Shown: positions 1 through 64,000 of the stretch, in pieces
How the letters are laid out: every line of letters begins with the position of its first letter
Position numbering within the stretch: position 1 is the stretch's first letter
Assembly: GCF_036588685.1 (NCBI RefSeq)
Contig: NC_086376.1
Coordinates: 65,782,001 to 65,846,000, forward strand
From: Mytilus trossulus
Lineage: Eukaryota
Length of the DNA: 64,000 bases
Direction of reading: 5' to 3'
Translations under genes and position numbers: made by a program
The notes under the pieces: model-generated
What the model saw: the letters and a program-made list of their open reading frames with translations, nothing else
What the model was told of the DNA's origin: nothing
The model's database searches: none

Positions 1-1053
1 AAACAATTTTGTTAAATAATTTCGTCATTAATAAATGTTTTATCACAAAATTACTTTGAATATTTAAAATTTCGACTTAGGAAATGTTTAGGACGTCCTA
101 ACATAAGATTCGTCTGAGAGAGCTTCGAGACACAACTTAAGAGTGTCCTAAGTCGATCTTAAGTCCATCCTAAAATCGGTCTTATCTATGACTTAGGACG
201 AATCTTAGGATACCTTCGAGAACACCACCCCTGGTTACTTGACAATCTTTTTATACTACTGTGAAATTTATTTCTTCATGTTTAATGACTAAATAACAAG
301 AAGGGGGATGAAAATACACTGTAAAACAAATTGTTTCATGTATTTTAAAATAAAGTAGTGATTTGGTCTGGACAGCTTAAAAAAGGTTGAAAATTAACAT
401 TTCGGAAGCTGTCAAACGATTTCAAACATATTTTTAGTTAGAGCCGACGAAGGTTATTATGATTTTGGATATAATTTGTTCAAAAATAGTACTACACACT
501 GTAAAAAAAAATATTGAGAAAGCGCACAAGGGCAGGTTGGATTTATTTTTTATTTTCTTTTATTATTTAAAAGAAATACACTACGACATACATGTAACTG
601 TGTTCTCGGAACAGATAATAAGGTGCATTATGAAAATTCGTAAATAGTTCCGATTAACCATGGTTCTCGAAAGCTGGGATTCCCGCTTCATTTTAGTCCG
701 TTTATGAGTCCATTACAGGATTTTAAATAAACAGATATTTTTTTCAGATTTTTTTTTCTTGATCTTGAATATTAACCTCTGTCTAAGTTTCACGTCAATA
801 TCTGAAGGTTTTCAAATTAATCATGTAAAAAATATTAACAACAGGGCGCGAGGTCATCTGTGAATTGCCAAAAGACAAGTCCGTATGCCAAATAAAAAAA
901 AAAAATGTACTTTCAATATTTTGCTTAAGACATTTATCACAAAAACGCTTCTGCCAGATTTCCTAAAATTCGATAAAGTTTTGACAAAATAATTGAAGTG
1001 TAACAAACTTGAACCACATAATGTATCTACTTGGTTACTGCAAAAAGAAATAT

Positions 1054-1177
1054 AGAATAATAGGTAGTTTCGTTTTTGATACTGACTATATCATGTGTAA
1101 TAAATACACGAGCTCGTTAGGGTTGTGATATTCCATATGATATAGTCATGATCAAAAACGAAACTACCTATTATTCT
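1054..1177. repeat. Fold-back (palindromic) element, 124 bp
   Basis: Arms AGAATAATAGGTAGTTTCGTTTTTGAT / ATCAAAAACGAAACTACCTATTATTCT. Confidence 0.8.
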
Positions 1178-2211
1178 GTTTATCGGTAGTTATGAAGTCT
1201 CACAATGTATTGCCTAATATTTTCAGTGATACAGCCAGTACGTTGAATTGTAATTGTTAAGCTATTTGTTGTAAAGTAGAATGATTCTGCTACATAAATA
1301 TGGGCTGTTTTTGACAATGCACATTTACCCGGTACTAACATCATTAAGTCATGCTAAATTACTGAAATCTTCACAATTTTAGCTTTTTAGTTAAATTTTA
1401 GACGGTTTCCGTCTTAAATGAAAGTGTCCACATTCGTGTTCACTCATACTATTGAAATGTAAGTTGTATTTGATGATAATGCATAACATATATAAAGGTT
1501 GAGGATGAACACGGATGCGGCCACTTTCGTTTTTGACAAAAACCATCTGAAAAATGACGATTTTTGACATATTTGATAGATTTTTCACATTTGAGCTTGA
1601 ATAGGTTTGTTTGTAATGACTTAATCAGTTAAAATGTGTCACATTAACTAATTGAATCAATTGAAATACACACTTAAAAAGTGTCTAAAATATAACGTTA
1701 GATAAAGTTGAAAATTGAGGCTAAAATCGGCCCTTTCCGGACCTATAATGTACTCCTTTCGTCACCTTTTGTTCGCAGTTATAAGATTTTGAAGAAAGAT
1801 TTACAAGACTGATGTGCTTTAAACCAGATCTTTTTGAATTATTGAGATTAAAATATTTTTTTAACCAAAAATCAGTGTACGCCCGGGCGTTTTGACGTAA
1901 ACGTAGCTACGCGCATGATAGTCTTTACGAGTCAGTCAAACAAAACAAAACGTTTATAGTTCAGTTGTAACCTTTAATATCTCAATAACAATAATACGTG
2001 TACATAAATAATGAGAACAATAAAACACATTTTATATAAATCAAAGCACGGAAAGTTCTTTTATCACATAAAGTATTCAAAGCACTAAAATAATAACTAT
2101 TTACATAGCAATGAGAAAACCTCATCGCTTTTCTTGCATATCTTCGTTTTTCTCCAGCTGTCCATGACTTTGACTTGACTCGAAAATGGCGCAAATCTGA
2201 GTGGTCTAAAT

Positions 2212-2241
2212 CAGAGACATATAATGTATTATATGTCTCTG
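2212..2241. mobile_element. 30-bp palindrome with 7-bp TSD (probable P-like transposon footprint)
   Basis: CAGAGACATATAATG/TATTATATGTCTCTG flanked by TCTAAAT (2205-2211 and 2242-2248). Confidence 0.7.
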
Positions 2242-3201
2242 TCTAAATGAAGCATTGGTCGATAGCTCACTGGATCACATAGATCTGATTTTTCATTGAA
2301 GAATGCCTTGTATATAACCACTATCTAGTAACTAAATTTCTGGGAAGTTTAACGATAGGTAGTTTTCTTTATTGAGTCCCGTCTTTACTTCTGAGGAATC
2401 GTAACATTTGAGGACCTCTTTCGGACGAAAATTCACAGTGGAAAATGATTTTCTGTGAAATTACTTTCAAAAACATGAAACAACCAATACAATAAAAACA
2501 TTTATTAGGCTAATGAAATGAATTCACACAACACAATAGTTCAATACTATTCAATAAACAAATTTAAGAATGACCAATATAGAAATTCAAAAATTGTTAA
2601 TACATAAGAATTAACCCTAAACCAGTAGAGAAAATATTGAAATACCCAAAAGTAAAAATGGGCACGGGTGGGCGGGTTAAAAAATATTCTCAAAACTACC
2701 AAAATGTGTTGATCGACGCTTCAACTCAAATTTCAAAAATAATATATAATAAGAACTAAGTGTTTACCGTGTGAAAGCAAATCTTTGAGTGAAGTAAAAA
2801 GGTATGTAATTTAACAGGTAAACGAAAGTGAGTAGAATTCAACTAACAAACCAATAAAAAAAGTTATGACAAATTTAGTTTGACGAAAAGAATATAGCAT
2901 TTTAATAAATAAATTTTAGGAACAGAAAAATAATAATTCTAGCAAAATATAAATTTCTTTCTCAGTAATTAATCATTTTTATTGAAATAAAAATTTCCAA
3001 ATTTGTGAAAAAAGAAAAAAAATGGTTTGAAAATAAAGTTTGACAAATGGTATCATACACACCCTTGCCACTATTTTATAGGCTTTACGACATGTTCGTC
3101 TCTACAAATATATATGATTTCTTTTGTTAAGTAAGTTTACGAAAATACATATACAAGCTTAAGGAATGTCACTGAGTCTAAAACATGATATAAGGACTAT
3201 T

Positions 3202-3800
3202 ACTATACAATATACAATACAATATTTTTTATTTTCCAAATTAAAGGACTCATTCAGAGCATAACATTATTAACAACATGACATAAACATTAATACAGAA
3301 ACATAAAATAATAGTTCAAATGCATGAGGAAAGGGTCTGTGGTCAAGGGGAGATAGTTTTGCTAGTTTTCTGATTTTTTAAGTAGCAGACGGCCTTAATC
3401 ACAGTATAAACATAAAGTACATAAAAAAAACCCTGATATCTGCATTACTCATGATCCATGTAATAAGATCATTTATGTCTGAATTAATTAAACTGGGATA
3501 TTTTTTTTTATAGATAATCAGTCACATCTCTTCTGAGGTTATTGTTAAGAGAGCATTTCAGAATAAAGTGCATTTTATTTTCAATAGAATTTGAATTAAT
3601 TTACAGTATAAACATATATATCTTCTCATGTCGAGGTAATATCTCATGTTTACCACATGCATTGATAAATCGTTCATTTCTGCCGTTTCTATGATTCTTA
3701 AACAGTGATTGCTGAGTCTGTATTTTGTTAACAAATGTTTTTTGGGGGTGCTTTAAATCTAAATAATTTTATTAGTCAAATGACCTTTTGAATGAAAAGT
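3202..3800 (-). mobile_element. Decayed CR1/L2-type LINE 3' end
   Basis: Minus-strand LTKYRLSNHCLRI...IENKMHFILKC remnants and a (CAATA)n tail at ~3205-3223. Confidence 0.6.
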
Positions 3801-4078
3801 AAGTGTCCAATTTGCCTTGATTCTGTAAATAAAAATCTCGCATTTTCTCCCAATCATTTGAAAATTTAATTTGAGCTGTTTTTTCGGTAAATACCTTTTT
3901 TTTTATTTTTGCCTAAATTTTTACATATATCAAAGTTTAGGTCAAAACCCAATTTTTCGCTGTAGAAAATAATATTAGTGAGCCATGAATAACATGTGGT
4001 CCTACAATAAAGTGGACAGGTGGATTAAATAAAAATATATAAAATTCGTGTTTTCATGATCATACGGTTAAAAAATGT

Positions 4079-4249
4079 AATTATAAGTATTAAATGCTTC
4101 TTTTTGTAACTTCATGATAGGGTTGTAAAAGCTTTGACCTTGCGCACATTTTTAGAATAAAGCGCTTCACACAAAATGTATTTCGGTCAACGCTTTTACA
4201 CTCCAATGACTGACTTGAAGTTACAAAAAGAAGCTTTCAATTCTTAATT
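4079..4249. repeat. Fold-back element, ~170 bp, decayed
   Basis: Arms GCTTCTTTTTGTAACTTCA / TGAAGTTACAAAAAGAAGC and TGTAAAAGC / GCTTTTACA around an AAGCGCTT centre. Confidence 0.7.
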
Positions 4250-4374
4250 AAAGTTTAAAACTGGCCTTTTGACCTTTTTAAAATAATTACTTCCTGGCTT
4301 TATTAAAGTTTCCAGAACTGCTGTCAAGTTATTAAATTTGAAAAATATATTTTTTTCAAATATTTGAAATATTT

Positions 4375-4577
4375 TCAAATCCGAAAAAATCTTCTCAGTG
4401 ACGAAAGAAATAAACTTTTTTTATCCGGAATTATTTCGCTATGTTCGGGTTCGGGTAATATTTTAGAAAATAATATGAAGTCACTAGTACGTTTGAGAAA
4501 AGGAAAATGGATAGATTTCATTAGTGATGTAATTTGACATTGAATAAAAAAAATTGCCAACAACACACAGCTTTGAA
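4375..4577 (+). promoter_or_regulatory. Probable IER3IP1 proximal promoter / 5' UTR
   Basis: Local CpG enrichment directly upstream of the ATG (TCCGGAA, TTCGGGTTCGGG). The TSS cannot be determined. Confidence 0.35.
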
Positions 4578-7533
4578 ATGGCATTTGGTCTATACTCATT
4601 AATCGAAGCCGTTATATTGTGTTTGAATGCAGTGTGCATTCTACACGAAGAACGTTTTCTTGCTAAAAGTAAGTGTATATTATGAATTTGAATATGGCTC
4701 TAGATTTATCATTTATAATGGAGCAAAACTTGTCTCAATTTTACTTTTAGACAGTTTCCAACCAACATATTTATACAAGTATATGTAGTGTATGTATGTT
4801 TTTATGCCCCACCTACGATAGTAGAGGGGCATTATGTTTTCTGGTATGTGCGTCCGTTCGTCCGTCCGTCTATCCCGCTTCAGGTTAAAGTTTTTGGTAA
4901 GGTAGTTTTTTATGAAGTTGAAGTTCAATTGACTTCAAACTTGGTGGACATGTTCCTTATGATATGATCTTTCTAATTTTAATGCCAAATTAGAGATTTT
5001 ACCCGAATTTCACGGTCCATTGAACATAAAAAATGATAGTGCGAGTGGGGCATTCGTGTACTGTTGTACAAACCCTAGCCTAACCAAGACCTTGAATGAT
5101 CTGCCACACGGAATTAATGTAGGGAGTCATAAAACCCTAGGGGATCTTCTCCAGAAAAAAAGTTTGAGTTTATCTCTACCTTCTATATAGATTATGAACT
5201 CTTACTCTATAATTCAATTTTGGGGAGATTTTTCAAAGCAGGAAAAGAAAAAGATTTTACATGAATACATTTTGTACATTTGTAATAGTAAATAATATGC
5301 AGCAGGTTCTATTCTTTTAATTCAAGCATATTTTTGCTCTAGAATCTGTTGAAAAAGAAACGAAAATACAGAAACATTTCTGGATCCAAGGTCCTAAAAC
5401 TTCACTCAGCACTCATATTATTTTTTTTTTCCTGGTACCTTTGAAAACTACATGTACAAAATGTATTAAACATCGTCAAAGAACAAAATTTGTAATCGAA
5501 ACACCAAATCCAGTATACTGATTGGTTAATTCATAAGTCTGAGTTCTAAAAAGTTTTGTGACAATAGACAATATTTCATTGGCACAAACACATTTTATAC
5601 AATAAATGGTAATAACCGAGTGGATAAACAATTTACATGGTAGTAAAATACAACAATTATAAATATGTGATTAAAAAAATGTCAGGTAAAATGAAAATCT
5701 ATTGCAATAGATTAGTTCTTGCATTTAAACAATTTGTTTCAAAAGAGGAAGATAGTTTTAGTGCCATATATTAAAGATGTTTTACTATTAAGTACATGTA
5801 TAAGATTTATTTTCTTTTTGTCACACAATTTGGTTATATTTTTTCCTGTAATTTGAACATTTTTATACAAAAGTCTCTCTAATACTGGAGTAACCTCTGC
5901 AGTTTAGCTGCATGTGTTGTTTATTTTCAATTTCGCCACTTTAACAGATCTCACAAATTCTTTGATCTCTGGGCACTTTTACAATGCAGATATCTTCCTC
6001 TTTCAATGGCAAGGTAATGAGCACTAACTCTTAATTTAAACAATGATGATCGATCTGATCTAATTCTAAAAGCTTCAACATAAACTGCTCGTTCACTCAT
6101 TTTGTGAACACTCTGGAAAAATGTTAATTTTGGAGATGCTGAAATATTTGCTTGTCGAACAATAATTAAATGCACATATTTTTTACACACATCAGTCCGA
6201 ATGATGGCTATCAGAGGATCCTCTTTTTCAATATCGTGGAAAATCTGCTGATTGATACATGTATGTTTCTGATAAAAAATTTAAAAAAAATATTCTGTAA
6301 TTTAGTGTTTAATATTATTATAGTATATATTTTGTTTTACTTTCAGTTGGTTGGGGTACAGATCAGAGAGGCTTTGGTGAAGATCCTGGAATGAAAACAC
6401 AGATATTAAATTTGATTAGATCTATAAGAACAGTTATGAGAAGTAAGTTTGTAGTGGGTAAAGTCCTGTTTACAGCAAGAAAACTATAAAAAGAAAAAAA
6501 TATATACTTTTGAATAAAACATCGTTAAAAAACCTCCACTGAACTTGCACATTTATTGGGCTTGAATGCCTGAGGCTACCATATTGTTGAATACAATTTA
6601 TATGATTTTCCATAGATTTGTATATATTTGTTACCAAAATAAAGGTATCATATAAATAATACAAACTTCCTCTTCTTTCACAGGTAACACCTGCCGGGTG
6701 CCCCATACATGTATTATTAGATTAGTTTGAGAAAAATACCAAACTTATCTAGAATTCAGAAAACTGACAAGATAAGTCTTAATAGCCCAAGCTGTTACAC
6801 TTTGTGCTGCATTCTTGTATTTTAGCTCTAAAATAAAATGCATAATTCATATGTTATTCATTTATAATTTGTCAGGATCTGTCTCTTGATGGACAATCTT
6901 TGTCCTTTTCCCTTTGGAAGCATTCAAATCCATTGTCATACGCTTATACATGTAACATGAAATAAGATGTTGAACACTCTGATTAAAAACTGACAGCCTT
7001 CATGATATTTTTAACCATTGTTTGATATCATACATTGTGAGCTAGGTTACTAATTATGGATGAAGATTAGAACACTGTCTGACATTTACATGTATATTGT
7101 AATATCTCAACTAAAATAAAATGCAAAAGGTTAAGGTTATCACTACACAAAATTGTATTTATAGAATAAAAGAAGAATTGTGTGTATTTAACTAGATGTA
7201 TTTGATTTATTAATAAAAAAAAAGGGAGTAAACAGTCCCTTTTTATGATTCAGTAGGGTGAAATACTAAACTCTCCTCATGTGGTATTCCTTTACTAGAC
7301 TATTTATGTAAAATTCAATGTAAAAGTCAAATATGAGAGGAATGTTGGATAAGACAAATTTTGACTTATATATGATGTAAGATTAAAATGTAATAATTTC
7401 AGAGTAAAGATTAGTTTTATGTAATATTTTCATCCATTGAACATACTTTCATTTTGATATTTCTGTCTTTATTTCAGTACCTCTCATTGGAATCAACGTA
7501 GTAGTGATAGGACTGAAGTTATTATTAGGATAG
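4578..7533 (+). CDS. IER3IP1: Immediate early response 3-interacting protein 1 (Yos1 family ER/Golgi membrane protein), 80 aa, 3 exons: 4578-4668, 6347-6442, 7478-7533
   Basis: Spliced translation MAFGLYSLIEAVILCLNAVCILHEERFLAKIGWGTDQRGFGEDPGMKTQILNLIRSIRTVMRIPLIGINVVVIGLKLLLG* closely matches vertebrate IER3IP1 motifs (LHEERFL, GWG, NLIRSVRTVMRVPLI). Both introns are GT-AG and phase 1; total 243 nt. Confidence 0.96.
4798..5062 (+). mobile_element. HINE/Helentron-associated non-autonomous element
   Basis: T-rich start, subterminal inverted repeat TGCCCCAC/GTGGGGCA, internal (GTCC)n microsatellite. Confidence 0.6.
5560..6130 (-). mobile_element. Decayed CR1/L2-type LINE 3' end in IER3IP1 intron 1
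   Basis: RSSLFKLRVSAHYLAIERGRY...IENKQH..NC remnants. Confidence 0.6.
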
Positions 7534-9829
7534 CACTAGTTTACATATGATACAGAATGTATGAAAAAAAATGTTATAGAAGATGATTGTGAATTTGTAT
7601 GGAAGGACAACTTGACCAAGATTTTAATGATGTGATGAGAGTGCAATATTACTTTTTAATTGTTAATACAATATTTACTTTTTTTGTAAATTAAGAACTA
7701 TGGTGTATGTTAAAAAATATATTGTATGAAAATTGCAGTAGGCCAAGATGGAATTTTGAAAAGGAGTGTATGCCATGGTATCATAAAAAATGTCAACAAT
7801 TATGATTTGATTAAAAAGTGCCAAATTTTTAAAACTTAATTTCTCTTTGATTGTTTTACCTTGTATTACAGTGCTAAAAATAATCCCTTCTATACAGGTA
7901 TTTTGTAGAACTCATATTCACTACAATCATACATGTTGTATAACTAAAGCACCTGAGAATAGTCTTATGCAGGTTTGGCTGATAGAGAATAGCATAGATC
8001 AGTTTATGCAAGACAGTTGAACTTATTATGTTTATATTATGTAATTTAAAGTTTGGCCCAAAAGACAAGGTTGATTATAAAGTATTCAACATTTAATTGT
8101 CCACTTCATGTATTTACAATTGTAATATTCTAAATAGATTAAGGTATTAAAAAAAAAGAAAAAGATAAGGATATGACAACATACATTTGTATGGATGACT
8201 CATATCGTGATAGAGCTTTAACTGACTTCAGCTTAAGAAAATGGTACTGTCTTAGCTTACTATCAAGCTTCAATGTATTTTTTAAGCTTTAAAGAGTCAA
8301 CTGCATTGCTTAAAATTTGTATAAATTCTTTATTTTCAATGGAAATCAATTTTATTTCTGTATTTGTTTTAAAAATTATTTTCCTTCAAGTGCTATGACT
8401 TTCAAAAGTGCCTTTAGAACTAAATGTTTTCTTATAGACCTACCATTTAACAAATAAAAAGTGTACATGTATATAGATGTGGATTAAGGAATAAAAAGGT
8501 ATTCAAAATATGTCTTAGTCTTCTTGCCAATTTTTCTCATAATGCCACATGTACTTGTATATATTTTGTATGTCGTTGCAACATATAAGAAAACAGGAGC
8601 ACTGAGAGGTTATATTTTAATCTGACTGATATATGTTTTACACTTCTCAAGCTGCCATGTAATAATAATCCAAAATGATTAGTTTATATCTATTTTTCAC
8701 ATGTTATAAATGTTGTTTTACTTATAAGTATATTAAAATTTGTTCATTGGTCAATATAGAATGTGTACATTGGAGAAGAGAGTAATGAAATAAGGAACAA
8801 TAATAATTCAAATTTAGATTACTAAACTGCACAAAAATTGGTATGCTTACATGATTTTAGAAGTTAAGAATGTCATCATTTAGTATAAAATCACTGTTTA
8901 AGTTCTAAGTTAATTTTTTGAATTCACAATTTTATGTACAATAAAGTATCTGTAACTGGTATGAAAAAATTTAACTGGACTCAAGTAAAAGGAAACACAT
9001 AACATATCATTAGTAATATAACCCAGTTTGAAACTGAAAATTCTGCATCTAAAAAAAAAGATCAATGTCAATTAAGGCTGGAGGCTGATTTCACTTTATA
9101 TTTCATATTGATTAAAGTATTTTTTCATTTTTCGTTTTATTTTTGTTGTTTGTTTTGTTTAAGTACAAAATTGGAGTTTGAAGTATTGAAAAATGCACTA
9201 AAAAGCTGTAATAATGCATTTTTCTAAATACATGAATGATTTTAATGCAACATATTTTTTTTAAGATAGTGTTCTTACTAAATAGTGATGATCTAATCTT
9301 GTCAATCAATTTTAAAATAAAATTGAGAATGAAAATTGGGAATATGTCAAAGATATAAATGTAGTATCAATTGCCTTTTCTGATGGTTTTATTTTATTGG
9401 TGAGGATTTATATTCATGATTATACAAGCATCTGGTGTTTAGCATGTGTCTAAATGTTTTCATTGAAAATATACATTATATGATTTAAAATCATCTAATG
9501 CATTTACTGCTATAATGAATTTGTAACATATGGTTTACATTCAAAGAATCAGTATTTATTTTATCCAATAAATACTTTATAAATAAACCTACTTATACAA
9601 AATAATTTGTTAGAACCCATTTATTTCAGAATATATATTTCACATTAAATGACCAAATGCAACTTATTTCTTTGCTTGTATGTGGTTTTTTTTCTTCTGA
9701 AGAGTAATGTGTTTTAGATTTTTGTGGCTGTTTTACTGACCAGTATTTTTGATATTTATTGTTTTAAACCTATTATTCTACTTAGAATTGCTTAAAACAA
9801 AACAAAAATAGCAAGACATTATCATACCA

Positions 9830-10240
9830 TTTCTGGCAAACAATAAGGGGAACCACTGGTGGTAGGTCCATGATATTTGTTATGCATGGATATTATTTTG
9901 CCTCGTCCCCTCAGTCATGGTATATTCACTTTGAAAATCTCGTTTAGTTATCATTTATTAGTGATTAGGTTAGTTTAAGGGGAATCATTGGTATAAACAT
10001 GTGTAAGCATTAGAACATTTTGTTTCAATTGAGATTATTAGGTTCTGCCCCCCTCCCTGTTGCAGTTTATTGACTTTGAAATATGTACATGTATTTTTTT
10101 GAGATTAGGTCAGTTGAAGGGGAACCATTAGTGGTAAGTCAATGATAATTGGTATGCAGCTGTATAAGGATTTGCACAACTAATATTCTTGGCGATTTTT
10201 TCCCATGTCCCATGAGTCATGGTCTATTAACTTTGAAAGT
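9830..10240. repeat. Decayed ~130-bp tandem repeat (Helentron-internal-like)
   Basis: Recurring AAGGGGAACCA(C/T)T(G/A)GTGGTA and GTCATGGT.TATT.ACTTTGAAA motifs at ~9845, 9977 and 10117. Confidence 0.45.
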
Positions 10241-10911
10241 GATAATGGAATGCTTTATCACAAAATAGAACGTTTCAATAATAATTTGGTTGCTCCTAAC
10301 AATATAGCATATTGATAGTTCAGTAAATACACAGATTAACAATTCCTATGTTTACACTAAAACAATATATTGCATTAATGTGACGGTTAATTTACCTGTA
10401 TACACATTCATTGTACTGGACAGACTACAAAGCTTATAGGAAGTCCATCTGTGGCTGTTTTTGACCTCATAGATGTTCAGAAGTTTTCAACACATTGCAA
10501 AAGTTCATACATCAGTGTAGAATAAAGATGGCCTTTTGTACAGGTTGTGATATTAGAAGCCTTATATTTACCGTACTAGATATGTGGGTCTCTCAAATGC
10601 TCCTCAAAATCTCTTCTCAATTATCAATTGCTCCAGCAAACAAAGCTGGGATCAATGTTATTTCAAACAACCTATGGGTGGGGGAATCAGATGTGGATAC
10701 TTAAGCACAAAGATCTGTAATGAATACAAACAATCTAAGACCCTTTTATCTTGCAATAGTATTATATTTTTTTTAGATAAAAATTCACAAAGATAAATTG
10801 ACAAGGTGGGTGCTGCTTTGTTTCATAACAACGTATATAAAATATCTTTTCTTAGGGAGGGATGCATCGTACTTTGGTAATCACTGTGATTCAAACAAAA
10901 AATTCTCTGTA

Positions 10912-11640
10912 AAAGAGGGGCAAAATATACGAGAGGGACAGCCAGAATCAAAGATATAAATCGAAAATAGACTGACAACGTCATGGATGAAAAAGAATAC
11001 TAAGTAGTACCCAAAACACAACAGAGCAAATTGAAGACTAAGCTACACGAAACCCACCAAAAACTAGGGATGATCTCAGGTTCTCCGGAAGGGTAAGCAG
11101 ATCCTGCTCCACATGTGGCACCCGTTATGTTGCTCATGTTATTAAAACCCAGTAAACAGTCTAATTGGGTAGAACACATTTGTTAAAAGGGAAGAGGATT
11201 GTAGTAACGACATTAGGAACATATCCGATATCATATGTGAAACGGCTATTCCATAACGGTCAACCAACTCGTGATGGCGTCCGTAAATTTTTCGAAGGGA
11301 TGATTTCAACTTCACAATTTGCTGATTGGTTTAATAGCTTCCTTGTGAGCAGCAAACCTCTATAAAGGACATCGTGATAGGAAATGCAAGCCCGGGAACT
11401 TTGTATCGATTGGGAGATATATACTCCATATGCAGGCGCTGCTGAAATGTTTCTACATAGACATTGAAAGTTCACAATTGGGAAGACGAAATCATCTCTT
11501 TTGTCGCAAAGTTTTGTTTTCAGTCGAAACTCATTGTCAATTTATAGATTGAATTCAAGATATGAGGTAGACTTAGCTGTATCAGTTTTATCCTTTATCT
11601 CTACTTCGATGGGATAGATACGTTCAACATAGTCAAATAT
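10912..11640 (-). mobile_element. Penelope-like retroelement 3' fragment
   Basis: Minus-strand NISAAPAYGVYISQSIQSSRACISYHDVLYRGLLLTRKLLNQ (PLE RT C-terminal domain). The 3' region is homologous to 22705-23230. Confidence 0.75.
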
Positions 11641-11659
11641 TTTTGAATTATCTAGAGAA

Positions 11660-12548
11660 AGAACACTGTAATTAACACAATCAAGATAATTTCTTGATTG
11701 ACAACATATGTGTTACGTTTGGAAGAGTTGTTTTCAACAAACAATCGGCATTCCTATGGACACTTACCAATTCTGACTTCATTCAGGAGGACAAAAATGA
11801 AAGAAGCTAGCATTTATACTTTACCATTCCGCTATATAGAATACGATGATGTCCTCTAATCAAATAAATCAAAGTTTGGTAACTATGTTAAACGCATCTA
11901 TCCAATCAGACTTTAAATAAAGCATACATCAGATACAGTTTAGTCTGCCTCATTTTGTGACTAACATCTGGAAACTGACAATGAGCGTCGACTGAGGACA
12001 TTATATAACTACAACACAGATGTTTTCTGCTTGCTTATTGTAACTTTTCATTTCTGTGCAGCAACACTCCAGTATTGTATGTATATGGGGCATACATTTC
12101 ATAGTTCATACGATATTTCAGGGTATGTGTCATCTATAGTATTATGATTTTATTGATTGATAGTTGCTGCTCATCAGTGCCGAGTGTTGTAATCATCTCT
12201 TCTAAAATTTTAAAGACGCCATGACGATTTGGTTTACTGTCAATGAATATCCATTTGACAGCTGACGACCGATTTGTTTAATTCGTAAGCACAATCCCGT
12301 CCTCCTTTTGTTCAAATGAAACCTACTGAAACACACTTATTGGGTGCTCCGCGTGGACCAGAACTGCCTACCCTTCTAGAGCACCTAATGGGTATGATCG
12401 CCCTTTGATAGGGTTCGTGTACTCATTCAATAGTTTTCAATTTTTTGTATACTGTTGTTCGTCGTTTGGTCTTGTATTGTCATGGCTTCGTCAGTTTATT
12501 ATCGACTAATAAGTTTGAAAGTTCCTTCGGTATTTTTCGCTTCCCTTG
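11660..12548 (+). mobile_element. Degenerate Penelope-like RT fragment
   Basis: Remnants FLIDNICVTFG..QQTIGIPMD and RYIEYDDVL, TDTV-SAS..D.HLE; ends in the same family of 3' sequence. Confidence 0.65.
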
Positions 12549-13989
12549 TTATATTAAAATTTTTGAAAATGATATTACCATTGACGTAATAGTGGCATAA
12601 TTAGCACGCCTACACGGGGCTTATTCCTATTTTACCTTCAATTAACTATACTTAACCGTAATTTTAACCTTATAATTAATTTTCCATGGAACACCAACAC
12701 CAGTGCACCAAAAGTATTAAATAGATTAGGAGGACCTCTGACCATTTCATTACTGGGGATCTAAACATAAACCAATTCAACATGAACCAAGTTAAGGTCA
12801 AAGAACGTCTCGTACCTTTTCTTTAAAAAAAAAAGAAGATACTAAGACCTAGTTTATGATATTCATTATCAACTTTTCAACAAAAGTATTATATGGATGT
12901 TTTGGAGTACGAATGTACAATTATTCCAAATCATTTTTTAAGTATAACCGGTAGTGCATGTACGTTTGAGATAATGTTTTTTTTCTCTGTTGGAAGTTAT
13001 TTTGATTAAAAACATTCAGAAAATAATGATTATATATTCTAAGGACTTTCTATATACCACTTCATTGTTTTCTTTGTTGACATTGATGTTTCTTTATACT
13101 GATAATGATTACAATACAATTTTGACTGAGTAACCCCAATTGTTTACATTTTTACCTATTATATCCAATGGTTGATCCAGGAGAGAAGGGTGGTTAGAAC
13201 CCCCTTTTAACGTTCAATGCTTAAATTTTTGAATTGGGAAATGGTTGGAATCCCTTTTTAGAGATAGCTGCATCGACCTTTGATGTCTGTGTATTTTGCT
13301 CACACAATGTTGTCAGTATAACGGAATTTTATGCGACTTTCATACAAGTGAGAGGTCTGTCTAGCTAAAAAAATCAGGCGCTTTTCGCCATTTTCTACAT
13401 GAAAAATTTCGGAACCAGGTCAGGAAAATGACAGTTGATTTCTATTCGTTTGATGTGTTTGAGCTTTTGACGATAAACGCAATTGCATCAGCATTATTCA
13501 AATGATTTTTCAGAAATTTTATTTTATAACGTTTTTGTTTTACAGATTAAAACAACTCTACTAAACAAATAAAACGGGAAACAGAGGAATATATGTATAC
13601 AAATATATTTTACGGTATATTATAATATAACAGTTTAATTCTGTCATTTTATGTGCTGAGTCCAATTTAAACAATTGTATTTTATTTCTTTTCGATTCGT
13701 TTTGCTTTTAACGTCGATTTTGTTTGATTTTGTTTCTTATAATGTCAATTTCGTTTTGCACTTGATAGGCATCCTTCTGTGAAGACGCTGTTAATTGTAT
13801 TATAAGTTCACAATAATACATTTTTATATATAGCAAACGTTAATTACTATCCACAAAAGACAGAATTTGCATTGAATTTTTCGAGTTACTTCCCATTTAA
13901 TTGAACACACAATTGCAGGCTACGGGGCTATGTGTACACTTTTTTTAACATATTGCTTTGAAAGTATATTCTAAACATCAATTGAAAAC

Positions 13990-15300
13990 AGAGACAAACG
14001 AAACCAGAGGGACATTTAAAAATCGAAAGAAAACTACAACGCCATGAAAAAAACACAAAGACAACAGCATATACGAAATAACACAAAAACTAAGACTGAT
14101 AAACTTGAGCCAGTCCAAAACATGAGTTGATCTCAGGTGTTACAAAAGTGTATGCAGATCCTGCTTCCCGTGATGCACCTAAGTGTTGCTCATTTATGAA
14201 AATCCTGACGATAAATCTCATTCTGTAGGTCACATTCGAGAAAAAGAGGACGGAATTGTTACAATTGTTACAACTGTAAGATCATATCTATTTCGTCTGT
14301 GAATCAACTATTCCATAATAATCAACTAACTCGTGATGGGCTTGAATAAATATTAGAAGGTTTTAATGTAACTTCGCCTATTTGGAATTTTTGTTTTATT
14401 GCTTCCTTCCTTCTAGAAAAAATATGTTAGCACACTCTGGAATATTGTCAGTCGGGAAATATATTATCTGTGTGCAGGCGCAGCTAGAATGATGCTACAT
14501 ATAAATGGAAAGATCGCAGCTGGGAAGCTTGCATATATCTATTGTCGTAAAGTTTTTTCCTCACCGACCTTCGTAAAAGTTTCTTATGGTAGCCAAGACA
14601 TGAGGCAAACAAAACTGTATCTGGTGTCTTCGTTATTTCAAGTTCGATCGTATAGATGCGTTCATCATAATTACATAACTATGAATTATTTAGTTAGAGT
14701 ACGAAATGTATATAGTGTAGAAAAGTTAAAGGATACAGCTAGATACTTTCCCAAAGAAGCTCCTGTATGAAGACATCATCATTTGAAAATAAAAACAGTC
14801 GGCAAAAATAGGAGCACAGTAGGCTTCCATGGAAATACCAATTGTTTCTCGAAAAATACATTCTCCAAACGTAATGGATATTTTTCATTAAGAAATCAAG
14901 CAAATTGGTAATTCAACTTTTAGAGAAAAAGTTGATTGAATCAGAGTGATTTTTTACAAAGTAAACGCCAATTCTTCGTTAATGTAGAAGCTAGACCAAA
15001 TAAGTCCCTTAAATGTATATCAAATGAATCGATTGAAATTGAGCAAAGATTAACGCTTTTGTATAACTCACTAGCCAATTATAACGAACCTTATTCCGAT
15101 ACAAACGACCAATGCTTAAACATTGGGAATATAGCACATTTCAGTCGTATTCATACAAATACATTATTTTCAAAATGAAAGTGTTTGTGATGTTTTCCTA
15201 ACAGGCATGCTCGAAAAAAGTCAGTTTACAAAATTGGATAATTGAATCATGTTCAGGACTATGAAGAACACTCTTAACATGGATGTAAAAAGAAAAACGT
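13990..15300 (-). mobile_element. Degenerate Penelope-like retroelement fragment
   Basis: Colinear similarity with 10912-11640 (gatctcaggtg...gcagatcctgct, caactaactcgtgatgg, tgcaggcgc); many indels. Confidence 0.6.
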
Positions 15301-17341
15301 GTCTATTGTCCTTGCTTGCTTCCTAAGTTATCCAATTAAAATGGTTATATGCAGGTTTTAGGAAATTTAGAACTCGACATGACATCATTTCTAATATAAG
15401 AGATTTGTCTTTCCAAATACTAAGACTCAATCCTGGTATCCTTCATGATTTTATATACTTACACGTAACACATGAAAGATAACTGCTGAAAATTACTTTT
15501 TCATATATCTTTTCCCGATTTTATGTCATCATGACCAAGTTCATTTTTATGAATTTGAATAGCGCTATGACAGATAGTTTAAAATATTGAAATTGATATT
15601 TTAAAACACACAGAAGAACAATGGCTAATACACACAAGTAATACAATATATAGATCTACTCCGTAGATTATATTTTTTCTATTTCTTTTGTTTATAATCA
15701 ACTGCTGTCATGATTTTCTATTGTTAATAATAGATTGCTATTTAACATACATTTTAGAAGGTTTTAGTTAAACAAAAGTTTACAAATAGTTTGTGTGATT
15801 TGTTATACTAATTTAACAAGAGAAATTGTGAATGTGTTAAGTTGAAAATTCTGCGACATGGGTTGAAGTCAACGCCAATTTTATACACTAATAACACATT
15901 AGACAGTTAAAGTATTCATGTCAGACTGGGACTAATACATGTTTTTTTCAATTGTTCCAGTTAATGTAATGCTTTTTATGCATATAAAAAAATATATAAG
16001 GAAACAAAAGCTACACTCTATTATTGTATTAATATTTACATAAACATGACCTCCTTGTTTAGTACCAATAAGATTTTAAATAAGTGATTAGAAAAACATG
16101 TAATCTGAGATCTCATTATTTTGTAATAAAGGCAATTGCAGTATTTCGCTGTTCACTGGACATAAATCGGTTTAACCGAGAGAAAAATCCTGGTCCTTTA
16201 CCAAACTGAGGACAACACATCAACTATAAGAGGAAAACAACGGAACAACAGAAACACTCATAAGGCATTTTTATAAGAAGTTATGAGAAAATATGCTAAG
16301 GACTTACAAACTGACATTGGAACATATCTCCGTAGACAAAAAGAATATCTATCAATTAACTCAGGAACTGGGAACTGCGACCCGCTGTGGATGTTATGAC
16401 AAAATTGGTGATATAGGTATTATATATAGTTTCTCCTCTTCTTTAACTCGTAGAGGGAGAAAGATATTACCTAACATTTCGAAATGCCGTTTTCCTGATG
16501 CTTTCAATTTAAGCACTAACTTTTATCATATCAGTATTTTTTTTAAAATACTTTCCTTCTTTAACGACCAATCTGTTCAAATCATCACTGATACATATAC
16601 ACCATCTTTGTGACTACTGTTTAACTACAAACAAACGTTGCAGGATCTCAACGTTGACGACTTCAAGTCACAAAAACCTGATTGCACCTGTGCGAGTTTT
16701 CAATTCATGTATACTCTGACTGGAAACGTTACAAGTGTTGGCATTAACCAGTGCATCAACTATCTTCAAAGATCCAAGTTTTGCTAAGTAACTATATTAC
16801 TTTCATGACATATATGTGGTTTATCCCAAATAAAAAAAATGAAAATCACAATATATATATATATATATACTGTTTGATAAGGGGAAAAGTTAAAAATCCT
16901 GCAATTACACAAAAGACCTGACCTATCCAAATTTTGCCTTATGTTCATTTGAATGTGAAACAAAAGATGAAGATCTAGATATTCAATCACCCTACATGAG
17001 TACCAACATTACATGGGATATATTAGAAACAACATTATATTACTGGGTTTGCCAATTGTTAAAAAAAACGCCTTCCAATTTATTGGAAAACATCCAGTTT
17101 ATCAGCAAACAAACCCAGGCTTCAGATGTACTTGACTGTGATTTTTTTACTTTTGGAGCGATATGATTGAGATTGGGATACCAAAAACTCTGAAGATCTT
17201 TCAGTTAACATACAACCTAAGTCCATCTCATCGTGCAATATAATACAAACATTTGACTTCTATACTTTTTGCTCGAGTATCGTCATTCTAAACATAAAAA
17301 TAGATTGAATGAAGTAGTCCAGATTTGTGTCAATAAATGAT

Positions 17342-17713
17342 ATAGTTATCAAAGGTACCAGGATTATAATTTAGTACGCCAGACGCGCGTTTCGTCTACA
17401 TAAGACTCATCAGTGACGCTCATATCAAAATATTTATAAAGCCAAAAAAGTACAAAGTTGAAGAGCATTGAGGTTCCAAAATTCCAAAAAGTTGTGCTAA
17501 ATTCGACTAAGGTAATCTATGCCTGGGATAAGAAAATCCTTAGTTTTCAAAAAATTCAAAGTTTTGTAAACAGGAAATTTATAAAAATGACCAAATAATT
17601 GATATTCATGTCAACACCGAAGTGTTGACTACTGGGCTGGTGATACCCTCGGGGACGAAACGTCCACCAGCACTGTCATCGATCCAGTGGTGTAAATAGT
17701 TATCAAAGCTACC
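17342..17713 (-). mobile_element. Non-LTR retrozyme monomer (~354 nt unit) inserted in a Penelope-like RT remnant
   Basis: Contains the hammerhead. Terminal direct repeat ATAGTTATCAAAG(G/C)TACC at 17342 and 17696 (354 nt period). A second copy lies at 41031-41380. Confidence 0.85.
17376..17419 (-). ncRNA. Type I hammerhead ribozyme (intact core)
   Basis: Minus strand GCGUCA-CUGAUGA-GUCU(UAUGU)AGAC-GAAA-CGCGCG-UC^UGGCGU: canonical core, stem II, palindromic minimal stem III and stem I. Predicted cleavage after GUC, between 17382 and 17381. Confidence 0.9.
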
Positions 17714-19329
17714 ATGGCCAACGCAAAGACAGACTTTTTAACGACAAAACAAATTATACTTTGTAAAGAAATAATGAACATCATTAGGATGCTTGATTTT
17801 TTATTTACAAACTTTTTTACATTTGGAGGACGTGTTTTTAAAATAAATACTTTCTCGGAGTTCAGTATTTTTGTGTTTTTACTTTTTTCTTATGAAATCT
17901 AACTGTGCTTTTCTTGTCGAATTGTTTCTTTATTTATATTGAGGCAGAGTATATGCAAGAGAAAGAAGTAAGAATTGAAGCTGTTATTATCATTAAACTT
18001 CTTGATCTAGTATAAAGCCTATGTCATTTCAATGATTAACTCAAAGTTTGATGACTATGTTGAAATCTTCTATTTTAAAGTTGAAATGAAGATAACAAAG
18101 ATACAGTTACCGCAATACGTCTGCTCCATATATAGACTCACAGCTAGAAATGTATAGGCTTATTGAGAACTAAACCCTAACGACAGAAAAGATCTTATTT
18201 TAATTCTCCAATTTTGGAATTCCATTTATGTGTGCGAACATGCCATAAGCGCATGCACATGGAGTAAATATTTCCAAGTGACAACGATTTTCTATGAATG
18301 CATTATCTTATTATATTTTCATGATTTTTGTTGGGGTATGTGTTACTATTTTTTGCCAGTGAATTGTACGTTTTTTTCTTTGACTTATGGTGTCTGATTC
18401 CGCCTTGGTATCTTCTCCCTCTTTTTAAAGTCTAATAAAAACTTGTTTCCAAAAAGACTAGTGTTAGCATTATGAACTTTAGATAAGAGTTGGTCTTATA
18501 TGCTTTTAAAGTTCTGTATATTATTAAATTTCGGTTTCCTAACTGTCAACTGATTTTTTTCTCTGGTTGGAATGTTACATTATTATGTTAACATGATAAA
18601 GGTATGCTATCTGAATGGCAGTTCACATCAATTATACTAATCAATCGATTCAAGACTTGCCTCATTGATAGCATTTATGGCACGAACACTAGTTCTTTGA
18701 TGAATTGTGTATCTATTTTGTGGTATAAGGTTGCTGCTTAATTTACGTTTTGGTCATTTTAATCCTATATATCAGAAAATGAAAGCTTTTCAATGATAAA
18801 CCGTATTTGTATTTCAAAACCATATTAGGATTTATGGGGTTTATATCAAAAGTTCTGTGTACGCTTCTGAGTAATTTAATAACATAAACATGTAGCAAAC
18901 AACAAACATAACAACATGAAATGTAAACCACGCTATAAAGTTGATTATATATTTCTAATGTCTACATAAATAAATGGCAAAACTTTTCTACTACAACTAA
19001 GTTAAATTGGTATTTTGGCATTTTAACACCTATAAATATATAGCGTTTCTGTATATATAAAATCTATTATGAGGAATATATTGACACAAACAAATTGAGA
19101 TCACGTACTAAATTGATGAAAATGTACTTGACTGATATTCCATGACTAAATTCTTGTTTGTAAACTTGTTGAACGATAACTTTCGAAGTCTTAAACGAAA
19201 TAGGATAAACTTTGCGAATTAAATATGATCAGTTCCTGTGGTAAATTCGTGCACCAATATTTCTATAAAATTGTGTTTATTGTTAAAAATGTTGAAAGTA
19301 GCTTTTATAATATTTGCTGAAGTTCTGTT

Positions 19330-21354
19330 CTAAACCATTTCATAAATTTTGACAACATTTCTATTTGTGTATCCGACATCTGACAGAAAAAATCTGTCTC
19401 CACATATGTGAATAGCAGCCGGATGTTCTAGTCCGTCGGTTGCATCTAGCAGCACGCGCGCATCAGATCCGTCAGACGACATTTTCATTACGTTCGAGGA
19501 ATTTTGTCCACATACGTATATGTTGTCTTGACTGTCAATACTGACACCTCTTGCCCAACGTATACTATCATGCTCAATGGACAACCGGACGTTCAAATCA
19601 GAATAAAGAACCACAGCTCGTTTTTCGCCGATGCCAACGGTTTTCTGTGTGACGACAATTTCAGCTGTGCGTTGGTTGATAGCGAGATGAAAAGGTCGAT
19701 TTTCAAACATTGCTTTACCACTACTTCTCCTGTGGACCGTATCCAACACATGCCCATCTACTTCTATGACGCTCATTGATGGGACGGGTTTATCAAGAGG
19801 AAACAGCAAAACCAGATTGCCACGTATCTCGTCAACGCCGTAGCATACTTTTCCAACAAAAACCACGTTTTGTAATAGGAGACTCTCATCTGTCATGTTG
19901 AGCAGAGCAATTTCCCGATTGTTTGGAAGTGTACATGCAAGAGTATTCATATCAACTTGACAAATATCGAACGGTTCAGATGTCAAAAGGACTTTCGAAA
20001 TGAAAATACCGGTATCCTTGAACATTTTGATTGTTTTGTTGTGAAAATCGCACAAGATAACTTTTCCATCAGGCAGATATATTCCACCAGTAATAACGCA
20101 GTCGTTTGTATCTGAAGGCAGACGAATGTGGAAATCTCTTATCAGAACAGCACGTTTATCCAACATTGGTTTCATTTCGGCGATAGGCTTCGGAGCATCT
20201 GGTCTACCATGGGAAATTTTAATCTCTCCTAATTCCATCACAGTTGCTGGTATGTCTCTAGCTTTTGGGTTGAATCTAAATTTTATATCAATACTTTCTA
20301 ACTTTGCCGAGTTTTCCATCGCCTTTTGTTTAAAATCTAAATAGTTCTCACGCGCTTTGGCAACTGTTGCAACGAACTGAGCATTACTTCCATAACTCGC
20401 TGTAGCTTGAATCATCTTTCTAGAATGTTCAATGGCTGACTGTGTAACTTTGCTGTCTTGAATTCTTGACTGAATCTTATCCTTTTCCTCTTTGTGTATT
20501 TTAGTCAGGCGTTGATTAAAGTTTTCCTCCAATTTGTCAAGATGTCCAGTAATCGATCCTCTAAATGTTTTCATCTTCTTTTTTATGTCATCTTTTTTGT
20601 TGTTCAGGTTTTGATGTTGTTTGATGTTTTCATTTACAATTTCTTCGAGTGAAGATAGACACTCGTTAAATTGTTCTACTAGTTTCTCTACCTCCCGAGT
20701 ATTTTTTAACTCTTTCGCATAAAATTCAGTTGTAAGAACTTGGACGCATCTTCTATGTTCCAGCGCTACACAAACAGAGCAGACGAGAGTGTTATGATCT
20801 AAACAGAAGAGCTCCATATTTTGATTATGGCGACTGCAGCGAAGTTCATCGTCGGTAAGTATGGCTGGCTGGCGAAGAGCTTGGTCTACAGGCATAGTTT
20901 CGTGATCCAGAAACAATGCATTGTGGTAATTGATGCACGTCTTGCACAAACAAATACGACAATGCTTACACCAAACATCAGCACGGACACTTTCCTTGTT
21001 CTGCTTTTTGCAGGGTTCGCAGGTTTTCTCATTGTTTTCGAAAGACATAATCTCCATGACATTCATTATAAATCCATTTGTCGGTAGTTGTTCTGCCCAC
21101 ATGGATGGTGCTGCTGTTGAATCGATCGGAATTGCGATTGCTCGACATTGTGGGCAAGGGAACGAATTTGGTCTAGGATTATCGTTGTCCTGTGTATAAC
21201 GATCAATGTATGTTCCAAGACATTTCTGACAAAATGAATGAAGACATGGTAGACTCTTCGGATCTGTAAACCTGTCAGAACAAATCGGACACTTCACGAC
21301 GGCATCATCCAAGTTGGATTTTCCATTTGGTCGTCCTTTTTCTGATTTACTCAT
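19330..21354 (-). CDS. Intronless tripartite-motif (TRIM/RBCC) E3 ubiquitin ligase with C-terminal NHL-like beta-propeller (TRIM2/3/56/71-like, bivalve-expanded type), 674 aa
   Basis: Uninterrupted ORF. C3HC4 RING (CPIC...CLHSFCQKC...CPQC), B-box1 (CEPC...CKHCRICLCKTCINYH), B-box2 (CSRH...FCLDHNTLVCSVCVALEHRRC), long coiled coil, then NHL-like repeats (GVSIDSQDNIYVCGQNSSNV). Confidence 0.92.
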   Translation of the reverse strand: MSKSEKGRPNGKSNLDDAVVKCPICSDRFTDPKSLPCLHSFCQKCLGTYIDRYTQDNDNPRPNSFPCPQCRAIAIPIDSTAAPSMWAEQLPTNGFIMNVMEIMSFENNEKTCEPCKKQNKESVRADVWCKHCRICLCKTCINYHNALFLDHETMPVDQALRQPAILTDDELRCSRHNQNMELFCLDHNTLVCSVCVALEHRRCVQVLTTEFYAKELKNTREVEKLVEQFNECLSSLEEIVNENIKQHQNLNNKKDDIKKKMKTFRGSITGHLDKLEENFNQRLTKIHKEEKDKIQSRIQDSKVTQSAIEHSRKMIQATASYGSNAQFVATVAKARENYLDFKQKAMENSAKLESIDIKFRFNPKARDIPATVMELGEIKISHGRPDAPKPIAEMKPMLDKRAVLIRDFHIRLPSDTNDCVITGGIYLPDGKVILCDFHNKTIKMFKDTGIFISKVLLTSEPFDICQVDMNTLACTLPNNREIALLNMTDESLLLQNVVFVGKVCYGVDEIRGNLVLLFPLDKPVPSMSVIEVDGHVLDTVHRRSSGKAMFENRPFHLAINQRTAEIVVTQKTVGIGEKRAVVLYSDLNVRLSIEHDSIRWARGVSIDSQDNIYVCGQNSSNVMKMSSDGSDARVLLDATDGLEHPAAIHICGDRFFLSDVGYTNRNVVKIYEMV

Positions 21355-22704
21355 TGTTATTCTTCAGTCAAAATATCTTGTTTTCATTATTATTGCAACC
21401 TTACTTTTTAGAATATGTACGTCCTTTCTACATTGCTAAAATATCCGAAAGTTTGATTTTCAATTAGAAAACAATAATTAAATGTTACCAATATGTCCTT
21501 TCTAATGTTTTGTATCACTTATAATACCATGGAGCCCACGCTTAAAATAAAAGTGAAATTCAACACATTTTTACGGGACACCGGTGTTCCGAAGACAGCG
21601 TTTACAAATTTACAATAGAATTCAAAGTTAGAGCTTTCTCAACGAGAATTTAAATGTCATTTGTATAAAATCATTTTATAATTAAAACAATAGATATTTT
21701 TAAATAATACTTAAGTCCTCAAAACTGTCCGTTGGATGACTTTGTACGGTGTCTTCTCGTATGACGTGTTAAATAGTTTCTTCTTTCTCTCAATTTATTC
21801 CTTTTCTTTTTCCTTCTTTTCTTTTGTGATTAAACTTATCTCTTACTACGTGATGTATCAATTCAAAGTATGTTCCTTTGTCTTTTTGTCTTTTCTTTTT
21901 CCTCTTCTGTTCATCTGGCAAACTTTCATTCAGATACTTGTGTAGGTTTCGAATCTTTTCTCTATTGATGGAATGCATTTATTCTATCAGCTTTCTTCAT
22001 TTTAAGAGTAAAGAAAATAAGCGGCGAGTCAAAATATGATCCGTGTTTGCCTGCGAGCGCAGCGAATGGGCTATAAAGGTTTGTCTTGTGTAGGACAGAT
22101 AGTATGTTGCAATATCTTAATACTGAAAACTGATATGTTAAATCTGATTTGAGAGTTTTTTCGATCCATTTTTCTTTCTTTTTCGTAACAGGAAGCTCAT
22201 CGTGATAGCATCGGGTTCAATTTTTATCGACAGATCAAACATTACAAGTTCGTTGATAACTAAAGGTCAAATGAATTATGGTTCTCTCAAATCTTTTTCA
22301 AAATAAAAAGACCCTAGAGGACAGAGCAAATTTATATAAACGCACGATATCCGATATTACTATCAACGTTCTCAAGAACTGGTGTTCTTTTAAGACATTG
22401 TCTTCTGGGTTTTTTTGGATGATGAGATTAATAAATTTATAAAAAGAAAACAACGCAAGCTTTTGATTGGGATTGATGTTGTGTCTATGCCATTATTTGA
22501 TATTCGAGGGGGGCGGAGGCAGGATAATCGTTTGAAAAACAAATAAATTGGGTTTGTAAGAACTGAAAATGAAAAAAACTCGACACAAGACAAAATGTGA
22601 ATGAATATTTTCGGCATTACATTTATTCTTTCGTGAAGGAATATGTTTCAGAGAATTTAAACTTAAAACTTTATTGAGAGTCGGTACTGTTACATTATAA
22701 GCCC

Positions 22705-23230
22705 GGAATTTATATCTCCCAATTGATACGATATTCCCGTGCATGCATTTCCTATCATGATTTTCTTGATAGAGGGTTACTGCTCACAAGGAAGCTATTA
22801 AACCAAGAATTCCAAATGGTGAAGTTGAAATCATCCCTTCGTAAATTTTACGGACGCCATCACGAGTTGGTTGACCGTTATGGAATAACCGTTTCACAAA
22901 TGATATCGGATATGTTCCTTACGTCGTAACTTCAATCCCCTTCCCTTTCGTGAATTTGACCTACCGAATTAGACTATTTACCGGATTTGTAATCACATAA
23001 GCAACACGACGGGTGCCGCATGTGGAGCAGGATCTGCTTACCCTTCCGGAGCACTTGAGATCACCCCTAGTTTTTGGTGGGGTTCGTGTTGTTTATTCTT
23101 TAGTTTTCTATGTTGTGTCATGTGTACTATTGTTTTTCTGTTTGTCTTTTTCATTTTTAGCCATGGCGTTGTCAGTTTGTTTTAGATTTACGAGTTTGAC
23201 TGTCCCTTTGGTGTCTTTCGTCCCTCTTTT
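22705..23230 (+). mobile_element. Young 5'-truncated Penelope-like element (RT C-terminus plus 3' region)
   Basis: Clean frame IYISQLIRYSRACISYHDFLDRGLLLTRKLLNQEFQMVKLKSSLRKFYGRHHELVDRYGITVSQMISDMFLTS*, followed by the 3' region shared with other copies. Confidence 0.8.
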
Positions 23231-24975
23231 GATGAGTTTAATTTCAAAACAAAGTCTTTTACATGAGCTTTACTGAACTTTAAACCAAGTTTGCTATTCA
23301 TTCATTTTGTATCAGTACCTGCCCTATCTACAATCATTAGATATGAAAGAAAGACTATGCATTTCGAATAAAGGTCGTTATTGTTGTTGGTTTTTTTTTA
23401 AATTGGTAATTGGTAATTGCTTATTAATTGTAAAAACAAAAATTAAATTTCTCATATTTTTTCAACTTTCGAAATAAATTATAGATAGTGTACCGATTTC
23501 GGAATAGCCTAAGGAATTGTTTCATTTCCATAATATCACTAGGCAACAATTTCGTTTTAGAATAAAGCTGAATAACTTAAAACGTCCGATTCATGATTAA
23601 CATAAAATCTTTCGAAAATCAATAAAATTACATTATTATTGTTAAAATATGAAGGCAGATGGTTTTCACACAAATCGATTTCAGACATACAGGTAAACTG
23701 AAAAATTTGAATAAAAATAATTAATGATTTCTAACGTGAAATGATATCAATGGTATGATGCAAATATGATTAAGATTAGAGATAAAATTTGACTGATTAA
23801 CCTGGGCGTTGATGCACAGTATTCGCCAGGTATTTTGATGGTAGAGGTTAGAGGTCATCAGTGTCGATAATTGAAGGGATGTCAATATCAATATGGCGAA
23901 ACAGGACAGGTAAGTCCTATTATTTTTATAACTTAAGAAAATGTCATTCAAGATTTAGATTAATATTTTCACCAGTAACTGAATACGAATATAATGATTT
24001 CATTTCTTAAAGTTTGAATTGTTCTTTTTTTCATACGCCTACATATATAATATATCAATATACATTTACTAGGTTCAAGTAACAATAATACGTCTTAATT
24101 GTTGTAAATTACCCCAGAAATATTGATGAATGTACGTTGTTATTACAGGAAAAAATATGTTTTTTTATTTTAAGTCATCAGGACAACTGAATTAGACGAT
24201 TACATTAATATAAATGTTGGTTTTAACCAGGACTTTTTGTGGTTGAATATCACCAGCTTCTTTAAAATTGCGCAATGCAACCAGTTTAAAAGATATACGT
24301 TTTCGGAAAGCTTCCATTGATAACGAAGTGATCAAATTATTAAAAATTGTCACCCTGAATTGTAATGATAAGTTATAAAGAAAAAGATGCATGTTTTACA
24401 AAGGATCCGGACGGGTACATAGTTAGAAAACATATGTTTAAACTGAAACATTCTTTGTTTCATACATTTTAAACACTAAGTCTTGTTTGTTCGTTAATCC
24501 TGTAACAATCTTTATAATATATTAAAAAAAATGAAGAAATATACAAATGTATTGAAAATTTGAAACACAAATCAATCATTTTTTATTTTCATATTCATAA
24601 ATCTAGTTTTATGTAAATTTTGGAAAAAAATCCATAAAATAACAAATCAATTTATTACATAAATACACTTTTTGATTTTTAATTCTTATTTCGACCCTTT
24701 GGCCAATTTGATGATCATAACGTAAAACAATATCAACAAAGTCATCAATAACATGGTACATCATACATATTATTGTTCGGATACATAAAATGGTAGCACG
24801 GCCTTGTTCCCACAACTATAAAACTGACATGATTTGATGACCGGAATGTCCGTCATTATCATCACGAACTATTTATTGACAGGTTTAATTATACAAGACA
24901 TAATGGATTTAATTATTTTTTGTTTGATTGTAGTGTGGTTGTGGTTTTCTTCGGTCATTCTTGTTATCCAACCGG

Positions 24976-25145
24976 AAGCCAGTTACCTAGCTTCTTCGGT
25001 TCTACTAGTCATAGAGTTCTAGCGATTTCATTGATATGCATGTGTAGAATTGTAGCCAGTTGATACACCCGCTTGGAGCTCTAGCAAGTTGATACACATG
25101 CTTGGAGTTCTAACACGTTTATATCCGTAAAGAGTTCTAGGAGGT
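24976..25145. repeat. Degenerate ~29-bp tandem repeat
   Basis: Units like TAGCAAGTTGATACAC..GCTTGGAG(C/T)TC repeated 4-5 times. Confidence 0.5.
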
Positions 25146-27261
25146 TAATTTCCCCGTTTAGAAAACAGCGAGGTGATGTGTTCATTCAGGATAACTAAAT
25201 GTATCTATTAAAAGCTTAATGGGGGGATGAGCAATTGCAGGTTACTGTGCGGCTTCGACAATCTACAAAACCCATCAAGTACAATTAGCTGTATCAGGCC
25301 CTTATAGATATCAGAATACAGAAAAAAACGTCTTTTACACTAGTGATTCAGGTTTTTGACCGAACAATACTTCACTACTAGTTTCATGTACTTTTATTGT
25401 CGCTCTGTTGGAGATACGTTCATATAACCAACAACCTCCTTGATATAACAAAGCAATACTTTAAATAATAACATTCTGTGACATAAAAGATGAGGAAAAC
25501 CAATAGACAAATATGAAATAAAGTCTTTATTCTGTTGTTTACTAATTCGGGAAGTAACATACTTAAGTTTTTAAGCTTACTAGATACGAGATGATAAATT
25601 GTTTTTGATAAATAAATTCCAAACAGATGTTATTTGAGTACAGGGAGCGATGCACTAAACGGCACGTTTACATCAGCATATCCGTGATTGATAAAAATTA
25701 TATAATCATTAACAAAAAAAATGATCAAAGTCCAAATTCATTCACACCCTTTTTTTTTTTTTTTATCAAATCAACAACTCTCACTTTGGGTATAATCTAG
25801 TCCAAAATTGCTCTGAAACCCTTCTAGACCGACTTGTTTGGACCGCGTCCTTTAGTATACAAATTACACGCTAAACCTTTAGAGGGGCAACATATGTCAA
25901 CTACACTGTACTACATGTGTAAGTATAAGAGCAAGAGCACATACAAATAACTGAAAATAAGTAAAAATCTTGAAGAAAACGAACTAAAAATATGAAATAA
26001 GGATGGGAAAGGGGGTCCATGTTCCAAACACTTATAAAAAAAAACTGATATCTAGCTGACGATAAGGCAATATGCGATTGTAACTAGTTTATAACTTCTG
26101 TCAGAGAACCAGGGTAGTGCGATGTTTTTTCAAGTAACTGTTCGCTATCGTAATGACATTTGACACAGATATAAGTGGATTAGTTATGGACATCTGAAAA
26201 AAGCACTTAAAAATGTTTTTTCCAGTAACTATTTCATTTTATCACGGTTTTATCAATAAGTCAATTAAAATAGCGACTAATGTTTTTAAAATAGTTGAAT
26301 AAAAAAAAAATGAATAATGGTAGTTATAGCGAGAAATGTCTTGTAACTAATTTAATTTAAATTAACTTGATGTATTGAATTCAGGGTTTCAAATGACATA
26401 CCAACTTCGGGATCAGATCTTCAAGAAAAAATAATATATTTATTCATTGATGAAACCATTCAAAGGTACAACAGTATATATATATGTGGGTAATGGAGCT
26501 TTGATAACGCTGAACATAGCTAAAGAAAAGTCTACAAAAACACGAGGCTAAAAATTATCCTTCAGACTGCAATTAACACTTAACATTAATATATATCAAT
26601 GCTTCTGGTGTACTTTAATATAAAATAGCTGATAAAAAGCAGCTATGCAAATTATACATATTAAATATGTGTGAATGATAAATTATGCAATAATAACAAT
26701 TTAAAAACAGCTGCTTTATATGCTTGAATGTTCATACAAAATATACTCGTGCTCGTATATATTTTGTATACTAAATATATGACAAACGTTAAGCATTCAT
26801 AAAGGCCACCGTATTCTTGAACAGCGGTACAAAAATAACCTAAAACAGTTTTGGAGTAGAGGGAAAAACAAGTTTAACAGGGCTGAAGAATACGTACATA
26901 CATACGATAAATATGACCGTGAATATCGGACAACTGACCTCATGGCTACTATAAAGTATTTAATTATGAATAAGGCGTCAATGATAAAAGGTCCATTAAT
27001 GGTCAACTCTCCTCTGGAAATACTTACGTTACCATTACAAATTAATTGATTGTTATAAAATGTTTGTCTGGTGTCGTGTCAATCTATCTATTGTTTATTC
27101 AAGATGACAATTATACATACAAACAGAATATATAATGAATTAATTTGAGCTGGCATGTTCTCACGAAAAAAATGTTTGGTAATGATAAAAAATGCATCTG
27201 AAAAAAAAGTGCGAAAATTTATTAAATGTAAAATGTTTGTTTCTTGTTTATTCTATATAAG

Positions 27262-27575
27262 CTTAAGGTATAGGGCAGATTTCACAACATGTTAACTCCA
27301 CCGCATGTTTGCGCCTGTCCCAAGTTAGGAGCCTCTGGTTTTTGTTAGTCGTGTATGTTTTTTTTAAATTTTAGTTCATTTATACGTTTTAAGGTTTTTT
27401 GTGACGTCCAATTTCATTGAGCTGGTAAACATTTTGTTAAGGGACCAGGTGAAGCCAGTCTCCGGCTTGCGGGATTTTTTCGCTGTGTTGGAGACTATTT
27501 GGTGGACTTCGGCTGTTTTCAGCTCTTTGGTCGGGTTATTGTCTCTGACACATTCCCCATTTTCATTCTCAATTC
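27262..27575 (+). repeat. Interspersed SINE-like repeat; partial copies at 55552-55682 and 9315-9350
   Basis: Shared 3' end GTTGTTGTCTCTTTGACACATTCCCCATTTCCATTCTCAA at three positions. Confidence 0.6.
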
Positions 27576-28099
27576 AATAGTAAACATGTATACGCAATAG
27601 ATGCTTTTGGAAACTTAATCAGCAATTGTACATCTGAATGCAGCCGACTTGGCTCAAAAGTGTATATGAGCATGACTGACGTGGCGCTCTGTTTTTGCAA
27701 GATATACATATTCATTTGAAACAGAGACATGATTAACAATTTATCACGACTCTGTTTGAATACTAATTGTCAAGGGAAATATTCACAATTTTCATTCCAG
27801 ACAAGTAAATATTCTCATGCAATATTCATTACTAACAATTTAGAAATGTATATTAATTTGGCAGTTTACACCTGTAATACTGGAATGTGGTCACAAGGCC
27901 ATTATCAGGTTGTTGTCTTTTATCTGTTACCTGACAGATGGTAATATTATACGGGCAATAACAATCATGTTGACTGATAACCGTCTTTGCTGTTTACACC
28001 TTTTGTATGTTTAATTACATTGGCATAGAAAAAACATTGTTAGAATCTACAAAAAAGGTGAATTGTATATATATTATGGTAAAAAAACAGAAATAAGTG

Positions 28100-29222
28100 A
28101 TGGAGAACCCATCAAGTAAGAAGACTTCTCGGCTGCAGAAGAGACAAGTCTTCAATAATTTGTCTTATCTGGTTTTAGTCTTAAGCGAACTAAGTATATA
28201 CTAAGATTGTGAAAGGAATGTTACATGTAACTGTTAAATTAGGAGATACATTTCAATGAGAATGACAGGGTAATGGAAATATGGTCACTTTCTTCAACCA
28301 TCAACCGCCTTGTCAAAGAGGAGCGCCGTTTGACTATGTGGAATGTACAAGTACGTAACCCGGCACGTCCGATTATGAAGATGAAGTTAAATCTGATTCC
28401 TCATGATCATGTAAAGAGAGTGCCACGCTCTCTACATAAAAAAAACCAAAGAAACCTTGCAATAACAGTATCTGTATGATAACACCTCATTAAAGGGTCC
28501 ACACAGGCTAAATTTCTGTCCCTATTCAATGCCCTCGTTTTCCAGTGACATTCCAAATTTCTCTTCTTTCATCCCAAATGTCCACTATTACAGGATCTAT
28601 TTATTGTATTCATTGTTGATTGGTGCTAGTGCTTAAAATGTTTGCCACTGAACGTTAATCAACCAACAATCAATCATCACTTCAAACAATATCTTTTATC
28701 CCCTACTAGTAAAATTCTATCAATAACTTGGTGTCGCTGTAATATGAGTGTGCATTGAACGCGCGAAGAAGGATACATTTTGTCTCTCTATTCAAATCTA
28801 AAACGAAAGATCTTGTATAAATTTGTGCAAATGATGAGAATTTAAAACAAATAATCTTGTATTTTGGTTATAAACGAGAAAAATTAGAAAACTATCAAAA
28901 TTGCAAATAACTATTCAAGCATTTTACTTTGTAATGACTATAAAGGTGATAAATGCTAATATATACAGGCTCCTCTATTAATAACTGCTGTTTCCTTTGA
29001 ATCTTAAATATGAAATAAGATAAAACAAACGTTTGCGTTAATTCGCAAAGGTTTTCGTTACAATGCAAAGATAGGAAGAAATATTTAAATTACAAATTTG
29101 TGGCGCTAATACACTTCAATAATTAAGAATATTTGCCTGGCAGTAATATTTTATTTACTAGTAATCTGTTTCATTGATGTTTTTTTTAACTCTGCTCTGG
29201 CGGAGGCTCAAAACAGAATAAA
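28100..29222 (+). other. Candidate 5' coding exons of the voltage-sensor gene (28100-28115 and 29162-29222)
   Basis: ATG GAG AAC CCA TCA A|gtaag (phase 1), then ttttatttactag|61 nt|gtgagt (phase 1 to 2), would splice in frame to the exon at 32257, giving MENPSIICFIDVFFNSALAEAQNRIKCCRS. Supported only by splice signals and phase, not by homology. Confidence 0.3.
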
Positions 29223-31489
29223 GTGAGTATATCCATATTTATATGATTGTCAAAAATTATTTGTATCTCTCAATTATATTACTAAAAAGAAGGGAGAACC
29301 ACTGTAATAAATTACTTTTCTCAACATGGGCCCTTTAATTGGAATAAACAATCTTTATCTTTATCTTTATCATTTGTACTTAGTCAGAATGTTCTCGCAC
29401 TCGCTGTAGGCAAAATATAGTTACATAGTTATAACAAAATCTTCGGGTGTGAGTTAGAGGTTAATTCGATTGTTCTGATACATGTAATGTGTAGATAGAC
29501 GTATAAATACAAGACGTATAATTCACTCAGGGATTTATCACACCAGCAACAATACAATTACAGTTCATGAACATCTTAAGTATGAAAGGAAAATCTTCTT
29601 AGGATGGACATATATTATAGTTTTTAAATTTATATGATATGTAAGCCTTGTTTATTACGAATAGATTTAACATGTTTAAGACTTGTTGCGTTGAAACTTT
29701 CGGTATGTTAGCATTAAAACTGACAACTGGGATTATGAATTGTAAAAACCGGTTAACATTATATTGGGTACTATAGAAAACTTATATTTAGTATATTTAT
29801 TTTATCTCTTTATAAGGGAGGCCATGTCTAAGGGACGGACAGTTGATATAAATAAATATACTAATTTAGTCCCTTACAGTTTCCAGTTTCATAATTAACA
29901 AACGATGTGTACTGTAAATAAAAGTAATTGTCATACTGAAAACTACACGAAGAGATATAATATAGTACCATATATGTATCTGGCAACTGTAACAATACAC
30001 ATGTTTAATACCAACCTATGAAATTGAACTGTGATGTCATTGCGTTTATTAATGTTTAAGAAATCTAATGCGTTTACAATTTGCTTTGATCCACGGAATG
30101 ACATTTAAGAATAAAGTAATGAAATTTAATAAATTCGAAAGTACCTATATTACATCTGGTAAGTTCGTTCTGTGCTATATTAGGGTTTCAATTAATATTT
30201 GTGCATTTTCTTCAGAGAAAGATGCCTTTTGTTTGTTAAAAACACATTAATATATATTATTTCGACACAATTGTAGTAAGGGTTGACCCTGGACGTATGA
30301 ATTATGAAACAATTTATTTTAATTTGTAATCTGAATTAAATTTTAAGACATTTGAGATGTATAATTAAAATCAATATGACCGTTTTTGTCCCAAAATATT
30401 CTACATGTGACATGTAGCAAATATTCACATGCCAAACCCTAACGACTTTTTTGTGAGAGAAAATAGAATGATTACTAATTGATTCATAAATAATAAATCT
30501 TACTCAAATATTTCTATTCTATCCTGTCATTATCCTTAAAAGTTCAGCCATATGGTGTTAATCATATACTAAGGTGACTAGACCTAGTTTGTACATGGTA
30601 ATACACTACTTACAGATATAATGACAATTACATGACCGGTTGATGACAAACAGTTTTTAAAATGTATCAATATTGTCATAGTGTGTCGGTGTAAATATAT
30701 ATATATATGGCATGATCATTGCTGTCTCCTAACTTCTGTTGCCCATTTGGTGGTGTGACATCCCCCTTTCCATCCAGTCCTGATTTTGATGGTATTGCGT
30801 ATCGTTCAAATCTACAATTCGTTTGCGCGTTAATATATATAGATACAAGAAGATGGGATATGAGTTCCAATGGGTCATTTCTCTTTCCAAGATACAATTT
30901 GTAGAAGTAAACCATTATAGGTCAAAGTACGGTCTTTAACACGGAGCACACCGAACAGCAAGCTATAAAGGGCTCCAAAATGACTACTGTAAAACCATTC
31001 AAACAGGCCTTGACAACCAACGGCCTTATCTATATAAAAAAAAAAGAGAAACGAGAAACACATAAGAACCACTTCAACAAACAACAATCCCTGATTTTTT
31101 TAGTGTCATTGAGTTAATATTATTGCTTGGTATGTTTTTGTTCTTTAGATTTTCTACCCCCCCCCCCCTTTTAATCTTGTTTGTTCGATATATCTCCCTC
31201 CATGTGAATTATTTATTGCTACATACAAGTCAGTGAACTTACAGTACTTCAATAACAAAGAAGTTCCCTAAGAGTTTTTATTAGATCACTGCCATACAAT
31301 AAAGCTTGAAGTTGTAATCATTTAATCTTGACTGCGTGTAAAATAGTTATGTTAAAATAACTAGAAACAATTGTATTCTGCATGCTATTTTGTATTTGGG
31401 TTAAACTACGTCTAAATTGAAAAATGTATTTTATGTAATCTGTTAATTTTTCATTTATATGAAATGACTTATATCAAAATATTTATTGA

Positions 31490-31745
31490 AGTCAATGTTA
31501 CCAGCATTGAGACAGTTTAAAATAATAGCTAGTTACAATTTAATGTTGCCAATACAGTTTTCATTCTATATAACCAAAGATCAAGTCATAACTTTAAGTT
31601 GTCAAAGAGCAAGTTATAATTCAAAGTTGTCAATAGCCAGTTATGATTTAATATTGCGATAATTGAGCCAGTTATAATTCAATGTAGCTTATGCCGAATC
31701 AGTTACAATTCAAAGTTGCTAGAATTGATCTGTTATAACTTCTAA
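31490..31745. repeat. Degenerate ~25-30 bp tandem repeat
   Basis: Recurring AGTTA(C/T)AATT(C/T)AA(A/T)GTTG units. Confidence 0.45.
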
Positions 31746-32256
31746 CACTATAACGCTTGGGGGATGGACCCCAGCTTTTTCTAAATATTTTGTTTGTGTA
31801 TATGTTGTTTTTTTTTAGAAAATGGTCTATAATATTTTAACTTATTGAATATGTTCTGCTCTTTTTCATACGGTTTTACAATAGTTTAGAAATTTGGACC
31901 CTCCATTGTGGAAAACAGAAAATGAGGGTCAAAATTTATAAAACATAGTATGGTATGGACAAAAGCAGGACAAAATATTTGAATTTCATTTTATTATGTC
32001 ATATCAAGAACATACTGCGTGAAATAATTTGAAATCAAATTTAAATTTGAATTTATTTTTTTCACTTCCCGTATCTATCATGAAATTCCTCTTACATGTA
32101 AATGTCAAGTCTTTTAAACAGGAAACGTTTTCTATTTACAACTTTTGAATAAATTTATTGAATAGTTCCTGCATATTTAGACAACATTCAAACCATAATG
32201 AGCATACCCCACACATAGTAACAATTGTATTAAAGTAGTTTCATTTGCCCCCACAG

Positions 32257-35200
32257 GTGTTGTCGATCTCTGAAGACATTTATAAGAGGATTATGTGTTG
32301 AGTGTACCATTATAGCACTGACAGTTGTTGACATATTTTTCATAACAGTAGAATTATTGATCAGAGCAGAAGTTTTGCAAGGTAAGGATTTAGATTTTAG
32401 AAAAACAAGAAACATCAATGGCTTAAGCAAACAGATTTAATCTTAATCTGATATAGAGATTATTGACTAATGTGTATGCAGGTGTCAATGATGCAGTTCA
32501 TTTCTACATTCCTCATGCATATTATATCATGTTTATTGTGGGAGTTGAATATATAACAAAGTGTATACAAGTATATAAATAATATCATGGTAGCTGCTTA
32601 AAGAGTCTCTTATCAGCCAAATTATCTATTAAATGTGATAGAAGTGCCATGTAAGCGAGAGGTTTAACAAGCCATAAAACCAGGTTCAACTCAGTTTTTT
32701 TCTTTAAATGTCCGGTTACAAATTGGAGATATGGCAGTGGTTATCTGATACTTCCATTTCTATTTATGTTGGCGTTTGTTTTTGTTTCGCTTCAGTGTTT
32801 CAGTTGTTCCGTTGTTTTCCTCTTCTAGATGGATTGTTTCCTTCAGGTTTAGTTTGTAACCCGCATTTGTTTTATCTGAATCGATTTATGAACAGGGGTT
32901 TTCTACTGTTGCCTTTAACGATATGCAAAAAATAAGCACTGTAAATAATAATACAGCCTTTTCCAGTAAAATCAGAAAAATCAAGAGGAACACGATGATT
33001 ATTTTGCTGCTTTTATGTCAGTTGTTTTATAGATATAATTGTTTAATGCATTATTATGGGTGAACTGTTGTGACTTTGCTCTTCAACTTGAATCAGTGGC
33101 GAGGTTGATACTTACTTTTACCTTTGGCCTTAAATTATAAGAACTGATTTCGTAGCATAGTATTGATGACAAATAAACTTTATATACCATGTACGCGAAT
33201 ATGTTAATCTGATGTGACAGTTATAATAAGTATGACCAAAGTTGAAATAACATAAACTAAACATTCGAGCGAAAAGAGTCATCACGAAAGGAATGGTGAC
33301 AACCTAGCATATATATTGTGAATACAAAGACTTGTAATCTCCTTTAAATGTATTTGGTTTGTACCATCCATTGTAGAAAACAATACCATGCATGTCAGGA
33401 ATATGGCAGTTTTTTTTCAAGATGTTTGTTTTTATGTATGTTAGCGTTTGTTTTTGTTGCACTTCAGTGTTTCTGTTGTTCCGTTGTTTTCCTCTTATAG
33501 ACTATAGTTGATGTGTTTTGTCTCAATCGATTTATGACTTTCGAACAAAGGTGAGGCCTTTATTTGTAGTATTTGTATACGATACTTCAATGAAGCACAA
33601 ATTAACTAGGCTGACGTGATGATGTTTATTAAACATTTAATTTATGTACAGTCCAATGTTGCTAGATTTTCCCATTTGCTCTTAATATCTTTTCTTAAAG
33701 TTCAAATTGATAAAATCATATCATAGTCCATCAAAGTACAAATTATTACAATTTTTAGAAAATCACATATCACCTATAAGATGACCGAATAGCACGTGGA
33801 GATAGATGATATCATACATATAAACAGAGCAGATAATTATATTTACCAGGATTAGATATAAATGTAATTCCTCTTACTTGTTTAACGTTACGGTCAGTGA
33901 CAAATAGTTCATAGATATTCAGAACGATCAATGTTTAAGAAGCTCTATTCAATATATTTTTGGTTTGCTTAATCAATAAGCAAGCTTTTAATCTGTATTC
34001 TATAAACTTGCTACATTTGAAATAAAAAAAATAAACATTAAACTAAATGGAAACAATGATTCCATATTGCATTAGTATTTCACATGTTTTGCTTCCTTTA
34101 ATATATCAAACATACTGATATTTAAAAAAAAATCTACAGCTGTCATGACTGTCTGCATTTAATTCATAGACATTCGATATCTTATAACTTTTGCCACATT
34201 TTTAATACTGTAACTCCAATATAGCGTGTATAATATCTCGGAAGATAATTGTTTGTTTTAATTTAATTTAATTGTTTCCAAAAAAATATTTTTTGTTTTT
34301 GTTTCAGATCCTTCTGAAAGCAAGCCAATAGATTATCTTAGTAGTCAAAGTTCTAACACAACAGCGCAGAATGATATTGATCCAGGAGGAGGTTGTCGTA
34401 CATGTAATTTTGATACGTCTCTTGGGGCTGCATACTGTGTCTCACATTACATAAGTTTAGTTATAGCTATGATCTTCTTTATAGAGGTAAGAATGGTTAC
34501 TACAAATACAATGCATGCACCATCTTCATTATTATATCAAGTCATTATCAGTTGGAACTGATTTAAATTCTAAATACCACAAGCCAACACAACTAAGGTT
34601 ATACGGGCTGTAGTGGTACCATCCACATTTTACTAGCTTATACAGATTGTTTGATTGATTCTTGGTTGCTTCAAGTTAACGTAAAGTGGCAAATATTTCA
34701 TGCATGTACAGGACGAAGCTTATGAAGAGCAGCGGTCAAGTGAATGATATACCTGTATATAGATATATATGAATATCATGTGTTAGGTCAATTTTGATTA
34801 ATTTTTATTTCTGGCTACTTAAGTTCGGTAAACACGGAAATGTGGTATGATTGTCAATGAGAAAGTTATCCACCATCGACCGTCAAAATGACGTAGATGT
34901 TTAAACTTATCGGTCGTCCCACTGTCTATATCACTCTGTTCAGCTCTTAATATTATTCCGTATCATGTCTTTGTGACGTCAAATACGTTGACCCGGTCTT
35001 AATAACTTTGACCCGGACTTATCAGCGACGTCATAATGTTTGAACCGACGTTAATAACTTTGACCCCAACTTATCAAGTCATCTTTTGAGTGCTGGTGAA
35101 ACAAAGAAAACACTTCCGAAACACACAAATATAGCCCGATAAATCGATTATCAGATTATCTGCATATTGATATTGTAAAATATCAGCTGCTTGACATAAT

Positions 35201-38200
35201 ATGAAGGCTTTTTGATCTCGTTCGCTACGCTCACTCGACAAAAAGCTTCATATTATGTCTCGCAGCTGATATTTTACGATATCAACATGCAGATAACCTG
35301 ATAATCGGTACATATTTTTCAAAACATTTTAAAACATTTTTGTTTTTTATATGACAATTTAGAGCATAAGAGATGTTTTCCCCCAATTCGATTACCTAAT
35401 GGCATTTTTTCTTCTTTTTTTCAGTTATTATTCCGATTTGTAACCGGCTGTTCAAAAATGTGTAAAGATGTAATACAGGTAATCTAAAGTATATTTATTA
35501 ACCTTATTTTGTTAATATAGCACGAAAATGTTCCTTTCGGTTCAATGCAGAGACCTCTCTATTTTAACAAACTTGATCATGACAATTGAAATAGTATCAA
35601 ATATCACACTCTTACTATACTATACAAGTGTGGACACAGATCAGTTTTGGTTGGAATTTTCAATTTACGTTTAAAATATGTTCGACATTATTATCATCAC
35701 CGCGAATTTTTCCTCACCGAATTTATGTATTGTTACTTTACCATATAAATGTCACTCTTATAAAAAAAATTATATCTATCGCAACTCGTGTGCTCGTCTT
35801 TATAAGGATAACAAAATCCGAGATCTACATTTAATTATACGAAAAAAACCACTAATGCACTGAACCCGTGATCTTTAAGAAATGTTATTTCCACAAGCTG
35901 CTAACTTCCTTTACTGTTTATGAAATTGCTGTATGAATATTTATATGGTTATTGATATACATATAGAGGGTATATAAGACGGCATGAGTTCATATCTTGC
36001 TAAGTATTTTCAAGTTTCATCGCACTTTCAGTAACAGCGAACAATCTTTGTAACGATATTATATTTTAAAACCTGCATTATGTGGTTGTGGTTGTGATTA
36101 TCTGATATATATACCGTTATTTCAGAGTTCCGTGCTTCTCCCGTGCGATTTCTTATATGTATTCTATAAGAGCCTTTTGTTAGTAAATTCGTCGAAATTT
36201 AATGAGAGAGGGATGCAATCTAAAGAAAGAAGAGCAATTCTAGCCCCACCACATATTCATATGCCTGACCATGCTGCAGGGTCAGAAGCATCGTTATGGA
36301 CGATCTGTCTTAATGACATGTACGTGAAACCTAAAGATCTTATCATCTTTTATTTCAGCTGATAGACAGTTTTACAGTATTTAACCTTGCTGCTATTGAG
36401 GTGCTGTTCACAATATTTTGGGAGAAAACTTTGTGCTTTCATATAGCTATAGAAGCCATTACTTTTATAGTAGCACTAAGGTTGTTGCGAATACCAAAAG
36501 CCTGCAATGGTAGGTATACCTTTTATTCTAATGCAATAAGTTTGTAACGGCAATTTTCATTGGACGTTGACAAATATTTTGAGGGGTTATATTCCACGTT
36601 CTACCAGTCCGTAACTAAGAAAGCCACCATTTTGAATTCCGATATTTTTTGGGTATGTAATTTCCTCGTAATTTCTCAAAAAATAAACAAGATAGTCACA
36701 TTCTGAGCCTTAAAATCTTCTTTTTGTCTATATTGAAACCATTCTGAAGCGTACGCAAGGTAGAAATACGTTTCGTATTCATGTTAGACAACCAGAGCAT
36801 ACATATGACGTCACATTGTTTAAATGCTAAAGACGATGCAACAGTTTCGCGGAGTTTTTCATTTATGGCATTTTCAAGCCAAATATTTATTAAATGAAGT
36901 GTATGTTAATATGTGGCATTAGAATGGAGATAACTGTATTGTATTTTAAGCTTGGCCTTCGTAAAACTTGATTTTACTGTCGCAAATATCCGTTTACCTA
37001 TCTCCGCTCCGCGTCGCTAGGTAAACTCAATTTGCGACAGTAAAATCGACGTTTTACGAAGGCCAAGCTTAAAATACAATACAGTTATCTCCTAATTTTT
37101 GACTATCAGACATTTTAGGAAAATTTGAAATACCACGTTGCGCTCAGATATAAATTAAGTAACCAATAAATGATATGATTGACTTTCAATAATAAATGAA
37201 GATGAAAATAAATGCAAATATGTCAAAATTTGATAAGCTAAACAATTTGTTTATCTAGAAATTAATGCGAACTTTCATGTTTGCGAATCCTTGATCATTG
37301 CTAATATACGAAATTACATAAAAAAAATGATGAAAGTAAAACGATCCCTAAATTTTGAATGCATGTTTTATTATTGTGGCTGAACCTGATGCTGACGTAT
37401 TTTATTAAAACATTGCAACACTCTTTGAATTTAAAGTATTATACCATGCTAATATTTCTAAATTTTCATTCTAGTATTAAAAGAAGATTATTCTGAAAAG
37501 ATGGATTTGGAAGTGCATTATTTAAGCAAGGCCAAATCTAAAGCAGAAGAACGTTCAAGAGAGCTTGCTAATACAGTACAGAAGCAACAGGTAACTATAC
37601 AACCTATAGCATACGTTGTCAGTAATATCTGTACGCCACAAATTCATACACCTTGGAAATAAGGGGCAGGGTATGACAAAATATTAGACTTGCATTGATC
37701 TGCTCTTTACTATGTATGAAAAAATAAAAACCATAAACCCACAAATGAAAGAATATTTTTTATTTACAAAAGTAAAATAAATGGATGAATTTATCTTAAG
37801 GTATTCTAATTTCTCAATATACAGAACAAGTGGCTTTCTTTAAAAAAAAGAAGAGCAATACGTGAACCTAAGACCATGACTTGTCACTGAAAGATTGTTG
37901 TTGAATTTTTGTTTGCGTTTGAGCTAAAATAATTTACTGTAAATCGAATGAGACAATGATAATGTTAAACTTCCTTTATTAAAGCTATGTCCTTGTGTGC
38001 ACATACTTGCACAAGTTAGTTGAAAGTAATGTTAAATAGATATTAATAGAAAAAAGTAAATTTATAGATACTATTATTTGAATACGGTATATGCATTTTA
38101 AAGCTCGATTATTGTTTAAATCTCTTTTGAATGTACCCCCCCCCCCCAATCTTCTTGCAAATCCCAGTGTCTGTAAACCGGATGTCGGATGCAAATTGCA

Positions 38201-41200
38201 CAAACCAATCGCAATATAAATTTCAGCAGTTATTTTGCTGAATATAATCCAGATGCATTTATTTCACCTATTATATCTTTATATCTAAATTTGTTTTCTG
38301 CATGGACGTCCTCAATTAATAAAGCTGTCTATCTGTGTTATTTCCTTCTTTTGGTCTAAACCGATTAGAACAACAAGGCGATTATTTTACTTTACTGAAT
38401 TAAATGTAAATGCACCTTGGACTTTTTTTCACAATTTGATTTTTTTTCTTAAGCAGTAAGATCATAAAACTTCATAATATGTGTTTCTGGTTTCTGGTTA
38501 AATGTGGGAAACTGTATTAAATTAATCTGTATTGCAAAATTAGACCTATAAGAGTCAAGCAATACAATCAAACAATAATTCTATACAATACAATGCAATA
38601 CAATGAAATACAATGTAATACAGTGCAATACAATATAATACAATACAATATATAGAATAATAGAACATTAGAGTTCAATTATAAATGTATGTAAAAAACA
38701 CCATCATAACCTTGTCTGACACGGGTCTGACTCCCTCAGTTCTAAAGACTGTTTAATGAAGACTCCAACATGACAAACAAGTTCAGGGATGGGGTTTAGA
38801 ATGTGTTTAAGTTTATAGAATGCATCAAGATGTTGAAATAGTGGTACATAGTCTTTTAGATAAGCAAAAAGAAGAGCAATTGAAAAAAAATGTATTTTAC
38901 AGAAATCACATAAAACTACTATTATTTTCACTTCCTTATTCAAATAGTATATTGTATAAACTTGTTTAGATTTATATTAATTGTGGCTAAGTTGTGCATA
39001 AGTTCAAAACTGAAATACTGTAACGAAATTTAGAATAAATTATAAGCCAAATGTTATGGATGAGACAGGTCTCTGAGATTGTTCTTTTCGGTTTTTTTTT
39101 ACCAGTTTTAAAAGTCCCTTGAGGTATTCTTTAACTGTGTTTATATTTTTATTCTGTCTCCATTTTAATAGACTGAAATAGAGACACTGCGGAAACAGTT
39201 AGGGTCAGGATCTCTGTATGAAAATGATATTATAGTACACACACGAGGGACAGATGATCTAGGTGAGTATATAATAACATTGATGACCACGTGATGTATA
39301 TGTTTCAATTGTCAAAGCTACAACCCTGTTCTCAATTGTAACATTATGGAATGTGACTTGTCACAAATATTGACTTGTCATAAACACTTGACTTGATGGG
39401 TGCCAATATAGTGGATCAGGCTCTATTTACACTTTTTTGGCCACATATGATTATTGAACAAAGCATTTGACGTCTACACTTTAAATTTCTTCATTCATTA
39501 GGAAACAAATCGGTACAGCATAGTCCTTCCCGATATTTTTTCTTCCGATTTATATGAAAATTGTTAATATGAAAAGCATATGGCCCGCTATAACGACGTT
39601 ATCCATCGAATCGAATGCATGGTATGTTTTGCTTATTTAATAGTTTGTAACTTTGACTTAATATGTTTCATTAGAAAGAAGTGATTGCAAAGTCATGTGA
39701 CTTCATATTATTGTTATTTTTTACAGACTCCTCCACTATAAGTAATGGTCATGTTCCTAGTGAAGCATCAGTGACCCATAGTGGACACAGTGGACTATCT
39801 CCTAAATTTGTTTCAACCATCAAAACTGACAGTCATATTGTTTCTATGACAACCCCACCTGTTCCAAATCGTGAAAGTAAAGACAGCAATGTATCTTATG
39901 CAGTCATAGAAAATAACTCAAACAGGCAAAGAAGGCATGAATCCGGTGAAAATAAAGCAATTTATAAAAATGTTTGTCATGTTAAAAGTCCTTCACAAGA
40001 AGTTAAACGGACAAGTAGTGAGGTTGGCTCAAGGATTACTTTCGAAAGTGATATCGACACTAAAAACCTTATTCATAGATCTAAAAGTACAAAAAGTTCA
40101 AAAGGAGAGGCCATTAGAAGGGCTATTGCAATGCTAGAAAATAACAAATCACCAATTGAGACAAACCCAGGTGGACCAAGCGTGTCTCGCACTCCATCAA
40201 ATAAACTCAGTGATCTAGACAATACAAAACTACAAGGTAAATTATAAATGTTTCTTCAAAATCAGTATGATTTTGCGTATGAGTGTATTCGACCAATGGT
40301 TGATGTTTTCGTTGTTGGTTTAAATATAAAAGTGTACGTCAAAACGTTTTACTTTCAATTTATAGGCATACAGAAATTAACATCAATTCAAAAAATCAAG
40401 GCAAAAGTTGCTGGTTATCGGTAAATTTGAGAATTAATATTATATATTATGTTCAAATCAGTAAATTGATTAATCTATCAATGAATAAAAAAAATCTTTA
40501 ATTATTCAGTGTGTTTTGTACTTACAGAAAATGATTCCGGCTGTGTGAATGGTTCATTCGAGAGTGATGAAGAAGTGGTGAAGAGAAATCTCCCAGTGAT
40601 GGCAGAATACCAGGGAACCCGAACATACAGAAGTGCTGTAAGTTTGTTGTCATTGTACAGTGACTAGGCCCTGTACAACGAAGCGTTGTTTCAGTTACCT
40701 ATTGGACACTCCCCTTAACCTAGGGTAATTGTGAAAAAGCACTCACAAAGATTTCGGTCACTTCATATGGCTACCACTTGTCTTATATCAATTAATTTAC
40801 TATGGAACTGGCTTGATTGAACATATACATTTGAAAGAAATTATGCAAGTGTTTTAATATTGAGGTTGCAACTCCCTCATACTTTAGGCGGATTGTGATA
40901 GTGGTGTGAGTGCCAATGAGACAACTCTCCATCCAAATAACAATGGAGCATGGAAGTAGTATGTTAATAGTATACTTCCGTGATAGGAGCAAACAATGAA
41001 ATATCATTAAAGAGTATCTATAAACACACTCATCAAAGATACCAGGACTAAATTTTGTATATACTCCAGACGCGCGTTTCCGGTCTACAAAAGTCATCAG
41101 TGACGCTCGAATCCAAAAAAGTTAAAAGGCCAAATAAAAGTACGAAGTTGAAGAGCATTGAGGACCAAAATTCCTAAATATTTTGCCAAATAAAGCTAAG

Positions 41201-41576
41201 ATAATCTATGCCTGAGGTAGAAAAGCGTTAGTATTTCAAAAATTCAAAAATTTGTAAATAGTTTATTTATAAATATAACCATATCAATGATAATTCATGT
41301 CAGCACAAAAGTGCTGACTACAGGGCTTGTGATACCCTCGGGGAAATAAATCTCCACCAGCAGTGGCTTCGACCCAATGCTAACAGCATGTACGTAAGAT
41401 GTTATTTAATAGTCTAGCAACGAAAATTGATACTGACTAGAATAAATAAATCCACAATACATGGTCTACGTAAAGATTCTAAATTGTACATGTTAATGCT
41501 TTCATTACCTTTTACCAATGCTTACGCAAGATTTGTTTTTGTATTTTAGGAGGGTGTTCCATTGACAGATCTGTAG
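32257..41576 (+). CDS. Voltage-sensor-domain-only protein of the Hv1/TMEM266 family (S1-S4, coiled coil, long disordered tail). Exons 32257-32381, 34308-34486, 35425-35478, 36359-36509, 37475-37590, 39172-39262, 39727-40236, 40528-40637, 41550-41576; 5' exon(s) unresolved
   Basis: Nine GT-AG exons join in consistent phase into 453 codons plus TAG. S1 TIIALTVVDIFFITVELLI (cf. Hv1 IIICLVVLDALLVLAELIL), S2 HYISLVIAMIFFIE (cf. HYMSITILVFFMME), S3 LIDSFTVFNLAAIEVL, S4 FIVALRLLRIPKACN, coiled coil LSKAKSKAEERSRELANTVQKQQTEIETLRKQL, C-terminus EGVPLTDL*. Confidence 0.88.
35145..35307. repeat. Fold-back element, 163 bp, in an intron of the voltage-sensor gene
   Basis: Near-perfect inverted arms (CGATTATCAG...ATATCAGCTGC / GCAGCTGATAT...CTGATAATCG) with apex GCTACGC at 35224-35230. 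Confidence 0.85.
36926..37092. repeat. Fold-back element, 167 bp, in an intron of the voltage-sensor gene
   Basis: Arms GGAGATAACTGTATTGTATTTTAAGCTTGGCCTTCGTAAAAC perfectly inverted; apex GCTCCGC at 37006-37012. Confidence 0.88.
38560..38960 (-). mobile_element. LINE 3' end with (AATAC)n microsatellite tail
   Basis: Degenerate pentanucleotide array at 38560-38650 adjoins a minus-strand remnant ending ...KHILNPIPELVCHVGVFIKQSLELR. Confidence 0.45.
41031..41380 (-). mobile_element. Second retrozyme copy with degenerate hammerhead, in the last intron of the voltage-sensor gene (antisense)
   Basis: Colinear with 17342-17713. The core CUGAUGA...GAAA CGCGCG UC is kept at 41063-41108, but stem II is disrupted. 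Confidence 0.8.
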
Positions 41577-43769
41577 TTAAAAAATGATAAAGGAGTATGG
41601 AATTTACATATGGACAGATAGATAGCTGTACACATACTCTACAACATCTTTCATCACCGGTCTTTCCTTTCATTTATTGAATGTTTTATCCATTGACTTT
41701 TTCGTATTGCTCTTTTTTTAATTGTTTCTTTTAATGAAACGTCCAAGCTGTTTTAAATGTTGCATTTTATAATGCACAAGAATAACAATGTCATTATGTG
41801 ACTAAATGTCAAAATTAACATATACTAAGTCTGATAGTGAAATGTGATGGTCTTTTCAGTTTGAACAGTGATATGGATACAATATTCCAATACATCTCGC
41901 AGCAATCTTGTCGTTTGAAACTTAATAAGACATAGCATGTGCATTTCAATCATTCATACTATAAATTGTATTATCATTGTTATATTTTTCATTTTCAATG
42001 CATTTATTTTTTATAACAAAGCATAATTCTACTGCTTTAAATATTATATAATTGATTTAAATGTGTTATAGATAAATAATCAAACGACCTCGAGAATTCC
42101 AATATGAATATTTTATTAACATGACATATATTGATATACAATTAATATTTTTTTATTTACATATATCACCCTCCCCTCAAATCAAGCTTAATTCTATCAT
42201 TCATGCAGTCAATTAAACTATTGTATTCAAAATCAATTTCTGGATAACTAACGAGAAAGCCTTCTAAATGGTTAAAAAATATTTTAAGTTTCAGGTCTTT
42301 ATAATTAAAATACAAAGTAAGGAACATAGGTATACTTCTACTGCTGCTGTTTTCTAGCAACGCCCTGGTCTGTCTCAACTGGCAATAGTCCTTTGTTTTA
42401 TTATATTTTATTGTTGAAATTATTGTTAAAAAATGTTTTATTATAAGTAAGTTATAATAGTAAGTATCTTAGATTTTATATATAAAAATTTGAAGAAATG
42501 TGTTCGTGTGTGTGTGGTTTTTACTTTTTAACAGTTTATGAAACTAAACCGTTATGAAGCAGACAAGTAAAATCAAGGATCCTCCTAGCTGACATGATCC
42601 CTTTTCATGCAATAAAAGGCAACAGTAGTATACAGCTGTTTAAAACTCATAAATCAGTTTAGAGAAAAATAAATCCGGGTTATAAACGAAGCCGAGTGAA
42701 ACTTATCAACTGTAAGAGGAACAACGGAGCAACCAAAAAAATACTGAAGTGCAACAAAAAAAACCATAGACTTTTGATTCCTTTTAGTTACAGAACATTT
42801 TAAGGATTAATGACAGGTTTTATGCCCAGCCAAACCTCTTGCTTATATGGTAATGTTAAAACACAAGTGTGCTCAGAACAAGGAAACTTGGCAGCTACCT
42901 ATATCGATCTATATCCTTATAAAACAGACAAATAGAAATCAATGCAATAAAATGTAATGATTGAAAATACTCCCAAAAAAACCAACATAAAACAACTGCT
43001 AATCAATCAAAATTATCTAATTTTTGTTTTGTTTTCTTAATACCTTGTACTAGTCATGCAACGAAAAGTAAACATCAGTATGTCAAAGACGTCAGTAAGG
43101 TAGACCGACAAAATCTTGTACAACCAACAAACTTAAAAAGACATTTCTTCTTTTATTAATACGGAAGTAGGGAAACAAAGGCCAAATGACAATCAAGACC
43201 CTTCTAAAACACAGGACACTTAAAACACTGAAGCAAGATAAATCACCAGAAGTGCGCATGTAAGACTTAGGAAATCCTAGTTCGATAAAGTAAGATTAAC
43301 TAACAAAAGTGATTATTACATGTCATACGCATGTAATAACACCAATCAACACTGAAACCTACAAACCTTCACAGCAAAACAGATGAAACTTAAAAAAAGC
43401 AAACAAGAACCTATATGGTTAAGAATGACTTTGCACTATGATTATGTTAAGAAAGTATATCATCTGTAATTAAATCAGAAAAAAAGTGTAGGGAAAACCC
43501 ATAAAGAAATTCGTGCTTCATGTAAATACTCAAGCCACAACGTGACGTGCAATATGTGCAAACTGCAATATGAGTGGCATAAAAATCTGCTAAACGAACA
43601 GTAGTCATTTCTAAAAAAACAAAGTAGTCAATTTAGAAGTCATCCTTTCTAACAATGCCTTTATCAGATGATGATAACCTGACATCATGTCGACGACGCA
43701 GAAGAGTTTTCAGAAATCATAACAACATTACAACTCTTCTATGCGGTGTGTCCTAAATCGTGGTTGGAA

Positions 43770-44036
43770 GTGTGAATTCACATTACTATAAGACGCGTCA
43801 CGGTACTTATCTATCCCACATGCATGTATTTTGGTTTGAATGTTATATTTGTTATTCTCATAGGATTTTGTCTAATGCTAATTCCGTTTCTGTGTGTGTT
43901 AAATTTTAATGTTGTGTCGTTGTTATCCTCTTATATTTAATGCGTATCCCTCAGTTTTAGTTTGTTACCCCGATTTTGTTTTTTGTCCATGGATTTATGA
44001 GTTTTGAACAGAGGTATACTACTGTTGCCTTTTATT
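43770..44036 (-). repeat. Interspersed repeat family (AAAGGCAACAGTAGTATAC... end); further copies at ~16125-16260, 32640-32920, 33390-33565 and 42610-42760
   Basis: Shared motifs GATTTATGA..TT.GAACA, TACTGTTGCCTTT and CTGTTGTTCCGTTGTTTTCCTCTTATAG. Confidence 0.55.
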
Positions 44037-45878
44037 TATACCTCAACTAAAATATTGGTATATTTTAATAATAATATTTTTTCCTCCATCAAGTTGTACA
44101 CATGCGAGATTCACTTCATCATTTAACTTCAGATGTTTTTCCTTGGTATGATTTTGTTGCGCTTCCATAGCAACTGGTTAGACAATCTGACAGTAAGTGT
44201 TCCATTTTACTTGCATAATTCATAAAAGTTACTGGTGTATCATTTTCAATGTAATCTTCTGACAAAGAAGTTGATTGAACAATAGATAGAGTTGTTTTGT
44301 ATGGTATTTCCTTGTTATAATAGCCAGATACTGCAGTTGTGGTAATCTAATCGTAAAGATGGTTAATAGTAGCATGCTCTTAACATTGTTGCTCTATTGT
44401 TATTCCTGGTTAACTCTTTCCATTTCATTGTTTAAAATACTGACATTGGTAGTGTTACGTTGGACATATTTACTATAAGGTACCACTAACATTGGTGGTG
44501 TTGGTATTTCCAGGTATCTTCATGCTTAATTCTGTTCTACCGGTATAAGGTAGAATATCATGTGCAATCAACTCACAAGTCTTTCAATGGAACTATCGCT
44601 GATAAAGGTTCTGCTTAAAATGGCTCTGTATAATGCTGATATGTTTTACCATTCAATTTTTTTTTGTCTCAGCAGGTGTTCAAACTTACCGTGGTGGAGT
44701 CTTTACTCTTTGGTTACTTATCTAAACATCATGACCTGACCGGTTGTAACTTCCTTGGCTGGTGGTTCTTTTCAAATTGATTCAAAGCTACTCGTAGTTC
44801 TTGAAATCCTCAATGGGGTCGTACTTTTATCCACTTATATTCCTTTTTTTGGTCTTTTTGTAGCTCAATTCCTGTCCACGCAGTATATCATGTAATATAT
44901 CATTCATATTAACATCTTCGTCGTCTCGCAGTCTAAATTGCACTATAAAATTCTGCAAATAGTGAAACCTTGTTGTCTATAATTCCATATACACTGTCAG
45001 ATACCTTCATTAGACGCTCCATAATTTTCTCAAATCCCTGTTTCACAATTAATGATTAACCCAGCTGGCATCCTGGATTTGCTAATTCTTTATTTATTGA
45101 ATTTTAATTGCTTAACAATGACATTTTCCTCACGCATACATGTAATGATTAAAAGTTTGTTCAATGGGTTGTCCTTTTAAAAGTTGGTCGACCAGGCGCA
45201 CATATGGGGTTGAAATCTAGATTCCAAAATGGAAAAAAAGGGAATATTTGACCAGGACAGAATTAAGTTTTTCCTTCCTACAAAAAAACTACGAAAAAAT
45301 ATTTCTGTATACTATTACTCAACGGTATATATTTACATTATTCCAAAAGGCAAGTGCCAGTGCTAAAGACTTAATACAGACTTCCAGAATAAAGGACCGG
45401 AACGTATGCACTTTTTCACCAACTTTGGAGATGATCCAGGTTCACGAATCTTCATCCCAGTTTCATAGAGTGTAAAAAGTTTTATAAGGGTCAGAATGTG
45501 GTCAACGATTAAAAAGCACAGCTGCTATATAAAAAAACAAGTCATTTCTAGACATTATTGATAATTAATACTCCAGAGATATGCCTCTTTTTTTTTCCTT
45601 AGGTACATAACCATTTAAGATATTCTCGTTTATACAAAATCGATTAGGTAATGCATATACATTTGAAGATCATATAAATAACAAAAATGCAGGATTACAG
45701 ACCTGCAAACTCCTATTTATGGAGAATTGCCCCCACCTGGGTCGTGACCTGACTCTTGAAATCCTCAACTACATCAAAACTGGTATGCAAAGGAGTATAA
45801 ATGAAAGATTAATAATCCTTGACATGAGATGCATTAGTTTCTCGTGAGATTTTGAAGGAATGGCAGATATGCATGAAA

Positions 45879-47490
45879 AAAGTAAAATCACAAAAATACA
45901 GAAAATCGAGAAAAATTCAAAACGGAAAGTATCTAATCAAATGATAAAATACATCAAATGAATGGACAACAACTGTCGTATATTCCTGATTTGGTACAGG
46001 CATTTTCAATTGTAGAAAATGTTGGACTGAACCTTGTTCTAAAGCGCCAAACATCTCACGTGTATGACAGTCGCATCAAATTCTATTATATTTACAACGA
46101 TGCGTGAACAAAACAGACACAATCGGTAAAACTGCCAAAACAGGTGTACAGCAGTCATCACTATGTCATAATCTCAATTAAAACAAAAACAAACAAATAT
46201 CTAACAAAGAAGCACAAAAAGCATCTATCAGATTTAAAGACCACATTCATTGCTTACTTATATATGTATTTTTAATCAACCAATAATGAATTGAAATATT
46301 AGAAATGGGTAACTGCATTCAAATCATATCTAGTGTAGCGTCGGGTGTTTGACATTAGAATGTAAACGTCACACAGGAAGAAATATAAAATAATTTTGTC
46401 GTTCAAAGTATTTTCAATAATATAATTTCACATTGAAAATGGTGGTATACAGGGCTGAATAATCAAAGTTTTGTTCGAACTTTTGTTTCAGAAAAAGACC
46501 CAGATTTATAATCGAGAAGTTCTTTAGAATTTTTAAGAATCCATATTAATACCACTATGCCAGTAAAATAATTGCTAGATCTTTAATATCGAATAAGTCG
46601 GGAAATGTTTATCATATATGCAGGTGAAGTTGGTATATTGCTACTAAGGCGGGGGAATGGATAATTTCAAAATTAAAATCGTATCGTTTGACATAGATTC
46701 TGGTACTGAGATGACTGTGTATGTCAAATTCGAGGTAGAAGTCTAAAAATGAGGCAGAGGAAACCGTGTCTCTTGTTTCCTTAATTTCTAGTTCTGGGGG
46801 ATATATACTAAAGGAACCAAATCAGAAAAGTTTGGATTGTTAATGGAAAGAACATCACCAATATATCTGAAAGTGGAATTAAATAATATGGCTTCTTTTA
46901 TCTTCTTGATTTTGACAAGTGTCTGAAGGAACTCAGATTCATATGAAAAGAAGAGGAGGTTGGCAAGAAGAGTCACAGTTTGTTCCCATAGGAATGGCGA
47001 TAATTTGTTGAAAAAGTCTACCTCCAAATTCAACAAATAAGAAACTCAAGCGTACTGATTACTTGTTCCTCTGTGTAGCATGTGTTACCCTTTTATTCAT
47101 TATTAACAAAATATGCCTTATGATATCCCAAAGTAATAAATGTATAGTGTATGCTACCATTTTTACGTTGAAAGGCAATGTTGATTATTCTTTCGGGCAA
47201 TTTTTCAATTTCACATATGGGGAATGGTGGTATGAAGGGTTGAAAAATCTGAAGTTTTGATATAACTAATTTCAGAAAAAAGACAAAGATTTAAAATTAT
47301 CCAGAAGTTCTTTAGAATTTTTAACAAATGGTTAACAACACTACGTGAGTAAACAGCTTCACAGTATTTCTGAAGAACCTTTTTGACTGCTGACAGAATT
47401 TTAGTCAATCTAATGGACAATTCTTTATTGGAACATGCAGATGAGCCGGCAATGTACTGTTGTTTGTACAGAATTTTGCGAAGCTAAGGT
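45879..47490 (-). mobile_element. Penelope-like RT fragment of a second family
   Basis: Minus-strand LTKILSAVK...CEAVYSRS, IKTSDFSTLHTTIPH, LANLLFFSYESEFLQTL, FNSTFRYIGDVLSINNPNF (decayed YIDD catalytic motif). Confidence 0.75.
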
Positions 47491-48179
47491 ATCCAATACA
47501 AACAAGGTAAGTCCTCCAATTTGTTGTTCAATGCAATGTTCAAAATCCACTAGATTTTTTTGAATTATACCCAGAATAATAACAATTTCATTCATGTATA
47601 CAAACATCTTTAATAAAAATATTCAGGACAAAGAGACATTGAAATCATCAAATTATGACACAAACTGAATATCATTTATCATAAATTATACACATAATAT
47701 TTAACGACACAGAGAATTACTGTTCAATAAGTAATACTGTTTACGGATTTGTTTGGATTGATCTTCTCTGATTTCATATTCTAATATTTTTGGAACTAGT
47801 AAACTATGCTATAACAAACAGTAACATTTAAAATATTCCTAGAATTCCTAATTTTCACATAAATTTGAAATCAGTTATTCACTCTTCGAATTACAAATTG
47901 TGTTTCTAATTGTCTTCATAAGGAAACAACACACAAGGTAGGAATACAATGCTTTGCTGAGTGCAGCCTGATAAAATGGCAGAGGTTGAACCCTGAACAG
48001 TTGTGGCAAATTTGGACACAATTCAAGCTTGATTCTGTCTGAATTTGGATTGTGATAAAAAATTTGACAAACAAGTAGTATAGGGGTTTGACACAAAATA
48101 AGTGTCAAGATCTTACAAATCCATTGCACAATACTGTTCAATTTAAGATTCTTATTAAAAATTTGAAGAAAAAAAAATT

Positions 48180-48597
48180 TCAACCCCTTAAAAAAATTGG
48201 AACTCCAAATACAAAAATGCTAGTTTTTGGCCCTAAATATCAAGACTGTTTGGCACCATAACCCCAAAAACGAATCCAGACCTCCAACTTGTGGTATTAA
48301 ACATTGCGGTACAATTTCAGAGCAATTTCAATTCTGATACACACGTTAATATACTGAAAGTAGAAAAATGCTTGTTGTGGGCCCCTTTTGGGCCCTGGAT
48401 TCCAAAATGACTTGGACCATTATCACCACAATCAATCCCAACCTTCCTTTTGTGCTATTGAACCTTCATAGCGATTTCTTCGCTTAAACTAAAGTTTATT
48501 ATCCGGACATCAAATGTTTCTTTGGACGAGGATGACACAGACGACGATTTCATATCATTATACGACCCCAAAAAAAAGGTTTGTGGTCATACAAAAA
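48180..48597 (-). mobile_element. HINE-like element remnant
   Basis: Two ~155-bp internal repeats (ttttggccc..aatcc..cct..ttgtg.tatt.aac), a GAC microsatellite remnant and a terminal hairpin (tatacgacc...ggtcataca). Confidence 0.45.
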
Positions 48598-49718
48598 CTG
48601 TATTCCTGACTATACAAAGCAAGCAGAAGGGGTCATAAGCCTTAATAAAACAAACTTGGTCACAGGAAACAGGAAAATGGACTATTTGCTTTTTAAACAG
48701 ATTTATTCTTCAATCATTCAATGCTTACATACCAAATAACCGTTTAAGCATTTTTTTGTCATAAATTGCACAAATTACAAAGAAATTTCATTAAAAGTCA
48801 ATAAACTTAAATAAGTACAACAATCATAAAAGGCTCCATGAACAGGGTATCACTTACTTGGCAGTTTTCACTAATAAAGAAAGTATCACTATATAAACGT
48901 CTTTACCTTCTTATCAATACTGGTATATAAATGATTAAACTCTTGTTCTGATGTACAACTAGTATAAATTCAATTTCCATACTTCTCATAGTAACAACAA
49001 GGGTTGAGGCAAAAAAAATGATGAAAAGATACTTCAATTATAGTTCTGATTAATTCTAAGTGAATATATCATGTATATAAAATATGCAAATGCAAATGCT
49101 GACTAAAAGAGACTTTCTCATTGAAGAATGGCTTCCTATATATATCAAAATGTAATACTATACTCAAATCAAGTTAGTTGAATTATAAGAATTATCATTT
49201 TTTAATGTGGGATAGATATAATAAAGAACTATCTCAACAAATCTTGAATAAATAATTGTTTATAAAATGTTTCAAATATTTTTATCAAAAAAGATAATAA
49301 TAAATGTTCAATATAATTTAAAACTATGTAATATTGAAACTTGAACCAAATGTTTATCTATAGTGTTTTTACAAGTGTTATGACCACGGACTACCATAAG
49401 TATATATAGATGTGCTGAACACATAAGTATCAATAAAATAGTTAAGTTAAAGAAAAATGTGTGAAAATGACTGACATCTTCTTAAAGATGTTAATAAATA
49501 AATAAGAGCAAAAAATAATGATGAGGGTCATAATATATGTAGTGAGATTAAGAAGGAGAGACATGAAATAAGAGTTATCTATGATAAACAATAAATTGAA
49601 ATCTAGTCTTGCACCATCTTATTTGACATATTTTTAAAACACAAAACAGAAAATAATAGACAACACATAAAAGGCAAACACATATGATTGCACACAATAA
49701 CAATGCATCACCCTCAAT

Positions 49719-52311
49719 ACACCAAACTTATCTCTGTATGGTGATATGGGCTGGATTCCATGCAATGTAAAGCAATGGACAGCTGTTTTTAGATTATGGT
49801 CCAGATTTTGTAAAATGGACAATGATAGATTGAACAAAAGAGTATTTATATGGTCATATAAGTATGGAAATAAGCCAATTAAAAACTGGTGCTTCAGAGT
49901 GATGACTAAGTTTAAAGAGTATAATCTTGAACCATATTGTAACTGTGATGTATTGTTAACTAAAAATGTAATTAAGGATATAGAATGCTTAGCTGTTGAT
50001 TTATATAAAACTGAATGGCATAATAAGTTGGTTTCGAATGAATATGCCAAACTTCGTACTTATAAATTATTTAAAACAGAATTTAGGGTAGAAAATTACA
50101 TTTGTAAAACTATTGCAGGAAAATATAGAAGTGCTTTTGCAAAATTTCGTTGTGGTGTTGCGCCCCTAAAAATTGAAACGGGCAGGTATCAGAACCTACC
50201 TATTAATGAACGCATATGTTTTAGTTGTAATGAAACCATAGAAGATGAGAAACATGTAATTTTGAAATGTCCACTATATGCAGATTTTCGTGCTGTGTTA
50301 TTTAGTCATGCTAATTCTTTTTGTCATGATTTTAATAGTATGTCAGATCATGGAAGTAATATATTGACAGGAACTCCAACAAGCGGACTTCAAACGTTTA
50401 TAGAGCGATGCCGCAAAATCGTTAAGTATCTGTTTATTAACTCAACATGTCTTATGGATGCATGGGTTCCGATCAAATTTTGGGAACCTCGTGAATGATC
50501 GTAATTACGGAACATACCGAAATAACCGGATGTGTACTTAATTGTCAAGGATATGACATTTACCGACCATGTGAATGACAAATATGTCAGTTTTTACGGG
50601 TATTAATGCAGAAACGGTATCCCCGCGACTGTTTTCACCAAATAAAAAAATAAAAAATAAAAACTGAAGAGTAAAAATACTCACAAGCCATAAACATTTC
50701 ATTTTAAATTGCAATCAATTTTAAAATAGTATAATAAGATTTTTATTCATGAGAGGGCCGTTGGCTGAGAGCGTAACTGTTAAATATATACATGTTAGGC
50801 TTGCAAATCATAAAATTATCATGTTAAGTAAACGGATTTTTTTTATCAGTAATTATTATCGCGTTTTACTGCTAACTTTGACAAACATTTTAATGAGGAC
50901 TGGTGTTTAATGAAAGAATTTCCAACAAAAATTAAAGACATTGTTTAATTTCTGAAGGTCCAAAGGCAAATATTTCATGCAATTAAACACGAAACATAAA
51001 CATAAATTGCTTAGCATAGGTGTAAGATGTTTCAGAACTGTTAAGCTTTACAACACAAAAAATAAATTCTAGTTTGGTTCCGTTGATAAAAAAAAACTGC
51101 TGAGGGCCCTTCATGACGATCGTTCTTAAATGCATCCAGAAATATTTTAAGTCATCCGTAAAAATAAATTTGTCAGACGTCAGAGTTATCTCGGACTAGG
51201 TTGAATGTTTAAGGTTTTTGAATTATGATAACATGTGTAACAATTCATCTGCATGTCTCGTAACCTGATATTGCTATTTAGAGGTCATCACACGCGTGTA
51301 ATATTATTAACCTCTTTTAGTCTTTAAAACATATTTGATAAATTATAGTTAATAACATTTTACCATATTTTACTATAGAGAAAACCATAAATGTTTGTGT
51401 TACACTCGATAAAAGTTTGCAATCTTTAACTTAAAATTTGAGTTATCTGGCAATATCTGGCATCTGACACGCGCATCACATTATTTTCTACAAACACTCT
51501 ACTTCAGAATCATGTAATTGTCATAATCGGATATTTCCCGATTTCCAAGTTCAAATGATTAAAACATGCTCAACAAAACTTAAATAATCTTGCCCTCTTT
51601 CCGAAAGCAGTTAATTTTCTTATGTTATTCTGTTATATGTGGACCGATTTTTTCTATCTTTTCAGCTTTGTTCATTATTTTTTGAACGGACACAGGTGTT
51701 GTTATTCATGTGGCGATTCACAAATAACCACGGGAGTTTCCGTGTTTATTTGCATTGTTAGGTAGATAAGACAATCGATATCAAATCACGTGATAAAACC
51801 AGCTTCAGTTAAAGAACAGGCGAAGGCGGCATCACAGATACCCCACAAAGGATTTATCACGTACTTGGCAAACTGAGTCGGAACCTTTTATTTTCTTAAA
51901 GAAATCAGTGGGATGGGAATGTGCTAATTTTTCGTTGGAGTTCCTGTCAATATATTACTTCCATGGTCAGATGATTATAAATTTGTATTTTTATTTAGTG
52001 ATGAAAATGTTTATTTTTACACTGCCAAAATCTGCTATGATATTTTACTGAAAAGAAAATGTTTATTATATTCTTAACATTTGTTTACTTTTAAACTGTT
52101 TTATGTTATTCTTAACATTTGTATACTTTTAATTTGTTTTATGTTTTATGTTTTATACATATGTAAATGTATATACCATTTTTTATAGTCTCTCATAACT
52201 CTTTTTAGAGTGGCTCTTGTTTTATATTGTAATATGTAAAGTGTAATATTATGTAAATGTTTTAGAAGAGGTGAGACTCAAATAAAATATTGTCTTGTCT
52301 TGTCTTGTCTT
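49719..52311 (+). mobile_element. 5'-truncated CR1/L2-group (Crack/Daphne-like) LINE interrupted by a P-like DNA element
   Basis: TPNLSLYGDMGW...KLRTYKLFK...AKFRCGVAPLKIETGRY...ERICFSC...EDEKHVILKCPLY (CCHC). The frame resumes after the insertion (DYKFVFLFSD...KRKCLLYS*). AATAAA and a (TCTTG)n tail follow at 52281-52311. Confidence 0.85.
50349..51965. mobile_element. Non-autonomous P-superfamily-like DNA transposon, 1617 bp
   Basis: Perfect 32-bp TIRs CATGGAAGTAATATATTGACAGGAACTCCAAC; 7-bp TSD GTCAGAT (50342-50348 and 51966-51972). CA-termini and a 7-8 bp TSD fit the P superfamily. Confidence 0.85.
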
Positions 52312-52356
52312 ACTGTTGCTGATTAAAAATATGCTTTGGAAACATATCTTATTTAA

Positions 52357-52634
52357 GGTAGTACCTAACACCTGAACTAAAATGAATTTGGCTTGTTTAA
52401 TTTTCTTAAAATTTTGACAAAGTATTAACTTTGACCCTTTGACAAAAATATAAAAAAAATCAAAAAAAATTGAACCAACCGTTTAATCAGAAAAAATACA
52501 CTGGTTATATAGCAATTTGACAAACACTTATTTTGATCATTGAGAAGCTTATAAATATTCCCTTAAGAACACAATGTCATTAAAACGTTCTTTTGATTAT
52601 ACAGAGTTATCTCCCTGTAGTGTTAGGTACCACC
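52357..52634. mobile_element. Kolobok-like MITE, 278 bp
   Basis: TIR GGT(A/G)GTACCTAACAC, TTAA on both sides, GG...CC termini. Confidence 0.7.
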
Positions 52635-53882
52635 TTAACTATCAACTATAAACCATAATTTATCATTTGAATTATTACAAATATTTAATTTTTTTAAACA
52701 AACAGCTTTAAATTGATAATTAAATTGCACATGCATGAAATATATTTGAATGCTAAAGATTATTGAATTAAAGTTTAAATACTAAGTAAAATACTTTAAA
52801 TTCAGAAATAATTGCAAGATTTTTATTAAAATGCATTATTGCAAATAATGCAACTGAATAAGTATCCCAATAATATGAACCTGCATTCTGATATCTGATG
52901 CATATTTATATGAAGCTTTTTCTGAAACCGCAATAATTAATCATGCATTTATGTCAATTCTTTATAATTTGCAATAATAAATGCACATAATAACATCTAT
53001 ATTAGCCGTTGTATATTAATACATATGCTGTATATACGCTTCTTAAAAATATTAAATATGAAAAATGTGAACATAAACCCTGAGTTACAATAAACAAGTA
53101 AACTGATTTGTTATATATAATTTGCATAAAAATATGTAAAGTACATGTACATCTTATCAGCCGTCTATTTTCACATGATTGTACAGTTTTATCTAAATGA
53201 CTTTCACATATAGTTCACAAGTTTATTTTGCTATCTATTCTAATTAAAGCAATATTATAACACTTATAAGCTAGTTACACATTATATTTATCTTGAAATC
53301 ATTAAAAAACTTTACTCAAATTATTCCTTTAACTACAAGAGGGTTCAAAACCCACAATTTTGTAAAAACAACCACACTACATAAACAACAAAACATACAA
53401 TATCAGAATTCAATTCATTATTGCATAATGATTATGTCACCTTTTACATAGTTATTTCTGAAATCTGCTTCGATCTTCCTGTGTGATAATTATCCATCTC
53501 AAGGTACTAAAGTGATAATAACTTTTGTCAGTCAAGAAGTGAGATTACAATGGCTTCACAATGAAGAATTTAAGAAAATAGCAATAAAATGATTAACTAT
53601 GGTCTCTCAACTGCAGGATCTCATCTCAGGGCTATTGCTCTTCAATGACATTTTAACCCAAAAATTTTCTTTCTTTTTCAAAATCATAGATAAAGTGTAA
53701 TTGTTTTTAGAATTTGTAAAGAATCTATATGAATATGGAACATGATGTACAAAACCAATAATACAAAAACAAAACCCTCTAACATCTCTCTAAATATCAT
53801 AATTGTGAATCGAGTATAATGATAAAAAAATGTTGAATGGATGGAATGAGATTGTATCCCAAAGTTCTAGTGACCATTATAA

Positions 53883-56800
53883 TCAACTACTAAAATCAGG
53901 ATTATATTCAGAATACATGAGACCTGTTGATGAAATGGCATCTCCTAAACCGACAGTTCTCAAAGGATGATTGCAAACTAAAACTGGACTAAAAACAAAC
54001 TTATAACCTCCTAATTCCCATGATAAAACAGGATTAAATTCATCAAATTCTCTATCTTCATCTCCTGTAAATCGTTTAAATGTTCTAGGAATTCTTAATT
54101 TGACTTTTTCTGGTTGAATAGTTTTCATATCACATGCTTGTTCTCCAGCTGTTCTTGTTCCAGCAGCCACAGCCTCTTTACTGTTGTGCCACGCCCCTTT
54201 CACGGTTCCAATTATATGAAATGTTAATGAGTGAAAATGAACTCTTGTTAGTTTACTTTCTTGATTGTCTTCAGAATATCCAAATGTCTTTAATATCCAT
54301 AAGACCATGTCTGTAACTTTGTGAATTTCGGGCTGCCCTTCTCTTTCCTGGAAATCATTTTTATGTGGACCATCTGCTGCATGTGAGGAAAATGATAGCT
54401 CTTGTTCATTTAATCCCAATGATGAAATATGTGGTGCCACCTGAAACAAATGTAAAATAACAAGATTTGTTTACCATTTAACAAGTGTGCATTTAATTAA
54501 CTTAATCACAAACATTTTAATTTTTTATTTCTTTATTTTTTAATTTTTTTTATAGATTTAGTTTGTTGCACACTTGGTGTTTAATGCCAAGTTCAGCTAC
54601 CTTGGCTATACTTATCATGGTGGCCAGTTTCTATTGATTGAGGAAGCTGGAAACCCAAGAGAACCACCAACCTTCAGCAGTAAAACTATTGATCCTTGTC
54701 ATTTCAAATAGTCATTATATGATAATAAAAAGAATAATTACATCTATAAACCAATATAGCCTACACTTTTGTTTCTCAAAGACTAAAACATACATACCTC
54801 TTCCAAAATTTTCTTTACAAAATCTTTATGAGCCATACTAGCTAGTTCTAGATGTACTGGAAGTGTTATAGGTAATGTCTTCAATCCTTCTTTAACAACA
54901 GCCAATCTCTGGGAGAAAAACTCATCACTTTGACCCTCTAACATATGTAGACCTGACAGTAAAATAATATCAGGACTAAAATTTTCTAAATTTTCAAAAA
55001 ATGTTTCCAACATGGTAGCTTTAGAATTTGATTCGTCATAGCTTGTGATGAATCTAGTTGCTACTGGAGCTGTATGTGAGCCCCAGGTCTCATCAACTTT
55101 ATATTCCATAATCAGATGGATTTCATCATGAGGAATGTGACTGCTCTCAGGAATGGTAAAAGATTCTGGAAATAGCTCTTTGAGTTTTGGTCCCACTGGT
55201 CCAATGTATTGTATCTACAAAGTAATAATCAAAATTATAAATATTTACTGAGTTTAACTGAGCCACACATGTACATTTAGCAACAATTGTTTTGCCAAGA
55301 AAACCTTTTTGATAAAATTTTGATTTAAAACAAATGTCTCCCTAAATTATCTTGGACATGCATGATCTCCTCCTGTCACAACAAAAGAGGATGGTCAAGA
55401 ACTACAAATGATATGTTCAGCATTTCAATTAACTGATTGCAAACAAGCACATTTTACCAATCTGTGTCCTTTATGTAAAGATGGCTATTGTGTTTCTGCA
55501 GGTTTCTTTGCATTTTTTTTCTTATATTTTCAAACTTTTTAATCTATAATATGTTGAAGAACACCTTTGGGTGCGAGAGTTTCTCGCTGCATTGAAGACC
55601 TAATGGTGATCTTCTGCTATTGTCTGTTCTATGGTCAGGTTGTTGTCTCTTTGACACATTCCCCATTTCCATTCTCAAGTTTATCTCTTTTTCAAGTAAG
55701 TTATTGTGTTTCTTTGTTTCTCTGTCTTTATAGTCAAACTTTTTTTCTGACATTATCATACCTTAACATCAGGAAACATTTCTATGATTTTTGTAGCCAT
55801 TAAAGCTGCATTGCCTCCTATGTAAACCTGGAAAACAAAACAGATTATATTTCACCTTAAAATCTCAAAACCAAATTCATTCTTTAGTTGGCCTTATGTA
55901 ATTTAATTGTAACCAAATGTTAAAAATAAAGCATAAATGGAAAATAAACATCCTACTCATTACACACCAATAAAGCATGATTTCAGATTTATATTTAATA
56001 GAACATGCAAAAAAATGTGATAAAGTAATGGAATTTGTATAATCTTGTAACAGCTGAATTAGATGACTAATAGTTCTTACAAGAAAATTAATAGTTTTCT
56101 GTAAAGAATCTGTTATCAAGATAAAGGTGGTAAAAAGACTTACACTAAGCTCCTGCACAATTATTAATTGAGACATAAATAGATGACAGGCCAGAAGGAC
56201 AAGAACAAAATTAAGAATGTGATTTTTAAAAGAAGGGAGACAATTATCTATCTTTCTCTTTCAGAAGTAATATTACAATAGAGACATATAACTTATGATA
56301 AAATATTAGCAAGTATCCAGTATTCAAAGATACAAAACAAATTGTACTAAATTTTTCACTGGGTTCCTAAATTTTTGCTTAAAATGTCCATAGGGCATAT
56401 TTCAATCTTTCATTTTGTGGAAGGATGGACCCCAACATTGAAAACATCTGTTTCCTTGATATAATACACTTCAATGAAAACATTATGAAAATTGTAATAT
56501 TTAAGAGTCATCATGTAACTACATTTTCATTTCTAAATTACTTACTATTGCATTCATCTGAATATCATATCCTCCCCGAAAAGGTATTGTTAGTTTATTT
56601 TAACAAATGTAACCACACCCCCAAAAAATATTATCATTTTATTTTTAACCCTCTTATATAAGCATGATAAAAAAAAAACCACTGAAATGTTTTACCTGTA
56701 AATCATCTAATTTTTCAGCAGCATTTGTTATTTGCCTGAATACATCTTTATCCATAAAGCTCCTTTCTGCTGCAGCACCTTTGGAAAAGAAGTGAGAAAA

Positions 56801-59800
56801 GGTCTGTTGAAGATGGTCTAAGCTATGTAAAGTTTCGTGATTGGTCTTGTCACCTGGTTCCACATTTAAAGATTGTAGTAACTTTGTTCCTGGTACTATG
56901 TAGTCAAGATTAGAGTTGCAGCTGAAAAATATAAATATTTTATTCAAATTGATCTGAGGAGATGTGGCAGTATATATTTATAAGACTCACACCTAACTAA
57001 TAAAAAAAAATCTGGAGGACAACAAACAGACACTTAATTTGTTGTCCATACAATTTGACCAGTTATTACTATTCCTATTTCAAAAGAGTATTACAAAAAA
57101 ATCTGAATTTTGAGTCAATTCATAATTGAATGTAAAACTATTCCCTTTCTCTACAAACAGCACTGGATCATAAAACTTTCTTACAAGTCAAAAATTTAAT
57201 CCCATTCAAAAAGATCTGTATATATTCATGCCGCTTCAATTTGACTCTTAGTTAGATATAATATTAATAGGTTGTGCATGATCAGGACTTGAAAACAATG
57301 TTAACATTAAAGAGTGAAACAATGGAGCAACTAGGAAGAATCATTTTGTTGAGCAATTCTACCCCAAAATTATAAGTACATGTATAACAAATAAAGTGTA
57401 AATTGGGTCATACATGTACATGTCAAAATGAATATCTGCATTCTGCTGAGGTCATTTGTAGGTTAATTAGATAATGTCTTGTCCAAATTACTGACAAAAA
57501 GCTAATTCATTATAACAGTTTCTTTTAGCATTTTGTAATTTTGATATGCTTTTTATAATAAGTATCATGTTATAAATCAAACATAAGAATTTGTTTCAAA
57601 TTAGTAAATAAATTTGACAGGTTCTGACCCTTTAAAAGACAGATTTCAGTGTATTTAAATTATATATTACATCAACTACATGTATGCACTAGAAGGCTTG
57701 CACTAGTGTAGGATAGATTGAGATAGCTTTGTAATATGATGTCCTGTTTTTTTAGCATCCACTTTTCCATACTTAAACAAATACCTTTCAGACATGAAAC
57801 TATTGATAATTTCACATTCATCTGTTACAAGTTCAAATAAAAAAAGTGCTTTCTACCTCAAGATAAAATAACAAATATTTGAAAGGACACCCTTGATAAT
57901 TTCAGTCCATTTTTCCATTTTAATATGAACTTCATATATTTGTTACACCAATCACTCCATGTTGAGTGGAAGTGATTTGACTTCATTGTCTTGATTAATG
58001 TCTGTTTTTATAAATTTCTGACAAAACAGTGTCTAGATTAGAACACACAGGGACATAGTCTAACAATGAATATTACTTCCTTGTATAACTGGACTATCTA
58101 TGAAAGAATAAAGGATAACAGTAAATACGTTAAGCCTATACCCTTAGGAGGTAGTCCTCCTATTCCTTTAACATTTTGTTGTTTAAGCGATTTTTTACAA
58201 TTTCCAAATTTGATCTACATGTACATTTTTTGTAGAAGGGCAATAAAGTTGTCATATTTTTAAAACAATACATTTTGAAACTGTTTATGGACCATTAATT
58301 GCTAAATTGAACTTCCTGCTGTCAACATGGTTCAGTTTGTCAACTTTAAAAAAAAAAGAAGGTAGAAATCCATACCTTTTTTTTTTAACTTCACAAACTG
58401 AACAATCTTGACTATGAAAGGGTCATAAGGTTGTTAAAATCACAACCTCAGGTAGCATTTGAGAGGGGTTCTGATCCCCAAATCCCCATACCTGCCAACT
58501 TTTGAAAATGCCCATGGGGGTTTTAGCGGGGGACAACAATTTCAAAGTTTAAAATTCTTTGCGACGACTATTTTGCGCGTGCTGTTTTGTAGTCTAGAAA
58601 AAGTGTCATATTTGCATGATTTGTAAGATGAGCTTACATCCCTTTTTTTAAGTTTATTTGCATGATTCTAGTTATTATATCAGCAGAAAATATGAACATG
58701 TAGCTGTAAGACCAGGAATTATTTTCATGTGTAAGGATACTAAATAGTTGTTGACTTTTCCAATTTAAAATTATACACAAAGAAGGACCTTTATCAGGTT
58801 GGGAACAACACATAGGGATCCCCCTCAATGTTAGGACATTAAAAACCACTTTTAAAGTACAAATGAGCACACATTCATATGCATATTATTTGAAGAAACT
58901 TTTCCCAAAGAACTATACATCTTATGACCTATCTGGTATTATATGGTCAACACATGTCCAAGAATTTTGATATGTTCTTGGCCTTATATCTTCTTTATTA
59001 TTCAAAATAATAGGACTCTTCATTTAGAAAAGCTGTTCCAAATATAATGTCAGAATTTCCCATTTTAAAGTTAATAAATCTACATTTTTCTATTTTATTT
59101 TTTACAAGAGTGACCCCTTGACTAAGGGTAGTCCCTCATTTAAGGGATTCCTCATGTTGATCATGATGTTGGTATGGGGGTCCATGTGAAAAATAATGAA
59201 TAGTACATTATACTTTAAATGATTGAATACATACATGAAAGTATGTTACAGCAAGTGTATATGTAATGTCAATAAATTAGTGAATTTATTATATTCATGG
59301 TACTACTGCATCATTGAAGTTTGTCAATCAGCCATGCTTTTATTCTTATTCTGTGTAAGAACCTCCTTGCAGTTGAAAAATCATTTGCCATGTTCATGTT
59401 TTTACATCAACAAACAGTGGAATACAACACAAGTTCAATATCTAGCATGTTACAACAATCTTGAGAGAAAACGTTTTTGATTGGCTGATTAATTTGATCA
59501 TGAGAAACACACAATTTGATTGGCTGAACACGATTTTCCTCCATTAGACACAGTTCAAAATCGGGAACAACAATATTTTTCGTGTAGATTTTCACCAAAT
59601 CGTGTTTTAGAGGGTTTTTCAGGAACACGATCGTGCAATCGTGACTAAGGGTCAAAATCGTGTAGTACACGCCTAAATCGTGAAAGTTGGCAGGTATAAA
59701 TCCCGGGTTTAAAAACCCAAAATCCCGAAATCTTGGGCTTAAAAATATGAAATCCAGAGGTCCCGAAATTCGAAAAAAAGAATTCCCGGATCCCATAAGG

Positions 59801-61807
59801 GTCAATCCCAAAATCCCGAGCTTAAAAACACCTGATCCCGGAGTCCCGATAAAGGTCCTATCCCCCCTCATTTGAGCAAAAGGGTTAAATGATTTTTGAG
59901 GTATTACTTTCATATTTTAAAATTTCTCTAACTTAATTGTGAAACCAAACAATGGATGCTGTATATATAGAAGATAACAAAGGAGGATTTAGGGGGTAGG
60001 GCCCCCTTTTTGGGAAAAATTTTTGTTGCTTATATAGGGAATCACTGAAACGTGACTGAAGCGGGCTCCCTCTAAGGTCAGTCAGTGGACCCCCACTTAT
60101 GAAAATTCCTGGATCCGCCACTGGATAACACTTTGAAATATTTGGCTGTATTTGTGTCAGATGACACTTGATATGCCTACAAATAATTTTCTGATGACAG
60201 ACAACCACTTTTTAATTGTAATGTAAAATATTTTAAATTGTGACATTAGACAATCAACATAAATGACATCCTTGTTCAATTGGTCTTGACTATGATACAT
60301 AAGCACTGTGAAATATGTATAAAAGGACAAAGGCACCAATTTGAGAGTTGTCAATGTAAATTTTATCACTTAGTGGGTATATAGTCCGAGATTACTGTGA
60401 AAACTGTCTAAAATTGAGAAAATAAAGGGTGGCAGGTAGGTAAACTTACATATAGAGATACAATGTAAACAGATAAAATAAAAATGAACAAATTGATACC
60501 AAATTTATATAATTCCAAGGCTGTCCTTTGGCAACAGAACAGACAAAGCAGCACAATTAATTTGGTTGGGCAAATATCCACGTTTTTATATGGGATGAGC
60601 TCTGACGTCCCACGGCCCAAGCTTGTCTGGCAAAACAGCCATTGGACGTCAGAGTAATCTCGGACTAGTAAGTACATTTGTAAAGTGATAGACCAAATTA
60701 AATGTATCTGTCGTTCAAAAGTGTTTTTTTTGGATGGTGCTTTTGTGACCACCATCCCCCCAAAAAAGAAGCTTTTAGCACCATCCTAAATAAAGCTTTT
60801 GAAGGACAGATAAATGTAATTGGGGGGTGGGTCTTTTCACCACCGAACACCACTGCACACCACCGAACACCCCAAAAACTACAAACCACTAAGAAAAACT
60901 GTGATATTATACAATAAAACGATAAAAACAAATTAGATTACGTATCATTTAATCAATTTTCAGATTTTTGTGGGCATCATTTTTATGTTAAAATCGATAA
61001 TCAATATAAGGAAAAACGTCTCCGGATTCATCACTCCGGAATTCATTGTGGGTGTTATTAAAATAATAAATTTCAAATATATTCATAAATACAATGTAGT
61101 AATCAGTTCAAGTATCCTCGATCTCTGTTCTCGGTTAGATTTTGATATTTGTCTCTTTTCTTATTATTTGTACAACTATTTCAGAAGAGATAGAAGAAGA
61201 CAAAAATATATTTGAAGTGTCCATGGGGGGTCTGTGAAGTTCAAAAAGTGGGGTGTTATAGTCTCTCCCTTTCTGTGTTGTGTAGATATTTGGACTCTTC
61301 ATCTTCTGGTTTGTTGAATTAATACCTTAAATATTATATTTAAGTAACATTTAAAACGATAAAAAACAAATAATACACTTTTGGGGTGTTCGGTGGTGTT
61401 CGGCGGTGTGCAGTGGTGTTTGGTGGTGAAAAGACCTACCGGTAATTCGGTCTTCTATAGTGAGAGCTCAGAGGGTGCTTACATTTTGCGTGTGAATAAT
61501 TTCACCAAAATTGGTCATCATTCATGACTGTCATATCATAGCATGCATGCTCTTAGAAGTATTTTCTGCTGATTTAACATATGATTTGTCAGATAATGTA
61601 AGCTTTAATTTGTGTAAACTAATGATTTCCTTACCCAACGACAAGTCTTTGGAATTTTTTCGTTGGAGGCTTAATGATTTTTTGCCAGGCGATGACAATT
61701 CTTGTTTCTGTTGGATTGACTACTTCTACCACTGTTGGGAACCATTTTGAATATAAAACAGCCAGAAAAATAACCACTAGAGCTACAGATAAAGTTTTGG
61801 GAAACAT
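53883..61807 (-). CDS. ADPGK: ADP-dependent glucokinase, 479 aa, 5 exons: 61807-61635, 56921-56696, 55827-55762, 55214-54798, 54440-53883
   Basis: N-terminal hydrophobic anchor MFPKTLSVALVVIFLAVLY; motifs VVGCNSNLD, FFSKGAAAER, YIGGNAALMA, GPVGPKL, DEIHLIMEY, SGLHMLEG, HLELASMA, SSLGLNEQEL, RVHFHSLTFH and ribokinase-type TVGLGDAISS. All introns GT-AG and phase-consistent; 1440 nt. Confidence 0.96.
58461..59869. mobile_element. Sola-like MITE with internal AAATCCCG repeats, host of a nested 1.2-kb TIR element
   Basis: GAG...CTC termini, 4-bp TSD ATTT (58457-58460 and 59870-59873), tandem aaatcccg units at 59698-59850. Confidence 0.55.
58487..59697. mobile_element. Unclassified non-autonomous TIR DNA transposon (~1.2 kb) nested in the Sola-like MITE
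   Basis: TIRs CATACCTGCCAACTTT / AAAGTTGGCAGGTAT with direct flank (A)AATCCC on both sides (6-7 bp TSD). Confidence 0.7.
59978..60123. mobile_element. Short GC-rich MITE (CAGTGGCGGATCC-type end)
   Basis: Right end GGATCCGCCACTG with a decayed left end; a similar decayed copy lies at ~13166-13282. Confidence 0.45.
60825..61441. mobile_element. Mutator-like (MULE) MITE, 617 bp, in ADPGK intron 1
   Basis: Long TIRs (GGTCTTTTCACCACCGAACACC...) and 9-bp TSD GTAATTGGG/GTAATTCGG. Confidence 0.7.
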
Positions 61808-62073
61808 GATGCCAACTCAACATTCATTAACCGGTGCCCAACAACACCCCGCCGGAAAATAAAACAATAAAATATAATCCGCTGGAAAATCGCATCTTTC
61901 TAATATTCAAAACCATTTTTCATAAACTGTAAATTTCATTATGGATGAAAAATAACAAAAGAGATAAGATTTATTATAGTTCAAGAAAAATATGGGTTGA
62001 TTTTTAATCTGAAAGTAGAGAAATTTACTAAAACTTTTCACTTCCGGTGAAATTATTCCGCATAATTGTAAAC
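61808..62073. promoter_or_regulatory. Bidirectional promoter between ADPGK and metaxin
   Basis: Only 266 bp separate the divergent start codons. ETS/GABP-type motif CACTTCCGGT at 62039-62048 and a CCGGAA core near 61852. Confidence 0.7.
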
Positions 62074-63376
62074 ATGACAGACGACGTGCTTAACCTTGAA
62101 GTTTGGAAAGGAAACTGGGATTTACCATCAGTTGACAATGAGTGTCTTACAGTTTGGGTAAGCAAGTAGTTAATTGCTCCACCTTCTGTTTAACAACTTT
62201 GAAATAAGTCGAAACAAACCCTTGCAGTATTTGTGTATTAACACAAAGCAGATTTGCAATTCTTGAACACATGTGTGAAATTATTTGTGTTTCACTGTGT
62301 AAGCTTGCTTACACTGACAAGTTGATTTATATTAGTGAGTTACCATTTGATTTTTAGGGGGGGGGGGGGGGGGGGGGCTAGGATGAAATTTGAAAAAAAA
62401 TAGGCAGGACAGGAGTTTTGAGTATAAAAAAGGCAGGATGAGACACTTGCATAAAAAAAAGTCAGGATGACAATTTATTTAAAAAAAGTCAAGATAAACT
62501 AAAAAAAACATAGCAGGACTGAAAAGAGTGAAAAATAAAAAGGCAGGACAGAGATTACAACCAAAAATAATGCAGGACAAAAATTTTCATCCTAGCCGCA
62601 CCCATAAAAATCAAATGGTAGCTCCCTTAGCTGGCAAAGCTTCATGACTTCTTTATATTAGTTTTTAGAGCAGTTGCACATGTGTCAGAGGTTCTAGGTT
62701 CAGTAGACTTTTATGATGGCTTATTGTTATTTAGAAATCTGCGACACTTGACCTGAGAATCTGCAACACCTGAACTAATGACATCATACAACAATCACTT
62801 AATGGATCAGAAATTTTCAATATTTTTCGGAAACTTTTGTGATGTCTAGTAATGGCATACAAATAGCATTTACAATATATTCTCAACTGCCTGGTACAGT
62901 GGTACAAATGTACGAAGTAAAAACTTATGGGTTCCATGATGTTCCAGTCCAAGTAATAATTTACAGCCCCCAATAGTTTAAGCAGATGCAACCCCTACTA
63001 GAAATGATAATCATACAGGTTAATTGCGATTCATTATACTTTGTATTAAAAATGATTAATATAGTAATGAATGAGTTTTGATATATATATGATAAAGATT
63101 ACCGGTACATGAATGAATAAATACTTTATTTGCAAGAAGCATATACATGCTATGGCAAAGGTAAATATTAATAATGTTTGACAAACAAAAGAAATAGAAA
63201 ATATGAAAAAAAGGTGTCTTTTTTTGTAAGTCATGAATGAATGTGTTGTGAGTTTCATTAATTCATCAGTAAATTTAAAGGCCTTTCTTTTTATTTTCAG
63301 GCATATTGTAAATTTTCTGGTCTTCCAACTAAAGTACAGAAAAGTCATCAGACAAATTTATTTCAGTCATCACTAG
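62074..63376 (+). CDS. MTX1: Metaxin-1/3-like mitochondrial outer membrane SAM-associated protein, first two exons (62074-62157, 63301-63376); gene continues beyond the window
   Basis: MTDDVLNLEVWKGNWDLPSVDNECLTVW|AYCKFSGLPTKVQKSHQTNLFQSSLG matches the metaxin-1 N-terminus ([30 protein letters not shown]). GT-AG boundaries. MTX1 versus MTX3 cannot be resolved in an invertebrate. Confidence 0.88.
62335..62626. mobile_element. PIF/Harbinger-like MITE with internal AAAAAGGCAGGA repeats and a G21 tract, in metaxin intron 1
   Basis: TIR GAG(T/C)TACCATTTGATTTTTA; TTA TSD on both sides. Confidence 0.65.
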
Positions 63377-64000
63377 GTTTGTTAGAAGTTACAAATTATA
63401 CATAGTATTTGTATAAAGATGATATGAGTTACAATGTATGATGTAGTTAATGTGACTTTATTGAAATCTGTATATTTTGTACAATCAAAGTATATTACTT
63501 TTTTTTTCTGTCTTTTAAAATTTCTATGTGTCTCTTTTTATTGTATTTTATGATCGGGTTTTGAAAGAAGATTTTTTTCTTCATTATTTTTCTGATTGCA
63601 TTCTATCAATTTTATGCAAAATCTTTGTAAGCATTTCAGGCTCCTTAATTGTTTGTTATTGTTACAGAGGAGATAGATAACAAGCAAAGGGCAAACCTAA
63701 ACATGATCTTAACCTCAATTTCAAGATATGTACCAAAAAATATCAAATAAAAAAATTCTATGTCTAAATGACAAATGGTTTATGTTATATCAATAATGAG
63801 CATACCCTATTTAGTGTAGAAGGGGAGATAACAACTGTAAGAAGTCAAATTTGATAAAATTAATGATTTCAACAATAAAAAAAAAGTTGTTTATATATTA
63901 AAGTTTTGAAAGGGAGATGCAATAACATGAAAAGCATTGTTCTCGGAGATGTTTAGAAAAAAGGTTCTGTTCTATGGTCATTGTCGAAAATATATAATAT

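Follow-up and report, generated by a model that had tools for sequence, protein, structure and literature searches.

The locus analysed here lies within a 64,000-nucleotide window of Mytilus trossulus contig NC_086376.1 and carries two long palindromes with unlike arms and similar centres. It raises the question of what kind of element these palindromes belong to and how such an element moves. A first-pass annotation had treated each palindrome as a complete non-autonomous element, mobilised as folded single-stranded or cruciform DNA by a tyrosine recombinase or an HUH enzyme and not by a DDE transposase.

Two elements with a palindrome at one end

Both palindromes were found where they had been described (Table 1). 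Their minus-strand apices read TC GA GT GA GC GTA GC GA AC GA GA and C GA CGC GGA GCG GA G, as claimed, and their arms are unrelated (best E1-E2 BLAST match 13–18 nt, E 0.57). None of 600 random positions gave a palindrome of this quality. The palindromes are not whole elements but the right ends of elements of 405 bp (E1) and 570 bp (E2), whose bodies reach 238 and 400 bp leftward respectively. A standalone fold-back element was rejected on this ground. E1 and E2 are young, high-copy families.

Table 1. Features of E1 and E2, in window positions
Feature	Positions	Strand	Remarks
E1, 405-bp non-autonomous Crypton-type element	34907..35311	+	ends set by 53 full-length copies, the X1 contig and paralogous empty sites
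E1 box A, left terminus TTATCGG	34907..34913	+	
E1 box B, CCGATAA, inverted repeat of box A	35136..35142	+	followed by 2-nt inner spacer, 35143-35144
E1 terminal palindrome, arms C and D	35145..35307	-	minus is the putative folding strand
E1 apex: two GA/GA pairs and GC-GTA-GC triloop	35216..35238	-	
E1 4-nt tail GTAC	35308..35311	+	crossover after 35311; head-to-tail junction in L014
E2, 570-bp non-autonomous Crypton-type element	36526..37095	+	50 full-length copies; empty sites; ends homologous to those of L166, which encodes a recombinase
E2 box A, left terminus TTCTAATGC	36526..36534	+	
E2 box B, GCATTAGAA, inverted repeat of box A	36916..36924	+	followed by 1-nt inner spacer, 36925
E2 terminal palindrome	36926..37092	-	minus is the putative folding strand
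E2 apex: GA/GA pair and CGC-GGA-GCG triloop	37002..37016	-	identical in L166, L176 and L186
E2 3-nt tail TAA	37093..37095	+	crossover after 37095

Comparison of empty sites and flanks bore out the reported absence of target site duplications and showed that insertion is precise. No flank duplication was observed at 30 of the 53 E1 sites and 37 of the 50 E2 sites, and at most 2 nt were duplicated at 49/53 and 47/50. The termini share only 1–2 nt of microhomology and matching target bases; for E2 at this locus, the A at 36525 adjoining the element is a 1-nt microhomology. The E1 empty allele is a contig of run X1 that skips 34904-35309 and is one A shorter than predicted, and 10 nt separate the E1 site L227 from its paralogues. 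For E2, the matches listed from assembled contigs included no empty allele at this locus.

The search for longer elements with the same ends led to tyrosine recombinases. The partners of E1 and E2 are Cryptons of the DUF3504 (CryptonA) type, subgroup A or V; no link to an HUH enzyme, the other candidate of the first-pass annotation, was found among the partner elements retrieved. E1 matches L102, L104 and L105 (3.9 kb, frames of 619–652 aa, DUF3504 E 1e-24 by Pfam for L102) over 130/176 nt at the right end and 26/40 at the left. E2 matches L166, assigned as a recombinase locus by family search, over 149/181 and 40/60 nt respectively. The R-K-HxxR-H-Y residues are intact in L102, while the K motif is altered in L166 and intact in L176. 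The structure model of the recombinase (pLDDT 89.5) has Cre as its nearest match (Z 21.3, rmsd 2.9, 299 aligned; IntI, Z 16.1), and the enzyme is predicted to be Cre-like. Partners of both elements carry the same apex as their non-autonomous counterparts, with a 21-nt core identical between E1 and L102/L104/L105. They are relatives, 74–82% identical at the palindrome end; 60 recombinase loci and 120 E1/E2 loci (150 scored of 341 candidates) yielded no direct autonomous parent (>90%) for either element. About 45 of the 60 recombinase loci bear such a palindrome and about 15 have none within 10 kb.

Target, junction and overlap

The E1 target is loxP-like, ATA-N8-TAT, with A-10 in 31/49, T-9 in 38/49 and A-8 in 40/49 sites on one side and T+2 (20/26), A+3 (20/26) and T+4 (21/26) on the other. 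Its ATA ends at -8 in 23 of 49 sites, as compared to 4 at -9 and 1 at -7. The E2 target is marked by A-8 (46/49) and T+2 (25/25). In all copies (53/53 for E1, 50/50 for E2) the right-hand 6-nt overlap has at most one mismatch from the element's own sequence; the overlap never derives from the target. Two target positions track the base beside box B and not the element's own junction base, namely -1 for E1 (T in 25/49, p 0.001) and -2 for E2 (C in 16/49, p 0.002). This box-B rule for position -1 fails in F182 (A in 3/3) and F170 (A in 2/2).

The duplex sites of E1 itself have spacers of N9 at the junction and N7 internally and, from sequence and predicted fold, would fold jointly into a site like attC or that of CTX phage. 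The spacer on the junction strand is in excess by 2 nt in 10 family groups and by 1 nt in two, with five families giving no assignable spacing and the values for F162, F164, F166/176, F175 and F187 read by eye from the ends. Head-to-tail junctions are present in the genome. In natural tandem junctions A folds with B, as in the natural E1 dimer L014, where box A pairs with box B. In L164 two palindrome-less units are followed by two palindromes, and this arrangement puts another crossover point on the same strand. Among the joints listed from assembled contigs there was neither an end-to-start joint of E1 nor a palindrome-less junction.

Apex and strand polarity

The apex enrichment expected by the first-pass annotation holds for the motif and does not extend to long palindromes in general. 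GAGCGNAGCGA occurs 2283 times in the genome, whereas the reversed and permuted controls occur 317 and 333 times. In 400 kb of evenly picked sequence, the strict apex test was passed by one of 13 palindromes (51 of 4000 control positions; about 4 of the 13 look apex-like by eye), and the apex was rejected as a general trait of long palindromes. Nor does the apex alone mark single-strand mobilisation, as had been proposed: only about five of the first 30 genomic matches centre a long palindrome, and four lie within TTAA-flanked TIR elements. Since the short motif occurs both in TIR-type MITEs and in bacterial REP-like repeats, it is not diagnostic alone, and its use to diagnose Cryptons was likewise rejected.

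In 17 of the 18 families with mapped ends, it is the palindrome-first strand, which begins with the palindrome, that bears the GA/GA apex. With relatives merged the count is 13 of 14, and the direction of the ORF makes no difference; F162 has no GA/GA. The proposed GNA loop is frequent and not universal, GNA or GNNA being present in 14 of 18 families. With the apex excluded, the palindrome-first strand of 24 families has 28 G·T versus 12 A·C (p 0.017) and 28 G·A versus 7 T·C mismatches (p 0.0005), counted on one copy per family in families that are not independent; six of the 24 are oriented by ORF side only, one of which, F151, has GA on the other strand. The same strand shows a G>C skew in 23/24 families. 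Together, this arm bias and the site geometry give independent support to the strand-specific folding claimed earlier from the apex, while the folded-strand mechanism itself is what we infer.

Across six palindromes of the E2 type, 26 of the 73 pairs are changed on both sides and the apex mismatches are unchanged; template switching without selection could also produce such compensatory changes. Nearest-neighbour folding separates the two strands by just 0.7 (E1) and 2.0 (E2) kcal/mol, a small gap because the method omits the stability of sheared GA pairs. In attC, the VTS-like apex plays no part in strand choice, according to the part of PMC2727003 available to us.

A folded-strand reading and the systems it resembles

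E1 and E2 are best read as non-autonomous elements, homologous at both ends to DUF3504 recombinase elements of the same genome, that probably move as one folded DNA strand. We also lean, with somewhat less assurance, towards a wider reading: animal DUF3504 Cryptons would use a folded single-stranded attachment site, defined by structure, common to many sequence-unrelated families and capped by GA/GA and GNA (an apex that recurs in bacterial intergenic repeats). With its Cre-like enzyme, it would be a eukaryotic counterpart of attC and CTX attP(+). In E1 and E2, the palindrome-first strand would fold at a replication fork or through cruciform extrusion, nucleated by the GA/GA and GNA apex. A recombinase supplied in trans would exchange this strand alone, giving a single-stranded circle in which A-B and C-D pair into a two-box site. 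As in attC or CTX attP(+), one side of its spacer would have about 2 extra unpaired bases (9/7). A single strand of this folded site would then be exchanged with a duplex target whose 8-bp spacer is cut one base from its edge, and the junction would be resolved by replication.

Classical duplex recombination of Cryptons (the Goodwin model, with an overlap-length tolerance like that of Tn916/Tn1549) would instead join the N9 junction of a double-stranded circle to the N8 target, the palindrome being an accessory protein-binding array and the apex either a site for a host factor or a relic. In favour of this, the junction too has an arm-spacer-arm layout, short terminal microhomologies are present, the recombinase is predicted to be Cre-like, L014 can be read as a 9-nt-register insertion and Starships have circular intermediates (10.64898/2026.09.21.753150; for this and the sources below, as far as the parts available to us go). 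We nevertheless hold it unlikely, since the strand-polarised mismatches, the conserved box A/box B pairing, the invariant element-derived overlap and the target bases that track the neighbour of box B are left unexplained. The overlap and the strand polarity are accounted for if duplex ends are copied out with a strand bias, as in bacterial SE elements, which circularise one strand (PMC9345347); the hairpin on the single-stranded circle would mainly signal priming or protection of the second strand and would not be a recombination site, and GNA mini-hairpins are found at ssiA and G4 priming sites (PMC13037366). Such a process has no need of box B, of the 9/7 spacing or of 70–80 bp arms reaching the crossover site, and appears improbable to us.

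Rolling-circle (HUH) elements of the Helentron/HINE kind are superficially alike, having subterminal inverted repeats, a terminal palindrome and no target site duplication (PMC4067079). Insertion in TT, T-run ends and a terminal palindrome of 5–10 bp are expected of that kind, a profile that E1 and E2 do not fit. A T^T target is present at only 4/53 E1 and 1/50 E2 sites, the palindromes measure 163–167 bp, and both ends match elements with long DUF3504 frames, all of which makes this origin very improbable. Ordinary DDE MITEs, with the palindrome arms as long TIRs, could claim the short apex motif seen inside TTAA-flanked TIR elements, but the 238–400 bp extension on one side only and the empty sites without duplication refute this reading, in agreement with the first-pass annotation, which had likewise taken the elements as non-autonomous.

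ZMYM2-4, QRICH1 and KCTD1 stem from the DUF3504 enzyme family, and the mechanism of Crypton movement has been a hypothesis since 2003. Terminal direct repeats of 4–6 bp belong to fungal and oomycete Crypton groups and are not reported for animal ones. As far as the available parts of the sources show, terminal repeats were detected neither in animal Cryptons (Kojima & Jurka 2011, PMC3212892) nor in fungal DUF3504 elements (Glomhopper 2026, PMC13465315). With the mechanism hypothetical and animal Cryptons reported without terminal repeats, there was therefore no substrate to test. For E1 and E2 the ends are exactly mapped, a target consensus and a crossover position can be given, and both young copies and intact recombinases exist. 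Should the folded-strand reading prove true, tyrosine recombination on single strands, familiar from integrons and CTX phage, would extend to eukaryotes. A one-way integrase defined by structure and directed at a short degenerate target would then also be available, as would a structural criterion for recognising unclassified palindromic repeats in invertebrate genomes. No description of a terminal palindrome or a folded-strand mechanism for Cryptons was found in the literature outside Repbase, Dfam, subscription journals and the supplement of PMC3212892.

Among known systems, loxP has the layout ATA-N8-TAT with a crossover one base into the spacer, and E1 shares this target and crossover as well as the predicted recombinase fold. 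Unlike loxP, element and target have no overlap homology, and the donor duplex spacings are 9 and 7. The remaining comparisons hold for the parts of the cited sources available to us. Integron attC sites and cassettes (PMC2727003, PMC5371416) are alike in the imperfect palindrome at one unit end, the purine bias of one strand, two pairs of inverted boxes whose spacers differ in length, a unit that begins with TT and a one-strand exchange, putative for E1 and E2. In contrast, the E1 and E2 palindromes are larger (160–170 bp), their apex is conserved where that of attC is variable, and the recombinase of this element type is encoded within the autonomous element and nearer to Cre than to IntI. 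Targets are dispersed and degenerate, with no attI platform. An integron proper was rejected, the copies being dispersed and the partner being DUF3504, not IntI. In the CTX phage attP(+)/XerCD system (PMC3442271), two inverted binding-site pairs also fold into one stem and tandem copies occur, but it relies on host Xer and dif, whereas the E1 and E2 families have their own recombinase and thousands of degenerate targets, by a mechanism that is here putative. Vibrio SE elements (PMC9345347) share a tyrosine recombinase and a junction formed from one strand; they differ in having several proteins and no detected attC-like fold-back. Finally, CryptonA/DUF3504 elements (PMC3212892, PMC13465315) are alike in the long DUF3504 frame, the absence of TIR and TSD, the short microhomology and the abundance of non-autonomous copies, while E1 and E2 stand apart in ending in a long palindrome, carrying an asymmetric inverted repeat and using a defined target.

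Boundaries, targets and insertion of E1 and E2

The first-pass annotation described two palindromes in the window with unrelated arms and GA/GA mismatches flanking a GNA triloop at both minus-strand apices, and sequence checks and arm comparison agreed with this description. It had taken each palindrome for a whole element, which is wrong: leftward homology among copies continues for a further 238 bp (E1) or about 400 bp (E2), while rightward homology ends 3–4 nt past the palindrome in both. In both elements the left terminus, box A, repeats in inverted orientation the 7–9 bases immediately internal to the palindrome, box B. In the genome surveyed (1.30 Gb, 14 large contigs), 1201 and 1981 first-look candidates were found for the E1 and E2 palindromes, respectively, the 40 scored ones showing 98–100% identity. 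Each palindrome is part of a young, high-copy family.

Features of the window and of fetched loci (L, locus coordinates)
Feature	Position	Description
E1	34907–35311	limits set by homology between copies
E2	36526–37095	limits set by homology between copies
Third palindrome	1047–1184	87% identical to the L097 palindrome (143–299), whose centre is flanked by GA; likely a decayed representative of the E1/E2 palindrome class
Dispersed palindromic family	4084–4246	also L131, L163, L169, L185, L188; apex of better copies GCGC-GGAA-GCGC
Reading frame	19330–21363 (-)	677 aa, no introns; resembles a RING/B-box (TRIM-type) gene
Very high-copy repeat	~34640–34716	end of another repeat, directly left of E1
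L164	669–8168	Crypton array
L162	1829–8236	recombinase-coding inverted dimer, 98–99% identical
L187	2626–7478	recombinase-coding inverted dimer, 98–99% identical
L255, L256, L257, L272	about 870–1740	~850-bp TIR/TTAA elements with internal CC-GA-GC-GNA-GC-GA-GG mini-hairpin

The absence of target site duplications, noted at first pass, was borne out by clean empty sites with neither duplication nor deletion (for example L221, L223, L231, L236, L245, L024; L039, L049, L202, L207, L208), L227 being an exception. An E1-less allele was found in a contig from sequencing run X1 that omits 34904–35309; it belongs to a diverged haplotype and is one A shorter than predicted. Joined flanks gave a spanning match, some of these being self-matches, at 12/53 E1 and 10/50 E2 sites.

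With nested or tandem copies removed (4 rows for E1, 1 for E2) and right flanks counted only for copies selected via the left end, the E1 target is ATA-N8-TAT, the crossover lying one base within the spacer, and the E2 target has A at both -8 and -1, and T at +2. The E2 left-flank counts contain a T-biased set; the unbiased set has C at -2 in 9/25 (p 0.009). When the neighbour of box B is not the base that the element itself carries, the target matches the box-B neighbour (E1 at -1, E2 at -2); at five sites of families F182 and F170 it does not.

The element's own boxes are spaced by 9 nt at the head-to-tail junction and by 7 nt at the internal B-C site. In E1, E2, F091, F099, F102, F162, F164, F166/176, F174 and F182 the junction strand is two bases longer, and in F178 and F187 one base longer; five further families gave no readable spacing. 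At natural tandem junctions, the predicted fold pairs A with B. The unit order of L164 (two palindrome-less units, then two palindromes), a single case, places a second point of crossover on the same strand.

Recombinase-coding relatives

Of 341 candidate DUF3504 (tyrosine-recombinase domain) matches in the genome, 150 were scored, and 60 loci, hand-picked for distinct frames, were taken at 10 kb each. By eye, about 45 of these 60 contain a palindrome of 90–210 bp whose apex is GA/GA or GNA; for evenly picked 10-kb stretches, under slightly stricter thresholds, the figure is about 4 of 40. The closest recombinase homologues carry Mytilus names (95%).

Longer elements related to the palindromes encode a tyrosine recombinase, as had been anticipated. 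For E1 these are L102/L104/L105, 3.9-kb elements with an identical apex core, whose ends share 26/40 and 130/176 aligned nt with E1. For E2, L166 (~5 kb, with nested insertions inside) shares 40/60 and 149/181 nt, and its apex is common to L176 and L186. They are relatives of E1 and E2, not direct parents. R, K, HxxR, H and Y are all present in the L102 protein, and its predicted structure is a confident model with Cre as closest match (Z 21.3, rmsd 2.9, 299 aligned), followed by QRICH1, XerA and integron integrase (Z 16–17). E1 and E2 are a real feature, non-autonomous DUF3504 Cryptons, and the family assignment is made with high confidence. Near-identical units also form tandem arrays (L091-L092, L186), and some recombinase-coding elements contain extra internal short apex hairpins or half-palindromes (L095-L098, L110, L176, L186).

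Terminal repeats are reported absent from animal Cryptons by Kojima & Jurka 2011 (PMC3212892), and none were found in fungal DUF3504 elements according to the Glomhopper 2026 paper (PMC13465315), which restates the Goodwin circle model. Kojima 2018, as excerpted, treats Eulor5/6 as Cryptons and leaves hairpins unmentioned. A literature search outside Repbase, Dfam and supplements gave no account of such a Crypton layout or mechanism. Some Eulor families are reportedly termed hairpin-like in database entries, so the hairpin structure may already be on record there.

Strand asymmetry and the apex motif

Families were oriented by mapped ends (18) or by ORF side (6); all strand counts use one copy per family, the families being partly related and F151 opposite in direction. 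GA/GA lies beside the loop on the palindrome-first strand in 17/18 end-mapped families, independently of ORF direction, and the loop on that strand is GNA or GNNA in 14/18 (TT, TAT, AAC or TTT in the others). With the central 28 nt excluded, this strand has 28 G·T vs 12 A·C and 28 G·A vs 7 T·C mismatches. It is G-rich in 23/24 families, and its predicted energy is the lower of the two in 21/24. Both sides were altered at 26/73 pairs among six E2-type palindromes, the apex mismatches remaining unchanged, and at 15/66 pairs among five E1-type palindromes.

Enrichment of the apex motif, which the first-pass annotation had proposed to test, is seen genome-wide: there are 2283 occurrences of GAGCGNAGCGA, compared with 317 and 333 of two controls. 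Among the first 30 genomic matches of the 11-nt motif, about 5 lie at the centre of a long palindrome, 4 inside ~850-bp elements with 31–64 bp TIRs and TTAA flanks, which we take to be Kolobok-like, and 5 in another family of 1.4 kb. At least 121 metagenome stretches contain an exact match to E1's 23-nt apex. Most of the 30 matches listed are GC-rich REP-like intergenic repeats adjoining a second short hairpin, and long arms surrounded the apex in 0/80 stretches fetched (L281–L360). The apex motif is thus a widely reused module, and it is site geometry together with strand bias, rather than the apex, that carries the folded-strand case. In L252, L261, L268 and L270 the motif lies just within ends resembling TIRs.

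A proposed folded-strand route

Mobilisation of folded single-stranded DNA by a tyrosine recombinase had been suggested at first pass. The partner enzyme family and the strand bias, like the ends, targets and precise insertion, are observed; for the folded strand itself we moderately favour such a route. One strand would fold and be excised as a single strand, the folded 9/7 site would take the place of an 8/8 duplex, and integration by one strand would be followed by resolution through replication. Two-strand exchange via a heteroduplex circle is expected to leave flank bases in some copies, as established for Tn916-type elements. The six bases preceding the right crossover are the element's own, exactly in 47/53 (E1) and 47/50 (E2) copies and with at most one mismatch in all. 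The apex plausibly nucleates folding, since a melting temperature of about 76 °C is given for GCGAAGC-type mini-hairpins in PMC13037366; alternatively, it may serve priming.

The folded-strand hypothesis for DUF3504 Cryptons is precise and testable, and it has bacterial counterparts. The bottom strands of attC sites of mobile integrons have a purine skew, according to PMC5371416, similar to the bias on the Crypton palindrome-first strand. Recombination of attC with attI, with one-strand integration and replicative resolution (PMC2727003), and likewise that of CTX attP(+) with dif (PMC3442271), provide models for the proposed Crypton route.

What the first reader, a model, noticed from the sequence alone, without database searches (positions are those of the whole stretch)
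32257..41576. Hidden voltage-sensor-only protein: Hv selectivity Asp retained, but S4 is RLLRIPK instead of RxWRxxR
Seen in sequence: nine small exons, mostly invisible to the ORF track, splice into S1-S4 plus a coiled coil, with no pore or phosphatase domain. S1 has Asp (codon 32330-32332) at the position of the Hv1 selectivity residue D112, and S2 keeps FxxE. S4 (36479-36499) reads R-L-L-R-I-P-K: the signature Trp is Leu, the third Arg is Lys, and a Pro sits inside the helix. Established: Hv channels are defined by S1 Asp plus RxWRxxR; human TMEM266 lacks the Asp and does not conduct protons; molluscs have an expanded Hv family that includes altered-S4 members. Inference: this may be an uncharacterised Hv/TMEM266 subfamily with unusual gating (proton leak, shifted voltage dependence, or non-conducting sensor), possibly relevant to pH handling or calcification.
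Basis: partly seen in the sequence, partly recalled or inferred. Interest (0 to 1): 0.8.

Follow-up and report, generated by a model that had tools for sequence, protein, structure and literature searches.

The report
Trp-less Hv-like voltage sensor in mussels
This is a real, expressed mussel gene for a voltage-sensor-only membrane protein related to proton channels; it keeps the proton-selectivity aspartate but lacks the family's hallmark tryptophan, and nobody has tested what it does.

Summary
Nine exons (32257-41576, + strand) plus a missed first coding exon (ATG 23893) splice into a 459-aa protein. Four introns (exon1/2 to exon4/5) are confirmed as GT..AG joints in RNA-type contigs of four runs from four studies; two more junctions appear as contig overhangs. 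The translation is identical to XP_063434280.1, "uncharacterized protein LOC134715776 isoform X3" of Mytilus trossulus, so the gene is already annotated, not hidden, but it is uncharacterised.

It is single-copy here. Orthologues occur in mussels, oysters and scallops. The S1 Asp, S2 FxxE, S3 Asp/Glu and S4 R1/R2 are invariant. None has the S4 Trp. All 13 listed exonic variants in RNA contigs are synonymous.

A family profile hits Hv1 in the PDB (E 5.6e-8) about six orders of magnitude ahead of other voltage sensors. It shares a phase-1 intron with the canonical Hv1, Hv3-like and RLWRFFK genes of the same genome.

Architecture: voltage sensor, S4-contiguous helix, roughly 200-aa poorly conserved tail, and a near-invariant C-terminus ending T-D-L.

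Best reading: a separate, old Hv-lineage subfamily, probably a fast or weakly latched proton pathway; a non-conducting TMEM266-like sensor is a serious rival. No function was tested.

The parts
23649..23692 (+). Alternative first coding exon (annotated isoform X2, 468 aa; MKADGFHTNRFQTY + split Arg)
   Evidence: tblastn of stored P0024 on the window; sequence read with GT donor at 23693
23876..23909 (+). First coding exon of the 459-aa form (ATG 23893-23895; M-A-K-Q-D + AG of a split Arg). The verified part is given; the exon probably begins further upstream
   Evidence: The 30-nt overhang of an RNA-type contig upstream of exon 1 maps uniquely here. GT donor at 23910. Same N-terminus MAKQDR in orthologues
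26385..26465 (+). 81-nt cassette exon (27 aa) used by the 486-aa annotated isoforms
   Evidence: tblastn of stored P0022 and P0028; AG acceptor and GT donor read directly
32257..32381 (+). Exon with S1; Asp codon GAC at 32330-32332 (D31, aligned to Hv1 D112); Glu E38; ends ..LQ + split Asp
   Evidence: joint to next exon seen in 4 runs; HMMER alignment to human Hv1 S1
34308..34486 (+). Exon with the roughly 40-aa S1-S2 loop (N-T-T sequon, GGGCRTC with C77 and C80) and S2 (C91, H94, F104-x-x-E107)
   Evidence: joints on both sides in 4 runs; all 7 listed variants synonymous
35425..35478 (+). 54-nt exon, S2-S3 linker (LLFRFVTGCSKMCKDVIQ; R111, K121, D122)
   Evidence: joints on both sides in 4 runs
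36359..36509 (+). Exon with S3 (D128, E139), the S3-S4 loop (C151, H153, E157) and S4. R-L-L-R-I-P-K lies at 36479-36499. The exon ends one base after the Asn codon (phase-1 intron)
   Evidence: the query that found the orthologues
37475..37590 (+). Exon continuing the S4 helix into the cytoplasmic helical or coiled-coil segment
   Evidence: joint 36509|37475 in 4 runs, and the overhang behind 37590 equals the start of exon 6; helix 154-227 in AF2
39172..39262 (+). Exon 6: end of the helical segment and start of the tail
   Evidence: overhang of contigs X3 and X12; splice sites; identical to the stored RefSeq protein
39727..40236 (+). Exon 7: 170 aa of low-conservation, low-confidence (probably disordered) tail
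   Evidence: 18-21% identity between bivalve orders; pLDDT about 30; held by RNA-type runs
40528..40637 (+). Exon 8: start of the near-invariant C-terminal block (..VVKRNLPVMAEYQGTRTYRSA)
   Evidence: 83-86% identity across orders over the last 29 aa
41550..41576 (+). Exon 9: E-G-V-P-L-T-D-L-stop; the C-terminus fits the class I PDZ-ligand pattern (S/T-x-hydrophobic)
   Evidence: the PDZ reading is inference from the pattern only

Best explanation
Shown: this is an expressed, multi-exon, single-copy gene (Mytilus trossulus LOC134715776). Its 459-aa product is a four-helix voltage-sensor domain of the Hv lineage. S4 runs on into a cytoplasmic helix, followed by about 200 poorly conserved residues and a near-invariant C-terminal block of about 29 residues ending T-D-L. 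It belongs to an orthologue group present in mussels, oysters and scallops and kept under purifying selection. It is distinct from the canonical Hv1, the Hv3-like genes and the RLWRFFK gene of the same genome.

Inferred mechanism: the protein keeps the Hv1 permeation and charge-transfer set. These are the S1 Asp and Glu, the S2 Phe and Glu plus a basic residue, the S3 Asp and Glu, and S4 R1, R2 and K3 followed by Asn. I therefore expect S4 to move with voltage and the domain itself to pass protons. Loss of the Trp that latches Hv1 shut (its partner R3 is here Lys), together with a Pro one turn below R2, should make opening fast, weakly latched or negatively shifted. The result would be a quick or partly leaky proton pathway.

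The helical segment probably dimerises the protein. The conserved T-D-L end probably ties it to a scaffold. Four invariant extracellular Cys and two His may form disulfides or a metal site like the Hv1 and TMEM266 Zn2+ site.
For: Gene and splicing:
- GT..AG joints for four introns appear in contigs of 4 runs from 4 studies, plus overhangs for two more junctions.
- Contig lengths downstream of exon 5 (741 and 818 nt) fit the remaining 738 nt of CDS.
- The translation is identical to stored XP_063434280.1.

Selection:
- 13 of 13 listed exonic variants are synonymous.
- D31, E38, F104, E107, R111, D128, E139, R166 and R169 are invariant in 12 full-length sequences from three bivalve orders.
- The last 29 aa are 83-86% identical across orders, against 18-21% in the tail.

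Hv lineage:
- A voltage-sensor profile hits human Hv1 5OQK at E 5.6e-8 and mouse 3WKV at 1.8e-7. The next voltage sensors score E >= 0.047.
- hhalign to Lottia Hv1 gives probability 97.7%, E 1.7e-12, over S1 through the C-terminal helix.
- The phase-1 intron one base after the N214-equivalent codon is the same in this gene, in the canonical Hv1, in four Hv3-like exons and in the RLWRFFK exon of this genome.
- The gene is single copy.

Literature:
- W207A/S/F in human Hv1 still conducts. It opens 100-fold faster and at more negative voltages, and loses selectivity only above pHo 8 (PMC4621752).
- Lys at R3 is natural in the functional CgHv4 and fungal Hv channels (PMC10377628).
- AcHv3, which has a Pro in S4, conducts with a proton leak (PMC10911540).
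Against: - No current, gating charge or localisation has been measured.
[quoted passage not shown] It is absent from every full-length orthologue found.
- More distant relatives do not keep the permeation residues. A marine-metagenome relative has His at the Asp site with RLWKIPR. By eye, the Aplysia LOC101854637 sequence printed in a review supplement has Ser there and no S4 arginines, yet keeps a similar C-terminus. The part common to the whole family is therefore the C-terminal block, not the proton path.
- The architecture (voltage sensor, coiled coil, long disordered tail) is that of the non-conducting TMEM266. The language-model neighbour search placed a scallop orthologue next to TMEM266 (0.90) as closely as to Hv1 (0.89).
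- Structure prediction was of low confidence and fold searches were uninformative.
Confidence: 0.5

Rival explanations
1. It is a non-conducting voltage sensor of the TMEM266 (HVRP1) type. S4 moves with voltage, but the domain passes no ions. The signal is handed to partners through the dimeric helix, the long tail and the conserved C-terminal T-D-L block.
For: - The architecture matches TMEM266: an S1-S4 domain, a coiled-coil extension of S4 and about 250 disordered residues (PMC6392501; PMC4148356).
- The C-terminal block is the best-conserved region.
- Relatives outside pteriomorph bivalves lose the Asp (His in L031; Ser in Aplysia by eye) and even the S4 charges, yet keep the S4 Pro-x-Cys; the Aplysia sequence also keeps the C-terminal motif.
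- The nearest Atlas cluster is TMEM266.
- The hallmark Trp is absent.
Against: - D31, E38, E107, D128, E139, R166 and R169 are invariant over three bivalve orders. That is hard to explain if only voltage sensing mattered, because an acidic S1 residue at this site is the Hv-specific feature.
- Papp et al. report TMEM266 orthologues only in vertebrates.
- No TMEM266 sequence could be obtained, so orthology is untested.
Confidence: 0.33
2. It is a voltage-sensor pore with altered selectivity. Without the Trp and with a Pro kink, the domain would carry a non-selective cation, anion or omega-type leak rather than a clean proton current.
For: W207 mutants of human Hv1 lose proton selectivity at high external pH. 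Sea water is about pH 8 (general knowledge). Breaches of the hydrophobic gasket give leak in Hv1 and AcHv3.
Against: The Asp and R2 pair that sets selectivity is intact and invariant. There are no data.
Confidence: 0.1
3. It is a decaying duplicate or an annotation or splicing artefact with no function.
For: Pfam does not recognise the protein. The S4 signature is degenerate.
Against: - It is spliced in RNA-type contigs of four studies.
- The reading frame is intact over 10 exons.
- 13 of 13 variants are synonymous.
- Orthologues in three bivalve orders have invariant functional residues.
- The gene is single copy.
Confidence: 0.02

Closest known systems
[quoted passage not shown]
   Same: - A four-helix voltage sensor without a pore domain.
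- S1 Asp and Glu, S2 FxxE plus a basic residue, S3 Asp and an acidic residue, the Glu-Ala before S4, S4 R1 and R2, and Asn after S4.
- S4 continues into a cytoplasmic helix.
- Same phase-1 intron after the Asn codon.
- Best PDB match by about six orders of magnitude.
   Different: - Only 17-20% pairwise identity.
- Leu instead of Trp207, Pro at A210, Lys at R3, and Arg at the D123 position.
- A roughly 40-aa glycosylatable S1-S2 loop with CxxC.
- A very short N-terminus.
- About 230 extra C-terminal residues with a conserved T-D-L end.
TMEM266 / HVRP1 / C15orf27 (vertebrate, non-conducting, Zn2+-regulated voltage sensor)
   Same: Voltage sensor, coiled coil and about 250-300 disordered residues; three S4 basic residues; Hv1 is its closest characterised relative; extracellular His and Cys that could bind metal. 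It is the nearest language-model cluster.
   Different: By the literature, TMEM266 lacks the S1 Asp. This protein keeps the Asp invariantly. TMEM266 orthologues are reported only in vertebrates.
Molluscan Hv3 family (AcHv3; LPWRxxR, leaky proton channel)
   Same: Unconventional molluscan Hv relatives with a Pro in S4, enlarged loops and large cytoplasmic parts, about 10 exons, and the same intron after the Asn.
   Different: - Hv3 lacks R1, keeps Trp, and has the Pro just before Trp.
- Here R1 is present, Trp is absent, and the Pro lies between R2 and K3.
- Hv3-like genes sit elsewhere in this genome, on C9 and C43.
Bivalve Hv4 (CgHv4; minimal channel, RxWRxxK)
   Same: Lys at the third S4 charge; bivalve-specific distribution.
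   Different: Hv4 is a minimal channel classed among the 200-250-aa conventional ones and keeps Trp. A separate RLWRFFK exon lies at C4:57.1 Mb.
Aplysia LOC101854637 (XM_013082371), and the large 'HV' sequences of Limulus and centipedes printed in the supplement of PMC10377628
   Same: By eye only:
- Aplysia shares the S1 motif L-C-x-E-S-x-V-I-T-L-T-I-V with the mytilid P0001.
- It shares the S4 x-L-W-x-V-P-x-x-C-N frame, K-A-E-E-R in the helix, and a C-terminus ..K-T-Y-R-N-E-D-G-I-P-M-T-S-L.
- The arthropod sequences end ..I-P-M-T-S-L or ..I-P-V-T-A-L.
   Different: - Aplysia has Ser at the Asp site and no S4 arginines, but keeps Trp.
- The arthropod sequences read RLWRIKR, without Pro.
- None is characterised, and none could be fed to the tools.

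Membership tests
Hv voltage-gated proton channels (criteria of Chaves et al., PMC10911540) | Four transmembrane segments S1-S4, no pore domain | tested here: met
   Four hydrophobic stretches and four helices (3-42, 85-113, 121-145, 154-227); nothing else recognised by Pfam
Hv voltage-gated proton channels (criteria of Chaves et al., PMC10911540) | Acidic (D/E) selectivity residue in the middle of S1 | tested here: met
   D31 (32330-32332) aligns with the Asp of VVLDALL in human and mouse Hv1. It is invariant in 12 bivalve sequences
Hv voltage-gated proton channels (criteria of Chaves et al., PMC10911540) | Totally conserved Trp in the S4 signature RxWRxxR | tested here: not met
   Leu168 here. 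Leu, Phe, Ile or Cys in all full-length orthologues. Trp is found only in unnamed fragments P0005-P0008 and contig L031
Hv voltage-gated proton channels (criteria of Chaves et al., PMC10911540) | At least two positive charges around that S4 position | tested here: met
   R166 and R169 are invariant; K172 here, Arg in oysters and scallops
Hv voltage-gated proton channels | Sequence homology to Hv1 above other voltage sensors | tested here: met
   Profile against PDB: Hv1 E 5.6e-8 and 1.8e-7, others >= 0.047. hhalign to Lottia Hv1 gives probability 97.7%. Shared phase-1 intron
Hv voltage-gated proton channels | Voltage- and delta-pH-gated, proton-selective current | not testable with these tools
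   Needs electrophysiology
TMEM266 / HVRP1 | Voltage sensor plus coiled coil plus long disordered C-terminal tail | tested here: met
   Helix to residue 227, then a low-confidence, poorly conserved tail. Compared with the description in PMC6392501
TMEM266 / HVRP1 | No acidic selectivity residue in S1 (non-conducting) | tested here: not met
   Asp is present and invariant. The TMEM266 state is taken from the literature
TMEM266 / HVRP1 | Orthology to vertebrate TMEM266 by sequence or tree | not tested
   No TMEM266 sequence could be obtained as a stored protein. There is only an Atlas lead (0.90). Papp et al. report vertebrate-only orthologues
Voltage-sensing phosphatases (VSP/TPTE) | Cytoplasmic PTEN-like phosphatase domain | tested here: not met
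   No Pfam domain in the tail. VSP voltage sensors score only E 0.06-0.1
Molluscan Hv3 family | S4 LPWRxxR (R1 missing, Pro before Trp) and a very large S1-S2 loop | tested here: not met
   R1 is present, there is no Trp, the Pro is at another position, and the loop is about 40 aa. Hv3-like exons lie at other loci

The most novel reading that the evidence does not exclude
Pteriomorph bivalves keep a natural Trp-less Hv channel. It would be a dimeric, scaffold-anchored proton pathway with intrinsically fast or leaky gating (L at W207, P at A210, K at R3). Its extracellular Cys/His cluster would make it redox- or metal-gated. It would serve rapid proton extrusion in excitable or calcifying epithelia. 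Relatives in gastropods and other marine animals would have turned the same scaffold-bound module into a non-conducting sensor or adaptor. That would give a natural series from channel to sensor.
Probability: 0.2. Interest if true: 0.7.

Novelty: new variant of a known kind. Interest (0 to 1): 0.5.

Why it matters
The S4 Trp is treated as a defining residue of proton channels. Mutating it in human Hv1 removes four hallmark properties: slow opening, steep temperature dependence, selectivity at high pH and delta-pH gating.

This is a lineage that removed the Trp naturally. It kept the selectivity Asp and the whole charge network under purifying selection across three bivalve orders. It therefore offers a ready-made test of what the Trp and the Asp each contribute.

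It also offers a test of where the line runs between a proton channel (Hv) and a silent sensor (TMEM266). The near-invariant C-terminal T-D-L block also gives a concrete handle for finding partners and a physiological role in animals for which acid-base handling and shell formation are central.

The gene models already exist, and the field knows of the molluscan Hv expansion. The gain is therefore a well-defined candidate and its conserved features, not a new class.

Tried and rejected
- **Exon-by-exon searches.** Pfam and PDB phmmer found nothing because the pieces are too short or too divergent.
- **Pfam on full-length proteins.** Only a sub-threshold Ion_trans hit in the Saccostrea orthologue (22 bits against a cut-off of 25), and none in the 459-aa protein.
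- **Structure.** AF2 on the full protein gave pLDDT 43 and on the voltage sensor plus helix 58.8. Foldseek gave no significant match. VIA-align gave generic four-helix bundles; Hv1 3WKV scored Z 9.0 among many unrelated bundles. Structure therefore adds only topology.
- **PF16799 (Hv1 coiled coil) in the own genome.** Only chance coiled-coil hits.
- **Word-indexed homologue searches.** Searches with P0001 and with full-length alignment A1 did not reach beyond pteriomorph bivalves.
- **No tree.** No TMEM266, VSP or characterised AcHv/CgHv sequence could be brought in as a stored protein, and sequences printed in papers were not typed into tools. No phylogeny was built for that reason.
- **How the spliced model was handled.** The window's joined model was not sent to any search tool. 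Full-length work used database proteins by id. One script concatenated the exons internally, only to count length and stops and to compare with stored proteins. Nothing joined was printed or searched. Alignment A3 was made from typed N-terminal parts (about 230 aa) of eight stored proteins plus four stored fragments.
- **Rejected readings.** Pseudogene; VSP; Hv3 or Hv4 member; identity with a characterised paralogue.
Full report
**1. What is in the sequence**

The window is AT-rich animal DNA (about 31% G+C).
- 32257-32381
- 34308-34486
- 35425-35478
- 36359-36509
- 37475-37590
- 39172-39262
- 39727-40236
- 40528-40637
- 41550-41576

Each has an AG acceptor, exons 1-8 have a GT donor (exon 9 ends at the stop), and the phases are consistent. 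The Asp codon GAC lies at 32330-32332. The S4 codons AGG TTG TTG CGA ATA CCA AAA lie at 36479-36499. The stop is at 41574-41576.

**2. Transcription and splicing**

I chose runs that hold exon 7 and laid four of them, from four studies and three organism labels, on 31800-37700.
- Every run has one contig that skips exactly 32381|34308, 34486|35425, 35478|36359 and 36509|37475, with GT..AG ends.
- Contigs of two runs overhang behind 37590 with the first 30 letters of exon 6.
- One contig overhangs 204 letters upstream of exon 1. Its last 30 letters map uniquely to 23876-23905. There, ATG GCG AAA CAG GAC AG|GT gives M-A-K-Q-D plus a split Arg.
- Downstream of exon 5 the contigs continue for 741 and 818 nt, which fits the remaining 738 nt of coding sequence.
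- The laid records are Logan contigs, not raw reads. Only one of the four runs is on record as an RNA library. The joints still show that the intron-less form exists in those samples.

With the start exon the model is 1380 nt, or 459 codons. It is letter-for-letter identical to stored protein P0025 = XP_063434280.1, 'uncharacterized protein LOC134715776 isoform X3 [Mytilus trossulus]'.

Annotated isoforms also use a cassette exon at 26385-26465 and an alternative first exon at 23649-23692. The gene is therefore not hidden from public annotation. It is simply unnamed. UniProt's automatic name for several orthologues is 'Hydrogen voltage-gated channel 1'.

A note on method: the joined model of the window was never sent to a search. 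Full-length analyses used database proteins by id. The only concatenation was inside one script, to compare length and identity with stored proteins.

**3. Relatives and conservation**

An exhaustive HMMER search with the S3-S4 exon found eight proteins at E <= 0.001. Word-indexed searches added more. The full-length relatives are:
- Five Mytilus species (94-99% identical) and another mytilid (73%).
- Oysters (Saccostrea, Crassostrea, Ostrea, Magallana).
- Scallops (Pecten, Mizuhopecten, Ylistrum), at 35-40% identity.

In the 12 full-length sequences these residues are invariant:
- S1: D31, E38, R42.
- S1-S2 loop: C77, C80.
- Top of S2: C91, H94, Y95.
- S2: F104, E107, R111.
- S2-S3 linker and S3: K121, D122, D128, E139.
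- S3-S4 loop: C151, E157.
- S4 and after: R166, R169, C174.
- Most of the last 29 residues.

S4 reads as follows:
- Mytilus: RLLRIPK (RLFRIPK in M. edulis).
- The other mytilid: RLIRIYK.
- Oysters: RF[L/C]RIPR.
- Scallops: RLCRVPR.

No full-length member has the Trp.

By region, identity between orders is 40-60% in the voltage sensor and helix, 18-21% in the tail, and 83-86% in the last 29 residues. All 13 exonic differences listed among the RNA contigs are synonymous. The gene is single-copy in its 1.3-Gb genome. Together these results rule out a decaying copy.

**4. Which family**

Single sequences and exons are invisible to Pfam and to PDB phmmer. Profiles are not.
- Full-length alignment A1 hits the two Hv1 entries at E 0.004, ahead of Ci-VSP at 0.2-0.3.
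- Alignment A3 (voltage sensor plus helix) hits human Hv1 5OQK at 5.6e-8 and mouse 3WKV at 1.8e-7. The next hits (Nav VSD2, TPTE2, CatSper2, Ci-VSP) start at 0.047.

These alignments place:
- D31 on the Asp of V-V-L-D-A-L-L
- E38 on the following Glu
- H94-Y95 on F-H-Y
- F104 and E107 on F-x-x-E
- R111 on Lys
- D128 and E139 on the two S3 acidic residues
- E157-A158 on F-E-A
- R-L-L-R-I-P-K on R-L-W-R-V-A-R

The last word-indexed search, with A3, brought in a canonical molluscan Hv1 (Lottia, P0041). hhalign gives probability 97.7% and E 1.7e-12 from S1 to the end of the C-terminal helix. Pairwise identity is only 17-20%.

Searching the own genome with the Lottia protein found several other Hv-type loci:
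- A canonical Hv1 on C8 (RLWRVTRILNG).
- Hv3-like exons with [L/I]PWRxxR at four places on C9, two of them with identical copies on C43.
- One RLWRFFK exon on C4 at 57.1 Mb.

In all of these, and in this gene, the exon ends one base after the codon equivalent to Asn214: AAT G|GT, AAT A|GT or TGT G|GT. This is the same intron position and phase. The gene is therefore a separate, old branch of the Hv gene family, not one of the characterised Hv1-Hv4 types.

**5. More distant relatives blur the picture**

- The unnamed fragments P0005-P0008 read RLWRIPR, RLWRIPQ or RLWKLPR. The family probably began with the canonical RxWRxxR plus the Pro, and the Trp was lost in the bivalve branch sampled.
- A 3.8-kb marine-metagenome contig (L031) carries four recognisable exons of such a relative. 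It has His at the Asp position and S4 RLWKIPR.
- The supplement of the review PMC10377628 prints Aplysia LOC101854637. By eye it shares the S1 motif, the x-L-W-x-V-P-x-x-C-N frame and a ..K-T-Y-R-N-E-D-G-I-P-M-T-S-L end. It has Ser at the Asp site and no S4 arginines.
- Large Limulus and centipede 'HV' sequences in the same supplement end ..I-P-M-T-S-L or ..I-P-V-T-A-L.

I could not feed the printed sequences to any tool, so those links are by inspection only.

**6. Structure**

AlphaFold2 with the shallow alignments gave low confidence: mean pLDDT 43 for the whole protein and 58.8 for residues 1-228. The secondary structure is nonetheless clear, with helices 3-42, 85-113, 121-145 and one continuous helix 154-227, followed by a featureless tail.

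Foldseek found nothing significant. VIA-align listed many four-helix bundles, voltage sensors and Hv1 (Z 9.0) among them, below the level that discriminates helical bundles.

The heptad pattern of residues 176-226 is modestly better than shuffles (163 of 5000). An N-T-T sequon in the S1-S2 loop fits the expected topology.

**7. Mechanism**

Shown: an expressed, conserved, Hv-lineage voltage-sensor-only protein with three S4 charges and the full Hv1 acidic network.

Inferred:
- S4 moves with voltage, and the domain probably conducts protons.
- In human Hv1, Trp207 substitutions keep conduction but open 100-fold faster and at more negative voltage. They weaken delta-pH gating and selectivity only above pHo 8. 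The Trp latches the closed state through R211 (PMC4621752).
- Here both the Trp and the Arg partner are changed, and a Pro is added between R2 and K3.
- Lys at R3 is natural in the functional CgHv4 and fungal channels. AcHv3, also with a Pro in S4, shows a proton leak.
- I therefore expect a fast, weakly latched or partly leaky proton pathway. It would be dimerised by the helix and positioned by the T-D-L end.

The main rival is a silent TMEM266-like sensor. It rests on the shared architecture, on the C-terminal block being the most conserved part, and on the loss of the Asp and the charges in distant relatives.

I put about 0.5 on the conducting reading, 0.33 on the silent sensor, 0.1 on altered selectivity and 0.02 on no function.

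**8. Novelty**

The review PMC10377628 states that bivalves have up to eleven HV genes. It notes that some molluscan sequences have lost consensus elements, including a 'tryptophan-free' pteropod sequence awaiting experiments. Three literature searches around Hv channels, molluscs/Mytilus and TMEM266 found no paper that characterises or names this orthologue group.

It is a new variant of a known kind: real, well defined and testable, but not a new class.

**9. Limits**

- No tree with TMEM266 or VSP could be built.
- Run identities are coded, so tissue of expression is unknown.
They rest on contig lengths, overhangs and identity with the public model.

Noticed in passing
window 19330-21354 (- strand): An intact 674-aa single-exon ORF with RING, B-box and a weak NHL repeat (TRIM-NHL type E3 ligase). 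It lies about 2.3 kb upstream of the voltage-sensor gene's first exons, on the other strand.
   Followed up: partly
window 34560-35345 and 36525-37118 (introns 2 and 4): Intron stretches are covered by many short, high-depth contigs with internal 'skips' and 'goes back' joints. They include fold-back sequences around 35180-35300 and 36926-37095. They look like multi-copy MITE-like or fold-back repeats transcribed elsewhere, not part of this mRNA.
   Followed up: no
window 32588-32981 and 33376-33572 (intron 1): Two similar repeat copies about 650 nt apart share the stretch ...gtttgtttttgtt.cacttcagtgtttc.gttgttccgttgttttcctctt.... Abundant contigs jump between them, which suggests a dispersed repeat family.
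   Followed up: no
window 38540-38660: A short minisatellite of (c/t)aatacaat(g/a) units inside intron 5, and a C10 run at 38138-38147.
   Followed up: no
G000 C8:3490051-3491582 (L018, L019); C9:55016549, 55096538, 22353726, 6830391; C43:2011416, 2097031; C4:57105816: Inventory of other Hv-type genes in the same genome:
- One canonical Hv1, with S1-S4 on a single exon.
- Hv3-like exons ([L/I]PWRxxR) at four places on C9.
- One RLWRFFK exon, possibly Hv4-like.
The C43 hits are identical to two of the C9 hits, so they may be haplotigs or a recent duplication.
   Followed up: partly
L031 (ENA OREC01030544, marine metagenome, 3820 nt): A compact eukaryotic gene fragment of the same family from an unknown marine organism. 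It has His at the S1 Asp position and S4 RLWKIPR. Three tandem copies of a unit of about 93 nt lie just upstream of the S3-S4 exon.
   Followed up: partly
window 36485-36487 (codon 168): The residue that replaces the hallmark Trp is itself variable within the genus. It is Leu here and in M. galloprovincialis, M. californianus and M. coruscus, and Phe in the M. edulis RefSeq protein.
   Followed up: partly
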